This document shows positions 1 to 64,000 of a stretch of DNA of 64,000 nt, in pieces (the stretch's first letter is position 1; each line of letters begins with the position of its first letter). Under the pieces are notes generated by a model. It saw only the letters and a list, made by a program, of their open reading frames with translations. It made no database searches and was not told the origin of the DNA. Source of the DNA: Malacoraja senta (lineage: Eukaryota); assembly GCA_038087875.1 (NCBI GenBank), contig CM075988.1, forward strand, positions 7,566,001-7,630,000, read 5' to 3'. The position numbers and the translations under genes are program-made.

Positions 1-180
1 CCGGGAGCTCCGGTTTCCGTCCACGCTCCTAAGACGTACAAGTTTGAGGCTAATTGGGCTGGTAAAATGGTAAATTGTCCCTAGTGTGCATGGTGTTAGT
101 GTGTGGGGATCACTGATTGGTGCGGACTTGGTTGGTCGAAAGGCCCGATTCCTCACTGTATCTCTAAACTAAACTAAATT
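1..180 (+). mobile_element. HE1-type V-SINE, 3' part (cut by window edge)
   Basis: ctccggtttcc...aaattgtccctagtgtg...ctgtatctctaaactaaact tail, as in full copies. Confidence 0.85.
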
Positions 181-739
181 AAATGAAACAAAGTGCAGGA
201 GTAACTCAGCGGGTCAGGCAGCATCTCTGGAGGACATGGATAGGAGACGTTTCGGGTGAGACCCTTCAGTCTCCTAACGTTTTGATTAGCCCGTTCAAAT
301 GGGCGTTAAAGATCCTCACGAGTTTGGGGGACGAAAATAAATACCAGCATTCAGAAAACATTTAACTTAACACAGTCGTTCCAAAGTCCAGAAAGCAGCC
401 GTATCTCCCTCTGCAACTTGCTGCATTCCAGCAATTTACTGTGTGAATTTCTCCGACCATGTGGCAATTCTTATGTAAACAAAAGTTATTCCTTTCTGAC
501 TTCAAGCCGTCCACGCTGCTTGCTTCTGGCCGGCTGGAGAATGATAATACATTCTGCTTTGTACGTGGGTGTCTTTACAAACGGGCTAAGTTTACCTTTG
601 ACTCAGGGAGCGCAGTGATGAAGCGGCGAACTATTGGCAGATCACCCACCTGAACCGTGTGCGACCTGCAGGGTAAATGTGTGGCAGCTCACCCAGCTCT
701 CTGTCTTGTTCACCATTTCACAGCTGCATGTCTGCAGAT

Positions 740-1320
740 GCAGCATGGAAACAGGCCCTTCGGCCTACCGAGTCTAAGCCGACCCTCGTTCACACTAGTT
801 CTACAGACACAAAATGCTGGAGTAACTCAGTGGGCCAGGCAGCATCACTGGAGAAAAGGAATGGGTGACGTTTTGGGTCGGAACCTTTCTTCAGACTGAG
901 ATAGAAAAGGCCAGAATACGGAGGTTACACATAAATTTTGGCCTTCTCTATCTTTCAGCCTGAAGAAGTGATCCAACCTGAAACGTCACCTAATCCTTTT
1001 CTCCAGAGATGCTGCCTGACCTGCTGAGTTACTCCAGCATTTTGTGTCTATCTTCAGTATAAACTAGCATCTGCAGTTCCATCTTTCACACTAGTTCTAT
1101 TTTATTCCACTTTCGCATTCACTCCCTCCACATTAGGGGCCATTTAGAGAAGCTAATTAACCTACAATCCCGCACGCCTTCAGAGCACTCGGAGGAACCC
1201 AGTGAGGTCAGAAGGAGAGTGTGCAGACTCCACATGGACAGCACTCGAGGTCACGATCGAACCCGGGTTTTGAACGCTGTAAGGCAGCAGCTTCACCAAC
1301 TGTGCCACTGTGTCGCCCTG
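740..1320 (-). mobile_element. HE1-type SINE interrupted by fold-back element
   Basis: ggaaacaggcccttcggcc tail at ~747; tRNA-like head revcomp at ~1250-1318; split at 803/1085. Confidence 0.75.
804..1084. mobile_element. Penelope-derived fold-back element with 15-bp TSD
   Basis: acacaaaatgctggagtaactcag...cagcatc and its reverse complement; ttcacactagttcta at 789-803 and 1085-1099. Confidence 0.75.
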
Positions 1321-2109
1321 TTTTGTCCTGTTATATTGTGTAACTGCTGCTTGAGAGAGTACATAAGAAAGAATAACTTGCATGCCTTTGGTGGTAGTTT
1401 TGAAGAGAGAACTTTGGGTGAATTATATTCCTGTTGGCATTCGTCAATTGAAATTGTCCTCAATCTAGCCTTGCCCAGCGATTGGAATCTAAGTTACATT
1501 TTCAGATTAATTAGTTGTCACCGAGATTGTAAAACTACTTGTGTGAACCCTAATGATCTGCACCAAGGCAACCAATCTGGAAAACCTATCACACTGCCAC
1601 CAATGCGGGAGAGCGGACCTGGGACTATATTGAATACTGTTGTAACTTTGTCGAGCCCCATACTCTTTGCATACTTGTGTATTGTAGGCAGAACAAAGAA
1701 TTTCACTGTACCAAGTACATGTGACAATAAAGTATCAAAGAATCAATCATGGGATGGATGTATGGGTGTGGTTACAAACTCCCAAGTGTGAGTGTGTTGG
1801 ATAACACGTTATGTTCCATCTCAGGATTGTAGCCGCATGTCGTAAATTGAACCTTTGATCAGAGTACAGTGGGGATTGAAGGAGGGAAGGGATCAGAGTA
1901 GGGTTTGCGAGAGAGTTGAGCAGGTGACAAGGGCTTGTGTGAGTGCCAAGTCTGTGCACTGGAACAACCCTAGCAGATCTTGGTCTCCAATTGTCTTGGG
2001 CCATCTTGCCAATAGACAGAACGTCCCTGTCATGAATCACGTGGTAGCTGGTGCCCGATGACCACCCCATGTTAAAACACATTCCTGCACCATTCCTTAG
2101 AAAGCAAGT

Positions 2110-2490
2110 AGAAGCATGTCCCCCTCGTGTATCAGTGCATTTACCCAATCTATTTCTCTCATGATCTTACACACCTCCATAAGATCACTCCTCATCCTGC
2201 GTTCCAAGGAATAAGCCTGCTCAGTCTCTCCCTATATCTCAAGCCCTCGAGTCCTGGCAACATCCTCATAAATCATCTCTGCACCCTTTCCAGCTCAGCA
2301 ATATCTTTCCTATAAAAGGGTGACCAAAATTGAACATAATACTTAATTTATATACTCCACAACTTCAGCTGCCGAAGCACAGTCTGGAATTATCTAGGCC
2401 TCACCAATGTCTTGTACAACTGTAACATGAGCTCCCACCTTCTATTCTCCTGGATCTCTCTGCTCTGCAACACTCCCCAGAGCCCTGCCA
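2110..2490 (-). mobile_element. CR1-like LINE ORF2 3' fragment
   Basis: cacctccataagatcactcctcatcctgcgttccaagg...ctggcaacatcctcataaatcatctctgcaccctttcc is revcomp of the CR1 'LERVQRRF' region. Confidence 0.7.
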
Positions 2491-3541
2491 TTCATTAAGT
2501 TGGTTCTTTCATGATATATCGTTTTGAGCCAACGTCCTTGCTAGTTAAGGCTGAGGGGTAACCAAGGCATCTGGCCCCCTCATTAGGGGAAAGACAACAA
2601 TGGCTGAGAAGAGAAAGGAATGTTAGCAACAGACATTGTGAGAATGTCTTACTGCTGCACGACTCGAGGGCCAGAATCTCTGAACATTTCAAACAAAATC
2701 ATTGCAAAGTGTTAAATAATAACTATTAAAAATTGTAAGTAAAAAGCTGGGCTTGGAATTTAATCTTTGGTGGACAACGCTAACTTCTATTGTCATGCAC
2801 CCTCATCGGTTTGAATTCATTCCACGGACATTGCTGGAATAGCTTTTGGAGGCACAGTGTGACATGCTGATGTGGTATTTGGCATCGATGATGGAGTGAC
2901 TGGGGATGAATTTCTAAACACTAGTCTGTCTAAACTATGATAGATAAAGGGACAGAACTGCAAGAAACCAAATTTTGATTGATAGCATATTGCTCTTCAA
3001 AAGTAGTTTATAAATACATTTTTCATCTGGGTTCTGTGGACGGAACCTGGCTCGTACAATGTCCCTCAAGACTTGCGAGGCAATTCCATTCACCATGCAA
3101 AGTAATTTTCCAGGGTGGAGGGATGAGGGCTGTGTGTTTCGTGAAGTACAAAACACCAAGCCTCCTTGTTTAAGGAAGAAAGTTATTGCATTGGAAACGG
3201 TTCAGAGAAGATTTACTGGATCAATGGTTGGAATAAGAAAAGGTTGGAGAGGCCAGGCTTTTATCTGTTGGAGTTGAGAACAAGGATTGAAATGTACAAC
3301 ATTTCCTGAGGTCTTCACAAGGTCAATGGCAAATGTTGTAGATTTGTTGTTGTTGTTAAGATGAAGCAAATAATCCAATTCAGCCACATCAAGAATAACT
3401 TGAATTACACTCCACCTTTAACGGAATAAAATAATCCGTAGTACTTTATGTGAACAAAGTTCATCAAAATTTGGCAATCAGGTTGATGCAAGAAATCTAA
3501 TGTCATAGACAAAGAAAGAGGAGAGATAGAACTGCATGGTT

Positions 3542-3857
3542 GGGGCAGCACGGTGGTGCAGCGGTAGTTGCTGCCTCACAGCGCCAGAGACCTAGGTTTG
3601 ATCCTGACTGCGGGTGCTGTCTGTACGGAGTTTGTATGTTCTCCCTGTGACCTGCGTAGGTTTTCACCGGCAGCTCCGGTTTCCTCCCACACTGCAAAGA
3701 CATAACAGTTTGCAGGCTAAGTGGCTTGGTAAAATTATAAAATTGTCCCTTGTGATTCGGACAGTGTTGGTGTGTGGGGATTGCTGGTTGGCGCCGACTT
3801 GGTAGGCCGAAGGGCCTGTTTCCGTGTTGTATCTCGAAAACTAAACTAAATTAAACT
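3542..3857 (+). mobile_element. HE1-type V-SINE, full length
   Basis: tRNA-like head with A/B boxes (ggtggtgcagcggt; ggtttgatcc), V-domain (gtacggagtttgtatgttctccc), CR1-like tail, (ctaaa)n. Confidence 0.9.
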
Positions 3858-4869
3858 CTTTAGGGAGATGATTCTAGACTGTGCTTAGGCAGCAGAAGTT
3901 GCGGAGTAAATAAAATTGAAAATATCTGTCCCATAAATGGGGAATTTGTGCAACCTGAAGAAACTACATAACATCCAAGATGGGAGCAGAGAGGGAATTG
4001 AAAGCACGGATGAGTATTGTCAGTTTGGTTATGTTCCAGTCAAGGGAACATTGGGCATTTATATTTAATATCAGTCAGATGAGTTCTGGAAAATTGTTTA
4101 AATTTATGGAAGAATAATAAATTCAAGTCAATAAGTCCAGTGGGGCAGCTGTCGAACTCCAATTTTTTGCACAGTTCGAAGTCTTGAGGGTGTTCAAATC
4201 CAGACATAACTATATCAAAATAAATTTCGGCCTCACTCAGAAAGTCTCTGGGTGAGTATGTAACATGCTGTCAGTTGAAAAAGCACCGGCTCCTGATGTG
4301 TTAGATTGTATGAAATGAACTCGCCGAAGTCTGATTAGTTATTTTAGTGTTTTATGGAGATGATTATGTTAATTGCAAGTTGGCACCCATTTTCTACAGT
4401 GTTCTATGGAAAGCTGCGGTCTGCTTTCTGAAAGGACGGAATGGAAAGAAATTTAACATTTGCGAAATACTATTGAACTTCAATCCCTGCTGTTTTCCTC
4501 AAGAGTTTTGACAAGGGCGAGGAATTGGAGGTTGAAGCCAAGCTCTGTTGCCACTATCTCTCTGGGAAGTTGCTTTTCAGCCCCAGCTTACACTGATATA
4601 AAATACAGACGTGTGTTTAGTGCAAGCATGAGGAAGGGAAAAAAACACACTGCCCGATTCTTAGCTTCTCCTGGGAGCCATGGACAGCTGGAATTTGGAC
4701 CGATTGAAATTGTCTGAGCGCTGGTCTTGTTTAACGCTTTGCTTCCTGGTTAAAATGGAAGTCTTCACCGTGCATCTCCAGAATATGAACCATAAGATTG
4801 AGGGGAGGTTGTGCTGATATGGGAGAAAACATAATTGTTCAGATTGTGCACTATCAACATTGTAGTTAT

Positions 4870-5280
4870 TACAGTTATACAGCACGAATCAGGCCCTTCG
4901 ACCCAACCTGGCCATGCTGACCAAGATGCCTCATCTAAGCTAACCCCATTTAGCCTTTATTTCTCTAAACGTCCCTATCCATGTACCTGTCCAAACGTCT
5001 CTTAAATGTTATTATAGCCTCGACCACCAGCTCTGGATGAAAAAGTTGCCTCTTGGGTTCGTATTTAATCATCTCCCTCTCACTTTAAACCTATGTCCTC
5101 TTGCTTTTGATGCCTCTCCCTTGGGTAAAAAGCCCTGTACATTCACCCTATCTATTTCCCTTATGATTTTATACACCACTACTATAAGATCACCCCTCAG
5201 CCTCCTGCGCTCCAAGGGACAAAATCCTAGTCTGCCCAACCAGTTTAGCCATTCAAATCCTGGCAACATCCTTATAAAAC
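4870..5280 (-). mobile_element. CR1-like LINE 3' fragment
   Basis: ORF 5069-5269: LERRRLRGDLIVVVYKIIREIDRVN...ARGHRFKVRG. Confidence 0.85.
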
Positions 5281-6149
5281 GATATTGGGGTTACAGCAAT
5301 TTATTGGCGGCTTCCAAAGGCAAATTATTTGATATTGTATAGATTTACTTTTATCACGTAAGAAGGGTGAATATTACACATTTTGCTTTTGCAAATGATC
5401 CCAGTACTCTTATCAATGGAGTTTTTCTCAATATAGAATTATAACATCGTCCATGTGGTAAATTATAACAGAGTCCATATGGTAAATGAGTATGAAGGAA
5501 CTTGCTTCCACTGAAGTTAGACATAATGCTGGAGTAACTCAGTGGGACAGTCAGCATCTCTGGAGAGAAGGAATGGGTGACGTTTTGGGTCGAGACACCT
5601 TCCTCAGACTGAGAGTTAGGGGAGAGGGAAACTATATGTCTAATTGTCTACAGTAGCATTAGTTACCATGTAATCTGTTTGCTGTGTCACTTGCCCTAGT
5701 ATTGATCCCCCGATAGATCAGTTATTCAAGCCACTGCTACTGTTTAGATCGTCATGGAGGACAGGAATGTGTGGTATTAATTCATGTCCCCTGGTATGGA
5801 AGTCGAGATGATACGGTCCGCCTCCATTTCTCTTGCCTTGGGAGTAGAAATCTAGCCATGTTTCTCAGCTCTGATCTCCTGCTGGTGGGTATGTGGACTG
5901 AATGAGCAGTGAAGTGGATGTGCGGACAGACAGAATTACTTCAGTTCTAATGCAGACATCATTAAATAGTCTGTGATTTGCAACCCAAAACACGTCAACC
6001 TTGGATCCAGATGCTTTAAAGAATGGAAGTGAGAAAAGCAGATGGCAGACAGAGGTCGGGGAAAGTACTTATTATGTTGCCTATCACATATTTGAGAGAA
6101 AACAAACAGTTATTTACCTTGGAGTGGAGACAATTTAATCTGCTCTTCA

Positions 6150-6460
6150 AGTGATACAGCATGGAAAACAGGCCCTTCAGCCCATCGAGTCCATGCCGAC
6201 AATTGATCACCCATTCATATTGGTTCTATGTTATCGCACTTTCTCACCTACTCCCTGCACACGGAGCAATTTATAGAGGTCATTAACTTACAAACCTGCA
6301 TGTCTTTGGGATGTGGGCGGAAACCAGAGCACCTGGAGGAAATCCAGGCGGTCACAGAAAGAATGTGCACACCTCACATGGACACACCCGAGGCCAGAAT
6401 CGAACCTGGGTCTGTGGCACTGCAAGGCAGGGGCTCTACCACCCGACCACTGCGCCACTC
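6150..6460 (-). mobile_element. HE1-type V-SINE
   Basis: revcomp tail, V-domain and head. Confidence 0.8.
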
Positions 6461-7079
6461 TCTATGAACTTTTTTATTCGCTCTTTAACATTAGGGTCCC
6501 CCGTGGTATTTTTCACGTGTCACGTGGGGTGAGGATTCTTCAGTTTACTTGTCGTGAGACAGCCCCAGAGTTTCAGCCTTGAGCAGGAATAAAATAAAGG
6601 AATTAACTACAGAAAACTCAACTCCACTGAGGTAAGCATCACTGAGGCAGAAGGAATATGTGACATGGCTGGTACAAAATTAAAACACAATTATCAGCAT
6701 TTGATGAGAGCGAAAGAGCAGTTAAAATTATAACCGAAATCACTGCCTCACATATGTAGCAAGTAATTAAAGTAATACTTGTCTTATGATGCTCCAGAGG
6801 TGTAACAAGTGGAAGAAGTGGAGGCTGTATCTGTCTGTATAAACGCTTGACTGAAGAGGGGGATTTTGAAGGGTTTGAGTACTTAATAAGTGTCCATGAC
6901 TGTGGGAACAGATGTTGAGTGTTTGACTGGTTCCAACATGTGAAATGGAAATTGCAGGAGTCCAATGTGGAGGAGGAGTGTAAAATTACATATCTTGGCT
7001 AGTTTTACATGGGAGCCAATAGCCCAGATTTTGCCATCATGACTTGCACAAGATGTTAGTGAGGGCACATTTGTAGTAT

Positions 7080-7715
7080 TGTGTCAGCCTATTATAGGAA
7101 AGATGCTGTTAAGCTGGAAAGATTGCAGAGAAGATTTACAATGCAAAGGGCCTACTCTGTAGGGAGAGGTTGGGCAGGTTTTTATTTCTTGGATCAGACT
7201 GGGCAGATGCACAGTATTTTACCCAGATTTGGGGAAATCAAGAACCAGAGGCCATAGGTTTAAGTTGAGAAGGAAATGATTTAATAGGAACTTGAGGAGC
7301 AACTTTTTCATACAGAGGGTAGTGGGCATATGAGGTAGTTGAGGCAAGTATGATAACAACATTCAAAGCACATTTGGACAGGTACATGGATAGGAAAGGT
7401 TTAGAGGGAATGCGTCAAATGTAGGCAGGCTTAGTTTAGTTTTGTTTATTGTCATGTGTACCGAGGTACAGTGAAAAGCCTTTGTTGCATGTTATCGAGT
7501 CAGCGGAAAGACAATACATGATGACAATCGAGGCATTTACAGTGTATAGGTACATGATAAGGGAATAACGTTTAGTGCAAGGTAAAGCCAATAAAGTCTG
7601 ATCAAAGATAGTCCGTGGGTCACCAATGAGGTAGATAGTGGGACTAGCGTAAATGGTGCATCTAGCTTGGCATGAGTGAGTTGGGCCGAAGGGCCTGTTT
7701 CCCTGCTGTATGACT
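7080..7715 (+). mobile_element. CR1-like LINE 3' fragment, interrupted at ~7431-7640 by a minus-strand Rex1/Babar-type 3' UTR repeat
   Basis: aagctggaaagattgcagagaagatttaca...catttggacaggtacatggatagg; tail gggccgaagggcctgtttcc resumes ~7683. Confidence 0.7.
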
Positions 7716-7924
7716 CTAACGTTTCCCTGTGCAGAATCACATCTGTGATTTCTATCTGGCTCTGACTGTCCCAAAGCAGCCAGGTGTCCAGTGGGATGGT
7801 TTGAATGCAATGATGGGATCTGCCTCAAAACTACCCTGAGATGAAAGCCAAGACCTGTCGCAAGGCCCTGTTAGGGTCATAGAAGCTGTTTAATTGTTTT
7901 CAAGTATTGAGTGATTGAAAGATA

Positions 7925-8345
7925 GAGCTTGAAAACAAGTCCTTTGGCCCACCGAGTCCACACCGACCATCGATTACCCTTTCACACTAGTTCTATGTTA
8001 TCCCACATCTTACACACAAGGGGGGATTTAGAGACTAATTCATCTACAATCCTGCATCTCTTTGGGATGTATGTAGGAAGGAATTGCAGATGCTGGTTTA
8101 AACTGAAGATAGACACAAAATGCTGGAGTAACTCAGCGGGACAGGCAGCATCTCTGGAGAGAAGGAATTCTTTCTCCCCAGAAATGCTGCCTGCCCCGCT
8201 GAGTTGCTCCAGCATTTTGTGTCTTTCGGATGTGTTGGGAATCCCCTGCGGACACAAGGAGAACATGCAAACTCCACGCAGGCGTTGTCCGAGGTCAGTA
8301 TCGAACCCGTGTCTCTGGCTCCGCGTGGCAACAGCTCTACCAGCC
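7925..8345 (-). mobile_element. HE1-type SINE with nested fold-back element (~8070-8222)
   Basis: SINE revcomp on both sides; near-duplicated tcttt(g/c)ggatgt flanks the insert. Confidence 0.7.
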
Positions 8346-10079
8346 TATGTTAAATATCTTTAACATCCTCTGATAGTTTCAAAACTGCTAACATGAAAGT
8401 AAATAATTTGACCTATTTTTAATTTTAATAAGTTAACAAAACATAATTAAAGACAATAAACCAAAGTGAAATATTTGAATAAAGGTACCTTCCCTTCCCC
8501 ATTGCCTTTACAATCCCCAATAAAATAAATGGGTTCTAACCTCAGCAGTATAATTGTGAATTTTTGGATTTTGTTGGCACTAGAGCGTTTGGCTGCTGCC
8601 AAATCTTTAAATTTAAAAACCCAGTAAAAAATGTTTCTGTTTCAACTGATAAAGATCATTTTTGAAAGTTTCAAGATGTACGCAGTTTATTCCCAACCAG
8701 AATAATACTGGTTAACTCTTCCATCTACTTTCACTGTGGGATACGCAGTCTTTAGCATCCATGGCTCCAATGGAAATATACTTACATCAAAAAAAGGATA
8801 AAGCTCATGCAATTTACTCGTGCAGTTTTTCTTTAAAGGAATCCATCTTCTGTGGTTATTGCAGCAGTATTTTCTTTTTAATGACCTGTTTTGATTTGAT
8901 ATTTTAAAACGTTGCTTTCAAAAACACCCTAATCAGGGGTTGCTTCACCAAATGATTGAATTAGTAGTTTGTATTGCAGTAGGTGCCCTACTTTTGCCTC
9001 TCAAAAGAAATCCAAGAGCGAGTGTAACCTGTGAGCAGACTGCAGTTTGCACGAAAAGAGTGATTTGAAGCCCCTCTTTGCATGGTTATGTTAAATTATA
9101 TGACACTTGGGAAATTTCACTGCTGCAAGATAGTGACTTTGCGCTTGAAAGGGCTGTTTTGTGGGATTTGTGCACTGTGGATGACTTGATTTCCTTGGTT
9201 CATATGTTATAAGAGTAGAATTAGACCATTCGGCCCATCAAGTCCACTCCGCCATTCAATCATGGCTGATCTGTCTCTCCCATTCAACTCCACTCTCCTG
9301 TCTTTTCCCCATAACCTGTGGCACCCGTACTGATCAATAATCTGTCAATCTCCACCTTAAAAATATCCATTGACTTGGCCTCCAAGCCACCTGTGGCAAT
9401 GAATATCCATGAATTATAATCCTGTATAGTCTTCGCTGACTGGATAGCACACAACAAAAAGCTTTTCACTGTACCACAGTACATGTGATAATAATAAACT
9501 AAAGGAAACTAAACCAGTTTTGTGTGACGTTGTGCTCCCTCAAGTATTTTGCAAAATGGAATGGCCTTCCCTCTGCAATTTGCTGTCACTGGAGTGTAAA
9601 AATTAAGAGAATTTTTAGAGAAATTTAGAGAATTAATGGGGTTTAGGGACTGGTGAAGAGACGAATGTGTGAGAAGATGGGAGGAGAACACAGTCGGTGG
9701 GAGTAATCGCTATGAAAGGAGCAGCAAGCTGGAAGAAGATGGATGTAGCTGGACTGTTGCAGTTGCTTGTTTGAGGCCAGGTGCTCTTTAGAAAGACCAA
9801 TGGCGACTTCTACACTTTCACTGGCTGCTGAAAGTTGGAGACCGATGGTGTCTGGCAGCTTTGCTTCATGGTACAGGTTGACACTAGGATTGTTAAAAGG
9901 AGCGTTGCATGCCCATTGCCATCATTGCACATGTCTGTCAAGTTCTTTGCACCCTCATGTAATTTCCAAGTGCAGTATGTGCTACCAGCATACTTACCCG
10001 GTTACATAATACTTTTAACATCCTCTTCTCCACTACTCCCATGAAACTGACTTTGTTGTATTTCAGTGGTCACTTTGGC

Positions 10080-10305
10080 TGTGCAGGAAGGAACAGCAGA
10101 TGCTGGTTTATACCGAAGACACATACAAAGTGTTGGAGTAAGTCAGCGGGTCAGGCAGCATCTCTGAAGAAAAGGTGCAGGCAATGTCTAGGGTCGGAAA
10201 CTTTCTTCAGACAGGAAGAGCCTGGAAGAAGAGTTCCAACCGGAAACATCGCCTGTTCCTTTTCTCCGGAGATGCTGCCTGACCCGCCAAGTTACTCCAG
10301 CTGTC
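10080..10305. mobile_element. Penelope-derived fold-back element
   Basis: ggaaggaacagcagatgctgg...cttcagac followed by inverted copy gaaacatcgcc...gttactccagc. Confidence 0.7.
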
Positions 10306-10504
10306 ACCCTTGATTCTTGAAGAATTTCAATTTTGTCACTTGCTAATTTGATATCCCTCAATAATTGCATTCCACTTTCCTTGATTAATAGAATGCATTA
10401 AATAATTACCTAAAAAAGAATCCCCAAACGTAATTTTCTGTGCTTACCCAGTGCTGGGAGCAGTAAAGAAGAAACTGCTTTTGCTGCCATTTGCATCATG
10501 CTTG

Positions 10505-10770
10505 ATGATCCTGACTATGGGTGCTGTCTGTAGTGAGTTTGTACCTTCTCCCCGTGACCTGAATGGGTTTTCTCCGGGTGCTCCAGCTTCCTCCGACACT
10601 CCAAAGATGCACATGTTTGTAGGTCAATTGGCGTTGATAAAATTGTAAATTGTCCCTAGTGTGTAGGATAGTGTTAGTGTGTAGGGATCACTGGTCGGCA
10701 CGGCCTCAGTGGGCCAAAGTGCCTGTTTCCGCGCTGTGTCTCTAAAACTAAAAGCTAAAACTAAAACTAA
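10505..10770 (+). mobile_element. HE1-type V-SINE, 5'-truncated
   Basis: gatcctgactatgggtgctgtctg...(ctaaaa)n. Confidence 0.85.
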
Positions 10771-11242
10771 AGCAGCCAACTGATCTCTTGCACAAAAGTA
10801 CAACTTGATTTCCCTTGATGGCCTTTCTACTTGCAGTTACCGGTCACCTGTAATTCAGTGCATGCTTTAAAAGCCCTGTTACAATATATCAATTACCAGA
10901 GATGACACCGTGCAGAGTTTACAGATATGCTCAATGGGACTGTACCATATTACCATGATACTTTTTGAATAGAAAGATTTTATTGCATAATTCCCTAACT
11001 GCATTTTAAAGGTGTATTCTCTTGTTTTCCGGTGGCAGAAATGGTTTCTCTGTGCACACCCTTACTGAATAATTTAAATGTTTTAAAGACATTAATTATT
11101 TTATCCCTTCAGTACAGGGTGCCTCAAATCAGGCAGATTGTGAATAAAGTAAAGATAGACACAAAATGCTAGAGTAACTCAACGGGAGAAAATGGATCAT
11201 ATGTTTCGGGTTGGGACCCTTCATCAGACATATTGTGAACGG

Positions 11243-11546
11243 TGGGCGCAGCGGTAGAGTTGTTGCCTTACAGCGCCAGAGACGCTGGTTTGATTCTGAC
11301 CTCTGACTGTCTGTACGGAGTTTGTACGTTCTCCCCGTGATCGCGTGGGACTTCCTTGGTTGCTCTGGTTTCCTCCCACACTGCAAAGACGTACAGGTTT
11401 GTAGGTTAATTGGCTTCAGTAAAAAAATTATAACTTGTCCCTAGTGTGTAGTGTGTGCCGGTGTAACGGGGATCGCTGGTCGGCGCGGACTCGGTGGGCC
11501 GAAGGGTCTGTTTCCGCGCTGTATCTCTAAACTAAACTAAACTAAA
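11243..11546 (+). mobile_element. HE1-type V-SINE, near full length
   Basis: head, V-domain and tail all match other copies. Confidence 0.9.
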
Positions 11547-11603
11547 AGCATCCAAGTAACGGATGGGAATGAAAATTGTAAATTGTCTCCAGTGCGTAGG
11601 ATA

Positions 11604-11902
11604 GTGTTAGTGTGTAGGGATCGCTGGTGTTAGTGTGTAGGGATCGCTGGTGTTAGTGTGTAGGGATCGCTGGTGTTAGTGTGATGGGATCGCTGGTGTT
11701 AGTGTGTAGGGATCGCTGGTGTTAGTGTGTAGGGATCGCTGGTGTTGGTGTGTAGGGATCGCTGGTGTTAGTGTGTAGGGATCGCTGGTGTTAGTGTGTA
11801 GGGATCGCTGGTCTTAGTGTGTAGGGATCGCTGGTGTTAGTGTGTAGGGATCGCTGGTGTTAGTGTGTAGGGATCGTTGGTGTTAGTGTGTAGGGATTGC
11901 TG
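11604..11902 (+). repeat. Minisatellite, 13 x 23 bp (gtgttagtgtgtagggatcgctg) inside a HE1 SINE 3' fragment
   Basis: direct count of units; unit is an internal SINE segment. Confidence 0.95.
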
Positions 11903-11924
11903 GTCGGCACGACCTCGGTGCTCG

Positions 11925-12086
11925 TGAGCTTGATAGGGCTCTTAAAGATAGTGGAGTCAGGGGATATGGGGAGAAGGCAGGAACGGGGTACTGATTGTGG
12001 ATGATCAGCCATGATCACATTGAATGGCGGTGCTGGCTCGAAGGGCCGAATGGCCTACTCCTGCACCTATTGTCTATTGTCTATTG
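11925..12086 (+). mobile_element. CR1-like LINE 3' tail
   Basis: gatcagccatgatcacattgaatggcggtgctggctcgaagggccgaatggcctactcc plus (attgtct)n. Confidence 0.85.
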
Positions 12087-12319
12087 AAAGTATAATTGTC
12101 CATACCATCCAATTATCTGAACATGGATTAAGATGTCAGAGTTTAACGTTACTTCACTTTTCAGATTTTTTTTTGTAAAGAATAATTGATCATTTCCTGT
12201 GCAGATCTGGTCCAGTTGCTCTGCTTCATTGGTGAATAATTAGCATTATGCAGATTTGATTCTACGCCCATGAATGAAGGGAAAAAATGTTGTTTTACAA
12301 CATCCATGGCTCTACTGCA

Positions 12320-12595
12320 GCCCAAAATGCTTCCACACTCAGTTAAATGTTTTTAAAGTGCTATCATTTTATTTGTTTAGAAAATAAGATAGCCAATTGT
12401 GCATAGCAAGGTTCCATAAACAGCAATGTGATTATGAGCAGATTATTTGCTTAATGATGATACAAGGGATAAACATTGGCCAGGACATTATTCTTTGAAT
12501 AATACCATATGATTATTTTAACATCCACCTCCGGGGCTGAAAGGGCCTTTATTTAATGTCACATTCGTAAGTTGGGTACTCTGATAGTACAAGAC
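12320..12595 (-). mobile_element. Ancient Deu-domain SINE relic (SacSINE1/AmnSINE1-like)
   Basis: gccaattgtgcatagcaaggttccataaacagcaatgtgat...gggataaacattggccaggaca resembles the Deu-domain revcomp as I recall it. Confidence 0.7.
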
Positions 12596-12687
12596 TCTTC
12601 AATGTCTTATTGAATTATCAACCAAGGTCTTGTGTTGAAGCTGGCTAATATTAAAAGCTTGCTTCTCTAATCCTTCTAACGACGGGG

Positions 12688-12995
12688 GAGGCACAGTGGC
12701 GCAGCAGTAGAGTTGCTGCCTTACAGCGCCAGTGACCCGGGTTCGATTCGGATGACGGGTGCTGTCCGTACGGAGTTTGTACATTCTCCCCGTGACCATG
12801 TGTGTTTTCTCCTGGTGCTCCGGTTTCCTCCCACACTTCAAAGGCGTACAGGTTTGTAGGTTGATTGGCTTTGGTAAAATTGTAAATTGTCCCTAGTGTG
12901 TAGGATAGTGCTGCTGTACAGGTGATCACTGGTCCATGCGGACTTGGTGGGCCGAAGGGCCTGTTTCCGTGCTGTATCTCTAAAGTCTAAATTCT
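12688..12995 (+). mobile_element. HE1-type V-SINE, full length
   Basis: head, V-domain, tail. Confidence 0.9.
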
Positions 12996-13324
12996 AAAGA
13001 TGATATTGTTTTGGAATCCATTGCATTGTAGGTGATTAATTTTCTGTCTGTATCTTTGGGGAGGTAAGGAATTGGTCAAGGTTCTTATTCCCACCTTCTA
13101 TTTGAAGAGTTTTGGTGGTCAATATGGATTTGCACATAAGGCAGGATTACTAGGAGGGCCAATAATTTCTTGATGTTTCTGTCTTTGCTAAGTACTATCC
13201 CTTTTCCAAAAGCCTCTTTCCTTTCCTTGAATCCTGTTGCCTCATAGGCTTGTGTCCATCTTTGAAACAGATTCAAGTTAGAATCTGCCTATGTTTCGTT
13301 TAGTTTCAAAGAAACTTTTAGAAA

Positions 13325-13600
13325 CGTTTTAGTTTAGCAGAAACAAGCCCTTCGGCCCACCAAATCCGCACTGACCAGTGATCCTTGCACATTAACACAA
13401 GCCTACACACACACTAGGGACAATTTACACTTATACCAAGCCAATTAACCTACAAACCTGCACGTCTTTGGAGTGTGGGAGGAAACCGAAGATCTCGGAG
13501 AAAACCCATGCGGTCACGGGGAGAACGTACAAACTCAGTACAGACAGCACCCATAGTTGGGATCGAACCAGAGTCTACCTCTGCGCCACCGTGCCGTGCG
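13325..13600 (-). mobile_element. HE1-type V-SINE
   Basis: revcomp of consensus. Confidence 0.85.
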
Positions 13601-14113
13601 GCGGCATTACAACCTATCCCATCTTCAGTCTCTGCAACAAACTCACGCCCAAAACAGTTGTTGTCATGTTTTAATCTAGGTTTAGAAATTCTGCACGAAA
13701 ACAAGCCCTTCGGCCCACTGAGTCCATGGTGACCATCAATCACCCATTCACAGTTGTTCAAGAGTAAAGGTTGTTTAATTGTCATTTGTACTGAAACGGA
13801 ACAATGACATTCTTATTTGCAGCAGCACAACAAGTCTGTAAACAGTGTTCAATAGATAACATAATAAGACAAACAGAAATATAGTTCAATAAATAATTAA
13901 TAATATCAATATTAGTACAACACAAAAGCCTGAAGTCCCTAGTGCAACCAAGACAGTTGGTAGTTTGTATTTTAGTTGGCGTTTGCAGTGTTCAAGAATG
14001 TGCTGGTGGAAAGAAGCTATTCCTGAACCTGATTTTCAGACTCTTGTACCTTCTTATAGGTATATACCTTCTTACACCTCTTATACCTTCTTCCCGATAG
14101 CAGGAGTGAGATG

Positions 14114-14316
14114 TGTAGGAAGGAACTGCAGATGCTGGTTTAAACCGAAGATAGACACAGAGAGCTGGAACAACTCAGCGGGACAGGCAGCATCTCTGGA
14201 GAGAAGGAATAGGTGACGTTTTGTGTCGAGACCCTTCTTCAGTCTGAAGGAAGTCACCCATTCCTTCTCTCCAGAGATGCTGCCTGTCCCGCTGAGTTAC
14301 TCCAACCTTTTGTGTC
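14114..14316. mobile_element. Penelope-derived fold-back element with 16-bp TSD, nested in a Rex1/Babar fragment
   Basis: inverted arms; tagcaggagtgagatg at 14098-14113 and 14317-14332. Confidence 0.8.
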
Positions 14317-15349
14317 TAGCAGGAGTGAGATGACAGCTTGGCCAGGGTGGTATCGGTACTTCATCCCACTTTCCAATCCACACCCTACACACCAGAGGGA
14401 ACTTTGCACAGGCCAATTAACTTACAAACTCGCATGTCTTTGTGATGTGGGAGCAAACCCGAACAGCCGGAGGAATCCCACATGGTCACAGGAAGAACGC
14501 ACAAACTCCACACAGGCAGCACCTGAGGTCATGATCAAATCCGAGTCTGTGGAGCTGTGAGGCAGCAACACCACCAGCTGCGGCCTTCAGCTGCCTCCTA
14601 AGCCTGGCGATGATGGATTTGCATCTCCCCCTGAGAATGATAAAGGAATTTTTTAAGGCCATCACATGTACAAGTGTGACTGTTAGTCGCATATAATACC
14701 GAACTAAAGCCCTGTGCCAGATGGAAGGGTTTGAGAAGAAATTAACGTTGGTGTGGTCTAAAGTCCTAACCTTTCCATCACCCCAGTTCTATAATATGAA
14801 GAATTGAATTCTGGACACTGGTCCTACTACGATTTGGGTTTAGAGCATCAGGTGAGAATTTTAATTTTTAAATAATAAAGGAGAGAGGCTAATTAATGGC
14901 AAGGCAGACAATTGTGCGTTCCATAACTTTAAGCACTTTTTCATTGAATGTCAGAACGGCACAGCTACTGTGCTGGATGGACTAAGTCTGACGCTCATGG
15001 TTTCACTCACAGCTGTTAGCTTAAATTGTAGAAGCAGTTTACGAGGTTCTCACTTTAACAACTGCTGCAGGAGCTCCTGCAAACATTTGATATTCTCTGC
15101 GTATTGCAGTGTAGCAGCAGGTGTGAATAACATAAGAAATATGGTGCTTTTGGTTATTTGCTGCTTGAGTGGCGCCTGCAAAAGGCAGGGTGACAGTGGC
15201 ACCCACTGGGCCTTCTCCACCTTCAAACTCTCAATTGTGAAACCTCTCTCTTTTTGAGTTCCATTTTAGGCTCTAACATCTTATCAAATCCAGACTTGTG
15301 CTCTTTTAGATCCCCGTGTCTACCCTGTTCTGTCCCTGTGTCTATCCTT

Positions 15350-15655
15350 GGGCGGCAGAGTGGCTCAGCGGAAGAAATGCTGCCTTATAGCTCCACAGAC
15401 CCAGGTTCGATCCTGACTATGGTTGCTGTCTGTATGGAGTTTGTACGTTCTCCCTGTGACCGCATTGGTTTTCTCCGGGTGCTCCGGTTTCCTCCTGCAC
15501 TCCAAAGATGTACAGGTTTGTCGGTTAATTGGTTTTGTGAAATTGTAAAAAAATTGTCCCCAGTGTGTAGGATAGTGTTGGTGAATGGGGTGATCACTGG
15601 TTGGAGTGGACTTTGTGAGCCAAAGGGCCTGTTTCAGCGCTGTATCTCCAAAGTC
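15350..15655 (+). mobile_element. HE1-type V-SINE
   Basis: head, V-domain, tail. Confidence 0.88.
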
Positions 15656-16399
15656 ACTTTCCTATTGTGACTTTCAGTTTTATTGCTGCCATACTAGACT
15701 GATCCTGATTGATAGTCAAATTGGAAATATTAAATTTGAGAGGCAAAACAGTACATTCACAATGGGTAGACACAAAATGCTGGAGTAACTCAGCGGGACA
15801 GGCAGCATCTCTGGAGAGAAGGAATGGGTGACGTTTCGGGGCCAGACCCTTCTTCAGACTATCTTCGATTTAAACCAACATCTGCAGTTCTTTCCTGCAC
15901 ATTCCCTCTATACTTTACTCATTCAACTATCAGCCCAGATGCCTCTTCAATGTAAATATTTACTCTTCCTGTCTCCTTGATCTTCTCTAGCAGATCAAAC
16001 CCGATGCCAACTATCTTTGCGTGGAAAAATTTACCCCACTAATCCCCTTTAAATCACCTTCCTCTAGCCTGAGAGCTGTGCCCTCTAGTTTTAGACACCC
16101 ATGCCATGGGATACAGACCATGCCTGACTACCCGTCTATGCCTCACAAAATGTATCTATCTTTGTCATGTCACCTCCTTTGTTCAGGGAAAGTGGACTTT
16201 AGACTTTTAGACTTTAGAGATACAGCAGCGAAACAGGGCCTTTGTCTCACCGAGCAGAACCCCTGGAGAAAACCCACATATGGGGAGAACGTACAAACTC
16301 CATATAGATAGCCCCTGCAATCCGGATCGAACTGGGGTCAGTGGTGCTGCAAGGCAGCAACTCTACTGCTGCACCATTGTGCCGCCCAAGTCGACCCAG

Positions 16400-17230
16400 A
16401 ATATACAATAATTTCTTGTAACTCAAGATCTTCAATCCAGGCAACAAACTTGTGAATCTTTTCTGCACCCTCTCTAGCTTTTCTCTCGTCTTTCCTGTAG
16501 TGAGATGACCAGAATGGCAATCAATACTTTGAGTGGAGTCAAAATGTTTAGTATGAATGTAATATGACATCCCAACTATCAATGCTCCGACTGATGATGG
16601 CAAATATGCTGTATGCTGCCTTCACTCCCTGTCTACTTGTGTTGTCACTTCCACTATGTACCTGTATCCCAAGGTCTTTCTCATCAACATCATGCCCCAC
16701 TGTGCATGTCCTGCCCTGATTTAACATACAAACATGCATTACTTGCACTAGTCGGAGATAAATTATATCAGTCATTCCCTTACTAGTTCATCCATATCCT
16801 CTTGGAATCTAAGATAACCTATTTTCCTGTCCACTATACCACCAATCGTGTTGTCATCTGCAAAGTTACCGACATTTTCGTCAAAATCAATAACAGATAA
16901 GACAAACATCAGTGGACCCTGTGCTGATCCCTGCAGCACTCCAAACAGAGTAACAGCCTCCGCTACCACTCACTGCCTCCTTCCAACAAGCTAAGTTTGT
17001 ATCCAAATGGCTCGCTCACCCTGGATTCTGTGTTCAAACCTTTGGACGCCCACCATGGGGACCTTGTCAGAGGTTCCATGTGGACAATATTTATCACCCT
17101 GCCCTCATAAATTTTCTTGGTCACCTCTATATAAACAGAACTCAATCACATTTAAGAGACGTGTTTGCTCATTCACAAAGCCAGGCTGACTATCCCCAAT
17201 CAAATTGTAAATAAATCCTGTCCCTCGGTA
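16400..17230 (-). pseudogene. CR1-like LINE ORF2 reverse transcriptase fragment, frameshifted
   Basis: GVLQGSAQGPLMF...FADDNTIGGIVD; EKDLGIQVH; KLERVQKRFTSLLPGL. Confidence 0.85.
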
Positions 17231-17536
17231 CCTTCCATTCTACTTATTGAACTACCTTCCAGTAACTTCCCCACTGCATCAGCTAAGGTTCCCTAATCTT
17301 GCTGGCTTTGCCCTTTACTCTTACAAGAACATGCTGGTCCTGAACTCTTCCGATCTCACTTTTGAAAGCCTCCCGCTTACCAGTTCCCTATATCTGCAAA
17401 CAGCTTCTCCCAATCATCGTGAGGGGTCGGGCAGTCTCATTTTTTCTCATTAGCTGAACAATGGCTTCACTGGCACTCTGAGTAATGTTCTCACCATCAC
17501 AGGGAGTGGTAAACAGGAGAGGAAGAACTCTTTTAA

Positions 17537-17952
17537 GGCGGCACAGTGGCGCAGCAGTAGAGTTGCTGTGTTACAGCGCCAGAGACCCGATTTCTATCAT
17601 AACAAGGTGTGCTGTCTGTATGGAGTCTGTACGTTTTCCCCATGACTGCGTGGGTTTTCTCCAGGTGCTCCGGTTTCCTCCAAGAATCCAAAGATGTGCA
17701 GGTTTGTAGCTGGTGTAGGAAGGATGTTGGTTCACACCGAAGGTAGACATTCAGCTGGCAGCATCTCTGGAGAAAAGAAATGGGTGATGTTTCAGGTTGA
17801 GACCCTTCTTCAGGTTTGTAAGTGCGAAAGTGTCCATTAAAAAAATTGTCCCACGTGTGTAGGATAGTGGTAGTGTACAGGGCGATCGCTGGTAAGTGCG
17901 GACGTGCTGGGCTGAAGGGCCTGTTTCTGCGGTGTATCTCTAAAGTCTAAAC
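17537..17952 (+). mobile_element. HE1-type V-SINE with nested Penelope-derived fragment (~17709-17810)
   Basis: caggtttgta duplicated on both sides of the insert. Confidence 0.8.
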
Positions 17953-18692
17953 TCTTGTCACCATCACAGAGTGCTACAAAATGTGCAGGAATGAAATGCC
18001 ACTTCAAGCATTAAACAGTTAATCTGCAAGGCAAAACAACATGGGGATGGGGAAATTGGAGGTGGGTGGGGAGAGGAGCTTTTTTAACACCTTCAAGTAT
18101 CTTGCTGTCTTAATTTATACCAATGTCAGGGACAGAGGGTGGCGGTTTGACTGGAAGTGGGAGTTGGCAGGAGTCGAGGCTGGGGTTGTCTCTGCATCTG
18201 TTAGTGTTCTGTTTACATTTGATTTAACTAGGTGGGATGTTTATAGCCAGTTTGAAGTTATTTGCTGCTCGATTATTCAGATCTCAGTGCCGCAGTTAGA
18301 TTTAATGAAAGCTGTATTCAGCCCACACACAGCACTCTTCAACCCAGCCTCATTGTACAGGATTCTTGCTGCAAGATTAACACTGACTGACAAGCTATCT
18401 TTTCAATAGCTCAAATTTAATTTTGGCTTCAGCGCTCAATTATAATTCTTGGTTGATGCTCTCAGATCGAGATTACTAATTTACAATAAGGGAGGCTGTG
18501 GCGAAAAGTCTAGAAATGTGCGTGGCCTGTTGCCAGTGTGGTGTCCACGGGTTTGTGTGGGAAGGAACTACAGATGCTGGTTAATACACAATAGGATACA
18601 AAGTGCTGAAATAACTCAGCAGGTCAGGTAGCACCTCTGCAGAACACGGACAGATGACGTTTCAGGTCGAGGGACTTCCTTGTTTCTTCCTT

Positions 18693-19017
18693 GGGCAGTC
18701 ACGGTGGCGCAGCGGTAGAGTTACTGCCTTACAGCGAATGCAGCACCAGAGACCAGGGTTCGATCCTGACTATGGGTGCTGTCTGTACAGAGTTTGTACA
18801 TTCTCCCCGTGATCTGCATTGGTTTTCTCCGCGATCTTTAGTTTCCTCCCACACTCCAAAGACCTACAGGTTTGGAGGGTTAATTGGCTCGGTAAATGTT
18901 AAAATTGTCCCTAGTGGGTGTAGGATAGTGTTAATGTGCGGGGATCGCTGGTCGGCGCGGACCCGGTGGGCCGAAGGGCCTGTTTCCGCGCTGTATCTCT
19001 AAACTCTTAACTAAACT
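18693..19017 (+). mobile_element. HE1-type V-SINE, full length
   Basis: head, V-domain, tail. Confidence 0.9.
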
Positions 19018-20775
19018 ATTCCTTATTTATACATGTGCTAGTCCCACTGCAGACACAAAGTACCTTTGATATTGCAATGTGTAAGAAGGAACTGCAGATG
19101 CTGGTTTAAACCGAAGAAAGACACAAAAAGCTGGAGTAACTCAGCGGGACAGGCAGCATCTCTGGAGAGAAGGAATGGGTGATGTTTCGGGTCGAGACCC
19201 TTCTTCAGACATGACCTGTTGAGTAGTTTGCCTCATCACAGACTTGTGCCGCACTGAATTTCTCACCAGTAGGGTCTTGAATAAAATGTTGGCTCACTGA
19301 GAATGAATCCCTCAATACTGTACAGGCCACTGATTAATTGCCACAAAGTTGTACGCACAATGTGCAGAGGGCGCCAGGCAATGATGCGTTGATGTTGGGG
19401 ATGAAGGGGTGGTCTGTAATGGCTGTCACAGGGTGTCTTGGCACATCTGCAGTTGAGCTTCACTGTCTAGACTGGCTCTGGCTGTTTCGATGTGTGAAAA
19501 ATTGCCTTTTTCATGGGGGAGGTGGAGGAAAACAAGTGGGTGGAGCGGTGTTCCATGTGGGAGTCAGAACATTCACCAGATGGAACCGGAGAAAAGGGAA
19601 ATGAGTAATAAATTATTTTATTCAGAGAAAAAAAGTATTTTGAGAACAAGCCATTCTTCAGTCTAGTAAATGTTTAATTTGATTGATACAGATGTACCGA
19701 TAGAGGTTTATTAAAGGGCTTCTGTATGATCGTGGCAGTCTTCCAGTTGAGCTGTTGAAGAAACCCTGCCCCTTTTTACTTCACTCTGAAACAGTGTTTT
19801 CCATTTAAAATAATGGAATAAGGGACTAATCAGATTAATAACCTTGAAGTAAATCTCCTTGGAGTCTACCCAGGGAAAGGTTTGACCCAATCCCTGCGCT
19901 GTGAAAGGACACCGCTCCAAAATAGGCCAGGGTGGAAAATGTACAATGAACTCAACCCCAAACTGAATCAAAAACAGCAAGGGCCCCGACCTGAAACGTC
20001 ACCTATCCTTTTCCCCAGTGATGCTGCTGGACCCGCTGAGTTACTCTAGCACTTTGTGTCTTACCTGTTGCAAAATTAACACTTGCTGGACACCAGAGAT
20101 AGATAGATTCTTGATTAGTACAGGTATCAGAGGTTATGGGGAGAAGGCAGGAGAATGGGGTTAGGAGGGAGAGATCGATCAGCCATGATTGAATGGCGGA
20201 GTGGACTTGTTGGACCGAATGGCCTAATTCTACTATTCCTTATGACCTTATGACCTACACAGCCATCTGTTAAAGGCAATGAAAGAATTAGCATTTTAAG
20301 TGTCTGTAATAGAAGGATGTTTGAGGTTGGGACTCTGTGTCTGAAGAAGGGGCCGGACCCAAAACACTATCTATTTCTCTCCATAGCTGCAGCTTAATCA
20401 CTGAGTTCCTTCAAAAGTTTGTTTTTTGTTCAGGATTCCAGAATCTGCATGTCTCAATCTCCATTTTAGGTGTCACCCATCTTCATAAGTTCTATACGAG
20501 GGCTTGCTTAAGAAATACTGTTGTTTCCTTGTACTATTGTCATTGGTATTAGTTTCAATTTTTTATTCCCTTGTGCACCACTACTCACTCAATCGCATTG
20601 GAGACCACTGGAGACCCTCAAACTATCTTTCATCAGACTTTACTGGACTTTATCTTATTCCCTATATCACGTATTTGTACACTAGGGATGGCTCGATTGT
20701 AATCATGTATGAAAATAATATATTCGAAGACACAAGGTATATGCTAGAATGTGCTTAATATGAAAATCAGCTCAC

Positions 20776-21291
20776 CCAACTATAAACATGTGGATTTCAA
20801 ATATGTTTGAAACATTACACCTAGAAGAGATAAGACTCCTCCTGGCAGGTAAACCAGATCACTTCCACCTGACGTGGTCTGCATTTATAGAATTATTACA
20901 AATATAGGGTGCAAAGGTACCTTAAAAAAATTGAGGTCAGGTAATGGGGGATGATAGTTGGAGAGGTGGTATGTCCCATTTGCGTAATGCTCATAAAAAC
21001 TATTTGTTTCTCTCTTTTTCCTCTTTCTCTTTCTCCTTCTTTTCTAGGGTCTATTTCTTAACTCTTTTTCTTTTGTTTTTAATTTTGTTCTTACAGGGTC
21101 TTCGTCCTTTTTTGTTGTCACATTTTCTACACTCTTACTTTTTCCTTCACTTTCTTCTTTCTTTCAATCTTATCCTTTCCTTTTACTAGTGTAAAAAACA
21201 AATGGAGTACATTCATTGTAAGAAGACATAAGTGACGAGTACTAATGTATGTGGTTGTAATGTAATGTACTTCTAATAAATAAATTTTAAA
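20776..21291 (+). mobile_element. 5'-truncated L1-clade LINE (ORF2 C-terminus and 3' UTR) with 14-bp TSD
   Basis: reads WISNMFETLHLEEIRLLLAGKPDHFHLTWSAFIELL; T-rich UTR and aataaa; gaaaatcagctcac at 20762-20775 and 21292-21305. Confidence 0.75.
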
Positions 21292-21327
21292 GAAAATCAG
21301 CTCACATACCGAAGAATGTTGCATAGG

Positions 21328-21600
21328 TTAGTTTAGTTTAGAGATGCAGTGTGGAAACAGGCCTTTTGGCCCACCAGATCTGCGCCAACCAACGATCTGT
21401 TAGTCCAGCTTTGCATCATACACAAAAGCAATTTACAGAGGCCAATTAACTTACAATCCTACACATCTTTGGGAGGAAATCTGAGCACCCAGAGAAAACC
21501 CACACGGTCACAGGAAGAACGCGCAAACGCCACACAGACAGCACCCGAGGTCAGGATCAAACCCGGTCCTCTGGCGATGTAAGGCAGCAACTCTACGACT
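21328..21600 (-). mobile_element. HE1-type V-SINE
   Basis: revcomp of consensus. Confidence 0.85.
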
Positions 21601-21629
21601 GTGTAGGAAGGAACTGTAGATGCTGGTTT

Positions 21630-22195
21630 AAAGTAAAGTAAGTAAAGTAAATTTATTTATATAGCACTTTTCAATCAATTTGAATCACTGAAGCCAAAGT
21701 GCTTTACAGAGAAAATTATCCATATAATTTTTTTTTTTAAATAGAGGTAGAAAAAATAAAAAGACACGACACACTATTAGAGATTCAACACGAACATCCC
21801 CCCCACAGCAGAGTTGACACTCTCCACTGTGAGGGAAAGGCACCAAAATGTCCAGCCCTCCTCCTCGTCCACCCGAGGTCGGGGCCAATTTGAGGGCTCC
21901 GCAGCCAGTCGCCGCAACGGCAGCCCGATGTTGTAGGCCCACCCGCCGGGAAGCTGGAACACCGGCATCGGGTGGAAAGTCCTCAGCGGCTTGGAAGTGT
22001 CTGGAGCGGCCGCTCCCTCCCCGGAGACGGCGACGCCCGTAGTCTTCAGGCCGCGCCGGTTGGAGCTTCGACTCTGACTCCGCGGTGTTTTCGTTCCAGC
22101 GCCGCCCGCCCGCGGCGGGATGCCCTCAGACCGCAGACCACAGACCGCAGACTGCGGCTGCTCGATGTTGGTGGTCGGCGGTCACAGCACTCCGG
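21630..22195 (-). mobile_element. GC-rich non-autonomous retroposon with L2-like 3' tail
   Basis: tttatttatatagcactttt...caaagtgctttaca (revcomp L2-type tail) and CpG-rich body; splits a Penelope-derived repeat. Confidence 0.55.
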
Positions 22196-22246
22196 AGTGG
22201 CGAAGATAGATACAAAACCGAAGATAGATACAAAAAGCTGGAGTAA

Positions 22247-22561
22247 TGGGGCTGTCCCACTGTACGAGCTAATTCAAGAGTTCTCCTGAGTTTCCCCTGA
22301 TTCGAACTCGGAGAATTACGGTAATAGCCGCTTGTAGGTACTCGGGGCTCTCGTGGACATTTTTCAACATGTTGAAAAATCTTCACGAGTCTTCACAAGC
22401 TTACCGCGTTTCCCAAGTACCTGCCGTTAGCGTTACGAGCCGCTAAGAGAGGTCCCGAGCTCTGACGTACCCGCTACGTACATTCTACGTGCTTACCACG
22501 AGTTTGATTTTTTTTTTCTCGGGAGAGCTCTTGAATTAGCTCATACAGTGGGACAGCCGCT
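22247..22561. mobile_element. PIF/Harbinger-type MITE
   Basis: TIRs ggctgtcccactgtacgagctaattcaagag / ctcttgaattagctcatacagtgggacagcc; TAA TSD at 22244-22246 and 22562-22564. Confidence 0.85.
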
Positions 22562-23219
22562 TAATTCAGCGGGACAGGCAGCATCTCTGGAGAGAAGGAA
22601 TGGGTGATGTTTCGGGTCGAGACCCAAGGGTCTCGACCCGAAACATCACCCATTCCTTTTCTCCAGAAACTCTATCACTGGGTATGTACAGTGCTTATGT
22701 TGTATTTGCAATCTGCTGCTGAATTTAGAAACATATCAGCTATCATTCAGAGTATTCAACTGATCTAAAAATACTGCTGCACTTCGTTGAAGAGAAAGGT
22801 TCTCATTTATCCCCTAATCAATGGTGCAGATGTTATCAGCTCACTCTTGCATTGTTGCTAGTGTGTAGTTGCTGTGTGTGAATTGACTGGCTTGTTTTTT
22901 TCTATTATGGTCAAACACACGGGTTTCTCACAGTTATGCGATACAAGTTCTTTCTTTGGTCAATTGATTTGAAAGGAGCCAAAATACAAAATTTCACAAA
23001 TTCAAACAAGTGTCATAAGAGTTTTTATTGTTATGTCCCCCGAAACAGAACAATCTTACGTGCACCATAACAGGTTTGTAAACAGACTGAAGAAGGGTCT
23101 CGACCTGAAACGTCAGCCATTCCTTCTCTCCTGAGATGTTGCCTGTCCCGCTGAATTACTCCAGCATTTTGTGTCTATCTTTGATTTAAACCAGCATCTG
23201 CAGTTCTTTCTAACACACA

Positions 23220-23700
23220 GTGTTTGATAGCCTGATGGTTGTTGAGAAGATGCTGTTCTTGAACCTGGACATAACAGGCAGGCTCCTATATCCTCTTTCC
23301 GATGGAAGGAGTGAAATGAGCGCATGGCCAGGGTGATGTGGGTTCTTGATGATGTTGGCTGCCTTTTTGAGGCAGGGCCTTCGATGGTGGGGAGGTCAGT
23401 ACCCATGGTGGACAGGGTAATGTTCACCGCTTTTTGTTATCTCCTTTGTCCCTGAGAGTTCGAGTTGCCGAACCAGACTGTGATGCAACCCGTCAATGTG
23501 CTCCCACCCGTACATCTGTTGAAGTTCAGGAGTATTCGTTGTTATACCGAATCTCCTCAATCTTCAAAGGAAGCAGAGGTGTTTACGATTGCATCAATGT
23601 GCTGCGTCCAGGGCAGATCTTCAGAGATATGCATGCCCAGGAACTTGTTGAACCTCTCCACCTCTGACCCGTCAATGAAGAGAGGTTTGTGGATCCTCAA
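23220..23700 (-). mobile_element. Rex1/Babar LINE ORF C-terminal fragment
   Basis: GTDLPTIEG...; gctgttcttgaacctgg and gggtgatgtgggttcttgatgatgttggctgcc motifs. Confidence 0.75.
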
Positions 23701-24295
23701 CAGACAGAATAGTCGAGCATGGCCTGCTCTTGAGAAGTCAGGGCTGGTTCACCACTTTCCACACTTTTGGATGGAAACTCCCGGGAATGTATTATTCTTT
23801 CAGCTGATAGTTACTTTCTGCTTACACAAAAATGCTGGAGAAACTCAGCGGGTGCAGCAGCATCTATGGAGCAAAGGAAATAGGTAACGTGTCGGGCCGA
23901 AACCCTTCTTCAGACAGGGTTTGTTACATTTGTTACTTTCTGCTTGTTTTGTTGCATTAATTATGGTGATTTCCACTTTCCTGTTTCGGTATTCACATTC
24001 TTCTATCTTCTCTTATAAGAAAATAAAACATTCAACGCCCATTATTAAATCTCCCATTTAAATTATGACCATTATTATTTTCAAGGGGTCCACAGTACTT
24101 GTGACTATCTTTCCCTTAATTACAACAAAACATTTATTTCTATTCATACTCACTTTCAGTGGCACTTACCATCTATTTAATCATCTTTTGCTGTTCTTTG
24201 TTTTTCTACCACACACCAGGTTTTATGATAGTTTTTGCCTTTGGTTCTTAATCTGTTATCTATTTCTAAGTTCTCCCCATTTTGCTTATTTCTGT

Positions 24296-24590
24296 AGTTT
24301 AGTTTAGTTTAGAGATACAGCACGGAACCTGGCCCTTCAGCCCACCGAGTCGACACACGAACACCATCCTACATATCCTACATACACTAGGGACAATTTA
24401 TAATTTTACCAATTATGCCTACAAACCTGTACGTCTTTGGAGTGTGGTAGGAAACCGGAGCTCCTGGAGAAAACCCATGCGGTCACGGGGAGAACGTACA
24501 ATCTGTATACAGACAGTACCCAAAGTCAGGATCGAACCCGGGTCTGGCGCTGTAAGGCAGCAACTCTACCACTGCGCCACTGTGCTGCCC
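24296..24590 (-). mobile_element. HE1-type V-SINE
   Basis: revcomp of consensus. Confidence 0.9.
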
Positions 24591-24979
24591 TTTCTTCTTG
24601 AATCTTTTGTTGTAAAAATAATAATAATATTAATACACTTTATTGTCATTGTAAACACATACAACAACATTTCAGGCCCGCTGCCCGAGCGGAGCTCCAA
24701 CGTATCAGATAAATAATAACGACAATGGAAATAACAAAAACGGCAAGAAAAACGTCAAGTTAGAATGTGCAATATTTCACAATATTTTGTCAATAATTAA
24801 ATGCCATCTCCTCTTCCTTCACTGTTTGCTCAATCTTTTCTCTCTTCATTATAATCTGGTTAATTTAGTTTCCAGACCTGATAATATTACATTTATATTT
24901 CAATAAAGTCTAATAGATTGAAAGTACCACTGCATTTCATTCAATTGGATTACTGATTGATTGATTGGTTGGTTGATTG

Positions 24980-25270
24980 CTTGAAAGATACACTGTGTGA
25001 AAAGATAGATTTTCACCCATCGGGCCCCACGCCGAACATCGATCACCCATTCGTACTAATCCTATGTCATCCCATTTTCGCATCCACTCCCGGCACATTA
25101 GGGGAAATTTACACAGGCCAATCAACAAACCTGTGCGTCCTTTGGGTGGGAGGAAACCAGATCACCTGGAGGTGATCACGTGGTCACAGGGAGAACGTGC
25201 AAACTCCACACAGCCAGCACCCAAGGTCAGGAGTGAACCCGAGTCTCTGGCGCTATGAGGCAGCAGCTCT
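24980..25270 (-). mobile_element. HE1-type V-SINE
   Basis: revcomp of consensus. Confidence 0.8.
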
Positions 25271-25519
25271 TGTACCCTATGGTTTGTATTCCCATAGGGA
25301 ATATGCTGCTATAATATATATGAATATAGGGAATTACCTATAGGGAATATAGAGAACATATAGTATATGCTTCTCTGATGTACAACACTAAATTATTTTT
25401 AATTATTTTGAGGTGGGATCTGGGCATTATTTCCTGTGCCTAATTGCCCTTGGGAAGGTGGCATTGGGTTACCATGTTGAACCACTGCACTCCCCCTGTA
25501 CGGTTGTTAACACAACAGA

Positions 25520-25805
25520 GTCATGCAGTGGTTAAGTTACTAGTCTAGCAGCCTGTAACATGAATTTGAATCCCACCATGACAGCTGTGGAATTTAAATT
25601 TGGATAACTAAAAAAATCTTTTAAAAATCTGTTATTAAAGCCAGTCTCAGTAATGTTACGCATAAAGCTCTTGCATTTTTTATTTTTAAAAAACTGATGT
25701 GGTGCAGACTATTGTCTTTTGGGAAATGATCTCTGTCAACCTTAGCTGATTTGGACAATATCTGACTCTAGTCTCATGAATGTGTTTGATTCTTGAATGT
25801 TTCTT
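25520..25805 (+). mobile_element. Old tRNA-derived elasmobranch SINE (non-HE1), diverged
   Basis: gcagtggttaag...tttgaatcccaccatgacagctgtggaatttaaatt...agtctcagtaatg; A/B-box-like head. Confidence 0.5.
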
Positions 25806-26045
25806 GGCTTTCATTCATATGCTACTGGAATGAATGTTGGTTAGCTATGGCCATTGTGGGAGCAAGACTGTACCTATTTTGTCCTTGCCTGTCACCTTCA
25901 TATATTGGGTAGGAAGGAACTGCAGATGCAGGTTTAAACCGAAGATAGACACAAAATGCTGGAGTAACTCAGCTGGACAGGCAGCCTCTCTGGAGAGAAG
26001 GAATGGGTGACGTTTTGGGTTGAGACCCTTCTTCAGACTGAATAA

Positions 26046-26303
26046 AGGGCCTGTCCCACTTTCACGACTTAATTCTTTCATCCCGACCATTTTTTTACTC
26101 GTGGACATTTTTTATCGGGCTGAAAAAAATTAGCCCCGACTTACCTGATGCCACGAGTACCTACGGCTAGCATAACGAGCTGCTACGATATATCTACGAA
26201 CTCGTAATACCTCCTACGGACTCGTTACGAACATTCTGCGAGTTTGAATCAGGGGAAAACTCGGGAGAATTCTGAATTACCTTGTGAAAGTGGGACAGGC
26301 CCT
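26046..26303. mobile_element. PIF/Harbinger-type MITE
   Basis: TIRs agggcctgtcccactttcac / gtgaaagtgggacaggccct; TAA TSD at 26043-26045 and 26304-26306. Confidence 0.88.
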
Positions 26304-26435
26304 TAAGGGTCTGTCCTGCTGAGTTACTCCAGCTTCATATATTGTTATTGGTTTATTATTTTCACATGAACTGAGATACGGCGAAAGGTTATTTTTTTTA
26401 CTGCAACTCAGTAACACTTGCCTGTTAACTGCATA

Positions 26436-27596
26436 TCTCTATAATATTAAAACTCTTCGTCTTGTGTGTGGCTGTGTGCGAGTGTGTGTGTGTCAAACTG
26501 GTTAATTTTCCTATTTTCCTATTTCTTTCCAAACGCTAGGCCACAGCCTTCCCATTTTCACACATTCTACTCACATTTTTCCCGTCGAGGCGATAAACAT
26601 CTTCGCGTTGCATTCCCGCCTATATTTCAAAACTTTTTAATTGTTTAAAGTTTTAAGAACAGCCCGAAAACTCACCCATTTCGGAAAAAAACAACAAGTG
26701 ACGTCACAATGCAATCACAAGGCAGGACGGGACACTCCGGGGGGGAGGGGCACTCCAGTGCTCGCGTGGCGCCCACGTCCGATGCCCGTTGGGGAGGGTG
26801 GTGCTGGAGCTGGAGTGAGGGCCAAGCCCGGGGCTTGGGATGGGGCCATGACCCGGGCCGAGAAAGAAGCCGCCGGTGGAACCAAGGACGAGCCTGGGTC
26901 CAGGGTCAGGGACGGTGAAGTCGGAATCTTCACTGGAGCCCAGGCAGCGACTGAGCTGACGGCTGAAGGCTGCCGCTGGAACCAAGGACGAGCCTGGGTC
27001 TACAGCCAGGGTCGAGTACGAGAACCAGGCCGAGTTCCAGGCCCTGGCGCTGCTCTACGACCTGGGTAGATCCTGGGGCAGGGAATGGGAGTGAGGGGAG
27101 GAGGATGAGGGAAATGAGGAGGAGGGAGATGGGGTAGGGTCTCTACCTTCCTCCTTCTCTGCCCCTCTCCCTCTCGCCCCCTTCCCCATCCTCTACCCTC
27201 CCTCTACCCTCCCTCTCTACTCTCCCTCCCTACACCACCCCTCCCCATCTCTCTCCACCCTCTCCCTCTACCTCTCTACCGCCTTCCCTCTCCCTCTCTA
27301 CCCCCCTCCCCTCCCTCTCTAGCCCCCCCTCTCTACCCCCTACCTCTCTACCCCCCTCCCTCTCTAACTCCCCTCCCTCTCTGCCACCCCTCCCTCTCTA
27401 CCCCCCCTCCCTCTCTACCCCTCCCTCTGCCACCCCTCCCTCTCTACCCCCCTCCCTCTCTAGGGAGTGGTGTGTATTAGGACCTATGGGCGAGTGGTGG
27501 AATATTGCGTTCGGGGACCAGCCCTCCCCTGTGACGTCGTGCCCCCCCCCCCTCCCCTGTTGGTGGACGGGACCCAACGGGTCCCACTTGGTCTAG
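26436..27596 (+). mobile_element. Non-autonomous Helitron
   Basis: A|TCtctataatattaaaa 5' end; hairpin gggaccc-aac-gggtccc at 27569-27585; 3' CTAG|T; no TSD. Confidence 0.8.
27140..27461 (+). repeat. Polypyrimidine low-complexity tract (cctccctctctac-like units)
   Basis: direct observation. Confidence 0.9.
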
Positions 27597-27731
27597 TATT
27601 AATATATATGCTCAAGTACATTGGATTTTTAAGTTGCACAGAAATGGGCCAATGTGAGTTCTTCCTATCTCTAATCTATATAGAAACTGTAGTTTCTATT
27701 GCTGTCTGGAAACTCATGATCTATTCCAGAA

Positions 27732-28050
27732 GGGGCAGCACAATGCTGCAGCTAGCAGAGCTGCTGCCTTACAATGCCTCACAACAACAGACATCTGGGA
27801 TAGTCCTGACCTCAGTTGCTGCCTGTGGGGAGTTTGCATGTTCTACATGTAACTGTGTAGATTTCTTCCAGGTCCTCCGATTTCTCCTCATGCAGGTTTT
27901 TTGGGTTAATTGAACTCTGTAAATTGTCCTTAACGTGTTGGGAGTGGATGAGAAAGTGGGATAACAGAGGTAGTGTGAACGGGTGATCGGTGGTCGGCGT
28001 GGACTCGGTGGGCCGAAGGGCCTGTTTCCGCTCTGTGTGTCTCTAAACTG
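27732..28050 (+). mobile_element. HE1-type V-SINE
   Basis: head, V-domain, tail. Confidence 0.8.
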
Positions 28051-28799
28051 AGAGGCTTGATTGAAAATCTTGAACCACACATTAGACCCTAAAGTTTCAA
28101 GGGAATCATTAGTCAATAAATCTCAGACAGGGGTTAAAAAGAGGTTTCCAACATTTGTGGTAAGAGAGAGGAATCAGCGATGCAGAATAAATTGGCAGTG
28201 CTTTTTGCCAAAGGGCGATTCTGAGCCACACAGAACCTTCCCAACCAGAGGTCAGTCTTTTGTGTGTCGCAAAGTAACCGGTTCCTTTTTAAGTTGCAGT
28301 TAGAAGTCCCTTTCGAGGCCTCGTAGTTTGAGATGAACAATGTGAGATATTCACCTATATTAAATATTATTTTAAGGCAGTATCCGAACATATGTGAAGC
28401 TGAAGCCTGAACTCTTTCTTTCACTGATCCACCTGGATTTTTTTTTCCCAGCGTGTATTTCTCTTCCATTCCGCAGAATTATTCATAGAGTTTTATTTAA
28501 AGCTATATCCCCTCATGGTGAATTCAGCCCGGTGGTGTGAAAGTTGTATGGCTGTCTCACCCGTGAGAGACAAAATAATATTACAAAGGAGAAATTCTGT
28601 GGGGCAAAGTCTGCTGGAGATATTTATGCTTGGAATAAACTCCTTGAGGCAATAATCTTTTCTCTAAACGTGTTCTCGCACACAATCAAACAGCAGCATC
28701 CTGTTTGTGTGACATCCTAACCCTGGGTTTTTGAAGCTAAAGTGAGGATTAGCTGCTTGTGAACCTGGTTTTGTATTTATTTTGTTAGTTGGATTTTGT

Positions 28800-29200
28800 T
28801 TTGCGAGTGGTACTTGGTGGACGGGGTGAGGAGGGGGGGGGGCGGGAGCAGCGGGCGAGAGTGGGGCGTAGTGGGAGAGGGAAGGATACAACAGCTGCGG
28901 AGCAGCTGCCTCGGACTCCCTGCCGGGACAGAACGTAACCCTCCTCTGGGGTCAGAGTTGTGGTATGTCTGTCGCCGCGGCAACCAACCAGAGGTCTGCA
29001 TTCTCTGAACAATTCTGCCTTAGAGCAGCCGCCCCAGTGTGTTCAGCAGAAGGGAAGGTGGCGTCTGTGCAGAAGGAGAATAAGGGTAGTCTGTCCAAAA
29101 GAGATGGCGGCCCAACAAGAAAGCATTTGTTGCTGTAAACTTCCCTCATCCGCGTCGCAAATATATAAGGGTTATTTTTTCCAAAACATCCACCATTGGT
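28800..29200 (+). promoter_or_regulatory. Candidate CpG-rich promoter or non-coding first exon
   Basis: GC boxes at 28839-28848 and 28863-28869; TG|GTATGT donor at 28963; RFX X-box-like gtcgccgcggcaac 28971-28984; YY1-like agatggcggc 29102-29111; no recognisable repeats nearby. Confidence 0.4.
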
Positions 29201-29429
29201 TTCAGCTTCAAAGGAAAAAGTTGTCTGCCTTATTTCTTTTCTTCAGTTCTTCATCTGTTTCCTGCCTTCTTTTGTTTTTGATCTCTCTTTTTCTCTCTAC
29301 CCTGGCATTTCTTCTTGCTCAGCAGTGTTGCTGGGTTTGTGTTTGGGGAGGGCAGGGAGGGGAGTTTGGTGTCCAGGTGAATTGCACACAAATGCAAAAA
29401 TAGTCACCTTTCAGCAGTTCTTGCTGCCT

Positions 29430-29662
29430 CGCAAGGTGGTGCAGCGGTAGAATTGCTGCCTTACAGCGCCAGAGACCCGGGTTCGATCCTGACTACCGGT
29501 GGTGTCTGTACGGAGTTTGTACATTCTTTCCGTGACCACATGGGTTTTCTCCAGGTGCTCCGGTTTCCTCCCACACTCCAAAGACGTGCAGGTTTGTAAG
29601 TTAATTGATTTGGTATAATTGTGTGTGTGTGATAGTGTTAGTGTGTGGGGATCGCTGGTCGG
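29430..29662 (+). mobile_element. HE1-type V-SINE, 3' end replaced by a Rex1/Babar-type tail
   Basis: head and V-domain, then aagcttttcactgtacctcgg...gacaataaactaaa. Confidence 0.8.
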
Positions 29663-29979
29663 AAAAAGCTTTTCACTGTACCTCGGAACACGTGACAATA
29701 AACTAAACTAAACTAAGCTTGTGTGTCACAAGGAACTGCAGATGCTGGTTTAAACCAAAGATAGACACAAAATGCTGGAGGAACTCAGTGAGTCAGGCAG
29801 CATCTCTGGAGAGAAGGAATAGGTGACATTTCGGGTCGAGACCCTTTTTCAGACTGTGAGTCGGGCGAGCGAAACTAGAGGTATGAAAAGGTACAGAACA
29901 AATCGGAGCTGGCACCGACGGCCCAGGAAAAGTGGAGCCCACAATAGTCCATTGTTGGCTGTGGAAGAGGCGATAATGA

Positions 29980-30625
29980 AGGCAGGAGTGTCCCGGGGAG
30001 CGTAGCGCCGACCGGAACGTGCCTCCTGGGGAGCCGTGCGCGCGCCTGATCCACTTGCCGAACAACCACGGCACCGACGACCGGAACGTGCCCAGGTTGG
30101 CCCGATTCGCCCCACAGGCCTCCCAGGGGCCTGCGGAGAAGCCGGACAGTCGAGGCCTGTCTGGGCCAAAGGAGCCTCAGCAGTGGTGGCAATGGGAACC
30201 TTGGTGGCAGCAGCAGGAAACTTGGCAGCAGCTTGACCTGTGACAGCAAAGGGGCCTCGGCGGCAACGATGTCCTCGGCAGCGGCAGCAGCGGGAAGCGC
30301 AGTGGAGGGTGGGGGGAGGGGAGGGCGAGGGGTAGACAATGGGGACCCGGCATGGGGGGGACCGCCGTGAAAATCAACGGGGACCCGGTGTGAGGGAGGG
30401 GGGGGAGCACTGCAGTATTAGAATCCTCTGTCCAGTGGATAAGTCTGTGTTTGTTTGTTCATTCGTTCCGGTGAAGGCACTGTGTACATGGCAGCCTGAC
30501 AACTGTCGCTTGTCCATTTCTTTTTTGTTTCACTATTAATTTCAAGTTTTTGTGTACCTTGTGTGTTGTGATGTTGGTAGACTAATTACCCTCCGGGGAT
30601 GAATAAAGTTTATTGTATCGTATAC
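29980..30625 (+). mobile_element. GC-rich non-autonomous retroposon with Rex1/Babar-like tail
   Basis: CpG-rich body ending aattaccctccggggatgaataaagtttattgtatcgtat. Confidence 0.5.
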
Positions 30626-30750
30626 GAACAGTGAAACTAGCAGGATAACTTGAGGGTGAGGGGGAGAGAGAGAGAGAGAATGCAACTGAACTCCTTCCCC
30701 TATGTTATCAGGCTTCTGAATGGCCTGTCTATGAGCTGGGTGCAGTCTGA

Positions 30751-30938
30751 AGGGCCTGTCCCACTTGGGTGTCATTTGCGCGTCACGCAGATGGCGGGCG
30801 AAGATTTTGTACATCCCAAAATCACCACGCACCCATGCGCTCATCAGGTGCGCGTCATGACACGTGCGTCGTGCATTGTGACACGTAAATGATGTCGCGT
30901 AAATTACGCACAAATGCCGCCCAAGTGGGACAGGCCCT
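30751..30938. mobile_element. Harbinger-type MITE
   Basis: TIRs agggcctgtcccacttggg / cccaagtgggacaggccct; TSD unclear. Confidence 0.8.
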
Positions 30939-33099
30939 TTCACCTCTACCCCATTGCAGACATTGGACTTTGTCTATTGGAACAGGTGTACTACAATGCT
31001 GAGAACTATATTTTGCACTCTGCTCTATCTATTGTATTTGCGGTTGACTTGATTGCATTTATGTACAGTATTATCTGATTTGATTGGATTGCATGCACAA
31101 CAAGGCTATTCACTGTACCTCGGTACATGTGGCAATAATAAACCTCAACCTAATCTGCATTGTTGTGATTCCATTACATTGCCTTTTAAACATTTTAATT
31201 CAGCTTCGAACGGAAAAAGTTGAATTTTCATTTCAGCTGTCATTACGGAGACATTGGGTGACCGGATGTTGTAACATCAGGCACTTCACATAGTTGTATC
31301 TACAAGAGTTTAGATGGAGCTGCCCACTTCTTTCAAGCGAGGAGAGGTGGCCTTCGAGGTTCCATTGGTTGTGGCTAGCAAATGTCTCCATATTCTTTAA
31401 CAACAAGTGCCCTTTTTGGCGGCCATCACAATACACCATGTGTTTCACCGAAGAAAGCGTGGGATGTGTGGTGAAAAAAGTGCCAGGGACGTGCCGTGGA
31501 GCTGAACGACCTGGTAGTCGGGCCGCAGAGTCCCGGTGGTTGGGCCGAGGACCGGCTGCGAAGAGGCGCTCGGGCCCCGCCACCTTGAACAAAGACAGAC
31601 CAACATGAGTCTGAAGAAGGGTCTCCACCCGAAACATCGCCTATTTCCTTTGCTCCATAGATGCTGCCTCACCCGCTGAGTTTCTCCAGCATTTTTGTCT
31701 ACCAACATGACTCTAATAAGGTCTCGAACCAAAAACGTCCTGAAGGGTCTCAACCCGAAACGTCACCCATTCCTTCTCTCCAGAGATGCTGCCTGTCCCG
31801 CTGAGTTACTCCAGCGTTTGTGTCTCTATCTATGGCTCGAATGACTACTTTTGTCACTTTGTTGCTGTCAGAAACATGCCGACCCTTTGTGTACTTTATG
31901 TATTGTACGCAAAAACAAAGAATTTCACTTCACCTAGATACATGTGACAATAACGTATAATTGAAACATTAGATTGAATTGAATCAGGCTCCTATTCTAG
32001 AATATCTCATCAAAGTCTTCATCTGAACCCTCTGGTGGAACCCATGTGTAACTCCTTTCTCCAGGCGCCTACTGTGTGCACTACCTTCTCCCTGGCTTGG
32101 TTGCAGGCTTTTTATACTTGACTGAGCATGTGGAAATTGACCTCTGCATGCAGCCATGGTATCTAAGCTGATGCCAAGGTGAACCTGGATGTTGGGAGCA
32201 CTATTCCCCGATTTATTATTATCATATAATCACTGCTTTCTTGCTGCACTTTTTCAGCCTTGCCCAGATTTTACAAATGGGGTAACTTGAAGTAAAACGA
32301 AAGGAGTGCAGGTAACAGTGAAGAGGGAGAGGATCAATCACCTTCACTGACTATTTCTGCAGTCGGTAGCTTCTATTGGGAGGAGACACAAGAGGCTGCA
32401 GATGCTGTAACGTGGAGCAAAAAAAGCAAACAGCTGGAAGGATTAAGGTTCAAGCAGCTTCTGTGGAGGCCAAGTTGTGGTGATTGTTTTAAGTGGAGAT
32501 CCTACATCAGGACTGAGAGCATTGAGGGAGGATAGCCAATTTCTAGAATCGAGCGGGAGGGATGAGTCAGAGGCTGGTAGGTGATGGGTGGAACCAGATG
32601 AAGGAGGGATGATGGGGAGATGAGGACGGGATCGGAAGAAGGAACCAACGGCAATAAAAAGCAGAGGTGAATGGGCATGTGTGAGATGCACAGATGGAAC
32701 CATCTGGAACAACTACCCCACCCAAGAGCATTTGGTCCACTGCTTTACGAGTACATATCCAGGCACTTTCAGGGGGTGAGTTCCAGACTCCGACTGCCCC
32801 CCCTCCGATTGAAAGAAATGCTTCCATTAATCCTCCAACTGATCACTTTAAATCTGATCGTTTTTTCACTTACCCAGGGGACGCGAGCCCTGAGGGGCTC
32901 TCGCAAATGATATGCAAATAGAAATCCCATTCGCCAGGACAGATATTTATAAGAACTCATTCTTTGTAAGAACCCTAAGGGAATGGAATAAACGAGACAA
33001 CAATATAGTCAAATCACCTTCACTGGACAGTTTTAAGGGGGCACTACCAGCACGTTAGTATGCACAACACATCCAAGTTGGCGATATGCAGAGTATTGC

Positions 33100-34450
33100 C
33101 CTGCCGACTACAAATTCAGAAGGTTCAGAAGGTATTCTTCTTCCTGCTTCGTGGTCGGCCCACAAATGTTTATGCACTTATCTTTCCTCAGCCTCCCCCA
33201 TACAAATGACCCCATCCTATCCAAATCCTTCCTCAGAGCTAACGTCCAGGTAACGTCCTCGCTAATCTTCTCTGCAGTGGACATAGTGCAATTACATCTT
33301 AGCCATGCTATAGTGATCAACACTTTACACAGTGTCGCACATAGTTCCAACAAAAACATCCTTTGTTTTATGTTCAGTGCTTCCACTAATAAAGTAAAGC
33401 ATCCCATGTTCCCTTTTAACCATCTTATCTATTTGTCTTTTGGACTTCAGTGATATAGTGCAGAAATAGGCCCTTCGGCCCACCACGCCCATGTCGGCCA
33501 GCGATCACCCCACACACTGGGGACAATTTACAATTTTGACAATGCCAATACCTGAAAATCTTTGGAATGTGGGAGGAAACCAGAACACCCACAGAAAACC
33601 CATGTGGTCACAGGGAGAATGTACAAACTCCATACAGACAGCACTGGTAGTCAGAAATGAACCTGGGTCTGTGGTGCTGTAAGGCAGCAACTCTGTGCCA
33701 CTGTGCTGCCTTGTCTTGCAGCCTTTGAATAACCATATTCTTCAAAGTCTCATTATTTCTCTAGGCTTTTCAATATCCTCCCATTTAATGTATTTCCCCC
33801 TGTCTTCCTGCATCTTCCTAAAAATCTTGCCTGAAACTTTTCTGGATTTTGGGCCAACAATGAAGCAGGAAGATACATTTCCGTTAGCAGAGGGATCAAA
33901 GCATAGATTTAAAGTAATTAGCAGAAGGATTAATGGAAGCGTTTCTTTCAATGGGAGGGCAGTCGGAGTCTGGAACTCACCACCTGAAAGTGTCACTTTC
34001 CTGCAAAACGTAACAGAACTAATTTGGATTTTGCTGAAATGGAGAACATTTATTTTCCTCCTCCCTCAACCAAGTAGCTGTTTTTTTGCATCATCTGGAA
34101 ACTTCTTTATTGTGCTCTCTACGTTTAAGTTTAAATTATTAACATATGCAACAAAAAAGCAAAGTGCTGAGAGCCTTGTGGAACCCCACTGGTAAAAGCC
34201 TTCCAGTCACACAAATACCCGGTAATCATTACCCATTGCTTCCTGCACTGAGCCAAATCTTGAATCCAAGTTGCCATTCTGTCTTGGATCCCCTGCACCT
34301 TTAATCTTGTGACCAGAATGCCAAACGGGGCCATGTGTAAAACTTCCTGGAAATCGATGGAGATCACATCAAACACAATGTGTTCATTGTTCCTGTTTGT
34401 TCTAAAAAAAATCAATTGGCAAATATGACCTTCCCTTCGCAAATCCACCC
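33100..34450 (-). pseudogene. Decayed CR1-like ORF2 fragments, interrupted by a HE1 SINE (~33450-33710) and an inverted segment
   Basis: VISIDFQ...IQDRMATWIQD...KQWVMI...TSGVPQGS in ORF 34131-34448. Confidence 0.7.
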
Positions 34451-34659
34451 TGCGTCTTTCTAAATGAAGCTTTATACTGATTTGATTAGTATATTGTCAT
34501 ATACATCGGGATGCAAGGACATTTCTTGTTCGCATGAAGCTCAGAGCAAAGAGTATACAGTAGTGAAAGACAGAAAAATAAATACTACATAGAATACAAA
34601 ACAGCAGGATGGTGCAAAGATTTTAATGCAATCTGATGTTGTGCAAAAATATTAAAGTA

Positions 34660-35010
34660 TATTTTGGGGTGATCTTATAGAGGTGCATAAGGTCATGAAG
34701 GGGATAGATAAGTTAAATGCACAGAGTCTTCCTCCAAGGGAATGAAGAACTAGACATAGGTTTAAGGTAAGAGTTAATAGGGATCTGAGGGGAAGTTTTT
34801 TTACACAGAAGGTTGTGGGTATATGGAGCGAGCTGCCAGAGGTAGGTGTTATTACAACATTTAAAAGACATTTGGACATGTCGTGGATAGGAAAAGTTCA
34901 GAGGGATATGGGCCAAATATGGACAGGTGCGACTAGTGTAGGTGGGGCATTGTTGGTCAGTGTGGGCAAGTTGGGCCAAATGGCCTGTTTCCATGTTGCA
35001 TGACTCGTTG
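34660..35010 (+). mobile_element. CR1-like LINE 3' fragment
   Basis: ggggtgatcttatagaggtgcataagg...catttaaaagacatttggaca...gggccaaatggcctgtttcc. Confidence 0.8.
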
Positions 35011-35229
35011 ACTCTAAATACAATAACATAATAACTGAATGAGATAGAATTAAGAGTATGCAAAGGTGAAGTGAAAATGGTGATTGGTTCAGGAGTTTGA
35101 CAGCAGTGGAGAAGAAACTGTGCTTAGGTTTGACAGAGTAGACTTGATGGGCTGAATGGCCCAATTCTGCTCCTATCACTTATGATCTCATGACTTTTAA
35201 ACTCCTGTATCTTCTCGAAGGGTGACAGG

Positions 35230-35570
35230 CATCCTTGACAGTACTCCCACCCTTCCTGATGCAACTCACTATGTTGATGCACTGGATGGAAGGAAGTGAT
35301 GAGCCTGTGATTGTCTGGGCTGAGTTTACCACCAGATGGTGCAGAGCAGTTGCCACACCAGGCTGAGATGTATCCTGGCAAAATACTTTTTATACCGCAT
35401 GCGTGGAGGTTCGAGGGAATCCTTGTGGTCATGTTGAACCTTCTTGGACACTGCACTTTCTTGACCTCCGCTTAGTTGACGAGGAGACCGGGTTAGGTCG
35501 CTGGTGATATGGATGCCAAGGAAGTTGACGCTGTTGACCATCTCTACAGCAGCTCCCTTGATTGGACTGG
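35230..35570 (-). mobile_element. Rex1/Babar LINE fragment
   Basis: VNSVNFLGIHITSDLT; IKSILPGYISAWCGNCSA. Confidence 0.75.
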
Positions 35571-36439
35571 GTTGTGTTCATCACCTAAATTGCAAATGTT
35601 CCCGTCGTGTGTAGGATAGTGTTAGTGTACGGGGATCACTAGTCAGTGCGAACTTTTTTTCACCCAGTTTTATTCCACCAGGGAGGTCTTACCTTCCACT
35701 ACCTGCAACCTCCGGCAACCACCAACAACTAGCATCGCAACCGGCTTCGACAAAAAAATTACCGATTTTTAAAACGGCAACCTATTTTTAGTCGCGGCCG
35801 GTTTTGAATTTTTTGAAATAATCGCCGGAACATAGAAGAAGCGGAAACCACTTTTGACCATTAGGGAGAGTGACAAAAACCTCAGGGAACCTCCGGGAAC
35901 CGCACGGAAACCTTGGGTGGGGCGCAAAGTCTCCAGAGGTTTCTGTTCAGGTTTCCTAAGTGGGCAAGGGGCATAAGCGTCTAGTGTTTTATCTCATCCA
36001 GGTTTGTCGATTAATCCACTTGAAAGATGCTAATCTTTTTGACACATCCTCTTTCACTCATTCTTGGGGATCGGATTAGCAACCACCTGCCCCTCCACAG
36101 AAGCATGATGGCACCCCCCCCCCCCCCCCGCTCACCACTGGCCAGACCCATCCGCCAGCCTAATCAAATCACCTGAAGAAGTGTCTCGAACTGAAACAAT
36201 GCCTTTCCATGTTCTCCAGAGATGCTGCCTGACCCGCTGAGTTACTCCAGCACTTTGTGTCCTTTAGTCACCTAAAACCTGACTTTGGACTGGTTGACCA
36301 GGTGACGTATTATCTCTCATGAAAATATACAGGGTTTGCTCAACTGATTTGCAACAGGGACTAATGAATATTAAGGTGATTGTCAACCTATTGTGCCTGG
36401 GCCCGTTGATATTCTTTTATCAGTGGCATATCCCAAGGG

Positions 36440-36735
36440 AAGGGGAATCTAAAACTAGAGAACATGCATTTAAAGTGAGAGGGGAAAGATTTAAGGGCGT
36501 CCTGAGGGGTGACTTTCTCACACAGGATATATGTATCGAGCTGTCAGAAGAAGTAGTAGTGGTGGAGGCGGATACAATCATAAAATTGTAAAGACATTTG
36601 GACAGGTACATTGATAGTACTGGTTTAGACGGACATGGGCCAAACACAGGCAACTGAGACCAGCTCAGGTAGGCTATTTGGTCAACACATACAAGTTGGG
36701 CCAAAGGGCCTCTTTCCACGCTGCACAACTCTTTG
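36440..36735 (+). mobile_element. CR1-like LINE 3' fragment
   Basis: ESKTREHAFKVRGERFKGVLRGDF. Confidence 0.8.
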
Positions 36736-37884
36736 ACTTGACACATAATAAGAACATTCTGAAGTGTTGCTCTAAATCAGGCAGGCAGATTAACTTGTGT
36801 AGGAAAGAACTGCAGATGCTGGATTTAAATGGAAAGTAGACACAAAATGCTGGAGTAACTCAGCGGGACAGGCAGCATCTCTGGCGAGAAGGAAGGGGTG
36901 ACTTTTCGGGTCGAGACCCTTCTTCAGACTGAGATGCTGCCTGTCCCGCTGAGTTACTCCAGCATTATATGTCTATAAACATAATAACTCCATGTCCATA
37001 AAGAGTGATGAGATGGCCATTTAGTTTAAAGTACAGGTGACTGAGGGGAAAACTATTCTCTCTTCATCATAATTTTGACCAAAGAAGGAGCGATTTGCTT
37101 TCATAAGAAACCTGTCCAACTGCTTTGCGGGCTATGAACTGAATTGAGGGAAGAACAGAAAATGCTGGATTGAATCAGTTGGCCAGCCACCACGCATGGG
37201 GAGAGGAACAGATTTAATAGTTCAGGTCGCCAACCTTTCCACCAGACGAGAGTAAAATGTATAACTCATTTTAACACCAAATCCTAGGTAGTGAGAGGAG
37301 ATTAAAGAACAACAACTGGCCACTCTATGAAGAGATTAAATAACAAGAGACAATAGTGTGAGGCTACAGGGGGTGTTAATGAGCTGTAGAGGACAAAATA
37401 TTGGACTGGAAGAAACATATGGTAATAATTACCTGGTTATGTCTCTCTGTAAAGTTGGAACAGTTCTCATCACCTGAAAATACTGAACTTAGCTTTGGAT
37501 CAAAAATGCAACAAAGTGGTTTCTATTTCATATATATCTTGAAAAAATAGATGAGGCATGATATAACATTTCATTACATATTTTACGGTATCCAATGGAT
37601 GGATTTCAAAATGTTTTGATTTTGCACAACCCCTGTCCAACCAATAAAGTGATTACAATTTTTTTAATTAGAAAAGTTGTTTTATGAAATAATCTTTAGA
37701 AACGGAGCATATTTCAGTCATATTGGCCATGCTTCCAAAACATTCTCTACCTCTCATCTTTGCAACCTATTTCGTTAAATCGGAATTGCTTGTGTGAGAT
37801 GAGGACGCCTGGTTGAGATCATGCAAAAGGTTGAAGAGTGATACAGTGGTGATCTCTGGTGCTGTTTGTGTGGAGTTAGCATGC

Positions 37885-38442
37885 TTTAGTTTAGTTCAGC
37901 GGTACAGTGCGGAAACAGGCCCTTCGGCCTAACGAGTCCACGCCCTCCAAAGAAACATTGGAACATAGAAACAAAAAATAGGTGCAGGAGTTGAACATTT
38001 GGCCCTTCGAGCCAGCACCGCCATTCAATATGATCATGGCTGAACATCCAAAATCAGTACCCCATTCCTGCTTTCTCCCCATATCCCTTGATTCTGTTAG
38101 CCCTAAGAGCTATATCCAACTCTCTGTTGAAAACATCCAGTGAATTGGCCTCCTCTACCTTCACAGATTCACAACTCTCTGGGTGAAAAAGTTCCACCAG
38201 CGATCCCCGCACACGAGCACTCTCCTACATACTAGGCACAATTTACAAATTTCACCAAAGCTAATTAACCTACAAACCTGTACGTCTTTGGAGTGTGGGA
38301 GGAAACTGGAACACCGGGGGAAAACCCACACGGTCACAGGGAGAACGTACAAACTCCATACCAACAGCACGTGTCGTATGGATCTAAGCCAGGTCTCTGG
38401 CGCTGTAAGGCAGCAGCTCTATCGCTATGCCACTGTGCCGTC
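37885..38442 (-). mobile_element. HE1-type V-SINE interrupted by a minus-strand CR1 3' fragment (~37950-38195)
   Basis: SINE revcomp split by atcatggctgaacatcc...cacaactctctgggtgaaaaag. Confidence 0.8.
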
Positions 38443-38859
38443 CCGCGTTTTCCCTTCTTTGTTGCTGCAAGTAAGAATTTCACGGTTCTGTTTGTCGGTA
38501 CCTATGACAATTAAACACGCTGGCGCTCTCGATGTGGATTCCTCAGGGAGATGAGTTTGATTTCAACCCAAAGACATGAGAGTTGACAAGCTAATTGGTT
38601 GCGGTGAGCTGCCCCACCTGCATAGACGAATGGGAGAATCTGGTGTACTTAATAAAATGGCTTTGGGGTAGGATTGGTGCAAATGGGTGCTTGATGGTCA
38701 GTGCAGACCCACTGGACCGAAGAGCTGGTTGCCATGCTGTACATATCTATGAGTGAATGATTACCTTACCAGGAAATTGGGGCATGTTATGTGCCTGTCG
38801 TAATTGTCATTACTGAGACACTGGTAGTTTAGTTTGGTCTGGTTTAGTTTGGTTTAGTT

Positions 38860-39185
38860 TAGTTTCTTGTCACATCTGTGTTTAGTTTATTGTCACGTGT
38901 ACCAAGGTACAGTGAAAGGCTTTTGTTGTGTGCTAACCAGTCAGTGGAATGACAATACCTGATTACAATGGGGCCATCCACAGTGCACAGATGAATGATA
39001 AAGGGAATAACGTTCAGTGCAAGGTAAAGTTCAATTAAAGATAGTCCAAGAGTCTCCATTAAGGTAGATAGTAGGTCAGGACCATTCTTCAGTTGGTGAT
39101 AGGGTGGTTGCCTGATATCACTCAGGAAGATAGTGTCCCTGAATCTGGAAGTGTGCATTTTCACACTTCTGTACTTTTTGCCGAA
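38860..39185 (-). mobile_element. Rex1/Babar LINE 3' end and UTR
   Basis: GKKYRSVKMHTSRFRD, then the common UTR ending gacaataaactaaa. Confidence 0.75.
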
Positions 39186-39621
39186 GGCAAACACATAAAG
39201 CTGGAGTAACTCAGCAGATCAGGCGGCATCGCTGGAGAAAAGGAATGGGTGACGTTACGGGTTGAGACACCTTCTTTATAGAATAACAATCAGAGATTTC
39301 TGGGATTCTAGCCTGCACAATCAATGTGGTCACGGTGATGCTAGCACATAATTAACTGAATGCACCACATTGCCAGTTTCACCACCAACTTGCATTTTAT
39401 AAGGTACATTTTAACATTTTAAACATTCACAAGATTTTTCTCACGTGCATTATCAATCAAAATTTGATGCGAAGTCACAGATTCTGGAATAGAGAGATTA
39501 TAGACAATAGACAACAGGTGCAGGAGTAGGCCATTCAGTACCCCGTTCCTGCCTTATTACCATATCCCCTGACTCCGCTATCTTTAAGAGCTCTATCTAG
39601 TACATGCCCTTATCCAAAGGG

Positions 39622-39868
39622 CATTCACACAGAGAGTTGTGAATTTGTGGAATTCACTGCCTCAGAAGGCAATGGAGGCCGATTCACTGGATGCATTCAA
39701 AAGAAAGTTAGATAGAGCTCCTAGGGCTCGCGGAATCAAGGGGTATGGGGAGAAGGCAAGAACGGGGTACCGATTGTGGATGATCAGCCATGATCACATT
39801 GAATGGCGGTGCTGGCTCGAAGGGCCGAATGGCCTACTCCTGGCAACTATTGTCTATGTATCTATATA
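39622..39868 (+). mobile_element. CR1-like LINE 3' end
   Basis: VVNLWNSLPQKAMEADSLDAFKRKLD plus tail. Confidence 0.85.
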
Positions 39869-40654
39869 TGATCTAAAACTGGGTCAAGTAGTAGGTTTCA
39901 AGAAGCATTGCAACGAAGGAATTGAAATAGAATGATAAAGATTTAAGGTTGTTTGTGGTTGGTTTGGAAAATTTGGTGTAATTTAAGAATTCGTATTGTT
40001 CTGAGAGAGTAGTGTAATTTTCTGTCGCCACTGACATTTCGGGTTGTCATCTCTGGTTAGTTGTAGTCCTGGAGGCAGCTTCACGTGACTAGGCGGGTTT
40101 TTCCTTTCACCGCATGATCTCCTATTCTCAGCACATCTGCTCAGTTAAACAGCCTCATCCAAAGGGCATTCAACAAAAGATCTCAAAGAATAAAAACGTA
40201 ATCATGACTTTTGTCTGTCCACAATCTTTCCCTCAATTGTTCAAAACAATGTCCACATTAACCCTCACTTTCCAGCAACTATAGAACAGTGCCCTGTTAG
40301 TGCCACCTTTAAGGCTTGTAGGTCATGGTCCTAAGTGACCTGATGGAGCAGGGCACACAGTAAATCCTTTGACCAGCGCAATGCTTCTGATTGTGTCCTG
40401 CTAGTTTGATTTACGTCTGTCACTAATTCAGCTGTTCTTTCTGCAGAGTTGGCCTGTTTTCCCATGCCTACCCACTTTTGCGTTTTGCTTTCATGGTCAC
40501 ACTGACTCTGTTCATTTTAATTTGGCAAGTTAAAGGAGACTGGGATTTGTTGCTAATGTGGTCTTTACCCATAGAAAGAAAAGATGCCTTTAATATTGTA
40601 AAACACAAAGTGCAGATACTGTAACCTTGCAAAGAGCACATCGATTCAAGGATG

Positions 40655-40980
40655 AGTCTCACCCCAGGACTCTTCCTCTTCTCCTCTCTCCCATCAGGCA
40701 AGAGGTACAGAAGTGTGAAAACGCACACCTCCAGATTCAGGGACAATTTCTTCTCATCTGTTATCAGGCAACTGAACCTATCACCAAATAGAGAGTGGTC
40801 CTGAGCTACCATCTACCTCATTGGAGACCCTCAGACTATCTTAAATCAGACTTTACTAGACGTTATCTTGCACAAAACATTATTCCCTTTATCATGTATC
40901 AGTACACTGTGGACGGCTTGATTGTAGTCATGTATAATCTTCCACTGACTGGACAGTACAGAACAAAAAAAGTGCAGTGA
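40655..40980 (+). mobile_element. Rex1/Babar LINE 3' end
   Basis: ctcccatcaggcaagaggtacagaagtgtgaaaacgcacacctccagattcagggaca. Confidence 0.75.
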
Positions 40981-41509
40981 CAATACAATACAATACAATA
41001 CCGTTTATTGTCATTTGAACCTCAAATGAAGTTCAAACGAAATTTGGTTTCTGCAGTCATACAACAAGAAAAGAACCAAGACACAACACAATTTACACAA
41101 ACATCCTTCACAGTGAATCTCCTCCTCACTGTGATGGAAGGCAAAGTCTTATCTCTCAATAAGCTAAACTAAACTAAGCTAAACAATAAGCTAAACTAAA
41201 CTAACACAAAATTTTAGTTATTTTTATGTTAAAATGTATTTTGTGTATTCTGTTGATTTTTATTAGTATGACTATGACAAATGAAATTCCTCGTACATTG
41301 CAAAACATACTTGGCTAATAAAGTATTATTATTATTATTTACAAAATGCTGTGTAGTAACTCAGCAGGTCAGCCAGCATTTCTAGAGGACATGGAAAGGT
41401 GACATTTTGGGTCAGGACGTCTTCAATTTTTATTGTGCTTTTGGGAATTGCAAAATGTCTAAAAGCCAAGTCCAATTTCTTGTACATTTGAAGTGTAGAC
41501 TTTAGTGAC

Positions 41510-41815
41510 AGGGCGGAACAGGGGTGCAACGGTAGAGTTGATGCGTTACAGCCCCAGAGACCCAGGTTTGATCCTGTGTATGGATGCTGTCTGTATGGAG
41601 TTTGTTCGTTCTCCCTGTGACCATGTGGGATTTCTCCGGGTGCCCCGGTTACCTCTACACTGCAAAGACGTATGGGTTTATAGGTTAATTGGCTTTGGTA
41701 AAATTGTAAATAGTCCATAGGGTGCAGGATAGTGCTAGTGTGTGGGGTGAACATTGGTCGGCGCGGACTCAGTGGGCCAGAGGATTCTGTTTCTGCAATG
41801 TATGTCTAAAGTCAA
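41510..41815 (+). mobile_element. HE1-type V-SINE
   Basis: head, V-domain, tail. Confidence 0.85.
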
Positions 41816-41872
41816 AACCTTTCTGAAATGTAATTTACATTTCAGAAAGGTTTTGACTTTAGAGATACATTG
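41796..41872. repeat. Near-perfect palindrome (38-bp arms, 1-nt spacer)
   Basis: 41796-41833 versus revcomp of 41835-41872: one mismatch. Confidence 0.9.
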
Positions 41873-42297
41873 TAGCTTGTAGTTTTGACTTTAGAGATAC
41901 ATTGTAGCTTGCAGCTTGTAGCTGTGCACTATTTGTCTTAAATCAACATAATGTTTTGTGGGTCTTTAGTGTGCTTAACATTGAGTACACAGTGATTTAT
42001 GCGAGAGAAAACAGAAAGCAGAGGAAAGGAAGTTTTGGCTAAGTGTAACTGCCATTGATTAGTAGCATTGATAGTAAGATTAAACGAGAACTTACCAAGT
42101 TTGAAGTTTGATCTTTATTTTATGAGGAGTTCCGTTGGTGATTACGTGAAGAAGACCCGTCAGGGCGCATGCGCGTCAATCTTCAAAGCAGCGGTATGAA
42201 ATCACAGATAACACAATATTTGAAGTAATATATTAAGATGAGCAACATGAGAACTACCATATGACCTTTTTTATGAGAGAGGGTTGGGCGTGGCCGG

Positions 42298-42409
42298 CAC
42301 GTAATCACCAACGTAACTCCTCATAAAATAAAGATCAAACTTCAAACTTGGTAAGTTCTCGTTTAATCTTACTATTTTACTTCGGAGTCACGTGAGTGAC
42401 TACGTGAAG
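42298..42409. repeat. DIRS internal complementary region (ICR)
   Basis: 42298-42375 is revcomp of 42071-42148; 42375-42409 is revcomp of 46746-46780 (2 mismatches). Confidence 0.9.
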
Positions 42410-42619
42410 GGTTCAAAGCTCTGTGATTTTATGCCGCAGATCCAAATCCCGGCTTCTCACTGCATTGATTGACTTTCGATGATAAACAATCAATAATGCG
42501 TTAAACATGAAATGTGAATATCATGCAGTAACAATTGATTTGAATAATCAAAACAACCAGTAACCCCTCTATCCCAGGGGAAACTAAACAGGACTTAATC
42601 CTGAATTTGCAAACAGCCT

Positions 42620-43510
42620 CTCGCCGATCGGCAATCAGCTGCTAGTAAATTTTTAAAAAACAATTCATTTGAGAATATGGCCGATGTGAACATCCATCGC
42701 CCTAGCCGACGACGTTGCTGCTGCACTAGTGGAAAAGGATATATACACTTCGGTGTTAATTCCTGCCTGAATCAACATTTGCTTTAAACCACCTTGAGAT
42801 AGTCTTGCACTGACATTCTCCTATGTGGCTACATGTAACTAATAAACAATGCTGTTTCCACATTTCTTAAGGTCTTTATAGCTTCAATATAATGAAAATA
42901 AATGTGCCATTACACATAAACATGGATCAGTAGGTTATGCTGAAACACAATTTTAACAAACCTGTGACACCTGGCCTGCTCTGCTTAAGCAGGACGCAAA
43001 TATAACATAACATTCTCTTTAGCAACTTCCATCCTGTCTAGCAGAAACTTTTGCAAACTCTGCACTTGCTATGCTGAACCAATGCCATGAGCATAACCAC
43101 TTTCATGATTAGTTTGGCAAATTCAGAGAAATGACAGGAACCTACTGTCGAAGCATCTTGAGGACCACACTTACATCCCAGATCGTCATATACCTGGGTT
43201 TAGGAGGTTTAGAGTTCAAATTCCTTTCATCAATCCAGCTATGATATGATAAAACTCAATAGGATCTTTCCTGACCCCATCAAAACCATACGAGGACAAA
43301 GCACTTAAAGCTGTATTAATGGTGCTATAACTGAGCCCCTCATCATCGTAGAGTGTCAACAGGAACGCTAAAATATCCACAATACCTGCAGTACTATAGT
43401 CAATATTATTTTGTACACAATATTGCTCCCATTTTTTTACATAAGTAATATACCCCTTTTGAGTACTCTTTCTCCAGGCTACAGTGAGAATGTCCACCGT
43501 TCACCCAGAC
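42620..43510 (-). pseudogene. DIRS tyrosine recombinase remnant
   Basis: AWRKSTQKGYITYVKKWEQYC...GLSYSTINTALSALS; C-terminal AGINTEVYISFSTSAAATSSA (decayed HSTR motif). Confidence 0.85.
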
Positions 43511-43559
43511 AGTCCTTGCCCCAGGTATGGCCTTCTTAAAACCTGCAAATTAACAAGTC

Positions 43560-45200
43560 AATATGATCACATAACGGATGACTTTCCCGTGTTAGCGGAT
43601 GCTCCAGTAAATTCCTACGCTTGGGAACCACCAAAAAGAGGTTGGATCCCTAACTGTAACATCAAAGGGAACCATGCTTGATTCGGCCAATTAGGTATTA
43701 CAAGCACCCCCAAAGCGGCATCCTGCTTGATTTCTTGCAGACTCCAACCTATTAGGCAAAATGGTAGGAAAATATATAAAACATACCACCCCAATGTAAC
43801 GACAAAGTATCAATTGCAACTGCCCCCTGGTCTGGTTCCCATGAAACCTATTTAGGCTGCTGATAGTTGAACCTTGATGCAAAACAAATCGATATCTGGC
43901 ATTCATATACAAGTACTATATTATTGAACGCCTCTTGGTTCAACATCCAATCTGTGTTATCATGGAACTTTCGTGACTTGGCGTCTGCTACTATGTAGAA
44001 TCTACCTGGCAGATAAATAGCTGAAATATATTTTTCAATGCACCAGGCCCAAATTTGATTAGCCAAGCTGTCACAAGATACCGACTTCATTCCACTGATG
44101 TGATTAATATATATGCCACTTGCGTAGTATTGTCAATCTGAAACTGAACATGCAGATTATATTAGTTAGAGCAATAAGCCTTGTCCATAAAAACCTCTTA
44201 ATAGTTAATTGCCCATGTCTGCAGAAGCGATGCCTCTTGCTCAGTCCATCTGCCTCCACAGCTGAAACTCGTATCCGTGACACCCCACCCGAGTGCACTG
44301 ACATTCATCTGCAAAATCATGGAAGGCTGGTCAAGCATTACCTTGCTATAACTCCTGGACATATGGTGAATCCACCATTGCAAATCAGAAACAGCCTTTG
44401 CTGATAAATGCATGGGTCTATTATAATGACCCGAATGTATCCTTAATGCCTCCATTAGCTTGATACAGCTGTCAATTAGCTCTACCCTTTTTCCCTGGGC
44501 AGAGGCACTTAATTGAATCAATTGTGACCCAAATAGTCAGGTGTTAATTTGGAATTCTTTGGATGAATAATGCCCAATCTTTGAAAATTGGATTTAACAA
44601 CTACCACCGGTTACTTCAGCCATCTCTTGGATACCCCTGTAATCAAGATATCATCGAGATAAGCCATGAGCACCTGACCCTGGCCTCTCAGCATGCCTAT
44701 TATAGGTTTTAACTATTTTGTTGCCATAGTTGATCCATCCAGGTGAATTTCAAATCCTTATCCTGCAAATAAACAGACATTGAGTAATGCGCATCTTTAA
44801 GCTCTATAGTAGCCATATAGCATCCTCTTGACCCAGTTGCTTGGCAGTGACAATTCCATCTTACAATGTCTATACTACATCCCCCATCCTTTTTTGGCCT
44901 GAGAAAATATTAGACACAAATTGATGGGGTTGGTGAACCAACTTTACAATTACACCTTTATCACCTTAGCTTCCAAGCGCAGTCTAAACATCCATCTGTT
45001 CTGTTAATGAAAACTGAACAGTTCTCCCAGGAACATGCTGAATGTGCAAATCACAATTTGGATTGAACTCCATTCGAAACCTTTGAATAACACTCTGTAT
45101 AAACAGAGCTGAAGTAATTTGCTTCCATTCATCCCAGAACAGATGTAATGTACCCCAGATTTAAATTGTGTCACATTTGATATGTGCACCTGAGAACCAG
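43560..45200 (-). pseudogene. DIRS RT / RNase H / methyltransferase-like remnant
   Basis: YMATIELKDAHYS; VLMAYLDDILI (~44650); SALGWG...GGRW; IDNTTQVAYIN; VIPNWPNQAWFP. Confidence 0.88.
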
Positions 45201-45217
45201 GCCCACCTACCTCCTTG

Positions 45218-46394
45218 CTACCTGGTGGATGACGTTGTCCCCGGCTCCTGGCGGGAAAGCCAATGTTTGACCATGTTCCCGCTGCAGAATGCACCTGCGC
45301 ATCTGCATTGCCGGCCGACTTGTTCCTGGTCCAGCCTCGTTTGTAGGGGTACGTTCTTTTTTGGAAACTTGCCGACTGCCGGTGGCTTGATCAAGCCCAC
45401 CATCTTTGCCTCGTCATCCACGTCCTTGACACTCTTGGCGAGGTCCTCTCCGAAGAGTAGGTTGGCCGGCTGTATGTTGCTGGGCTGGAAAAATACTGCA
45501 ATCTTGGAATTAATGGTGGGCCGAATGGCACTTTCCCTGAGACAATTTATCTCAAAATGGGTGCTACAAAGCAACCCTTGTACCTCTTGCTGCGTCTCCG
45601 ACACATGCCCTCCATCCATCGTTCTCGCGAATGCCGTGATTCCTGAGCCAAATAATTTCAGGATTCTCTGCAGCTTCATCTCCTGGGCACTGCATGCCCA
45701 TGCCCATCTGGCTCCATATCACCCGGTTCACTGCTGGCACTTTCAGCAACTCGCAGTTACCCCGGTCTCCTGTTTCTTGGTGATTCCAGACTCTGACTGG
45801 ACAGCGAATCGTACTGCCAGAGATGGGAACTCTGACAACGGCCATCTTCGCTTTCCTAGTGGCACTCCATACTCTGACGGGACAGCGAATCGTGCTGCCA
45901 GAGAATGGACCTCTGACAACGGCCGTTCTTCGCTAAGTTCCAAGTCTCCGTCAGAGTCGGGGTCAGAACTTAGCTGACCCTCTGCACTCACCTCATGCAT
46001 GAGGGTGCTTTAAGCAGCCCTCTACCAGGTGCTGCCGGCGTGGCCTTTCTGCAGCCTACCGCCCACACAACTCCTCCCCCCGGAGTGTGCGTTTCTGGAG
46101 CAACCTCTGGATGAGGTGCTCCATTTGGGAGAACCGTTTTAAAACGTCTCCAGCCCCGTACAGGCTCGTTGTGGCCCAACTCCGTTGAGTCCGAGGGCCT
46201 CCCAGACTTCCCCGTGCCTTACGCCCAACAAGCGTTGGCTTTGGTGCTTTTTAGCACAGAGTCTGAAGTCGCCCCGCTCCCGGTCGGCGACTGTGCAGGG
46301 GTACGAGGCAGCCGCTCACAGACCGCATTCCCACGGCTCTCCTATGCTTTACCTGCGGCTGCCCTCCCCCTGGTCGTCTTCATCATGGTGCTGC
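45218..46394 (-). pseudogene. DIRS gag-like ORF1 remnant
   Basis: EINCLRESAIRPTIN...LLFGEDLAKSVKDVDD; upstream part is broken by stops. Confidence 0.7.
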
Positions 46395-46869
46395 CTGTAA
46401 TAAAAAAACACAGAGCACCACAAAAAAGGAACTTTCCCCTCCAGCTAAGTTTCCGACTTAGCTGGAGCTTTAAAACTATAAAAGTACTGTAAAAGTACTT
46501 ACCACAGGAGGAGCTCTGTCCTCCCCTGCTCGTCTTCACCATGGTGCTGCCTGTGACAAAACACAGAGCACAGCACCACAGTAAAAGAAACATTTTTTAC
46601 TCCAGCTAAGTTTCTCACTTAGCTGGAGCTTTAAAACTCTTTAAAATTACTCTAAAAGTACTTACCATGGGAGGAGCTCTGTCCTCCCGCTGTCCGTGCG
46701 CCAATGCGACCGACGTAATGACGCGCATGCGCCCTGACGGGTCTTCTTCACGTAGTCACTAATGTGACTCCGAAGTAAAATTGTACCTGCAGCCCAGACG
46801 TCCTTATATTTTTTTATTGAATGAAGGCCTCACTTGTTTATATTCTGTAAAATATACAGAGTCCATCAC

Positions 46870-47150
46870 AGGAGCGCATCTGGTAGAGTTGCTGTCTCAC
46901 AGCTCCAGAGACCAGTGTCCACACATGACCTATCTGTGCAGAGTTTTCACATTCATTCTCTAGGCATTTTCTCTGAGTATTCCGGTTTCCTCCCACATCA
47001 AGACTTGTCGGTTTGTGGGTAAATTGGCCTCTGTGAATTGCCCTTCAAGTGTAGGGAGAGGATGCGAAAGTGGGATAACATAGCACTTGCGTGAATGGGT
47101 TAGCGTGGACTTGGTGGGCTGAATGGCTGTTTGCATGCTGTATCTCTTAA
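46870..47150 (+). mobile_element. HE1-type V-SINE, diverged
   Basis: ggtagagttgctg...ccggtttcctcccacatc...gggctgaatggctgtt. Confidence 0.7.
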
Positions 47151-47272
47151 TAAAAAGCGATTAATAGGCAGGAACTGCAGATACTGGAATCTTAAGTAAA
47201 ACACAAAGTGCTGGAGTAAATCGGTGTGTTATCTAATATTGAGATTGAATGGCATACAGAAGACAAAGGCAT

Positions 47273-47572
47273 GGGTGGCATGGTGGCGCAGCGGTAGAGT
47301 TGCTGCCTTACAGAGTTGGAGATCTGGGTTCAATCCTGACTACGGGAGCTGTCTGTATGGAGTTTGTACGTTTTCCCCGTGACCACATGGGTTTTCTCCA
47401 AGATCTTCAGTTCCCTCCCATGCTCCAAAGACTTACAGGTTTGTAGATCAATTGGCTTGGTATAAGTGTAAATTGTCCCTAGTGTGTGTAGGATAGTGTT
47501 AATGTGCAGGGATCGCTGGTCAGTGTGGGCCGAAGGGCCCATTTCCGTGCTATATCTCTAAACTAAACTAAA
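47273..47572 (+). mobile_element. HE1-type V-SINE, full length
   Basis: head, V-domain, tail. Confidence 0.9.
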
Positions 47573-48214
47573 GACGGAATGATGGAGGAATACAAGAGCA
47601 AAATGTGATTAGATCTATTAGGTGTTATTGAGTGTAAATGCCAGTGGATATGAGCAGACTGAATTAATCTTTTACATCGTGGAAGAGTAAAACATTGAGG
47701 GCAACTAATTGGTCCTTGTAATTTTCTAACCTCCATACATTTGCATACTTTGCTTGTAGAGGATAGGATAACTACTGCTATGCTTTGTAGAAGGCTGCAC
47801 TGGAGGTGGTTTCCAGACCGACAAATGCCGTGTCAATCCAAATTTAGCACTGTGCCTTTGGGACATGTTTTTTTGTCAGCTGAATGTGTAATATTTATGA
47901 AAACCCACCACCGTGCATTGTATCTCTGAGTCAGTCTATTGACAAATGTGTACCTGGAGGTATTCTGGGCAGCCCTGTGCTTTAAGGATCTTTATAAATG
48001 CGCTTGTGGGTATTGTTGGACGTTAAACAGCTGAAACTTCACATTTATGAATCCAAAGCCACAGTAAGTCGTCTCATGTTTGTCCAGGTGGACATGTCAC
48101 GCTTACTGGAGCAGTAGTTGGCATTGGATCTGGAGTAAGGGGGAGTTGGTGTCCCTGTTTCCAGCTACAATTAATCTGCTCGTAATTAATCTGCTCGGAT
48201 CAAACTAAGGATTT

Positions 48215-48528
48215 TAGTTTTTAGTTTAGTTTCGAGATACAGCGCGGAAACAGGCCCCATTCGGCCCACCGAGTCCACACCGACCAACGATCCCTGCACA
48301 CTAACACTATCCTACACACATTAGGGACAATTTACAAATTATTGAAGCCAATTAACATACAAACCTGTACATCTTTGGAGTGTGGGAGGAAACCAGAGCT
48401 CCCGGGGAAAACCCACGCGGTCACAGGGAGAACATACGAACTCCATACAGACAGCACCCGTATTCAGGATTGGACCTGGGTCTCCGGCGCTGTAAGACAG
48501 CAACTCTACCGCTGCGCTACCGTGCCAC
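48215..48528 (-). mobile_element. HE1-type V-SINE, full length
   Basis: revcomp of consensus. Confidence 0.9.
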
Positions 48529-49007
48529 CCATTGTTCTATATATTCTCCTTACTTTTCATCAGAAGGTTGACTTGGCCCCAAATATCCATTGCCAAGCCC
48601 ACCTTCTTGGAATTGCCTCAACCCTGTTTAAACACTTAGCTTGAATTTGTCTTCCATGATTTATGGACTGATGTGAATGACATCCCTACAACAACGTCTT
48701 TTGTATGATAAAGCACGGGACCCATCCCAGAGCGTTATACAGGTCCCAGTGTAATGCTTCCACTACAGAAGCTAATCAGTCCAATGTGTCAGTTGTCGGT
48801 GCTGATTAACTGGACTCTGACAGCTTGCATTTGTCTTCCAGGCACATTTTATTTACTTGAGCACAAGGAGAGCAGTTACGGTACTACTCTGAAATTATAC
48901 CCGAAAGCCAGAAATACAGATTTCGCTCCTTGAAATCATGCACCTTCTCAAATTTCTTATCACCAATCACAATACATTCTTGAAAACACTAATATCTAAT
49001 AAAACGG

Positions 49008-49442
49008 GTGTAACTCAGCGGGTCAGACAACATCACTGGAGAAAAGGAATAGGTGACGTTTCGGGTCGAGACCCTGCTTCAGACTGAGAGTCAGGGGAAA
49101 GGGAAACGGGAGATTTAGATGGTGATGCAGAGAGATACAGAACAATTAAATGAAAGATCTGCAAAAAAGTAATGATGATAAAGGAAACAGGTCATTATTA
49201 GCTGTTTGCTAGGTGAGAACGAGTACAGACAATGAGACTCAACAAGGCAACTTTGAAGCTGGTGCGACTTGGGTGAGGGAGGGATGTGGAGAGAAGGAAT
49301 GCAGGGGTTCATTAAAGTTAGAGAAATCAATATTCATACCACTGGGCTGTAAAGGGCCCAAGCAAAATATGAGATGCTGTTCCTCCAATTTGCGTTTAGC
49401 CTCACTCTGACAATGGAGGAGGCCCAGGTCAGTGTGGGAATG
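49008..49442 (-). mobile_element. Penelope-like element 3' fragment (GIY-YIG endonuclease C-terminus and 3' UTR)
   Basis: HSHTDLGLLHCQSEAKRKLEEQHLIFCLGPLQPSGMNIDFSNF runs directly into the fold-back repeat monomer. Confidence 0.8.
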
Positions 49443-49912
49443 TTTCACTTTAGTAAGGATGACCATCAAGAATGTTGTGCTCTAGGTTATAGCCAGCTGT
49501 ACATCAAAGGACTCCTATCACAAACCTCGTGCTGTATGTCAAAGGATGTCCTAAGGTCTTTGTGCTGTACAGCTATCATAACCTTTGTTGTACTGCATTT
49601 TCCACACCGTGTGGTCCGTATTTTACAATTATGTCATCTTCCTAATTTAGAAACATGTTGAATGCTGCTATCTTAGAACATCATTGGAAGCACTTTGCTC
49701 ATGAGCTGTGTGTGCACTGGGTGTTGTGGCGTTCATTCTATAGAATTCTTGCTGGGACGGGATTTACCTCTTTATACATGATTATAATGACATTACTCTT
49801 ACATTAGAAGCACTGTGTAATGATTTTCTGGACCCAGTCCAATAATGCTTTGAACATAGTCACAAAATGTCAACAAAGTGGGACAGGCAGCATCTCTGGA
49901 GAGAAGGAACAA

Positions 49913-50218
49913 CCACGGTGGCGCAGCGGTAGAGCTGCTGCCTTACAGCGCTTGCAGCGCCGGGACGCAGGTTCGATCCCGACTACGGGTGCTGTCTGTA
50001 CAGAGTTTGTACGTTCTCCCCATGACAGCGTGGGTTTTCACCGAGATCTTCGGTTTCCTCCCACAATCCAAAAACGTACAGGTATGCAGGTTAATTGGCT
50101 TGGTGTAAATGTAAATTATCCTTAGTGTGCGGAATAGTGCTAGTTTGCGGGGATCGCTGGTCGGTGCGGACTTGGTGGGCCGAAGGGCCTGTTTCCGTGC
50201 TGTATCTCTAAACTAAAC
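49913..50218 (+). mobile_element. HE1-type V-SINE, full length
   Basis: head, V-domain, tail; nested in a fold-back element. Confidence 0.9.
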
Positions 50219-51789
50219 GATACAAAAACTAAAACATCAATGCGAGATGCTACCCGTCCCGCTGAGTTACTCCAGCATTTTGTGTCTATCTTCGGTTTAA
50301 ACCAGCATCTGCAGTCCCTTCCTACCAATAATACTTTGGTTTAATACTTTGGTATTAAAAAAAACAAAATGATAATGGGGACACAAAGAACTGCAGATTC
50401 TGGAATGTTGAATAAAACACAAAGTGCTGGAGTAACTCAGTGAGTCAGGCAGCATCTGTGGAGGGAAAGGGCAGGTGAACAGGTCTGAAGGTGGGTCCCG
50501 ACCTGAAACGTCACCTATCCATTCCCTCCGCAGATGTTGGTTGACCCGCTGAGTTAAAATGATAATGGGAATCAATAAACAAAATAAACAAAGTGTCTAG
50601 AAGTAGAAACAAAGAATGGGTGGGGTGAAAAGTGCGAACCAGGGGAATTCTATCCCTGTGCTGTCTGGGGGAACAGAACTACGCGACACAGGAGGAAATA
50701 TGGGTGTGGGATCCTTCAATGAAAGCAGAGGGAATCCATGTTTACTAAAGATAGAGGACATCTCACACGGATGGAACTATCATCAATAGGACTTTATTGC
50801 ACTGTATCTTTCACTAAACAGGTATACCCTTTATCATGTATCTGTACATTGTGGAAGGCTTGATTGTAATCACATACAGTCTTTTCGCTGACTGGATAGC
50901 ACACAACAAAAAAGCTTTTCACTGTATCTTGGTACAACATGACAATAACAAACTAAACAATAACTGTGACATCTAAAATCTGCAGCATTCTGCCATAATA
51001 TCTGAAATAAAAACCAAAATCACAGGTCATTGTAGCGCATGTAATGTCGTTGCAAACAGTAAAGGCTTTCAGACTTTGGAGATTGTATTATGTGTTTTGC
51101 GGTTCACGGGAAGTTTCAGAGGCAGTCTGTGAAGGTCCCGAGAATGACCTGTGTATTTACAGTGGGTTTGGTTAAATATGTAGAAACCCACTGAGCACAA
51201 ATTCTTTAAAGTTCGGGACTCTCTGGGGAGAGGCGACAAAGGTTAATGTTTTCAGGTCAAATGCCTTTCATTAAAACTGGTTTTTTTTAAATTTGGCGGT
51301 ATGTAACAGGTTTTAAGAAGTACAAAGTCAAGGAAAACGAAAAAAGAAAAGCTGGTGAAGGCTGGGAAGTTGAATGTTGAAAGGAATAATTGTGCAAGGC
51401 ATCAGGGCAAGTGCAAGTAATTAAAAAAAACGAGAGAGCAGAAACAAGGAACTGCAGATGCTGGTTAACAAACAGGGTTGTAGGTTAATTGGCTTGGTAT
51501 AAGTGTAAAAATTGTCCCTAGTTGGTGTAGGATAGTGTTAATGTGCGGGGATCGCTGGTCGACGCAAACTCGGTGGGCCGAAGGGCCTGTTTCCGCGCTG
51601 CATCCCTAACTAAAGAAAAGACACAAAGTGCTGGAGTAACTCAGGCAGCATCTCTGGAGAACATGGATAGGTGGCGTTCTTGGGTCAAGACCCTTCTTCA
51701 GACTGAAAAGTGTGTAGTGCGGAGTAAATGGGATGAGTGGAATCAGTGAAAACAGATTCTGCCTAAAAATGCAGAGACTGCAGTTATGA

Positions 51790-51950
51790 TTTTCAATAGC
51801 TGCTGTTCTTATAATGGTGTCATGGGACCTTTTATATTTCTTTGAATGGACAGATGTGACTTTAGTTTAACATCTCATTTGATGTACAGTGTGTCCAGTA
51901 ACGTGGCATTTTCTTAGTATTGTATTGAAGGAGTAACCTAGATAATGCGT
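51790..51950 (-). mobile_element. Deu-domain SINE relic
   Basis: gtcatgggaccttttat...gtttaacatctcat...cttagtattgtattgaaggagt resembles SacSINE1 revcomp. Confidence 0.5.
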
Positions 51951-52002
51951 TTAAAAAAGTGACATTTTAACTAATGATGTTTTCGATGATATGCTATTCA
52001 GA

Positions 52003-52298
52003 GTTTAGTTTAGTTTGGTGATTCGGCGTGGAAACAGGCCCTTCGGCCCACTCCGTCTGTGCCGACCCGTTCACTGATTTTATGTTATCCCAGTTCACAT
52101 CGTACACACTAGGGAAAATTTACAGAAGCCAATTAACCTACAAATCTGCATGACTTTGGAATGTGGGAGGAAATCGGAGCACCCAAAGAAAACTCATGCG
52201 GGCACAAGGAGAACGTAGAAACTCCGTACAGACGGCACCCGTGGTCAGGATCGAACCTGCGTCTCTGGCACTGTAGGGCAGCAACTCTACTGGTGCAA
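52003..52298 (-). mobile_element. HE1-type V-SINE
   Basis: revcomp of consensus. Confidence 0.85.
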
Positions 52299-52584
52299 CT
52301 GTTTTGGGTGGTTTTCTGATGACTTTCCTCCAATGCTTTCCTGAGAACATAGTTGATGTGCTGTCTCAAAGGGACTGAAGCGCTTCCCTAACAATTATTC
52401 GTGTTGTGAAACTTAAAGAGTAAAGGGCAAATTATATTTACCCAGACAGAACACAGAACAAGATAGCCTGTGTCATAAACCTGAGCATTAACAAATGTAA
52501 GCAAGACCATACCATCCCATCATTTGAGATTGCTCTGCCATTTAATAAGTGGTGATCTTCCTGATCATCAGGAAGGCTTGGAAG

Positions 52585-52965
52585 TATTATTAAGGATGCT
52601 TGCCAGCGTCGACCTTCCCTTTTCTCTCTGGGACAAGATACAGGAACATGAAAGATTGGATGTCCAAACTTAAGGACAGCTTCATCCCCACTGTTATGAG
52701 ATTCTTGCACCAATTACCTTTCACACCCCCTTCCCCGAGATGCTGCCAACTATTTTTACACTTAACTCGACTTCTTTCAGTTATTCCATTATTGTTCTTT
52801 AATATCCTTGCACCATTCTGTCTTTTCGCATTCTTTGTTGTATTTATCACATTTGCTATCACTGTATGTATAATATTTACTCTGTGAGTTTCATGTGAAT
52901 AAGGGTTTTCATTGCATGCTGGTGTATGTGACAATAAACTAATCTGATCTGATCTGATCTGATCT
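52585..52965 (+). mobile_element. Rex1/Babar LINE 3' end with (tctga)n tail
   Basis: SGTRYRNMKDWMSKLKDSFIPTVMRFL. Confidence 0.75.
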
Positions 52966-53567
52966 TATGCCATCCATTTACCCATTGAATTCTTATCTAC
53001 TAGCTCACTCACTTAGTTTTAACCATGACTAGACTCAATGACTAAGCAATCACAGCCCCATGAGGTAAATTGTAGATCTTAATTTCTGCAACATAACTCC
53101 TTGTCATTTCACTTCTCTGTGGCCAGCTCCTAATTGTAGACTTTACAACTAGAATAAATAACCTCTCGGCATCTATTATGTCAAACCAACAGATTCATAT
53201 ATATTTAAGATTATATCTCATTTTTTAAACTCCATTTAATACAGCCCACACTTAATCTCTGCTCACAGGTTGTCCCTTCATTTCAGGAATCAATCTACAA
53301 TCAACAATGAGCCTGTGCTGTACTGACTCCAATGCACACATGTCCTGCTTTAGTTGTGAAGATATAAACCGCAGACAACGTGGTAAATGGGCTTTCAGTA
53401 CGACATGGCTTCCAACACCATTACCATAAAAGCCAATGTACCATTTACCTTCCTAATTGCTTGTTGTACATGCCTGTACGCATTGTGTTCCATGAACAAG
53501 CACACCAAGATCCCACTGTACATATCAAATGAAGATATTAAATTTCCTTCAAGCACGGATTTCTTCT

Positions 53568-54012
53568 CAAGATTCAAGATTCAAGATTCAAGAGATTCAA
53601 GAGAGTTTATTGTCATGTGTCCCTGATAGGACAATGACATTCTTGCTTTGCTTCAGCACAACAGAACATAGAAGGCATTGACTACAAAAACAGATCAGTG
53701 TGTCCATATACCATTATATAAATATATACACACATGAATAAATAAACTGATGAAGTGCAAATAACAGATAATGGGCTATTAATGTTCAGAGTTTTGTCCG
53801 AGCCAAGTTTAATAGCCTGATGGCGGTGGGGAAGTAGCTATTCCTGAACCTGGTCGTTGCAGTCTTCAGGCTCCTGTACCTTCTACCTGAAGGTAGCGGG
53901 GAGATGAGTGTGTGGCCAGGATGGTGTGGGTCTTTGATGATACTGCCAGCCTTTTTGAGGCAGCGACTGCGATAGATCCCCTCGATGGAAGGGAGGTCAG
54001 AGCCGATGACCT
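53568..54012 (-). mobile_element. Rex1/Babar LINE 3' end with (ttcaaga)n on the plus strand
   Basis: gtagctattcctgaacctgg...ggatggtgtgggtctttgatgatactgccagcc. Confidence 0.8.
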
Positions 54013-55066
54013 TCCTTCCATCGCTTTAATCGTAACCATGCTATGTAGTTCTTGGTTGCATGACAGATCAAGCATTATTTGCCTGACTTATGCAGACGTG
54101 CAATAATGTGGAGTGACCAGTAGCACGATGGCTTTGATTTCCCTTTTTCAAGGTTGGGGCACCAGAGTCAACTTTATGGCCATCGCTTATAGACTATCGA
54201 CCATCAGTGCCGAATCGAAGGATAAAACCTGGGACCTACCCATTCTGGCCGAGTGCAAGGGTGATGTGTGGCCGTTATCTTTATGTTGGGAGGTACCAGA
54301 TGCTTTCTGAAGATCAACCATCTGATTACAGATTTGTAAGCAGAGCCTTCACAAACATCTGCTCACTGTCTGTCAGTGTTGTGGGCTCCTGAAGTGTCGC
54401 TGGGACTCTTGAGAGTTTACCGTTAGGAGACTTGAAACTCTTCTGTCTATGGGAGGCCTGCGGACATCGATTTAATACGACTCGCTGCCTTGATATTTGA
54501 GTGGGGGTGCCTGGGGATGCCCACTGTAATTTGACTGGATTTGTAGGTTTTCTCAGACTTTGAAGGCTTGTGCTGTAGCAGAGGGCTTAAGCTCATTTAG
54601 GAAAATAACAATATCCTGGGGTACAGCTGGGCCAAAACATTTGCTTTACGATGTGTGGTGATGAGGATTCACAGAAGTGCAATGAACTGGATCCTGAAAC
54701 AGAGACCACTTTATGACTCCTGTTCCCTTTTCTCTCTTCTCATAGTCTCGGCCTGTTTCTTCTTGTCTGCTGTTTATACAGTTTGGGTGTATGATTTGTG
54801 GTGTATGTATGTTGTTTCATTTGAACTTGCACCAGAAATCAATAGTTTGCACGTTAGCCCATGTACATTGGCTTCTCATTAGGTTTATGTATAAGATGGT
54901 CATGATTATGTTTGCAAATGCATGTTTGCATGTGTTGGGTTCTGTTGCTGTCTGTGGGTGCACATGTGTGAAATTGCATATGTTATGATTTTCATTTACA
55001 TTTCATCTTGTGTTGGCATGTGTGCGAGGTTGTGTTTTAGTACATATTTGTGGTGTATATGTCGGC

Positions 55067-55372
55067 TTTAGACTTTAGAGATACAGCACAGAAACAGGCC
55101 CTTCGGCCCACTGAGTCCGCTCCGACCAGTTCACTAACACAATCCTACACACACTAGGGACAATTTACAATTTTTTTACCAAAGCCAAGTAAACCTACTA
55201 ACGTGTATGTCTTTGAGGTGTGGGAGGAAACTTTGAGCACCTGGAGAAAACCCATACGGTCAAACCCATATAAACTCCATACAGACAACACACATACAGG
55301 CATACAGGTCGCGATCGATCCTGGGTCTCTGGTGCTGTGAGGCAACAGCTTTACCACCACACCATTGTGCCT
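55067..55372 (-). mobile_element. HE1-type V-SINE
   Basis: revcomp of consensus. Confidence 0.85.
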
Positions 55373-55912
55373 CTGTGTGTAGTTGTATTTAAGTCTTTAT
55401 GTACAAAGTTTGCACCTGTGTTGTGTGATGTTGTGTTAGGACTTGCTTTTGGATGCTTTTGGAAACATATCTCAACATTCTGGTCGTATAGTCTTTCATT
55501 TAATCTAATACTTGCATCAGAAATGTTTTAATTACAGACAAACAGACCCATCCTTTGGTGCTGTGCTTCAAAACAAAATGAATTCTGAACCTTGAGGCAG
55601 ATTTCCTTAAATTAACCATTTTGGCAGAGATTGTATCTTATGTGCTTTTGCATCTTGGAAATATCATTTGAACTTCATGCTGTTGGGCTTTGTAGCAGAT
55701 TGGTGGTGGAAATTATCTTTCTCTGCTGTGCCTCCGCAACCTTAGTGGCAAAGCTTGCTTCCCCAACCCCTCCCCTGCGTCCTAATGCATGAAAAGTTCC
55801 TGGTGGAATTGATCCCGTGTTTCTACCCTAAACTTGGCAGTAATTTACTGTCAGATTGGACTCCCTGCCTCGGGTTAAAGTTTCTTATGGAAGTCCCAAA
55901 TCTTATGGCCCA

Positions 55913-56190
55913 GGCAGCATGATGAATCAGCGGTATAGTTGCTGCCTTACAGTGCCAGAGACCCGGGTTTGATCCTGACTACAGATGCTGTCTGTGTGGA
56001 GTTTGTACGTTCTCCCTGTGACCTGCGTGTGTTTTCTCCGGGAGCGGTTTACAGGTTTGTAGGTTAATTGGCTTTGGTAAAAAAAAATTAAATTGCCTTT
56101 AGTGTGTGTAGGATAGTGTTGGTGTGCAGGGATCGCTGGTCATCGCGGACTCCATGCTGTGTCTCTAGACTAAACTAAACTTAACTATAC
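55913..56190 (+). mobile_element. HE1-type V-SINE with internal deletions
   Basis: head, partial V-domain, tail. Confidence 0.8.
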
Positions 56191-56399
56191 TAAACGGGAC
56201 AAGTTCACAATTGCACATTGTGCTGCATCAGTTCATACAGAGCAAGATTGGCCAAGGCTCAGTCATTGACATTACAGTTAGATGAAATTTGCGCAGTCAC
56301 AGGGAGAACGTTCAAACTCCACACAAACAGCACCCGTAGTCAGTATTGAACCCAGCTCTTTGGCACTGTTAGACACTAGCTGCACCACAATGCAATCAA

Positions 56400-57020
56400 G
56401 CCAAACTCAAGTTCAATGGGTAGAGCAAAGGGAAAGATGGAATATAGATCTCAGCATTGCAGTGCACTTGTTCCAGAGACTAGGTCCAATGTCCACAATG
56501 GGGTAGAAGTGAATCAGAAAGTAGCCTAGCTCATGGAACGACCATTGGGGAGGCTGATAACAGTGGGGAATAAGCTGTATCTGAGTCTGTGGTGCATGCT
56601 TCAAGACTTGTGTATGTTCTGCCCAATGGGAGTGTGAAGAAGTAGACATGACTGGGGTGGAACAAGTCTTTGAATACGTTGACTTGCGTGAGGTATAGAT
56701 GGAGTCAGTGTGGCGAGTCTGGTCTGTGTGATGTACTAGGCTACATCCACGACATTTCTTGCGTTCTTGTACAGAGCTGTTCTCAAACTAAGCTGTGTTG
56801 CAACCGGACAGTATGCTTTCTGTGGCGCATCTGTAAAAGTTGCTAAGCGTCATTGGAGACATGCTGAATTTCGTCAGTCTCCTCAGGAAGTAGAACTGTT
56901 GCCGTGCATTCTTAGTTGTCACTTCAGTGTGGTTGGTACACAACAGATCGTTGGTAATATTTACACCAAGGAATGTGAAGCTCAACCATTTCCACTTCAG
57001 CACCATAGATGCCGATTGGG
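56400..57020 (-). mobile_element. Rex1/Babar LINE fragment
   Basis: FLGVNITNDL...ARQQFYFLRRLTKF...FYRCATESILSGC. Confidence 0.85.
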
Positions 57021-58261
57021 ACTTCACCTGAAGTCAATAACTAGCTGCTTCATCTAGTTTGAAGCTCAGAAAGTCTCGGTCAAAATAAACCCCTCGTCGG
57101 ATGAAGGATCTCAGACCTGCAATGTCAGTGCCTCTTTTCAGTACTTCCAGCATTTTTTCTCTCACTACCTCTTGCTGTCGCAAATGTAGCTGTAACATTA
57201 CTGTCCTGTTGCATTTGCTCGATGATTCCCTTGTCACAGTTGCTAAATATAACCGATGCGATGAAGGGAAAGAGGAGGCCAATGTGCAAATATAATGGTG
57301 TCAAGTGCAGCAGTCAATGAGGCATTCATTGCATCCCAGAATGTCAGCTGCTGTACGGGAGTTGTGCATGGTCTGACATTTGAGATTCTCTTTCTGGTTT
57401 CAACATAGTGGGGGGTGGAGGGGGTCAGTTTGTTGGGAATACAGTGAACTGAATTTACTTTACTCTGCTGCATATCAAACTTGATACAGTTTTATTGCGA
57501 ATTTTGAATGAAAATTTCCTGAAGACAACGATGATCCATTTTCTGGATTGATTGATTGGCCCTGTGCCTTTCCTTAAACTTCTGGCTTCTCTCCTCTCAT
57601 TTAAACCAAGTTATTTTAGGCTCTTATCTTCCTTTGGCTCTGTGTCAACTTTTGTTTTGATTAATGCTTCTATAAAGTGCCTTGGGATTTGTTTTACACA
57701 TTCATGCATGGTTTTGGTGTGAGGTTTTGCCTGCTCTCTCATTCCCTCCTGCCCTCACGGTGGCTACCTGAATGCAATGCAGTTTGCACTGGGCTACTGG
57801 CATCATCGACCAGGGATTCCCAAGAATCGGTGGAGATGTCACACTCTATCAAGAATGCTTTGAGAATATTTTTGCTTGTCTATTTGATAATCTCTTGTCA
57901 TAACACTGCTCAGAATAGAAGAATTGTTTTGGGAGTTGTCACGCAGGTGAAAGTCTTGTCATTTACAATAGAGCTGACTGTGTGTAGTTAGGGCAAAACA
58001 CCAAGTGCTGGAGTAACTCAGCGGATCAGGCACCGTCTGTGGAGGGAATGTAAAGGTGAGGCTTTGGATCGAGCTCCAGTGATTGTAGTTGGGGTAATTA
58101 GCCTCTCAAAGCTGGCCTGGGAGATGTCACTGGTGTTGCTTTACATATTCTCAGAGGATTCGGGAGATTAGGTTTAGGTTTGTTATTGTCACAAGTACTG
58201 ATGTACAGTGAAAAGGTCTGTTTTCCATGCTGCACAATCAAATCCTATAAAACTATACATA

Positions 58262-58634
58262 ATAGAATATGGTCTCCATTTATTGATTTTTTTAAAGGGT
58301 AAATTGGTTCAGCACGGGAATCTGACTGAAATCCGAGCTCAGGATTAGATGAATAGTTTATGCTTTATAACTTACGGACCTATCTCCAAAGTTGTATTAC
58401 TGGTAAATTATTCCATTCTTCTTTTTCATGCCTTTTTTTTATTTTTTATTTCTCACTTTCTATCTCTAAAAAAAAAAAAAACTAAATAGAAGCAGATTTA
58501 ATATATACTGATAAAGGAGGACCGCTATTATTTTGATAGCTGGACTCCCACCTATTAGCAACGTAGGATTGATATATAAGAAATGTTTGTATTATCATAT
58601 GCACATGCTTCTAATAAAAATATATTAAAAAAAA
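58262..58634 (+). mobile_element. 5'-truncated L1-clade 3' end with poly(A) and 13-bp TSD
   Basis: IWSPFIDFF, aataaa and A-run; aaaactatacata at 58249-58261 and 58635-58647. Confidence 0.65.
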
Positions 58635-59704
58635 AAAACTATACATAGACACAATCAACCCATACTCAAGTACAACGGGTGAGTCAGCGGACAGATACAA
58701 AGTGCAGAATATAGTTCTCAGCAACATAGCGCATCAGTTCCAGAGACAAAGTCCAATGTCCACAATCGGGTAGTGGTAACTTGGATAGTACTCGCACTTA
58801 TGGAGGTGCCATTTAGAAACCTGGTGACAGAGGGGTATAAGGTGTTCCTGAGTCTGGTGGTGTGTGCTTTCAACCTTCTTTATCTTCTACACAATGGGAG
58901 CAGGGAAAAGAAAGAATGACTGGGGTGGGACATGTCTTTGACTATGTTTAAAAAAAAAAAGGGCACAGAGTGCTTGAGTACATCATCGGGTCAGGCTGCA
59001 TCTCCGGAGGACATGGATAGGTGACGTTTCAGGTCGGAACCCTTCTTCAGGCCCTTGTTTTTGATTATGGGAGCCTTCTTTATCATGTTGCCTGCTATTC
59101 CAAGCCAGCGTGGTGCAGGTGGAATCAATGGTGGGGACTCTGATGTGTGTGATGGACTCCACAACTCGCTGCAATTTCCTGCCATCTTGTGGAGAGCTAT
59201 TCCCAAACCTAGCTGTGATGATAATTGTAAGTATATTTCTATGGTGCATCTGTAGAAGTTTGTGTGAGCTGGCTTGATTATGTCTATGTAGCATATTATC
59301 TGTTTTGATTGGATAGCATGTGAAACAAAGCTTCTCACTGTACCTCAGTACATGTGCCAATCATAAACCTAAACCTATGGCTCCTGATGTTTAAATATTG
59401 TCAGCTTATCTGGGGGGAGGGGGGGGGGCACTATCTGAGATAGCTGTGTCCTTAAAACCCTCAGCATTAATTGTGGCTCGGCAACACTTGCTGTCGTTCT
59501 ATTTTATCCATCAGGTGAAGGAAAGATTTAAAGAGATATGGGTCAAATGTGATTAAAATGGAAGAATCTTAGAAGTGGGATTTTGTTCAGCAAGTAAAAG
59601 GTGGGCCGAAGGGCCTGTTTTCATGCTGTATGACTATATTCTTCATTCATGTACAAATGATAGTACTGAGGATCATACCATCAAGCAACATTTGACATGA
59701 AACT

Positions 59705-60250
59705 ATTTAGAGATACAGCGCAGAAACAGGCCCTTTGGCCCACTGAGTCCGCCCCAACCAGCAATCCCCGCATGCTAACACTATCCTATACACACTAGGG
59801 ACAATTTACATTTATACCAAGCTATTAGCCTACAAACCTGTGTGTATTTGAAGTGTAAGAGGAAACCGGAGCTTCCTTTGCAGGTCACGGGGAGAACGTA
59901 CAAACTCCATACAGACAGCACTCGTAGTCATCTAGATGTGTGTCAACTTGGAAATGTTTAGTTTAGTTTGGGGATACAGGCCCTTTAGCCCACTGAATCC
60001 ACACTGACCAACAATCACCCGTATACTCGTTCTATATTATCCCAGTTTTGTGTCCGATACACCTGGGACAATTTCCAGAAGCCAATGAACCTACAAACCA
60101 TCATTGGAGCGTCGGGTGAAACTGAGCACCTGGACAAAACCCACAGGGAGAATGTGAAAACTCTGCACAGACAGCATCTGTAGTCAGGATCAAACCCGAG
60201 TTTCTGGCTCTGTGAGGTAGCAACCCTACTATTACGGGAGTGTGCCGCCC
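59705..60250 (-). mobile_element. Two adjacent HE1-type SINE copies (~59705-59930 and ~59955-60250)
   Basis: revcomp of consensus, twice. Confidence 0.8.
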
Positions 60251-60436
60251 ATTAAATTCCATGAGTAACCTACTGATGGTCAAGTCAGAAAGTAATTTTT
60301 GGTTGTGCCATACCGAAAGATTCTGGTTTGGATTCCCGGTCTCAATTACCGATACTCATGATTATGCCAAGAGTATATTTGTCAGCTCAAAATTACACGA
60401 GGCTAAAGTGAGGATAGAGTTGGACTTGACTTGGTT

Positions 60437-60574
60437 CTTCTTCTTGCATATGGCGTGCACAACCTAAAGTTGTAGGACAACTTGTTTTATCTGATCTTAT
60501 TTGATTGTGTACGCCAGGTTGATTGCATTCGTCGAAACAGGGCGGACCACGTGAAGGTTGCAATCTCCCACCCC
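60437..60574 (-). mobile_element. 138-bp ribozyme-headed non-autonomous retroposon with (GAA)n tail and 13-bp TSD
   Basis: acttgacttggtt at 60424-60436 and 60575-60587; minus strand ends TATGCAAGAAGAAG. Confidence 0.85.
60521..60574 (-). ncRNA. Minimal HDV-like self-cleaving ribozyme (54 nt), predicted
   Basis: P1 GGGGUGG/CCGCCCU with G1-U wobble; P2 GAUUGCA/UGCAAUC; P3 ACC/GGU; L3 UUCACGU; reduced P4 with UUCG; J4/2 CGAA. Confidence 0.82.
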
Positions 60575-61408
60575 ACTTGACTTGGTTGATTAGTCTTCTG
60601 TCTGCTTGCCCATAAAGCAACTTCACAGGTCAACCTACAAGGCGGTTATAAATGGACACAGAGAAACTATTGATTATAGTGAGCTCCAACGGGAAATAAC
60701 ACAGAAGAGAAGATTTTCAATCAGGGTAAAATGGTCAAAATGTTGAACTCTTTTACTATTAGCTATGGAACTAGTGCCTGAATTGTTGAAGTCCTGCTGT
60801 ATAGTCTTGCTAAATTAATTGCTTTAAAAAACTGTCACCAGGAGCTTTGTGTGGTGGTGTGGTTTTGACCCACTGATGTGTCTGGTTATATCCATCAAGG
60901 TAATAACCGCATCAGTTTCACATTGCCTCTTTTACAGTAAGCCCTTTTTTGACTGCCTCTCGCATTAATTGTACATTTCCCACCCACAGAGTTTGGAATG
61001 GGAGCTAATTGCCAGACATTGTGTGTATTTTGCATCCTGGTTATTTAAAAAAAACTGCCTCTTAGGATTTAACATTTCCGATTCCACTCCCTGACAATTA
61101 AACTTCATTTTCTCACATTCGGATCTGTCTCCCACTGAGTTGAGTTGAGTTTAGTTTCTTGTCATGTGTACTGAGGTACAGTGAAAAGCTTTTGTTGTGT
61201 GCTAACCAGTCAGCGGAAAGACAACACATGATTACAGTCGAGCCATGAACAGTGTATAGATACATGATATAAAGGGAATAGAGATTTAAAAGAGTAGAGC
61301 AGATCCACTTCTGTGACTGGCACACAAAGAGTCGCCTGGCTTGGGCGCCATCTTGGATCATCCTGAATGGTTTCCAACAACTTGCAACAAACTGCTTTTC
61401 AGTAACTG

Positions 61409-61740
61409 GAGGCATGGTGGCGTAGCGGTAGAGTTACTGCCTTACAGCGCTTGCAGCGCCGGAGACCCGGGTTCGATCCCGACTACGGACGCTGTCTGTA
61501 CGGAGTTTGTACGTTCTCCCCGTGACCTGCGTGGGTTTTCTCCGAGATCTTCGGTTTACTCCCACACTCCAAAGACATACGGGTTTTTAGGTTAATTGGC
61601 TTGGATTTGTATACTTGGTATAAGTGTAAATTGTCCCTTGTGTGTGTAGGATAATGTTAATGTGTGGGGATTGCTGGTCTTTGTGGACTCGGTGGGCCGA
61701 AGGGCCTGTTTCCCCGTTGTATCTCTAAACTAAACTAAAC
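61409..61740 (+). mobile_element. HE1-type V-SINE, full length
   Basis: head, V-domain, tail. Confidence 0.9.
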
Positions 61741-61851
61741 TGACTGCTTGATCTTCTTATGGATAGACCGATTCGTTATCGACCTTGCTTCAATTAACGG
61801 TGTGTAATACTGAGTTTCAGTGTCTGGGTGCCTGTTAATTGTAAGACCATG

Positions 61852-62346
61852 GCTCCCATCCTCGCCACTTTCTACAGAAGCACAATTGAGTCGGTCATGA
61901 CCGGCTGTATCTCTACGTGGTGCGGCAGCTGTACAGCTGCAGACTGGAAGTGCCTTCAGAGAGTGGTGAGGACAGCGGAAAAAATCATTGGGACTTCTCT
62001 TCCTTCCATCATGGACATGGGGTACAAGCGCTGTCTGAGTAGAGCTAAGGGCATTACCAAAGCCCCCACACACCCACAATTTGGACTGTTTATACTGCTT
62101 AACTCTGGGAGGAGGTACCGCAGCATGAAGAGCGGGACAACCAGGTTCTGCAACAGCTTCATCCCCCAGGCCATAAGATTATTGAACAATCAATTAAACC
62201 GAGGCTAGAACTTTTTAAATATCGACACTTCTAAAAAAAAAATAACTGGAGAGTCAAATGCAACGAAATTTCGTTCTAGGTGCACTGTGTATAGGTGTAT
62301 ATCTGAATGACAATAAAGTTTTCATTCATTCATTCATTCATTCATT
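61852..62346 (+). mobile_element. Rex1/Babar LINE 3' end, uninterrupted ORF C-terminus and (ttca)n tail
   Basis: FYRSTIESVMTGCISTWCGSC...LQRVVRTAEKIIG...SGRRYRSMKSGTTRFCNSFIPQAIRLLN. Confidence 0.88.
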
Positions 62347-62659
62347 TCTTGTTTGACCTTCAAGATGATATTGCTGCATTTGTTTAGAACTTGTGTAAAC
62401 TTAATCTAGAAAATTTTAAAATCTGGAAAATTGAGACATATATAACTAATATTCCTCTCCCACTCTCTTCCTGCATTACCAGTTCCTAGTTTAGCAAATT
62501 AGATTCTTGCATCTTTTCTAAATTGTCAGAAATGTCCTGACCTGAAACTTCACCTGCCCATTCATCTCCACAGATGTTGCCTGACCTGCTGAGTTTCTCC
62601 AGAACATTGTGTTTTCGCTCAAGTTTCCAGCTTCTGGAGTTCCTTGTACCTCTCTGGCA

Positions 62660-62940
62660 GGTGTCGGGCCACAGCTGGTAGAGCTGCAGCCTCACAGTGC
62701 CACAATCCTGACCTCGGGTGCTGTCTGTGTGGAGTTTGCACGTTCTCCCTGTGACCGTGTGGGTTTCCTCCGGGTGCTCCAGTTCCCTCCCACATCCCGA
62801 AGACGTGTAGGTTTGTAGGTTAATTGGCTTCTGTAAATTGCCCCCAAGTGTGTAGGGAGTAGATGTGAATGAGGGATAACATAGATCTAGTGTGCCCAGG
62901 TGATCGATGGCGGGCCCAAGGGCCTGTTTCCATGCAGTTT
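62660..62940 (+). mobile_element. HE1-type V-SINE
   Basis: partial head, V-domain, tail. Confidence 0.8.
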
Positions 62941-63629
62941 CTTTCTCAACTCCAAATCTCTTTGCTGTGGTAGCGGTAATACATGTACTGATTCACACTT
63001 TCCTCACTGCTATATAGACCAGGACAAGCTAGGCTTTCTTGCTCTTCCCCTCCCTGAAAATCACCTTGACATGCAAGAGCAATCAGAGGCTGATTACTGT
63101 GTGTTTTGTGATGGGAGTGGAGTGTTTATGCCTTGTACTAAGATTTTGATCTTTAATTTTTTTCCTTTGGTCCCATTCCATCAGGCTGACCTTTTCAAAC
63201 TATAAATATCACTGTGCATGGCAGCAGCCAAAGAGAAAATAATGTCTGTCGTCAGCAGCGAGAGGTCAAATAATTATTCAACAGTTGCGACCTAACTTCT
63301 GAACAACTTCTGCTGTTCCAGCTTTAATAAAGAATCGATCTGTCTTCGCTGGTTCCAACTTGAGAAAAGTTTCAGAAACACCCTGTCAAATCTAGTAGCG
63401 TTTCGTTTCATCCCCATTGGCAAGATGATAGATGCCCTCGAAATTATTTCATCACTCTTGTTGCGGGCAGTGGACAGAGTTGAGATTAATGGGCCTGTTC
63501 ACCGTAAGTCAAAGGCATAACAACCCTCTGTCCACCTCGCCTAGATCTATGAATGTTGGCCTGTGTGCAGCCAATGCTAGCTTCATTGCACTGAAGGTGT
63601 CAATATGGTGAGCTTCGTTGGAAATGCAA

Positions 63630-64000
63630 GGAGCTGCAGATAGACACAAAATGCTTGGTCAACTCAGCGGGACAGGCAGCATCTCTGGATGCAAGCCATT
63701 TCTTCTATCTAGAGATGTTGCCTGTCCCACTGAGTTAATCCAGCATTTTGTTTCTATCTTCAGTGTAAACCAGCATCTGCAGTATCTTCCTACACACGGG
63801 AACTGCAGAACGCTGAGGCTGAATTCCCAACCAACCACAACACTAAAATAGACACAAAGTGCTGAGGTTACTCAGCGGGTTGGGTAGGCAGCATCTCTGG
63901 AGAATGTGCATCGGTGACATTTCCGGTCGGGACCCTCCTTCAGATTCTACAAGGAACTGCAGATGCTGGTTTACAAACATATAGACACAAAGTACTGGAG
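63630..64000. mobile_element. Cluster of Penelope-derived fold-back repeat copies
   Basis: inverted pair at ~63640-63795, then further monomers to the window edge. Confidence 0.7.

What the first reader, a model, noticed from the sequence alone, without database searches (positions are those of the whole stretch)
60437..60574. SINE-sized retroposon headed by a complete minimal HDV-like ribozyme
Seen: the minus strand reads GGGGUGG-GA-GAUUGCA-ACC-UUCACGU-GGU-CCGCCCU-G-UUUCGA-CGAA-UGCAAUC. This gives every element of the HDV double pseudoknot in order: 7-bp P1 opening with a G-U wobble, 7-bp P2, 3-bp P3 with a 7-nt loop, a single-G P1.1, P4 reduced to a UUCG stub, and J4/2 CGAA with the catalytic C. 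G1 (60574) directly abuts one copy of a 13-bp TSD, so the element starts exactly at the predicted cleavage site. There is no tRNA head or A/B box. Established: HDV-like ribozymes define the 5' ends of R2, RTE and L1Tc-type non-LTR elements and of short derivatives such as R2 SIDEs. Inference: a promoter-less short retroposon that frees its 5' end from host read-through transcripts. I do not know of a described elasmobranch family like this but cannot check databases.
Basis: partly seen in the sequence, partly recalled or inferred. Interest (0 to 1): 0.92.

Follow-up and report, generated by a model that had tools for sequence, protein, structure and literature searches.

The report
Short retroposon headed by minimal HDV-like ribozyme
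A 138-base mobile element present in thousands of copies begins exactly at the predicted cut site of a very small HDV-type self-cutting RNA fold, a known trick of some jumping genes seen here in an unusually stripped-down form.

Summary
The minus strand 60574-60437 is a 138-nt retroposon between 13-bp target-site duplications. It ends in (AAG)n. The genome holds 7,974 matches to its 31-nt core.

Copies start at G1, with unrelated DNA upstream.

The first 54 nt fit the HDV double pseudoknot. The decisive evidence is in the same genome: at least five other retroelement families carry heads that pass Rfam's CPEB3_ribozyme cut-off (37-64 bits). One is a 3.1-kb endonuclease/reverse-transcriptase LINE with an (AAG)n tail.

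Against these heads, the element's P1, P2 and P3 differ by compensatory changes. L3, the G after P1 and the first and last two bases of J4/2 (C-N-A-A) stay fixed (89% of cells paired against 36-44% when slid; 18 of 26 pairs covary). A model built without the element finds its head as the only significant hit in the window (26.1 bits, E 1.5e-4).

Three things are not shown:
- Catalysis was not tested.
- One polyA RNA run shows read-through at G1 and no pile-up of starts.
- No LINE shares the element's 3' domain.

Verdict: a new variant of a known kind, a P4-less HDV-like head on a dispersed, high-copy non-autonomous element.

The parts
60437..60574 (-). Whole 138-nt non-autonomous retroposon copy. 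It carries 4 private differences from the family majority, at 60462, 60487, 60491 and 60510.
   Evidence: table 3 shows these four letters differing in 94-100 % of reads or contig depth.
60575..60587 (-). Upstream copy of the 13-bp target-site duplication AACCAAGTCAAGT
   Evidence: (L001).
60424..60436 (-). Downstream copy of the target-site duplication
60521..60574 (-). 54-nt HDV-like (CPEB3-type) ribozyme head lacking P4; the predicted cleavage is 5' of G1 = 60574
60568..60574 (-). P1 5' strand GGGGUGG (nt 1-7). It pairs with 60539-60545; G1.U36 is the base pair at the cleavage site.
   Evidence: helix 1: pairs 5-32, 6-31 and 7-30 change on both sides between families.
60559..60565 (-). P2 5' strand GAUUGCA (nt 10-16). 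It pairs with 60521-60527 (pseudoknot).
   Evidence: helix 2: 6 of 7 pairs have changes on both sides; 95.2 % of cells paired.
60546..60558 (-). P3 (ACC/GGU, 3 bp) enclosing L3 UUCACGU (nt 17-29). C22 (60553) pairs with G37 (60538) as P1.1.
   Evidence: T20, T21, C22, C24 and T26 are invariant. helices 3 and 4. L3 is identical to the Rfam CPEB3 consensus.
60539..60545 (-). P1 3' strand CCGCCCU (nt 30-36)
60532..60538 (-). G37 (P1.1), U38, and a 5-nt stub UUCGA in place of P4 (nt 37-43)
   Evidence: a 24-column gap where the P4-bearing families carry their helix.
60528..60531 (-). J4/2 CGAA. C44 (60531) sits at the place of the catalytic cytosine.
   Evidence: C44 and A47 at least 90 % conserved; A46 invariant.
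60521..60527 (-). P2 3' strand UGCAAUC (nt 48-54)
60446..60520 (-). Body (nt 55-129). A long irregular hairpin (about nt 59-72 with 111-123) encloses a small hairpin (nt 94-106). It is a candidate recognition structure for the reverse transcriptase.
   Evidence: the 84-nt 3' part folds at -20.2 kcal/mol, z -3.61, with 0 of 200 shuffles as stable.
60437..60445 (-). (AAG)3 tail; the number of repeats varies between copies
   Evidence: for example, L014 has about 13 extra AAG.

Best explanation
This is one copy of a high-copy, non-autonomous non-LTR retroposon of 138 nt. It has three parts: a 54-nt head, an 84-nt structured body and an (AAG)n tail.

The head is a P4-less homologue of the HDV/CPEB3-type self-cleaving ribozymes that head an RTE-like LINE and several other retroelement families in the same genome.

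Proposed cycle:
1. A copy lying inside any host transcription unit is read through.
2. The head folds into the nested double pseudoknot and cuts 5' of G1. This discards upstream host RNA and leaves an RNA that begins at G1.
3. A LINE-encoded endonuclease/reverse transcriptase uses the 3' hairpin and (AAG)n end for target-primed reverse transcription.
4. The new copy has a 7-15 bp target-site duplication, a tail of variable length and an intact ribozyme.

Shown here: the family, its boundaries, the fold's covariation, homology to Rfam-passing ribozymes, and a LINE with the same kind of head, tail and TSD.

Inferred: catalysis by the P4-less head, dependence on read-through transcription, and which LINE supplies the enzyme.
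For: Family and TPRT marks:
- 7,974 core matches, reversed control 0.
- 40 of 40 scored matches are near full length at 96-100 %.
- TSDs were found in 22 of 30 copies.
- Tails vary in length, and 5'-truncated copies have their own TSDs.

5' end at G1:
- 30 of 30 full-length loci.
- Of 20 copies chosen by core only, 16 begin with G at G1 and 0 extend upstream. Their upstream 20 nt are 26 % alike on average.
- In contigs of three runs the homology ends at 60573-60577. This is seen in 290, 537 and 55 of the loose-end records shown.

Fold and homology:
- The two best Rfam hits on the 111-nt stretch are CPEB3_ribozyme and HDV-F-prausnitzii. Both span the full model with G1 in register.
- RF00622 run on the whole genome gives 39 of 59 scored hits over the cut-off. 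7 of 7 re-scanned loci pass.
- Alignment of 20 heads and pair counts: 89.3 % of cells paired against 36-44 % when slid. 18 of 26 pairs change on both sides, against 1-6 when slid. 0 of 500 shuffles reach the observed values.
- A covariance model built from the 17 other heads scores this head 26.1 bits, E 1.5e-4, end to end. The next hit in the window scores 10.4 bits.
- P4-less HDV-like ribozymes that self-cleave in vitro are in print (preprint passages).

Enzyme source:
- The LINE is 3,138 nt and begins at the G1 of its own ribozyme. It has an open frame of 940 aa (RVT_1 2.5e-32, Exo_endo_phos_2 1.4e-8).
- It ends in ACACGAAAAG(AAG)n with an 11-bp TSD.
- It has 211 3' ends, at least 100 of them identical.
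- One subfamily of the short element ends in CACACGAAAGAAGAAG.
Against: - No cleavage was measured.
- Raw polyA RNA reads of run X24 show no place where molecules begin at G1 (table 6: none). 226 reads run on past G1 into unlike flanks, at a depth of about 232. 96 % of the 545 laid reads continue into flanks. So most copies in steady-state polyA RNA are uncut. The caveats are mixed orientation (about 40/60), copies that are mostly mutated, another coded organism, and a threshold of one fifth of the depth.
- The head fails Rfam's cut-off (15 bits against 35). It gave no hit at all in a 5-kb scan.
- The nested-only fold is no more stable than shuffles (z +0.92). The same is true of a head that passes Rfam (z -0.61).
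- P4 is missing, which could make the fold slow or inactive.
- No element shares the last 28, 45 or 84 nt of the body at up to 2 mismatches. No P4-bearing version of this head was found either.
- blastn finds nothing but AAG repeats between the element and the LINE. The partner is therefore only suggested.
Confidence: 0.7

Rival explanations
1. The head is a true descendant of an HDV-like ribozyme, but loss of P4 has left it inactive or nearly so. The exact G1 start would then come from transcription initiation directed by the head itself, acting as an internal promoter. Pr77 of L1Tc is both promoter and ribozyme in this way.
For: - There is no pile-up of read starts at G1, and nearly all RNA reads read through.
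- P4 is absent.
- The sense strand has no TTTT, so RNA polymerase III could pass through it.
- A dual promoter/ribozyme head is in print for L1Tc and NARTc (abstract listing; passages).
Against: - No A or B box is found at up to 2 mismatches. 12-24 % of shuffles reach that level.
- Variants at 10 % or more inside the head sit in linkers or keep pairing: G8A, C31U (G.U), G32A (U-A), G42A, and G45U/A. C44U reaches 10 % only in the RNA run and is 1-3 % in contig depth (table 3).
- A second P4-less family passes Rfam's cut-off.
- P4-less HDV-like ribozymes cleave in vitro.
Confidence: 0.17
2. The head is kept mainly for a role other than cutting. It could be a binding site for the LINE protein at the RNA 5' end, or a help to second-strand or 5' junction formation. 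Cleavage would be incidental.
For: A review states that the R2 protein binds a pseudoknot within its HDV-like 5' region, and that such heads may act like an IRES (passages). The head is unchanged across subfamilies that differ in the body.
Against: - The short element encodes nothing, so an IRES role is moot.
- The coincidence of the predicted cleavage site with the element's first base is what cutting predicts. A binding role does not require it.
- Protein binding was not tested here.
Confidence: 0.1
3. The fit to the HDV fold is chance in an ordinary repeat.
For: Rfam's cut-off is not met. The nested fold has an unremarkable energy.
Against: - The descriptor gives 1 hit in the window and 0 in 20 shuffled windows.
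- An independent covariance model gives E 1.5e-4.
- Compensatory changes occur in 18 of 26 pairs.
- L3, the G after P1 and CGAA are identical to the Rfam CPEB3 consensus.
Confidence: 0.01

Closest known systems
R2 SIDEs and R2/R1 hybrid SIDEs of Drosophila (Eickbush and Eickbush 2012, PMC3414825; abstract read)
   Same: A short non-autonomous element made of an HDV-like ribozyme head joined to a 3' end that a LINE enzyme recognises. It is copied by target-primed reverse transcription.
   Different: SIDEs insert only in rDNA, are rare, and are plain internal deletions of a known parent. This family is dispersed, has about 8,000 head-bearing copies, has a 54-nt P4-less head, and no parent shares its P1-P3 or its body.
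HDV-like ribozymes at the 5' end of RTE and baggins LINEs (Ruminski et al. 2011; not held, known to me from review passages and from recall)
   Same: Promoter-less LINEs are freed from co-transcripts by a 5' HDV-like ribozyme. The LINE found here fits this description, and the review says some non-autonomous SINEs do the same.
   Different: The reviewed cases carry P4. The animal group here and the P4-less head are not mentioned in anything I could read.
L1Tc / NARTc Pr77 head of trypanosomes (PMC3185411, PMC3383444 from listings; PMC4035085 abstract)
   Same: A LINE and its short non-autonomous partner share a 77-nt HDV-like ribozyme at the first base of the element.
   Different: Pr77 is also an internal promoter, and the short partner shares its head sequence with the LINE. 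Here the heads of the LINE and the short element differ throughout P1-P3.
Mammalian CPEB3 ribozyme, Rfam RF00622
   Same: The geometry is identical: 7-2-7-3-7-3-7 followed by GU. L3 UUCACGU, CCCUGU and CGAAU are the same as the Rfam consensus.
   Different: The CPEB3 ribozyme is single-copy, intronic, has P4, and is described as mammalian (passages). This head scores 15 bits, below the cut-off of 35.
Minimal HDV-like ribozymes and theta ribozymes of gut phages (preprint 10.1101/2023.06.13.544163; passages)
   Same: Natural HDV-like ribozymes that lack P4 and still self-cleave in vitro.
   Different: They are reported there only from bacteriophage genomes, next to tRNAs. This one is on a eukaryotic retroposon. 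Sequence relatedness between the two was not tested.
Ribozyme-bearing short retroposons with other folds: the hammerhead in schistosome SINE-like repeats, and twister variants in S. mansoni non-LTR elements (PMC8501958 from the listing; review passage)
   Same: A self-cleaving RNA built into a short or non-LTR retroelement and proposed to process its transcript.
   Different: These use a different ribozyme class.

Membership tests
HDV-like self-cleaving ribozyme (nested double pseudoknot) | P1 helix beginning at the cleavage-site nucleotide, with a G.U pair at its base | tested here: met
   P1 is 7 bp, G1.U36 to G7-C30. Pairs 5-32, 6-31 and 7-30 change on both sides between families.
HDV-like self-cleaving ribozyme (nested double pseudoknot) | P2 pseudoknot helix closing the fold | tested here: met
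   7 of 7 pairs form in this copy. 6 of 7 pairs show compensatory change, and 95.2 % of cells are paired.
HDV-like self-cleaving ribozyme (nested double pseudoknot) | 3-bp P3 with a 7-nt L3, and P1.1 between an L3 cytosine and the G after P1 | tested here: met
   P3 covaries in 2 of 3 pairs. C22-G37 is present in 18 of 18 distinct sequences; because it never varies, that says nothing about pairing.
HDV-like self-cleaving ribozyme (nested double pseudoknot) | P4 helix | tested here: not met
   A 5-nt stub stands where the other families have 4-8 bp. P4-less natural ribozymes of this class are in print.
HDV-like self-cleaving ribozyme (nested double pseudoknot) | Cytosine in J4/2 at the catalytic place | tested here: met
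   C44 = 60531. This column is at least 90 % conserved over 20 heads.
HDV-like self-cleaving ribozyme (nested double pseudoknot) | Site-specific self-cleavage 5' of G1 | not testable with these tools
   The only indirect look was one polyA RNA run, which showed no pile-up of starts at G1.
Rfam RF00622 CPEB3_ribozyme | Score at or above the gathering cut-off of 35 bits | tested here: not met
   15.0 bits, E 0.087 on 111 nt; no hit in the 5-kb or whole-window scans. Paralogous heads in the genome score 37-64 bits.
SINE in the strict sense (head derived from tRNA, 7SL or 5S with an internal pol III promoter) | A and B boxes or another pol III gene head | tested here: not met
   The best matches have 3 mismatches each, and none has 2 or fewer (motifs recalled). 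No Rfam tRNA, 7SL or 5S hit.
SIDE (internally deleted derivative of a LINE) | Head and 3' end both traceable to one parent LINE | tested here: inconclusive
   The head is homologous to that of the LINE found here, but P1-P3 differ. The body has no similarity to it. Only the terminal ACACGAAA plus (AAG)n is shared with one subfamily. Other LINE families were not examined.
Non-LTR retroposon copied by target-primed reverse transcription | Variable target-site duplications, a 3' simple-repeat tail of variable length, and 5'-truncated copies | tested here: met

The most novel reading that the evidence does not exclude
The P4-less 54-nt head is an active ribozyme. It would be the first natural minimal HDV-like ribozyme in a eukaryote, and it would drive the spread of about 8,000 copies.

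The wider set of CPEB3-type heads on living retroelements in this genome marks the lineage from which the mammalian CPEB3 intronic ribozyme was captured. One of these families matches the Rfam 'mammalian' consensus even inside P4.
Probability: 0.3. Interest if true: 0.8.

Novelty: new variant of a known kind. Interest (0 to 1): 0.6.

Why it matters
HDV-like ribozymes at the 5' ends of non-LTR elements are established, so the principle is not new. Three things here would interest specialists.

1. The head is a natural head of only 54 nt without P4, on a eukaryotic element that reached thousands of copies. In the text I could read, P4-less forms are reported only from phages. If active, it sets a lower size limit for a ribozyme that sustains retrotransposition in an animal.

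2. Several retroelement families in one genome carry heads that pass the Rfam model named 'mammalian CPEB3 ribozyme'. That makes the origin of the mammalian intronic ribozyme testable by comparison.

3. Thousands of such heads inside host transcripts could cut host RNAs. The one RNA run examined argues that most copies do not.

Tried and rejected
- **Rfam scans.** The E-value scan of 58000-63000 gave 0 hits. The gathering scan of the whole window gave 0 hits. Only the 111-nt scan showed the weak HDV-class hits.
- **Nested folding of the head.** The MFE structure is P1+P3, but z is +0.92. This test does not discriminate, because a head that passes Rfam gives z -0.61.
- **Search for a parent or partner.** I used IUPAC patterns that demand family sequence next to non-family letters. 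These covered the head with another continuation (37 matches), the last 45 nt (60 matches), the whole body (28 matches), the last 28 nt (41 matches) and the head with another P4 region (36 matches). The matches are mostly indel or deletion variants and truncated copies. A few run on into unrelated sequence that I did not explain. No upstream or downstream sequence recurs apart from two pairs of duplicate loci, and none looks like a LINE.
- **(AAG)n tails in held DNA.** A scan of about 340 kb found 11 non-family (AAG)n sites and no recurrent family.
- **Subfamily comparison, head against body** (1 of 54 against 12 of 84 positions, Fisher p 0.016). I reject this result. The 6 copies had been picked by patterns that select deletions, and 8 of the 12 differences are one deletion.
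- **Sequencing-run search.** No RNA holder was listed.
- **Earlier findings of this scan.** Nothing for this genome or this sequence.
- **Literature searches.** One search was badly framed and returned only fish papers. Searches found no paper on HDV-like heads of shark, skate or other cartilaginous-fish retroposons. Ruminski 2011 and Webb 2009 are not held, so their lists of species and any SINE cases were not seen. Supplements were not opened.
- **Taxon.** The taxon of the genome was not checked.

Full report
**1. What is in the sequence**

Read on the minus strand, 60574..60437 is a 138-nt unit. It is flanked by two copies of AACCAAGTCAAGT, at 60587-60575 and 60436-60424.

| Element | Sequence | nt |
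|---|---|---|
| P1 5' strand | GGGGUGG | 1-7 |
| J1/2 | GA | 8-9 |
| P2 5' strand | GAUUGCA | 10-16 |
| P3 5' strand | ACC | 17-19 |
| L3 | UUCACGU | 20-26 |
| P3 3' strand | GGU | 27-29 |
| P1 3' strand | CCGCCCU | 30-36 |
| P1.1 partner, then U | G, U | 37, 38 |
| stub in place of P4 | UUCGA | 39-43 |
| J4/2 | CGAA | 44-47 |
| P2 3' strand | UGCAAUC | 48-54 |

Three checks show this is not chance:
- The first 37 nt occur once in the window at up to 3 mismatches, and in none of 100 shuffles.
- A generic HDV descriptor of my own matches only this site on both strands of the window. It matches nothing in 20 block-shuffled windows.
- No A or B box is present at up to 2 mismatches (motifs recalled).

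**2. It is a retroposon family**

The window lies in a 1.94-Gb assembly.

Copy number and identity:
- The 138 nt gave 1,406 first-look candidates. All 40 scored were near full length at 96-100 %.
- The 31-nt core (nt 10-40) has 7,974 matches at up to 2 mismatches, and 0 for the reversed control.

Boundaries and tails:
- In 30 of 30 fetched full-length loci, the homology starts at the GGGG. The upstream DNA is unrelated and the (AAG)n tail varies in length.
- A script found target-site duplications of 7-20 bp (mode 11-13) in 22 of 30. By eye, several of the other 8 look like degenerate duplications.

That sample was chosen for full length, so I took a second one: the first 20 exact-core matches on contig 1.
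- 16 begin with G at G1. Five of these have a 1-nt indel or a substitution in the first 9 nt.
- 3 have another base at position 1.
- 1 lacks the first 4-5 nt.
- None continues upstream.
- The 20 nt upstream are 26 % alike on average.

Other features of the family:
- Copies truncated at the 5' end, with their own duplications, exist.
- Subfamilies are visible: G8A, G45U (J4/2 CUAA), T59C, a deletion of nt 55-72, and CATATGC against CATACGC.
- Contigs of three further runs and raw reads of a fourth all hold the family at high depth. They come from four differently coded organisms. Homology ends at 60573-60577 and at 60435-60436, and the loose ends are heterogeneous.
- In that call, this very insertion is seen with both junctions in run X19, and with the 5' junction in X18.

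**3. Is the head an HDV-like ribozyme?**

Rfam alone does not say so:
- No hit in a 5-kb scan or in the whole window.
- On 111 nt, the two best of three weak hits are CPEB3_ribozyme (15.0 bits, E 0.087, cut-off 35) and HDV-F-prausnitzii (14.4 bits, E 0.94). Both span the full model with G1 at the model's cleavage site. UUCACGU, CCCUGU and CGAAU are identical to the CPEB3 consensus.

The decisive step was to run RF00622 on the whole genome. Of 59 scored candidates, 39 pass the cut-off, the best at 64.2 bits. I fetched 30 of them. They fall into at least five families that begin at the ribozyme's first base, each copy with a different upstream flank. All 7 re-scanned representatives pass:

| Family | Score (bits) |
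|---|---|
| 1 | 59.7 |
| 2 | 59.7 |
| 4 | 51.4 and 50.6 |
| 5 | 45.8 |
| 3 | 43.7 and 37.2 |

Family 3 also lacks P4.

All families share the geometry 7-2-7-3-7-3-7 followed by GU, so 20 heads align without gaps up to P4. On that alignment the full pseudoknotted structure gives:
- 89.3 % of cells paired, against 36-44 % when the partners are slid.
- 18 of 26 pairs with changes on both sides, against 1-6 when slid.
- 0 of 500 shuffles as good.
- P2 has 6 of 7 compensatory pairs.

The sequences within a family are close copies. The pair counts, not the cell counts, are therefore the robust figure.

A covariance model was built from the 17 heads of the other families only, using P2+P3+P4. It was run with filters off over the window. 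It finds 60574-60521 end to end at 26.1 bits, E 1.5e-4 (E-values are rough). The next best hit is 10.4 bits, E 1.8.

I conclude that the head is a homologue of these ribozymes in which P4 is replaced by a 5-nt stub.

**4. A possible enzyme source**

Family 1 is a LINE. One copy (L092 plus L101) runs 3,138 nt from its ribozyme G1 to ...ACACGAAAAG(AAG)3, between 11-bp duplications.
- It has an open frame of 940 aa, followed after one stop by 88 aa more.
- Pfam finds RVT_1 (2.5e-32) and Exo_endo_phos_2 (1.4e-8).
- The layout is single-frame, with the endonuclease first, in about 3.1 kb. That looks like the RTE group. The assignment is from recall of RTE anatomy, not from a tree.
- Its 3' end occurs 211 times at up to 3 mismatches, with at least 100 exact matches.
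- Four heads have a 3' end about 3.1 kb downstream.

This LINE and the short element share the kind of head, the (AAG)n tail and the duplication length. One subfamily of the short element ends in CACACGAAAGAAGAAG, close to the LINE's end. Beyond that there is no similarity.

No element in the genome shares the short element's last 28, 45 or 84 nt, or its head with a different continuation or P4 region, at up to 2 mismatches.

The body folds into a long hairpin (z -3.61, 0 of 200 shuffles as stable), as expected for an RNA that an enzyme must recognise. The partner is suggested, not shown.

**5. RNA evidence**

Only one raw-read RNA run could be laid: X24, polyA, paired, from a coded organism not shown to be the source species.
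- 545 reads matched the element. 541 matched only in part, and 96 % run on into unlike sequence.
- At G1, 226 reads continue upstream at a depth of about 232.
- The tool lists no place where molecules begin or end.
- Both read orientations are present (about 40/60).

So in steady-state polyA RNA, the great majority of copies are uncut parts of longer transcripts. This counts against efficient cleavage by most genomic copies. It does not test the few unmutated source copies, or RNAs without a polyA tail. Ends below one fifth of the depth would not be listed.

C44U is seen in 44 of 389 reads in that run, but at 1-3 % of contig depth in the other runs. The two measures and the organisms differ, so I draw nothing from it.

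**6. Mechanism proposed**

- Read-through transcription from host promoters (inferred).
- Folding and cleavage 5' of G1 (inferred from homology, from covariation, and from the coincidence of the element's 5' end with the cleavage site).
- Use of the hairpin and (AAG)n end by a LINE enzyme (inferred).
- Insertion with a duplication and a variable tail (shown by the copies).

Because the cut is upstream of the fold, each new copy carries a whole head. This is why many loci could act as sources.

Variants that reach 10 % of reads or depth within the head all fall in linkers or keep pairing: G8A, C31U giving G.U, G32A giving U-A, G42A, and G45U/A. The one exception is C44U, which is low in contigs. 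The density of variant sites is the same in head and body (6 of 54 against 9 of 84). This is only a qualitative hint of constraint.

**7. Rivals**

- A dead relic whose 5' end is set by an internal promoter, as in Pr77. No pol III boxes argue against it. The RNA result is compatible with it.
- A head kept for protein binding. This was not tested.
- Chance. This is excluded.

**8. Comparison with what is known**

The principle is in print. [quoted passage not shown]

R2 SIDEs (abstract) and L1Tc/NARTc (abstract) are the closest described short elements.

P4-less HDV-like ribozymes are described from metagenomes and phages. There they are said to have been detected exclusively in phage genomes (preprint passages).

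The CPEB3 ribozyme is described as mammalian (passages). HDV-like ribozymes are known from lamprey and lancelet (passage).

My searches found no paper on such heads in cartilaginous-fish retroposons. Ruminski 2011 and Webb 2009 could not be read. Dfam and Repbase are not available here.

The element is not a SINE in the strict sense, because it has no pol III head. It is not shown to be a SIDE, because no parent was found.

**9. Verdict**

I file it as a new variant of a known kind: a dispersed, high-copy, non-autonomous non-LTR retroposon with a minimal, P4-less, CPEB3-type HDV-like head. Catalysis and the partner LINE remain open. Interest 0.6.

Noticed in passing
L097:301-354 (-), L099:108-161 (+), L119-L121; genome places listed: There is a second short family with a P4-less head (family 3). 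Its head passes Rfam's CPEB3 cut-off without P4 (43.7 and 37.2 bits). In L097 and L099 the unit appears to be about 190 nt and to end in ...GATAAGAAG, between duplications of about 11 bp (read by eye). Its P1 fits best as 6 bp, without the G.U base pair.
   Followed up: partly
L100, L107, L109, L115, L117 (family 4): These repeat-borne heads match the Rfam 'mammalian CPEB3 ribozyme' consensus even inside P4 (CAGAUUCU..GAAUCUG) and score 39-51 bits. This bears on where the mammalian intronic ribozyme came from. The rest of the element was not examined.
   Followed up: partly
L106 (G000:C8:937555-937795, minus strand): One LINE head is preceded by several tandem partial repeats of its own first ~26-31 nt (the P1 3' end through P3/L3 segment) before the complete ribozyme. 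This may be a trace of template slippage or jumping at the RNA 5' end during reverse transcription.
   Followed up: no
L092+L101 and one search places: The family-1 LINE looks young. At least 100 of its 211 3' ends are identical over 33 nt. Several copies have head and tail about 3.1 kb apart. The one copy I read has a single in-frame stop near the end of its frame.
   Followed up: partly
L140 and L141 (contig 1, 6.35 and 6.55 Mb): Two copies share 75 % of the 20 nt upstream of G1. This suggests insertion into copies of another repeat, or a duplication. All other pairs are at chance level.
   Followed up: no
window 60531 (C44), table 3: The change of the putative catalytic C to U is seen in about 11 % of RNA reads of run X24, but at 1-3 % of contig depth in three other runs. 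The measures and organisms differ, so this is only a lead. Dead heads may be enriched in uncut RNA.
   Followed up: no
window 56767-63205: Eight ORFs of 96-126 aa lie around the element, and a (TTCA)6.5 repeat lies at 62321-62346. None was examined, and no gene context was established for this copy.
   Followed up: no
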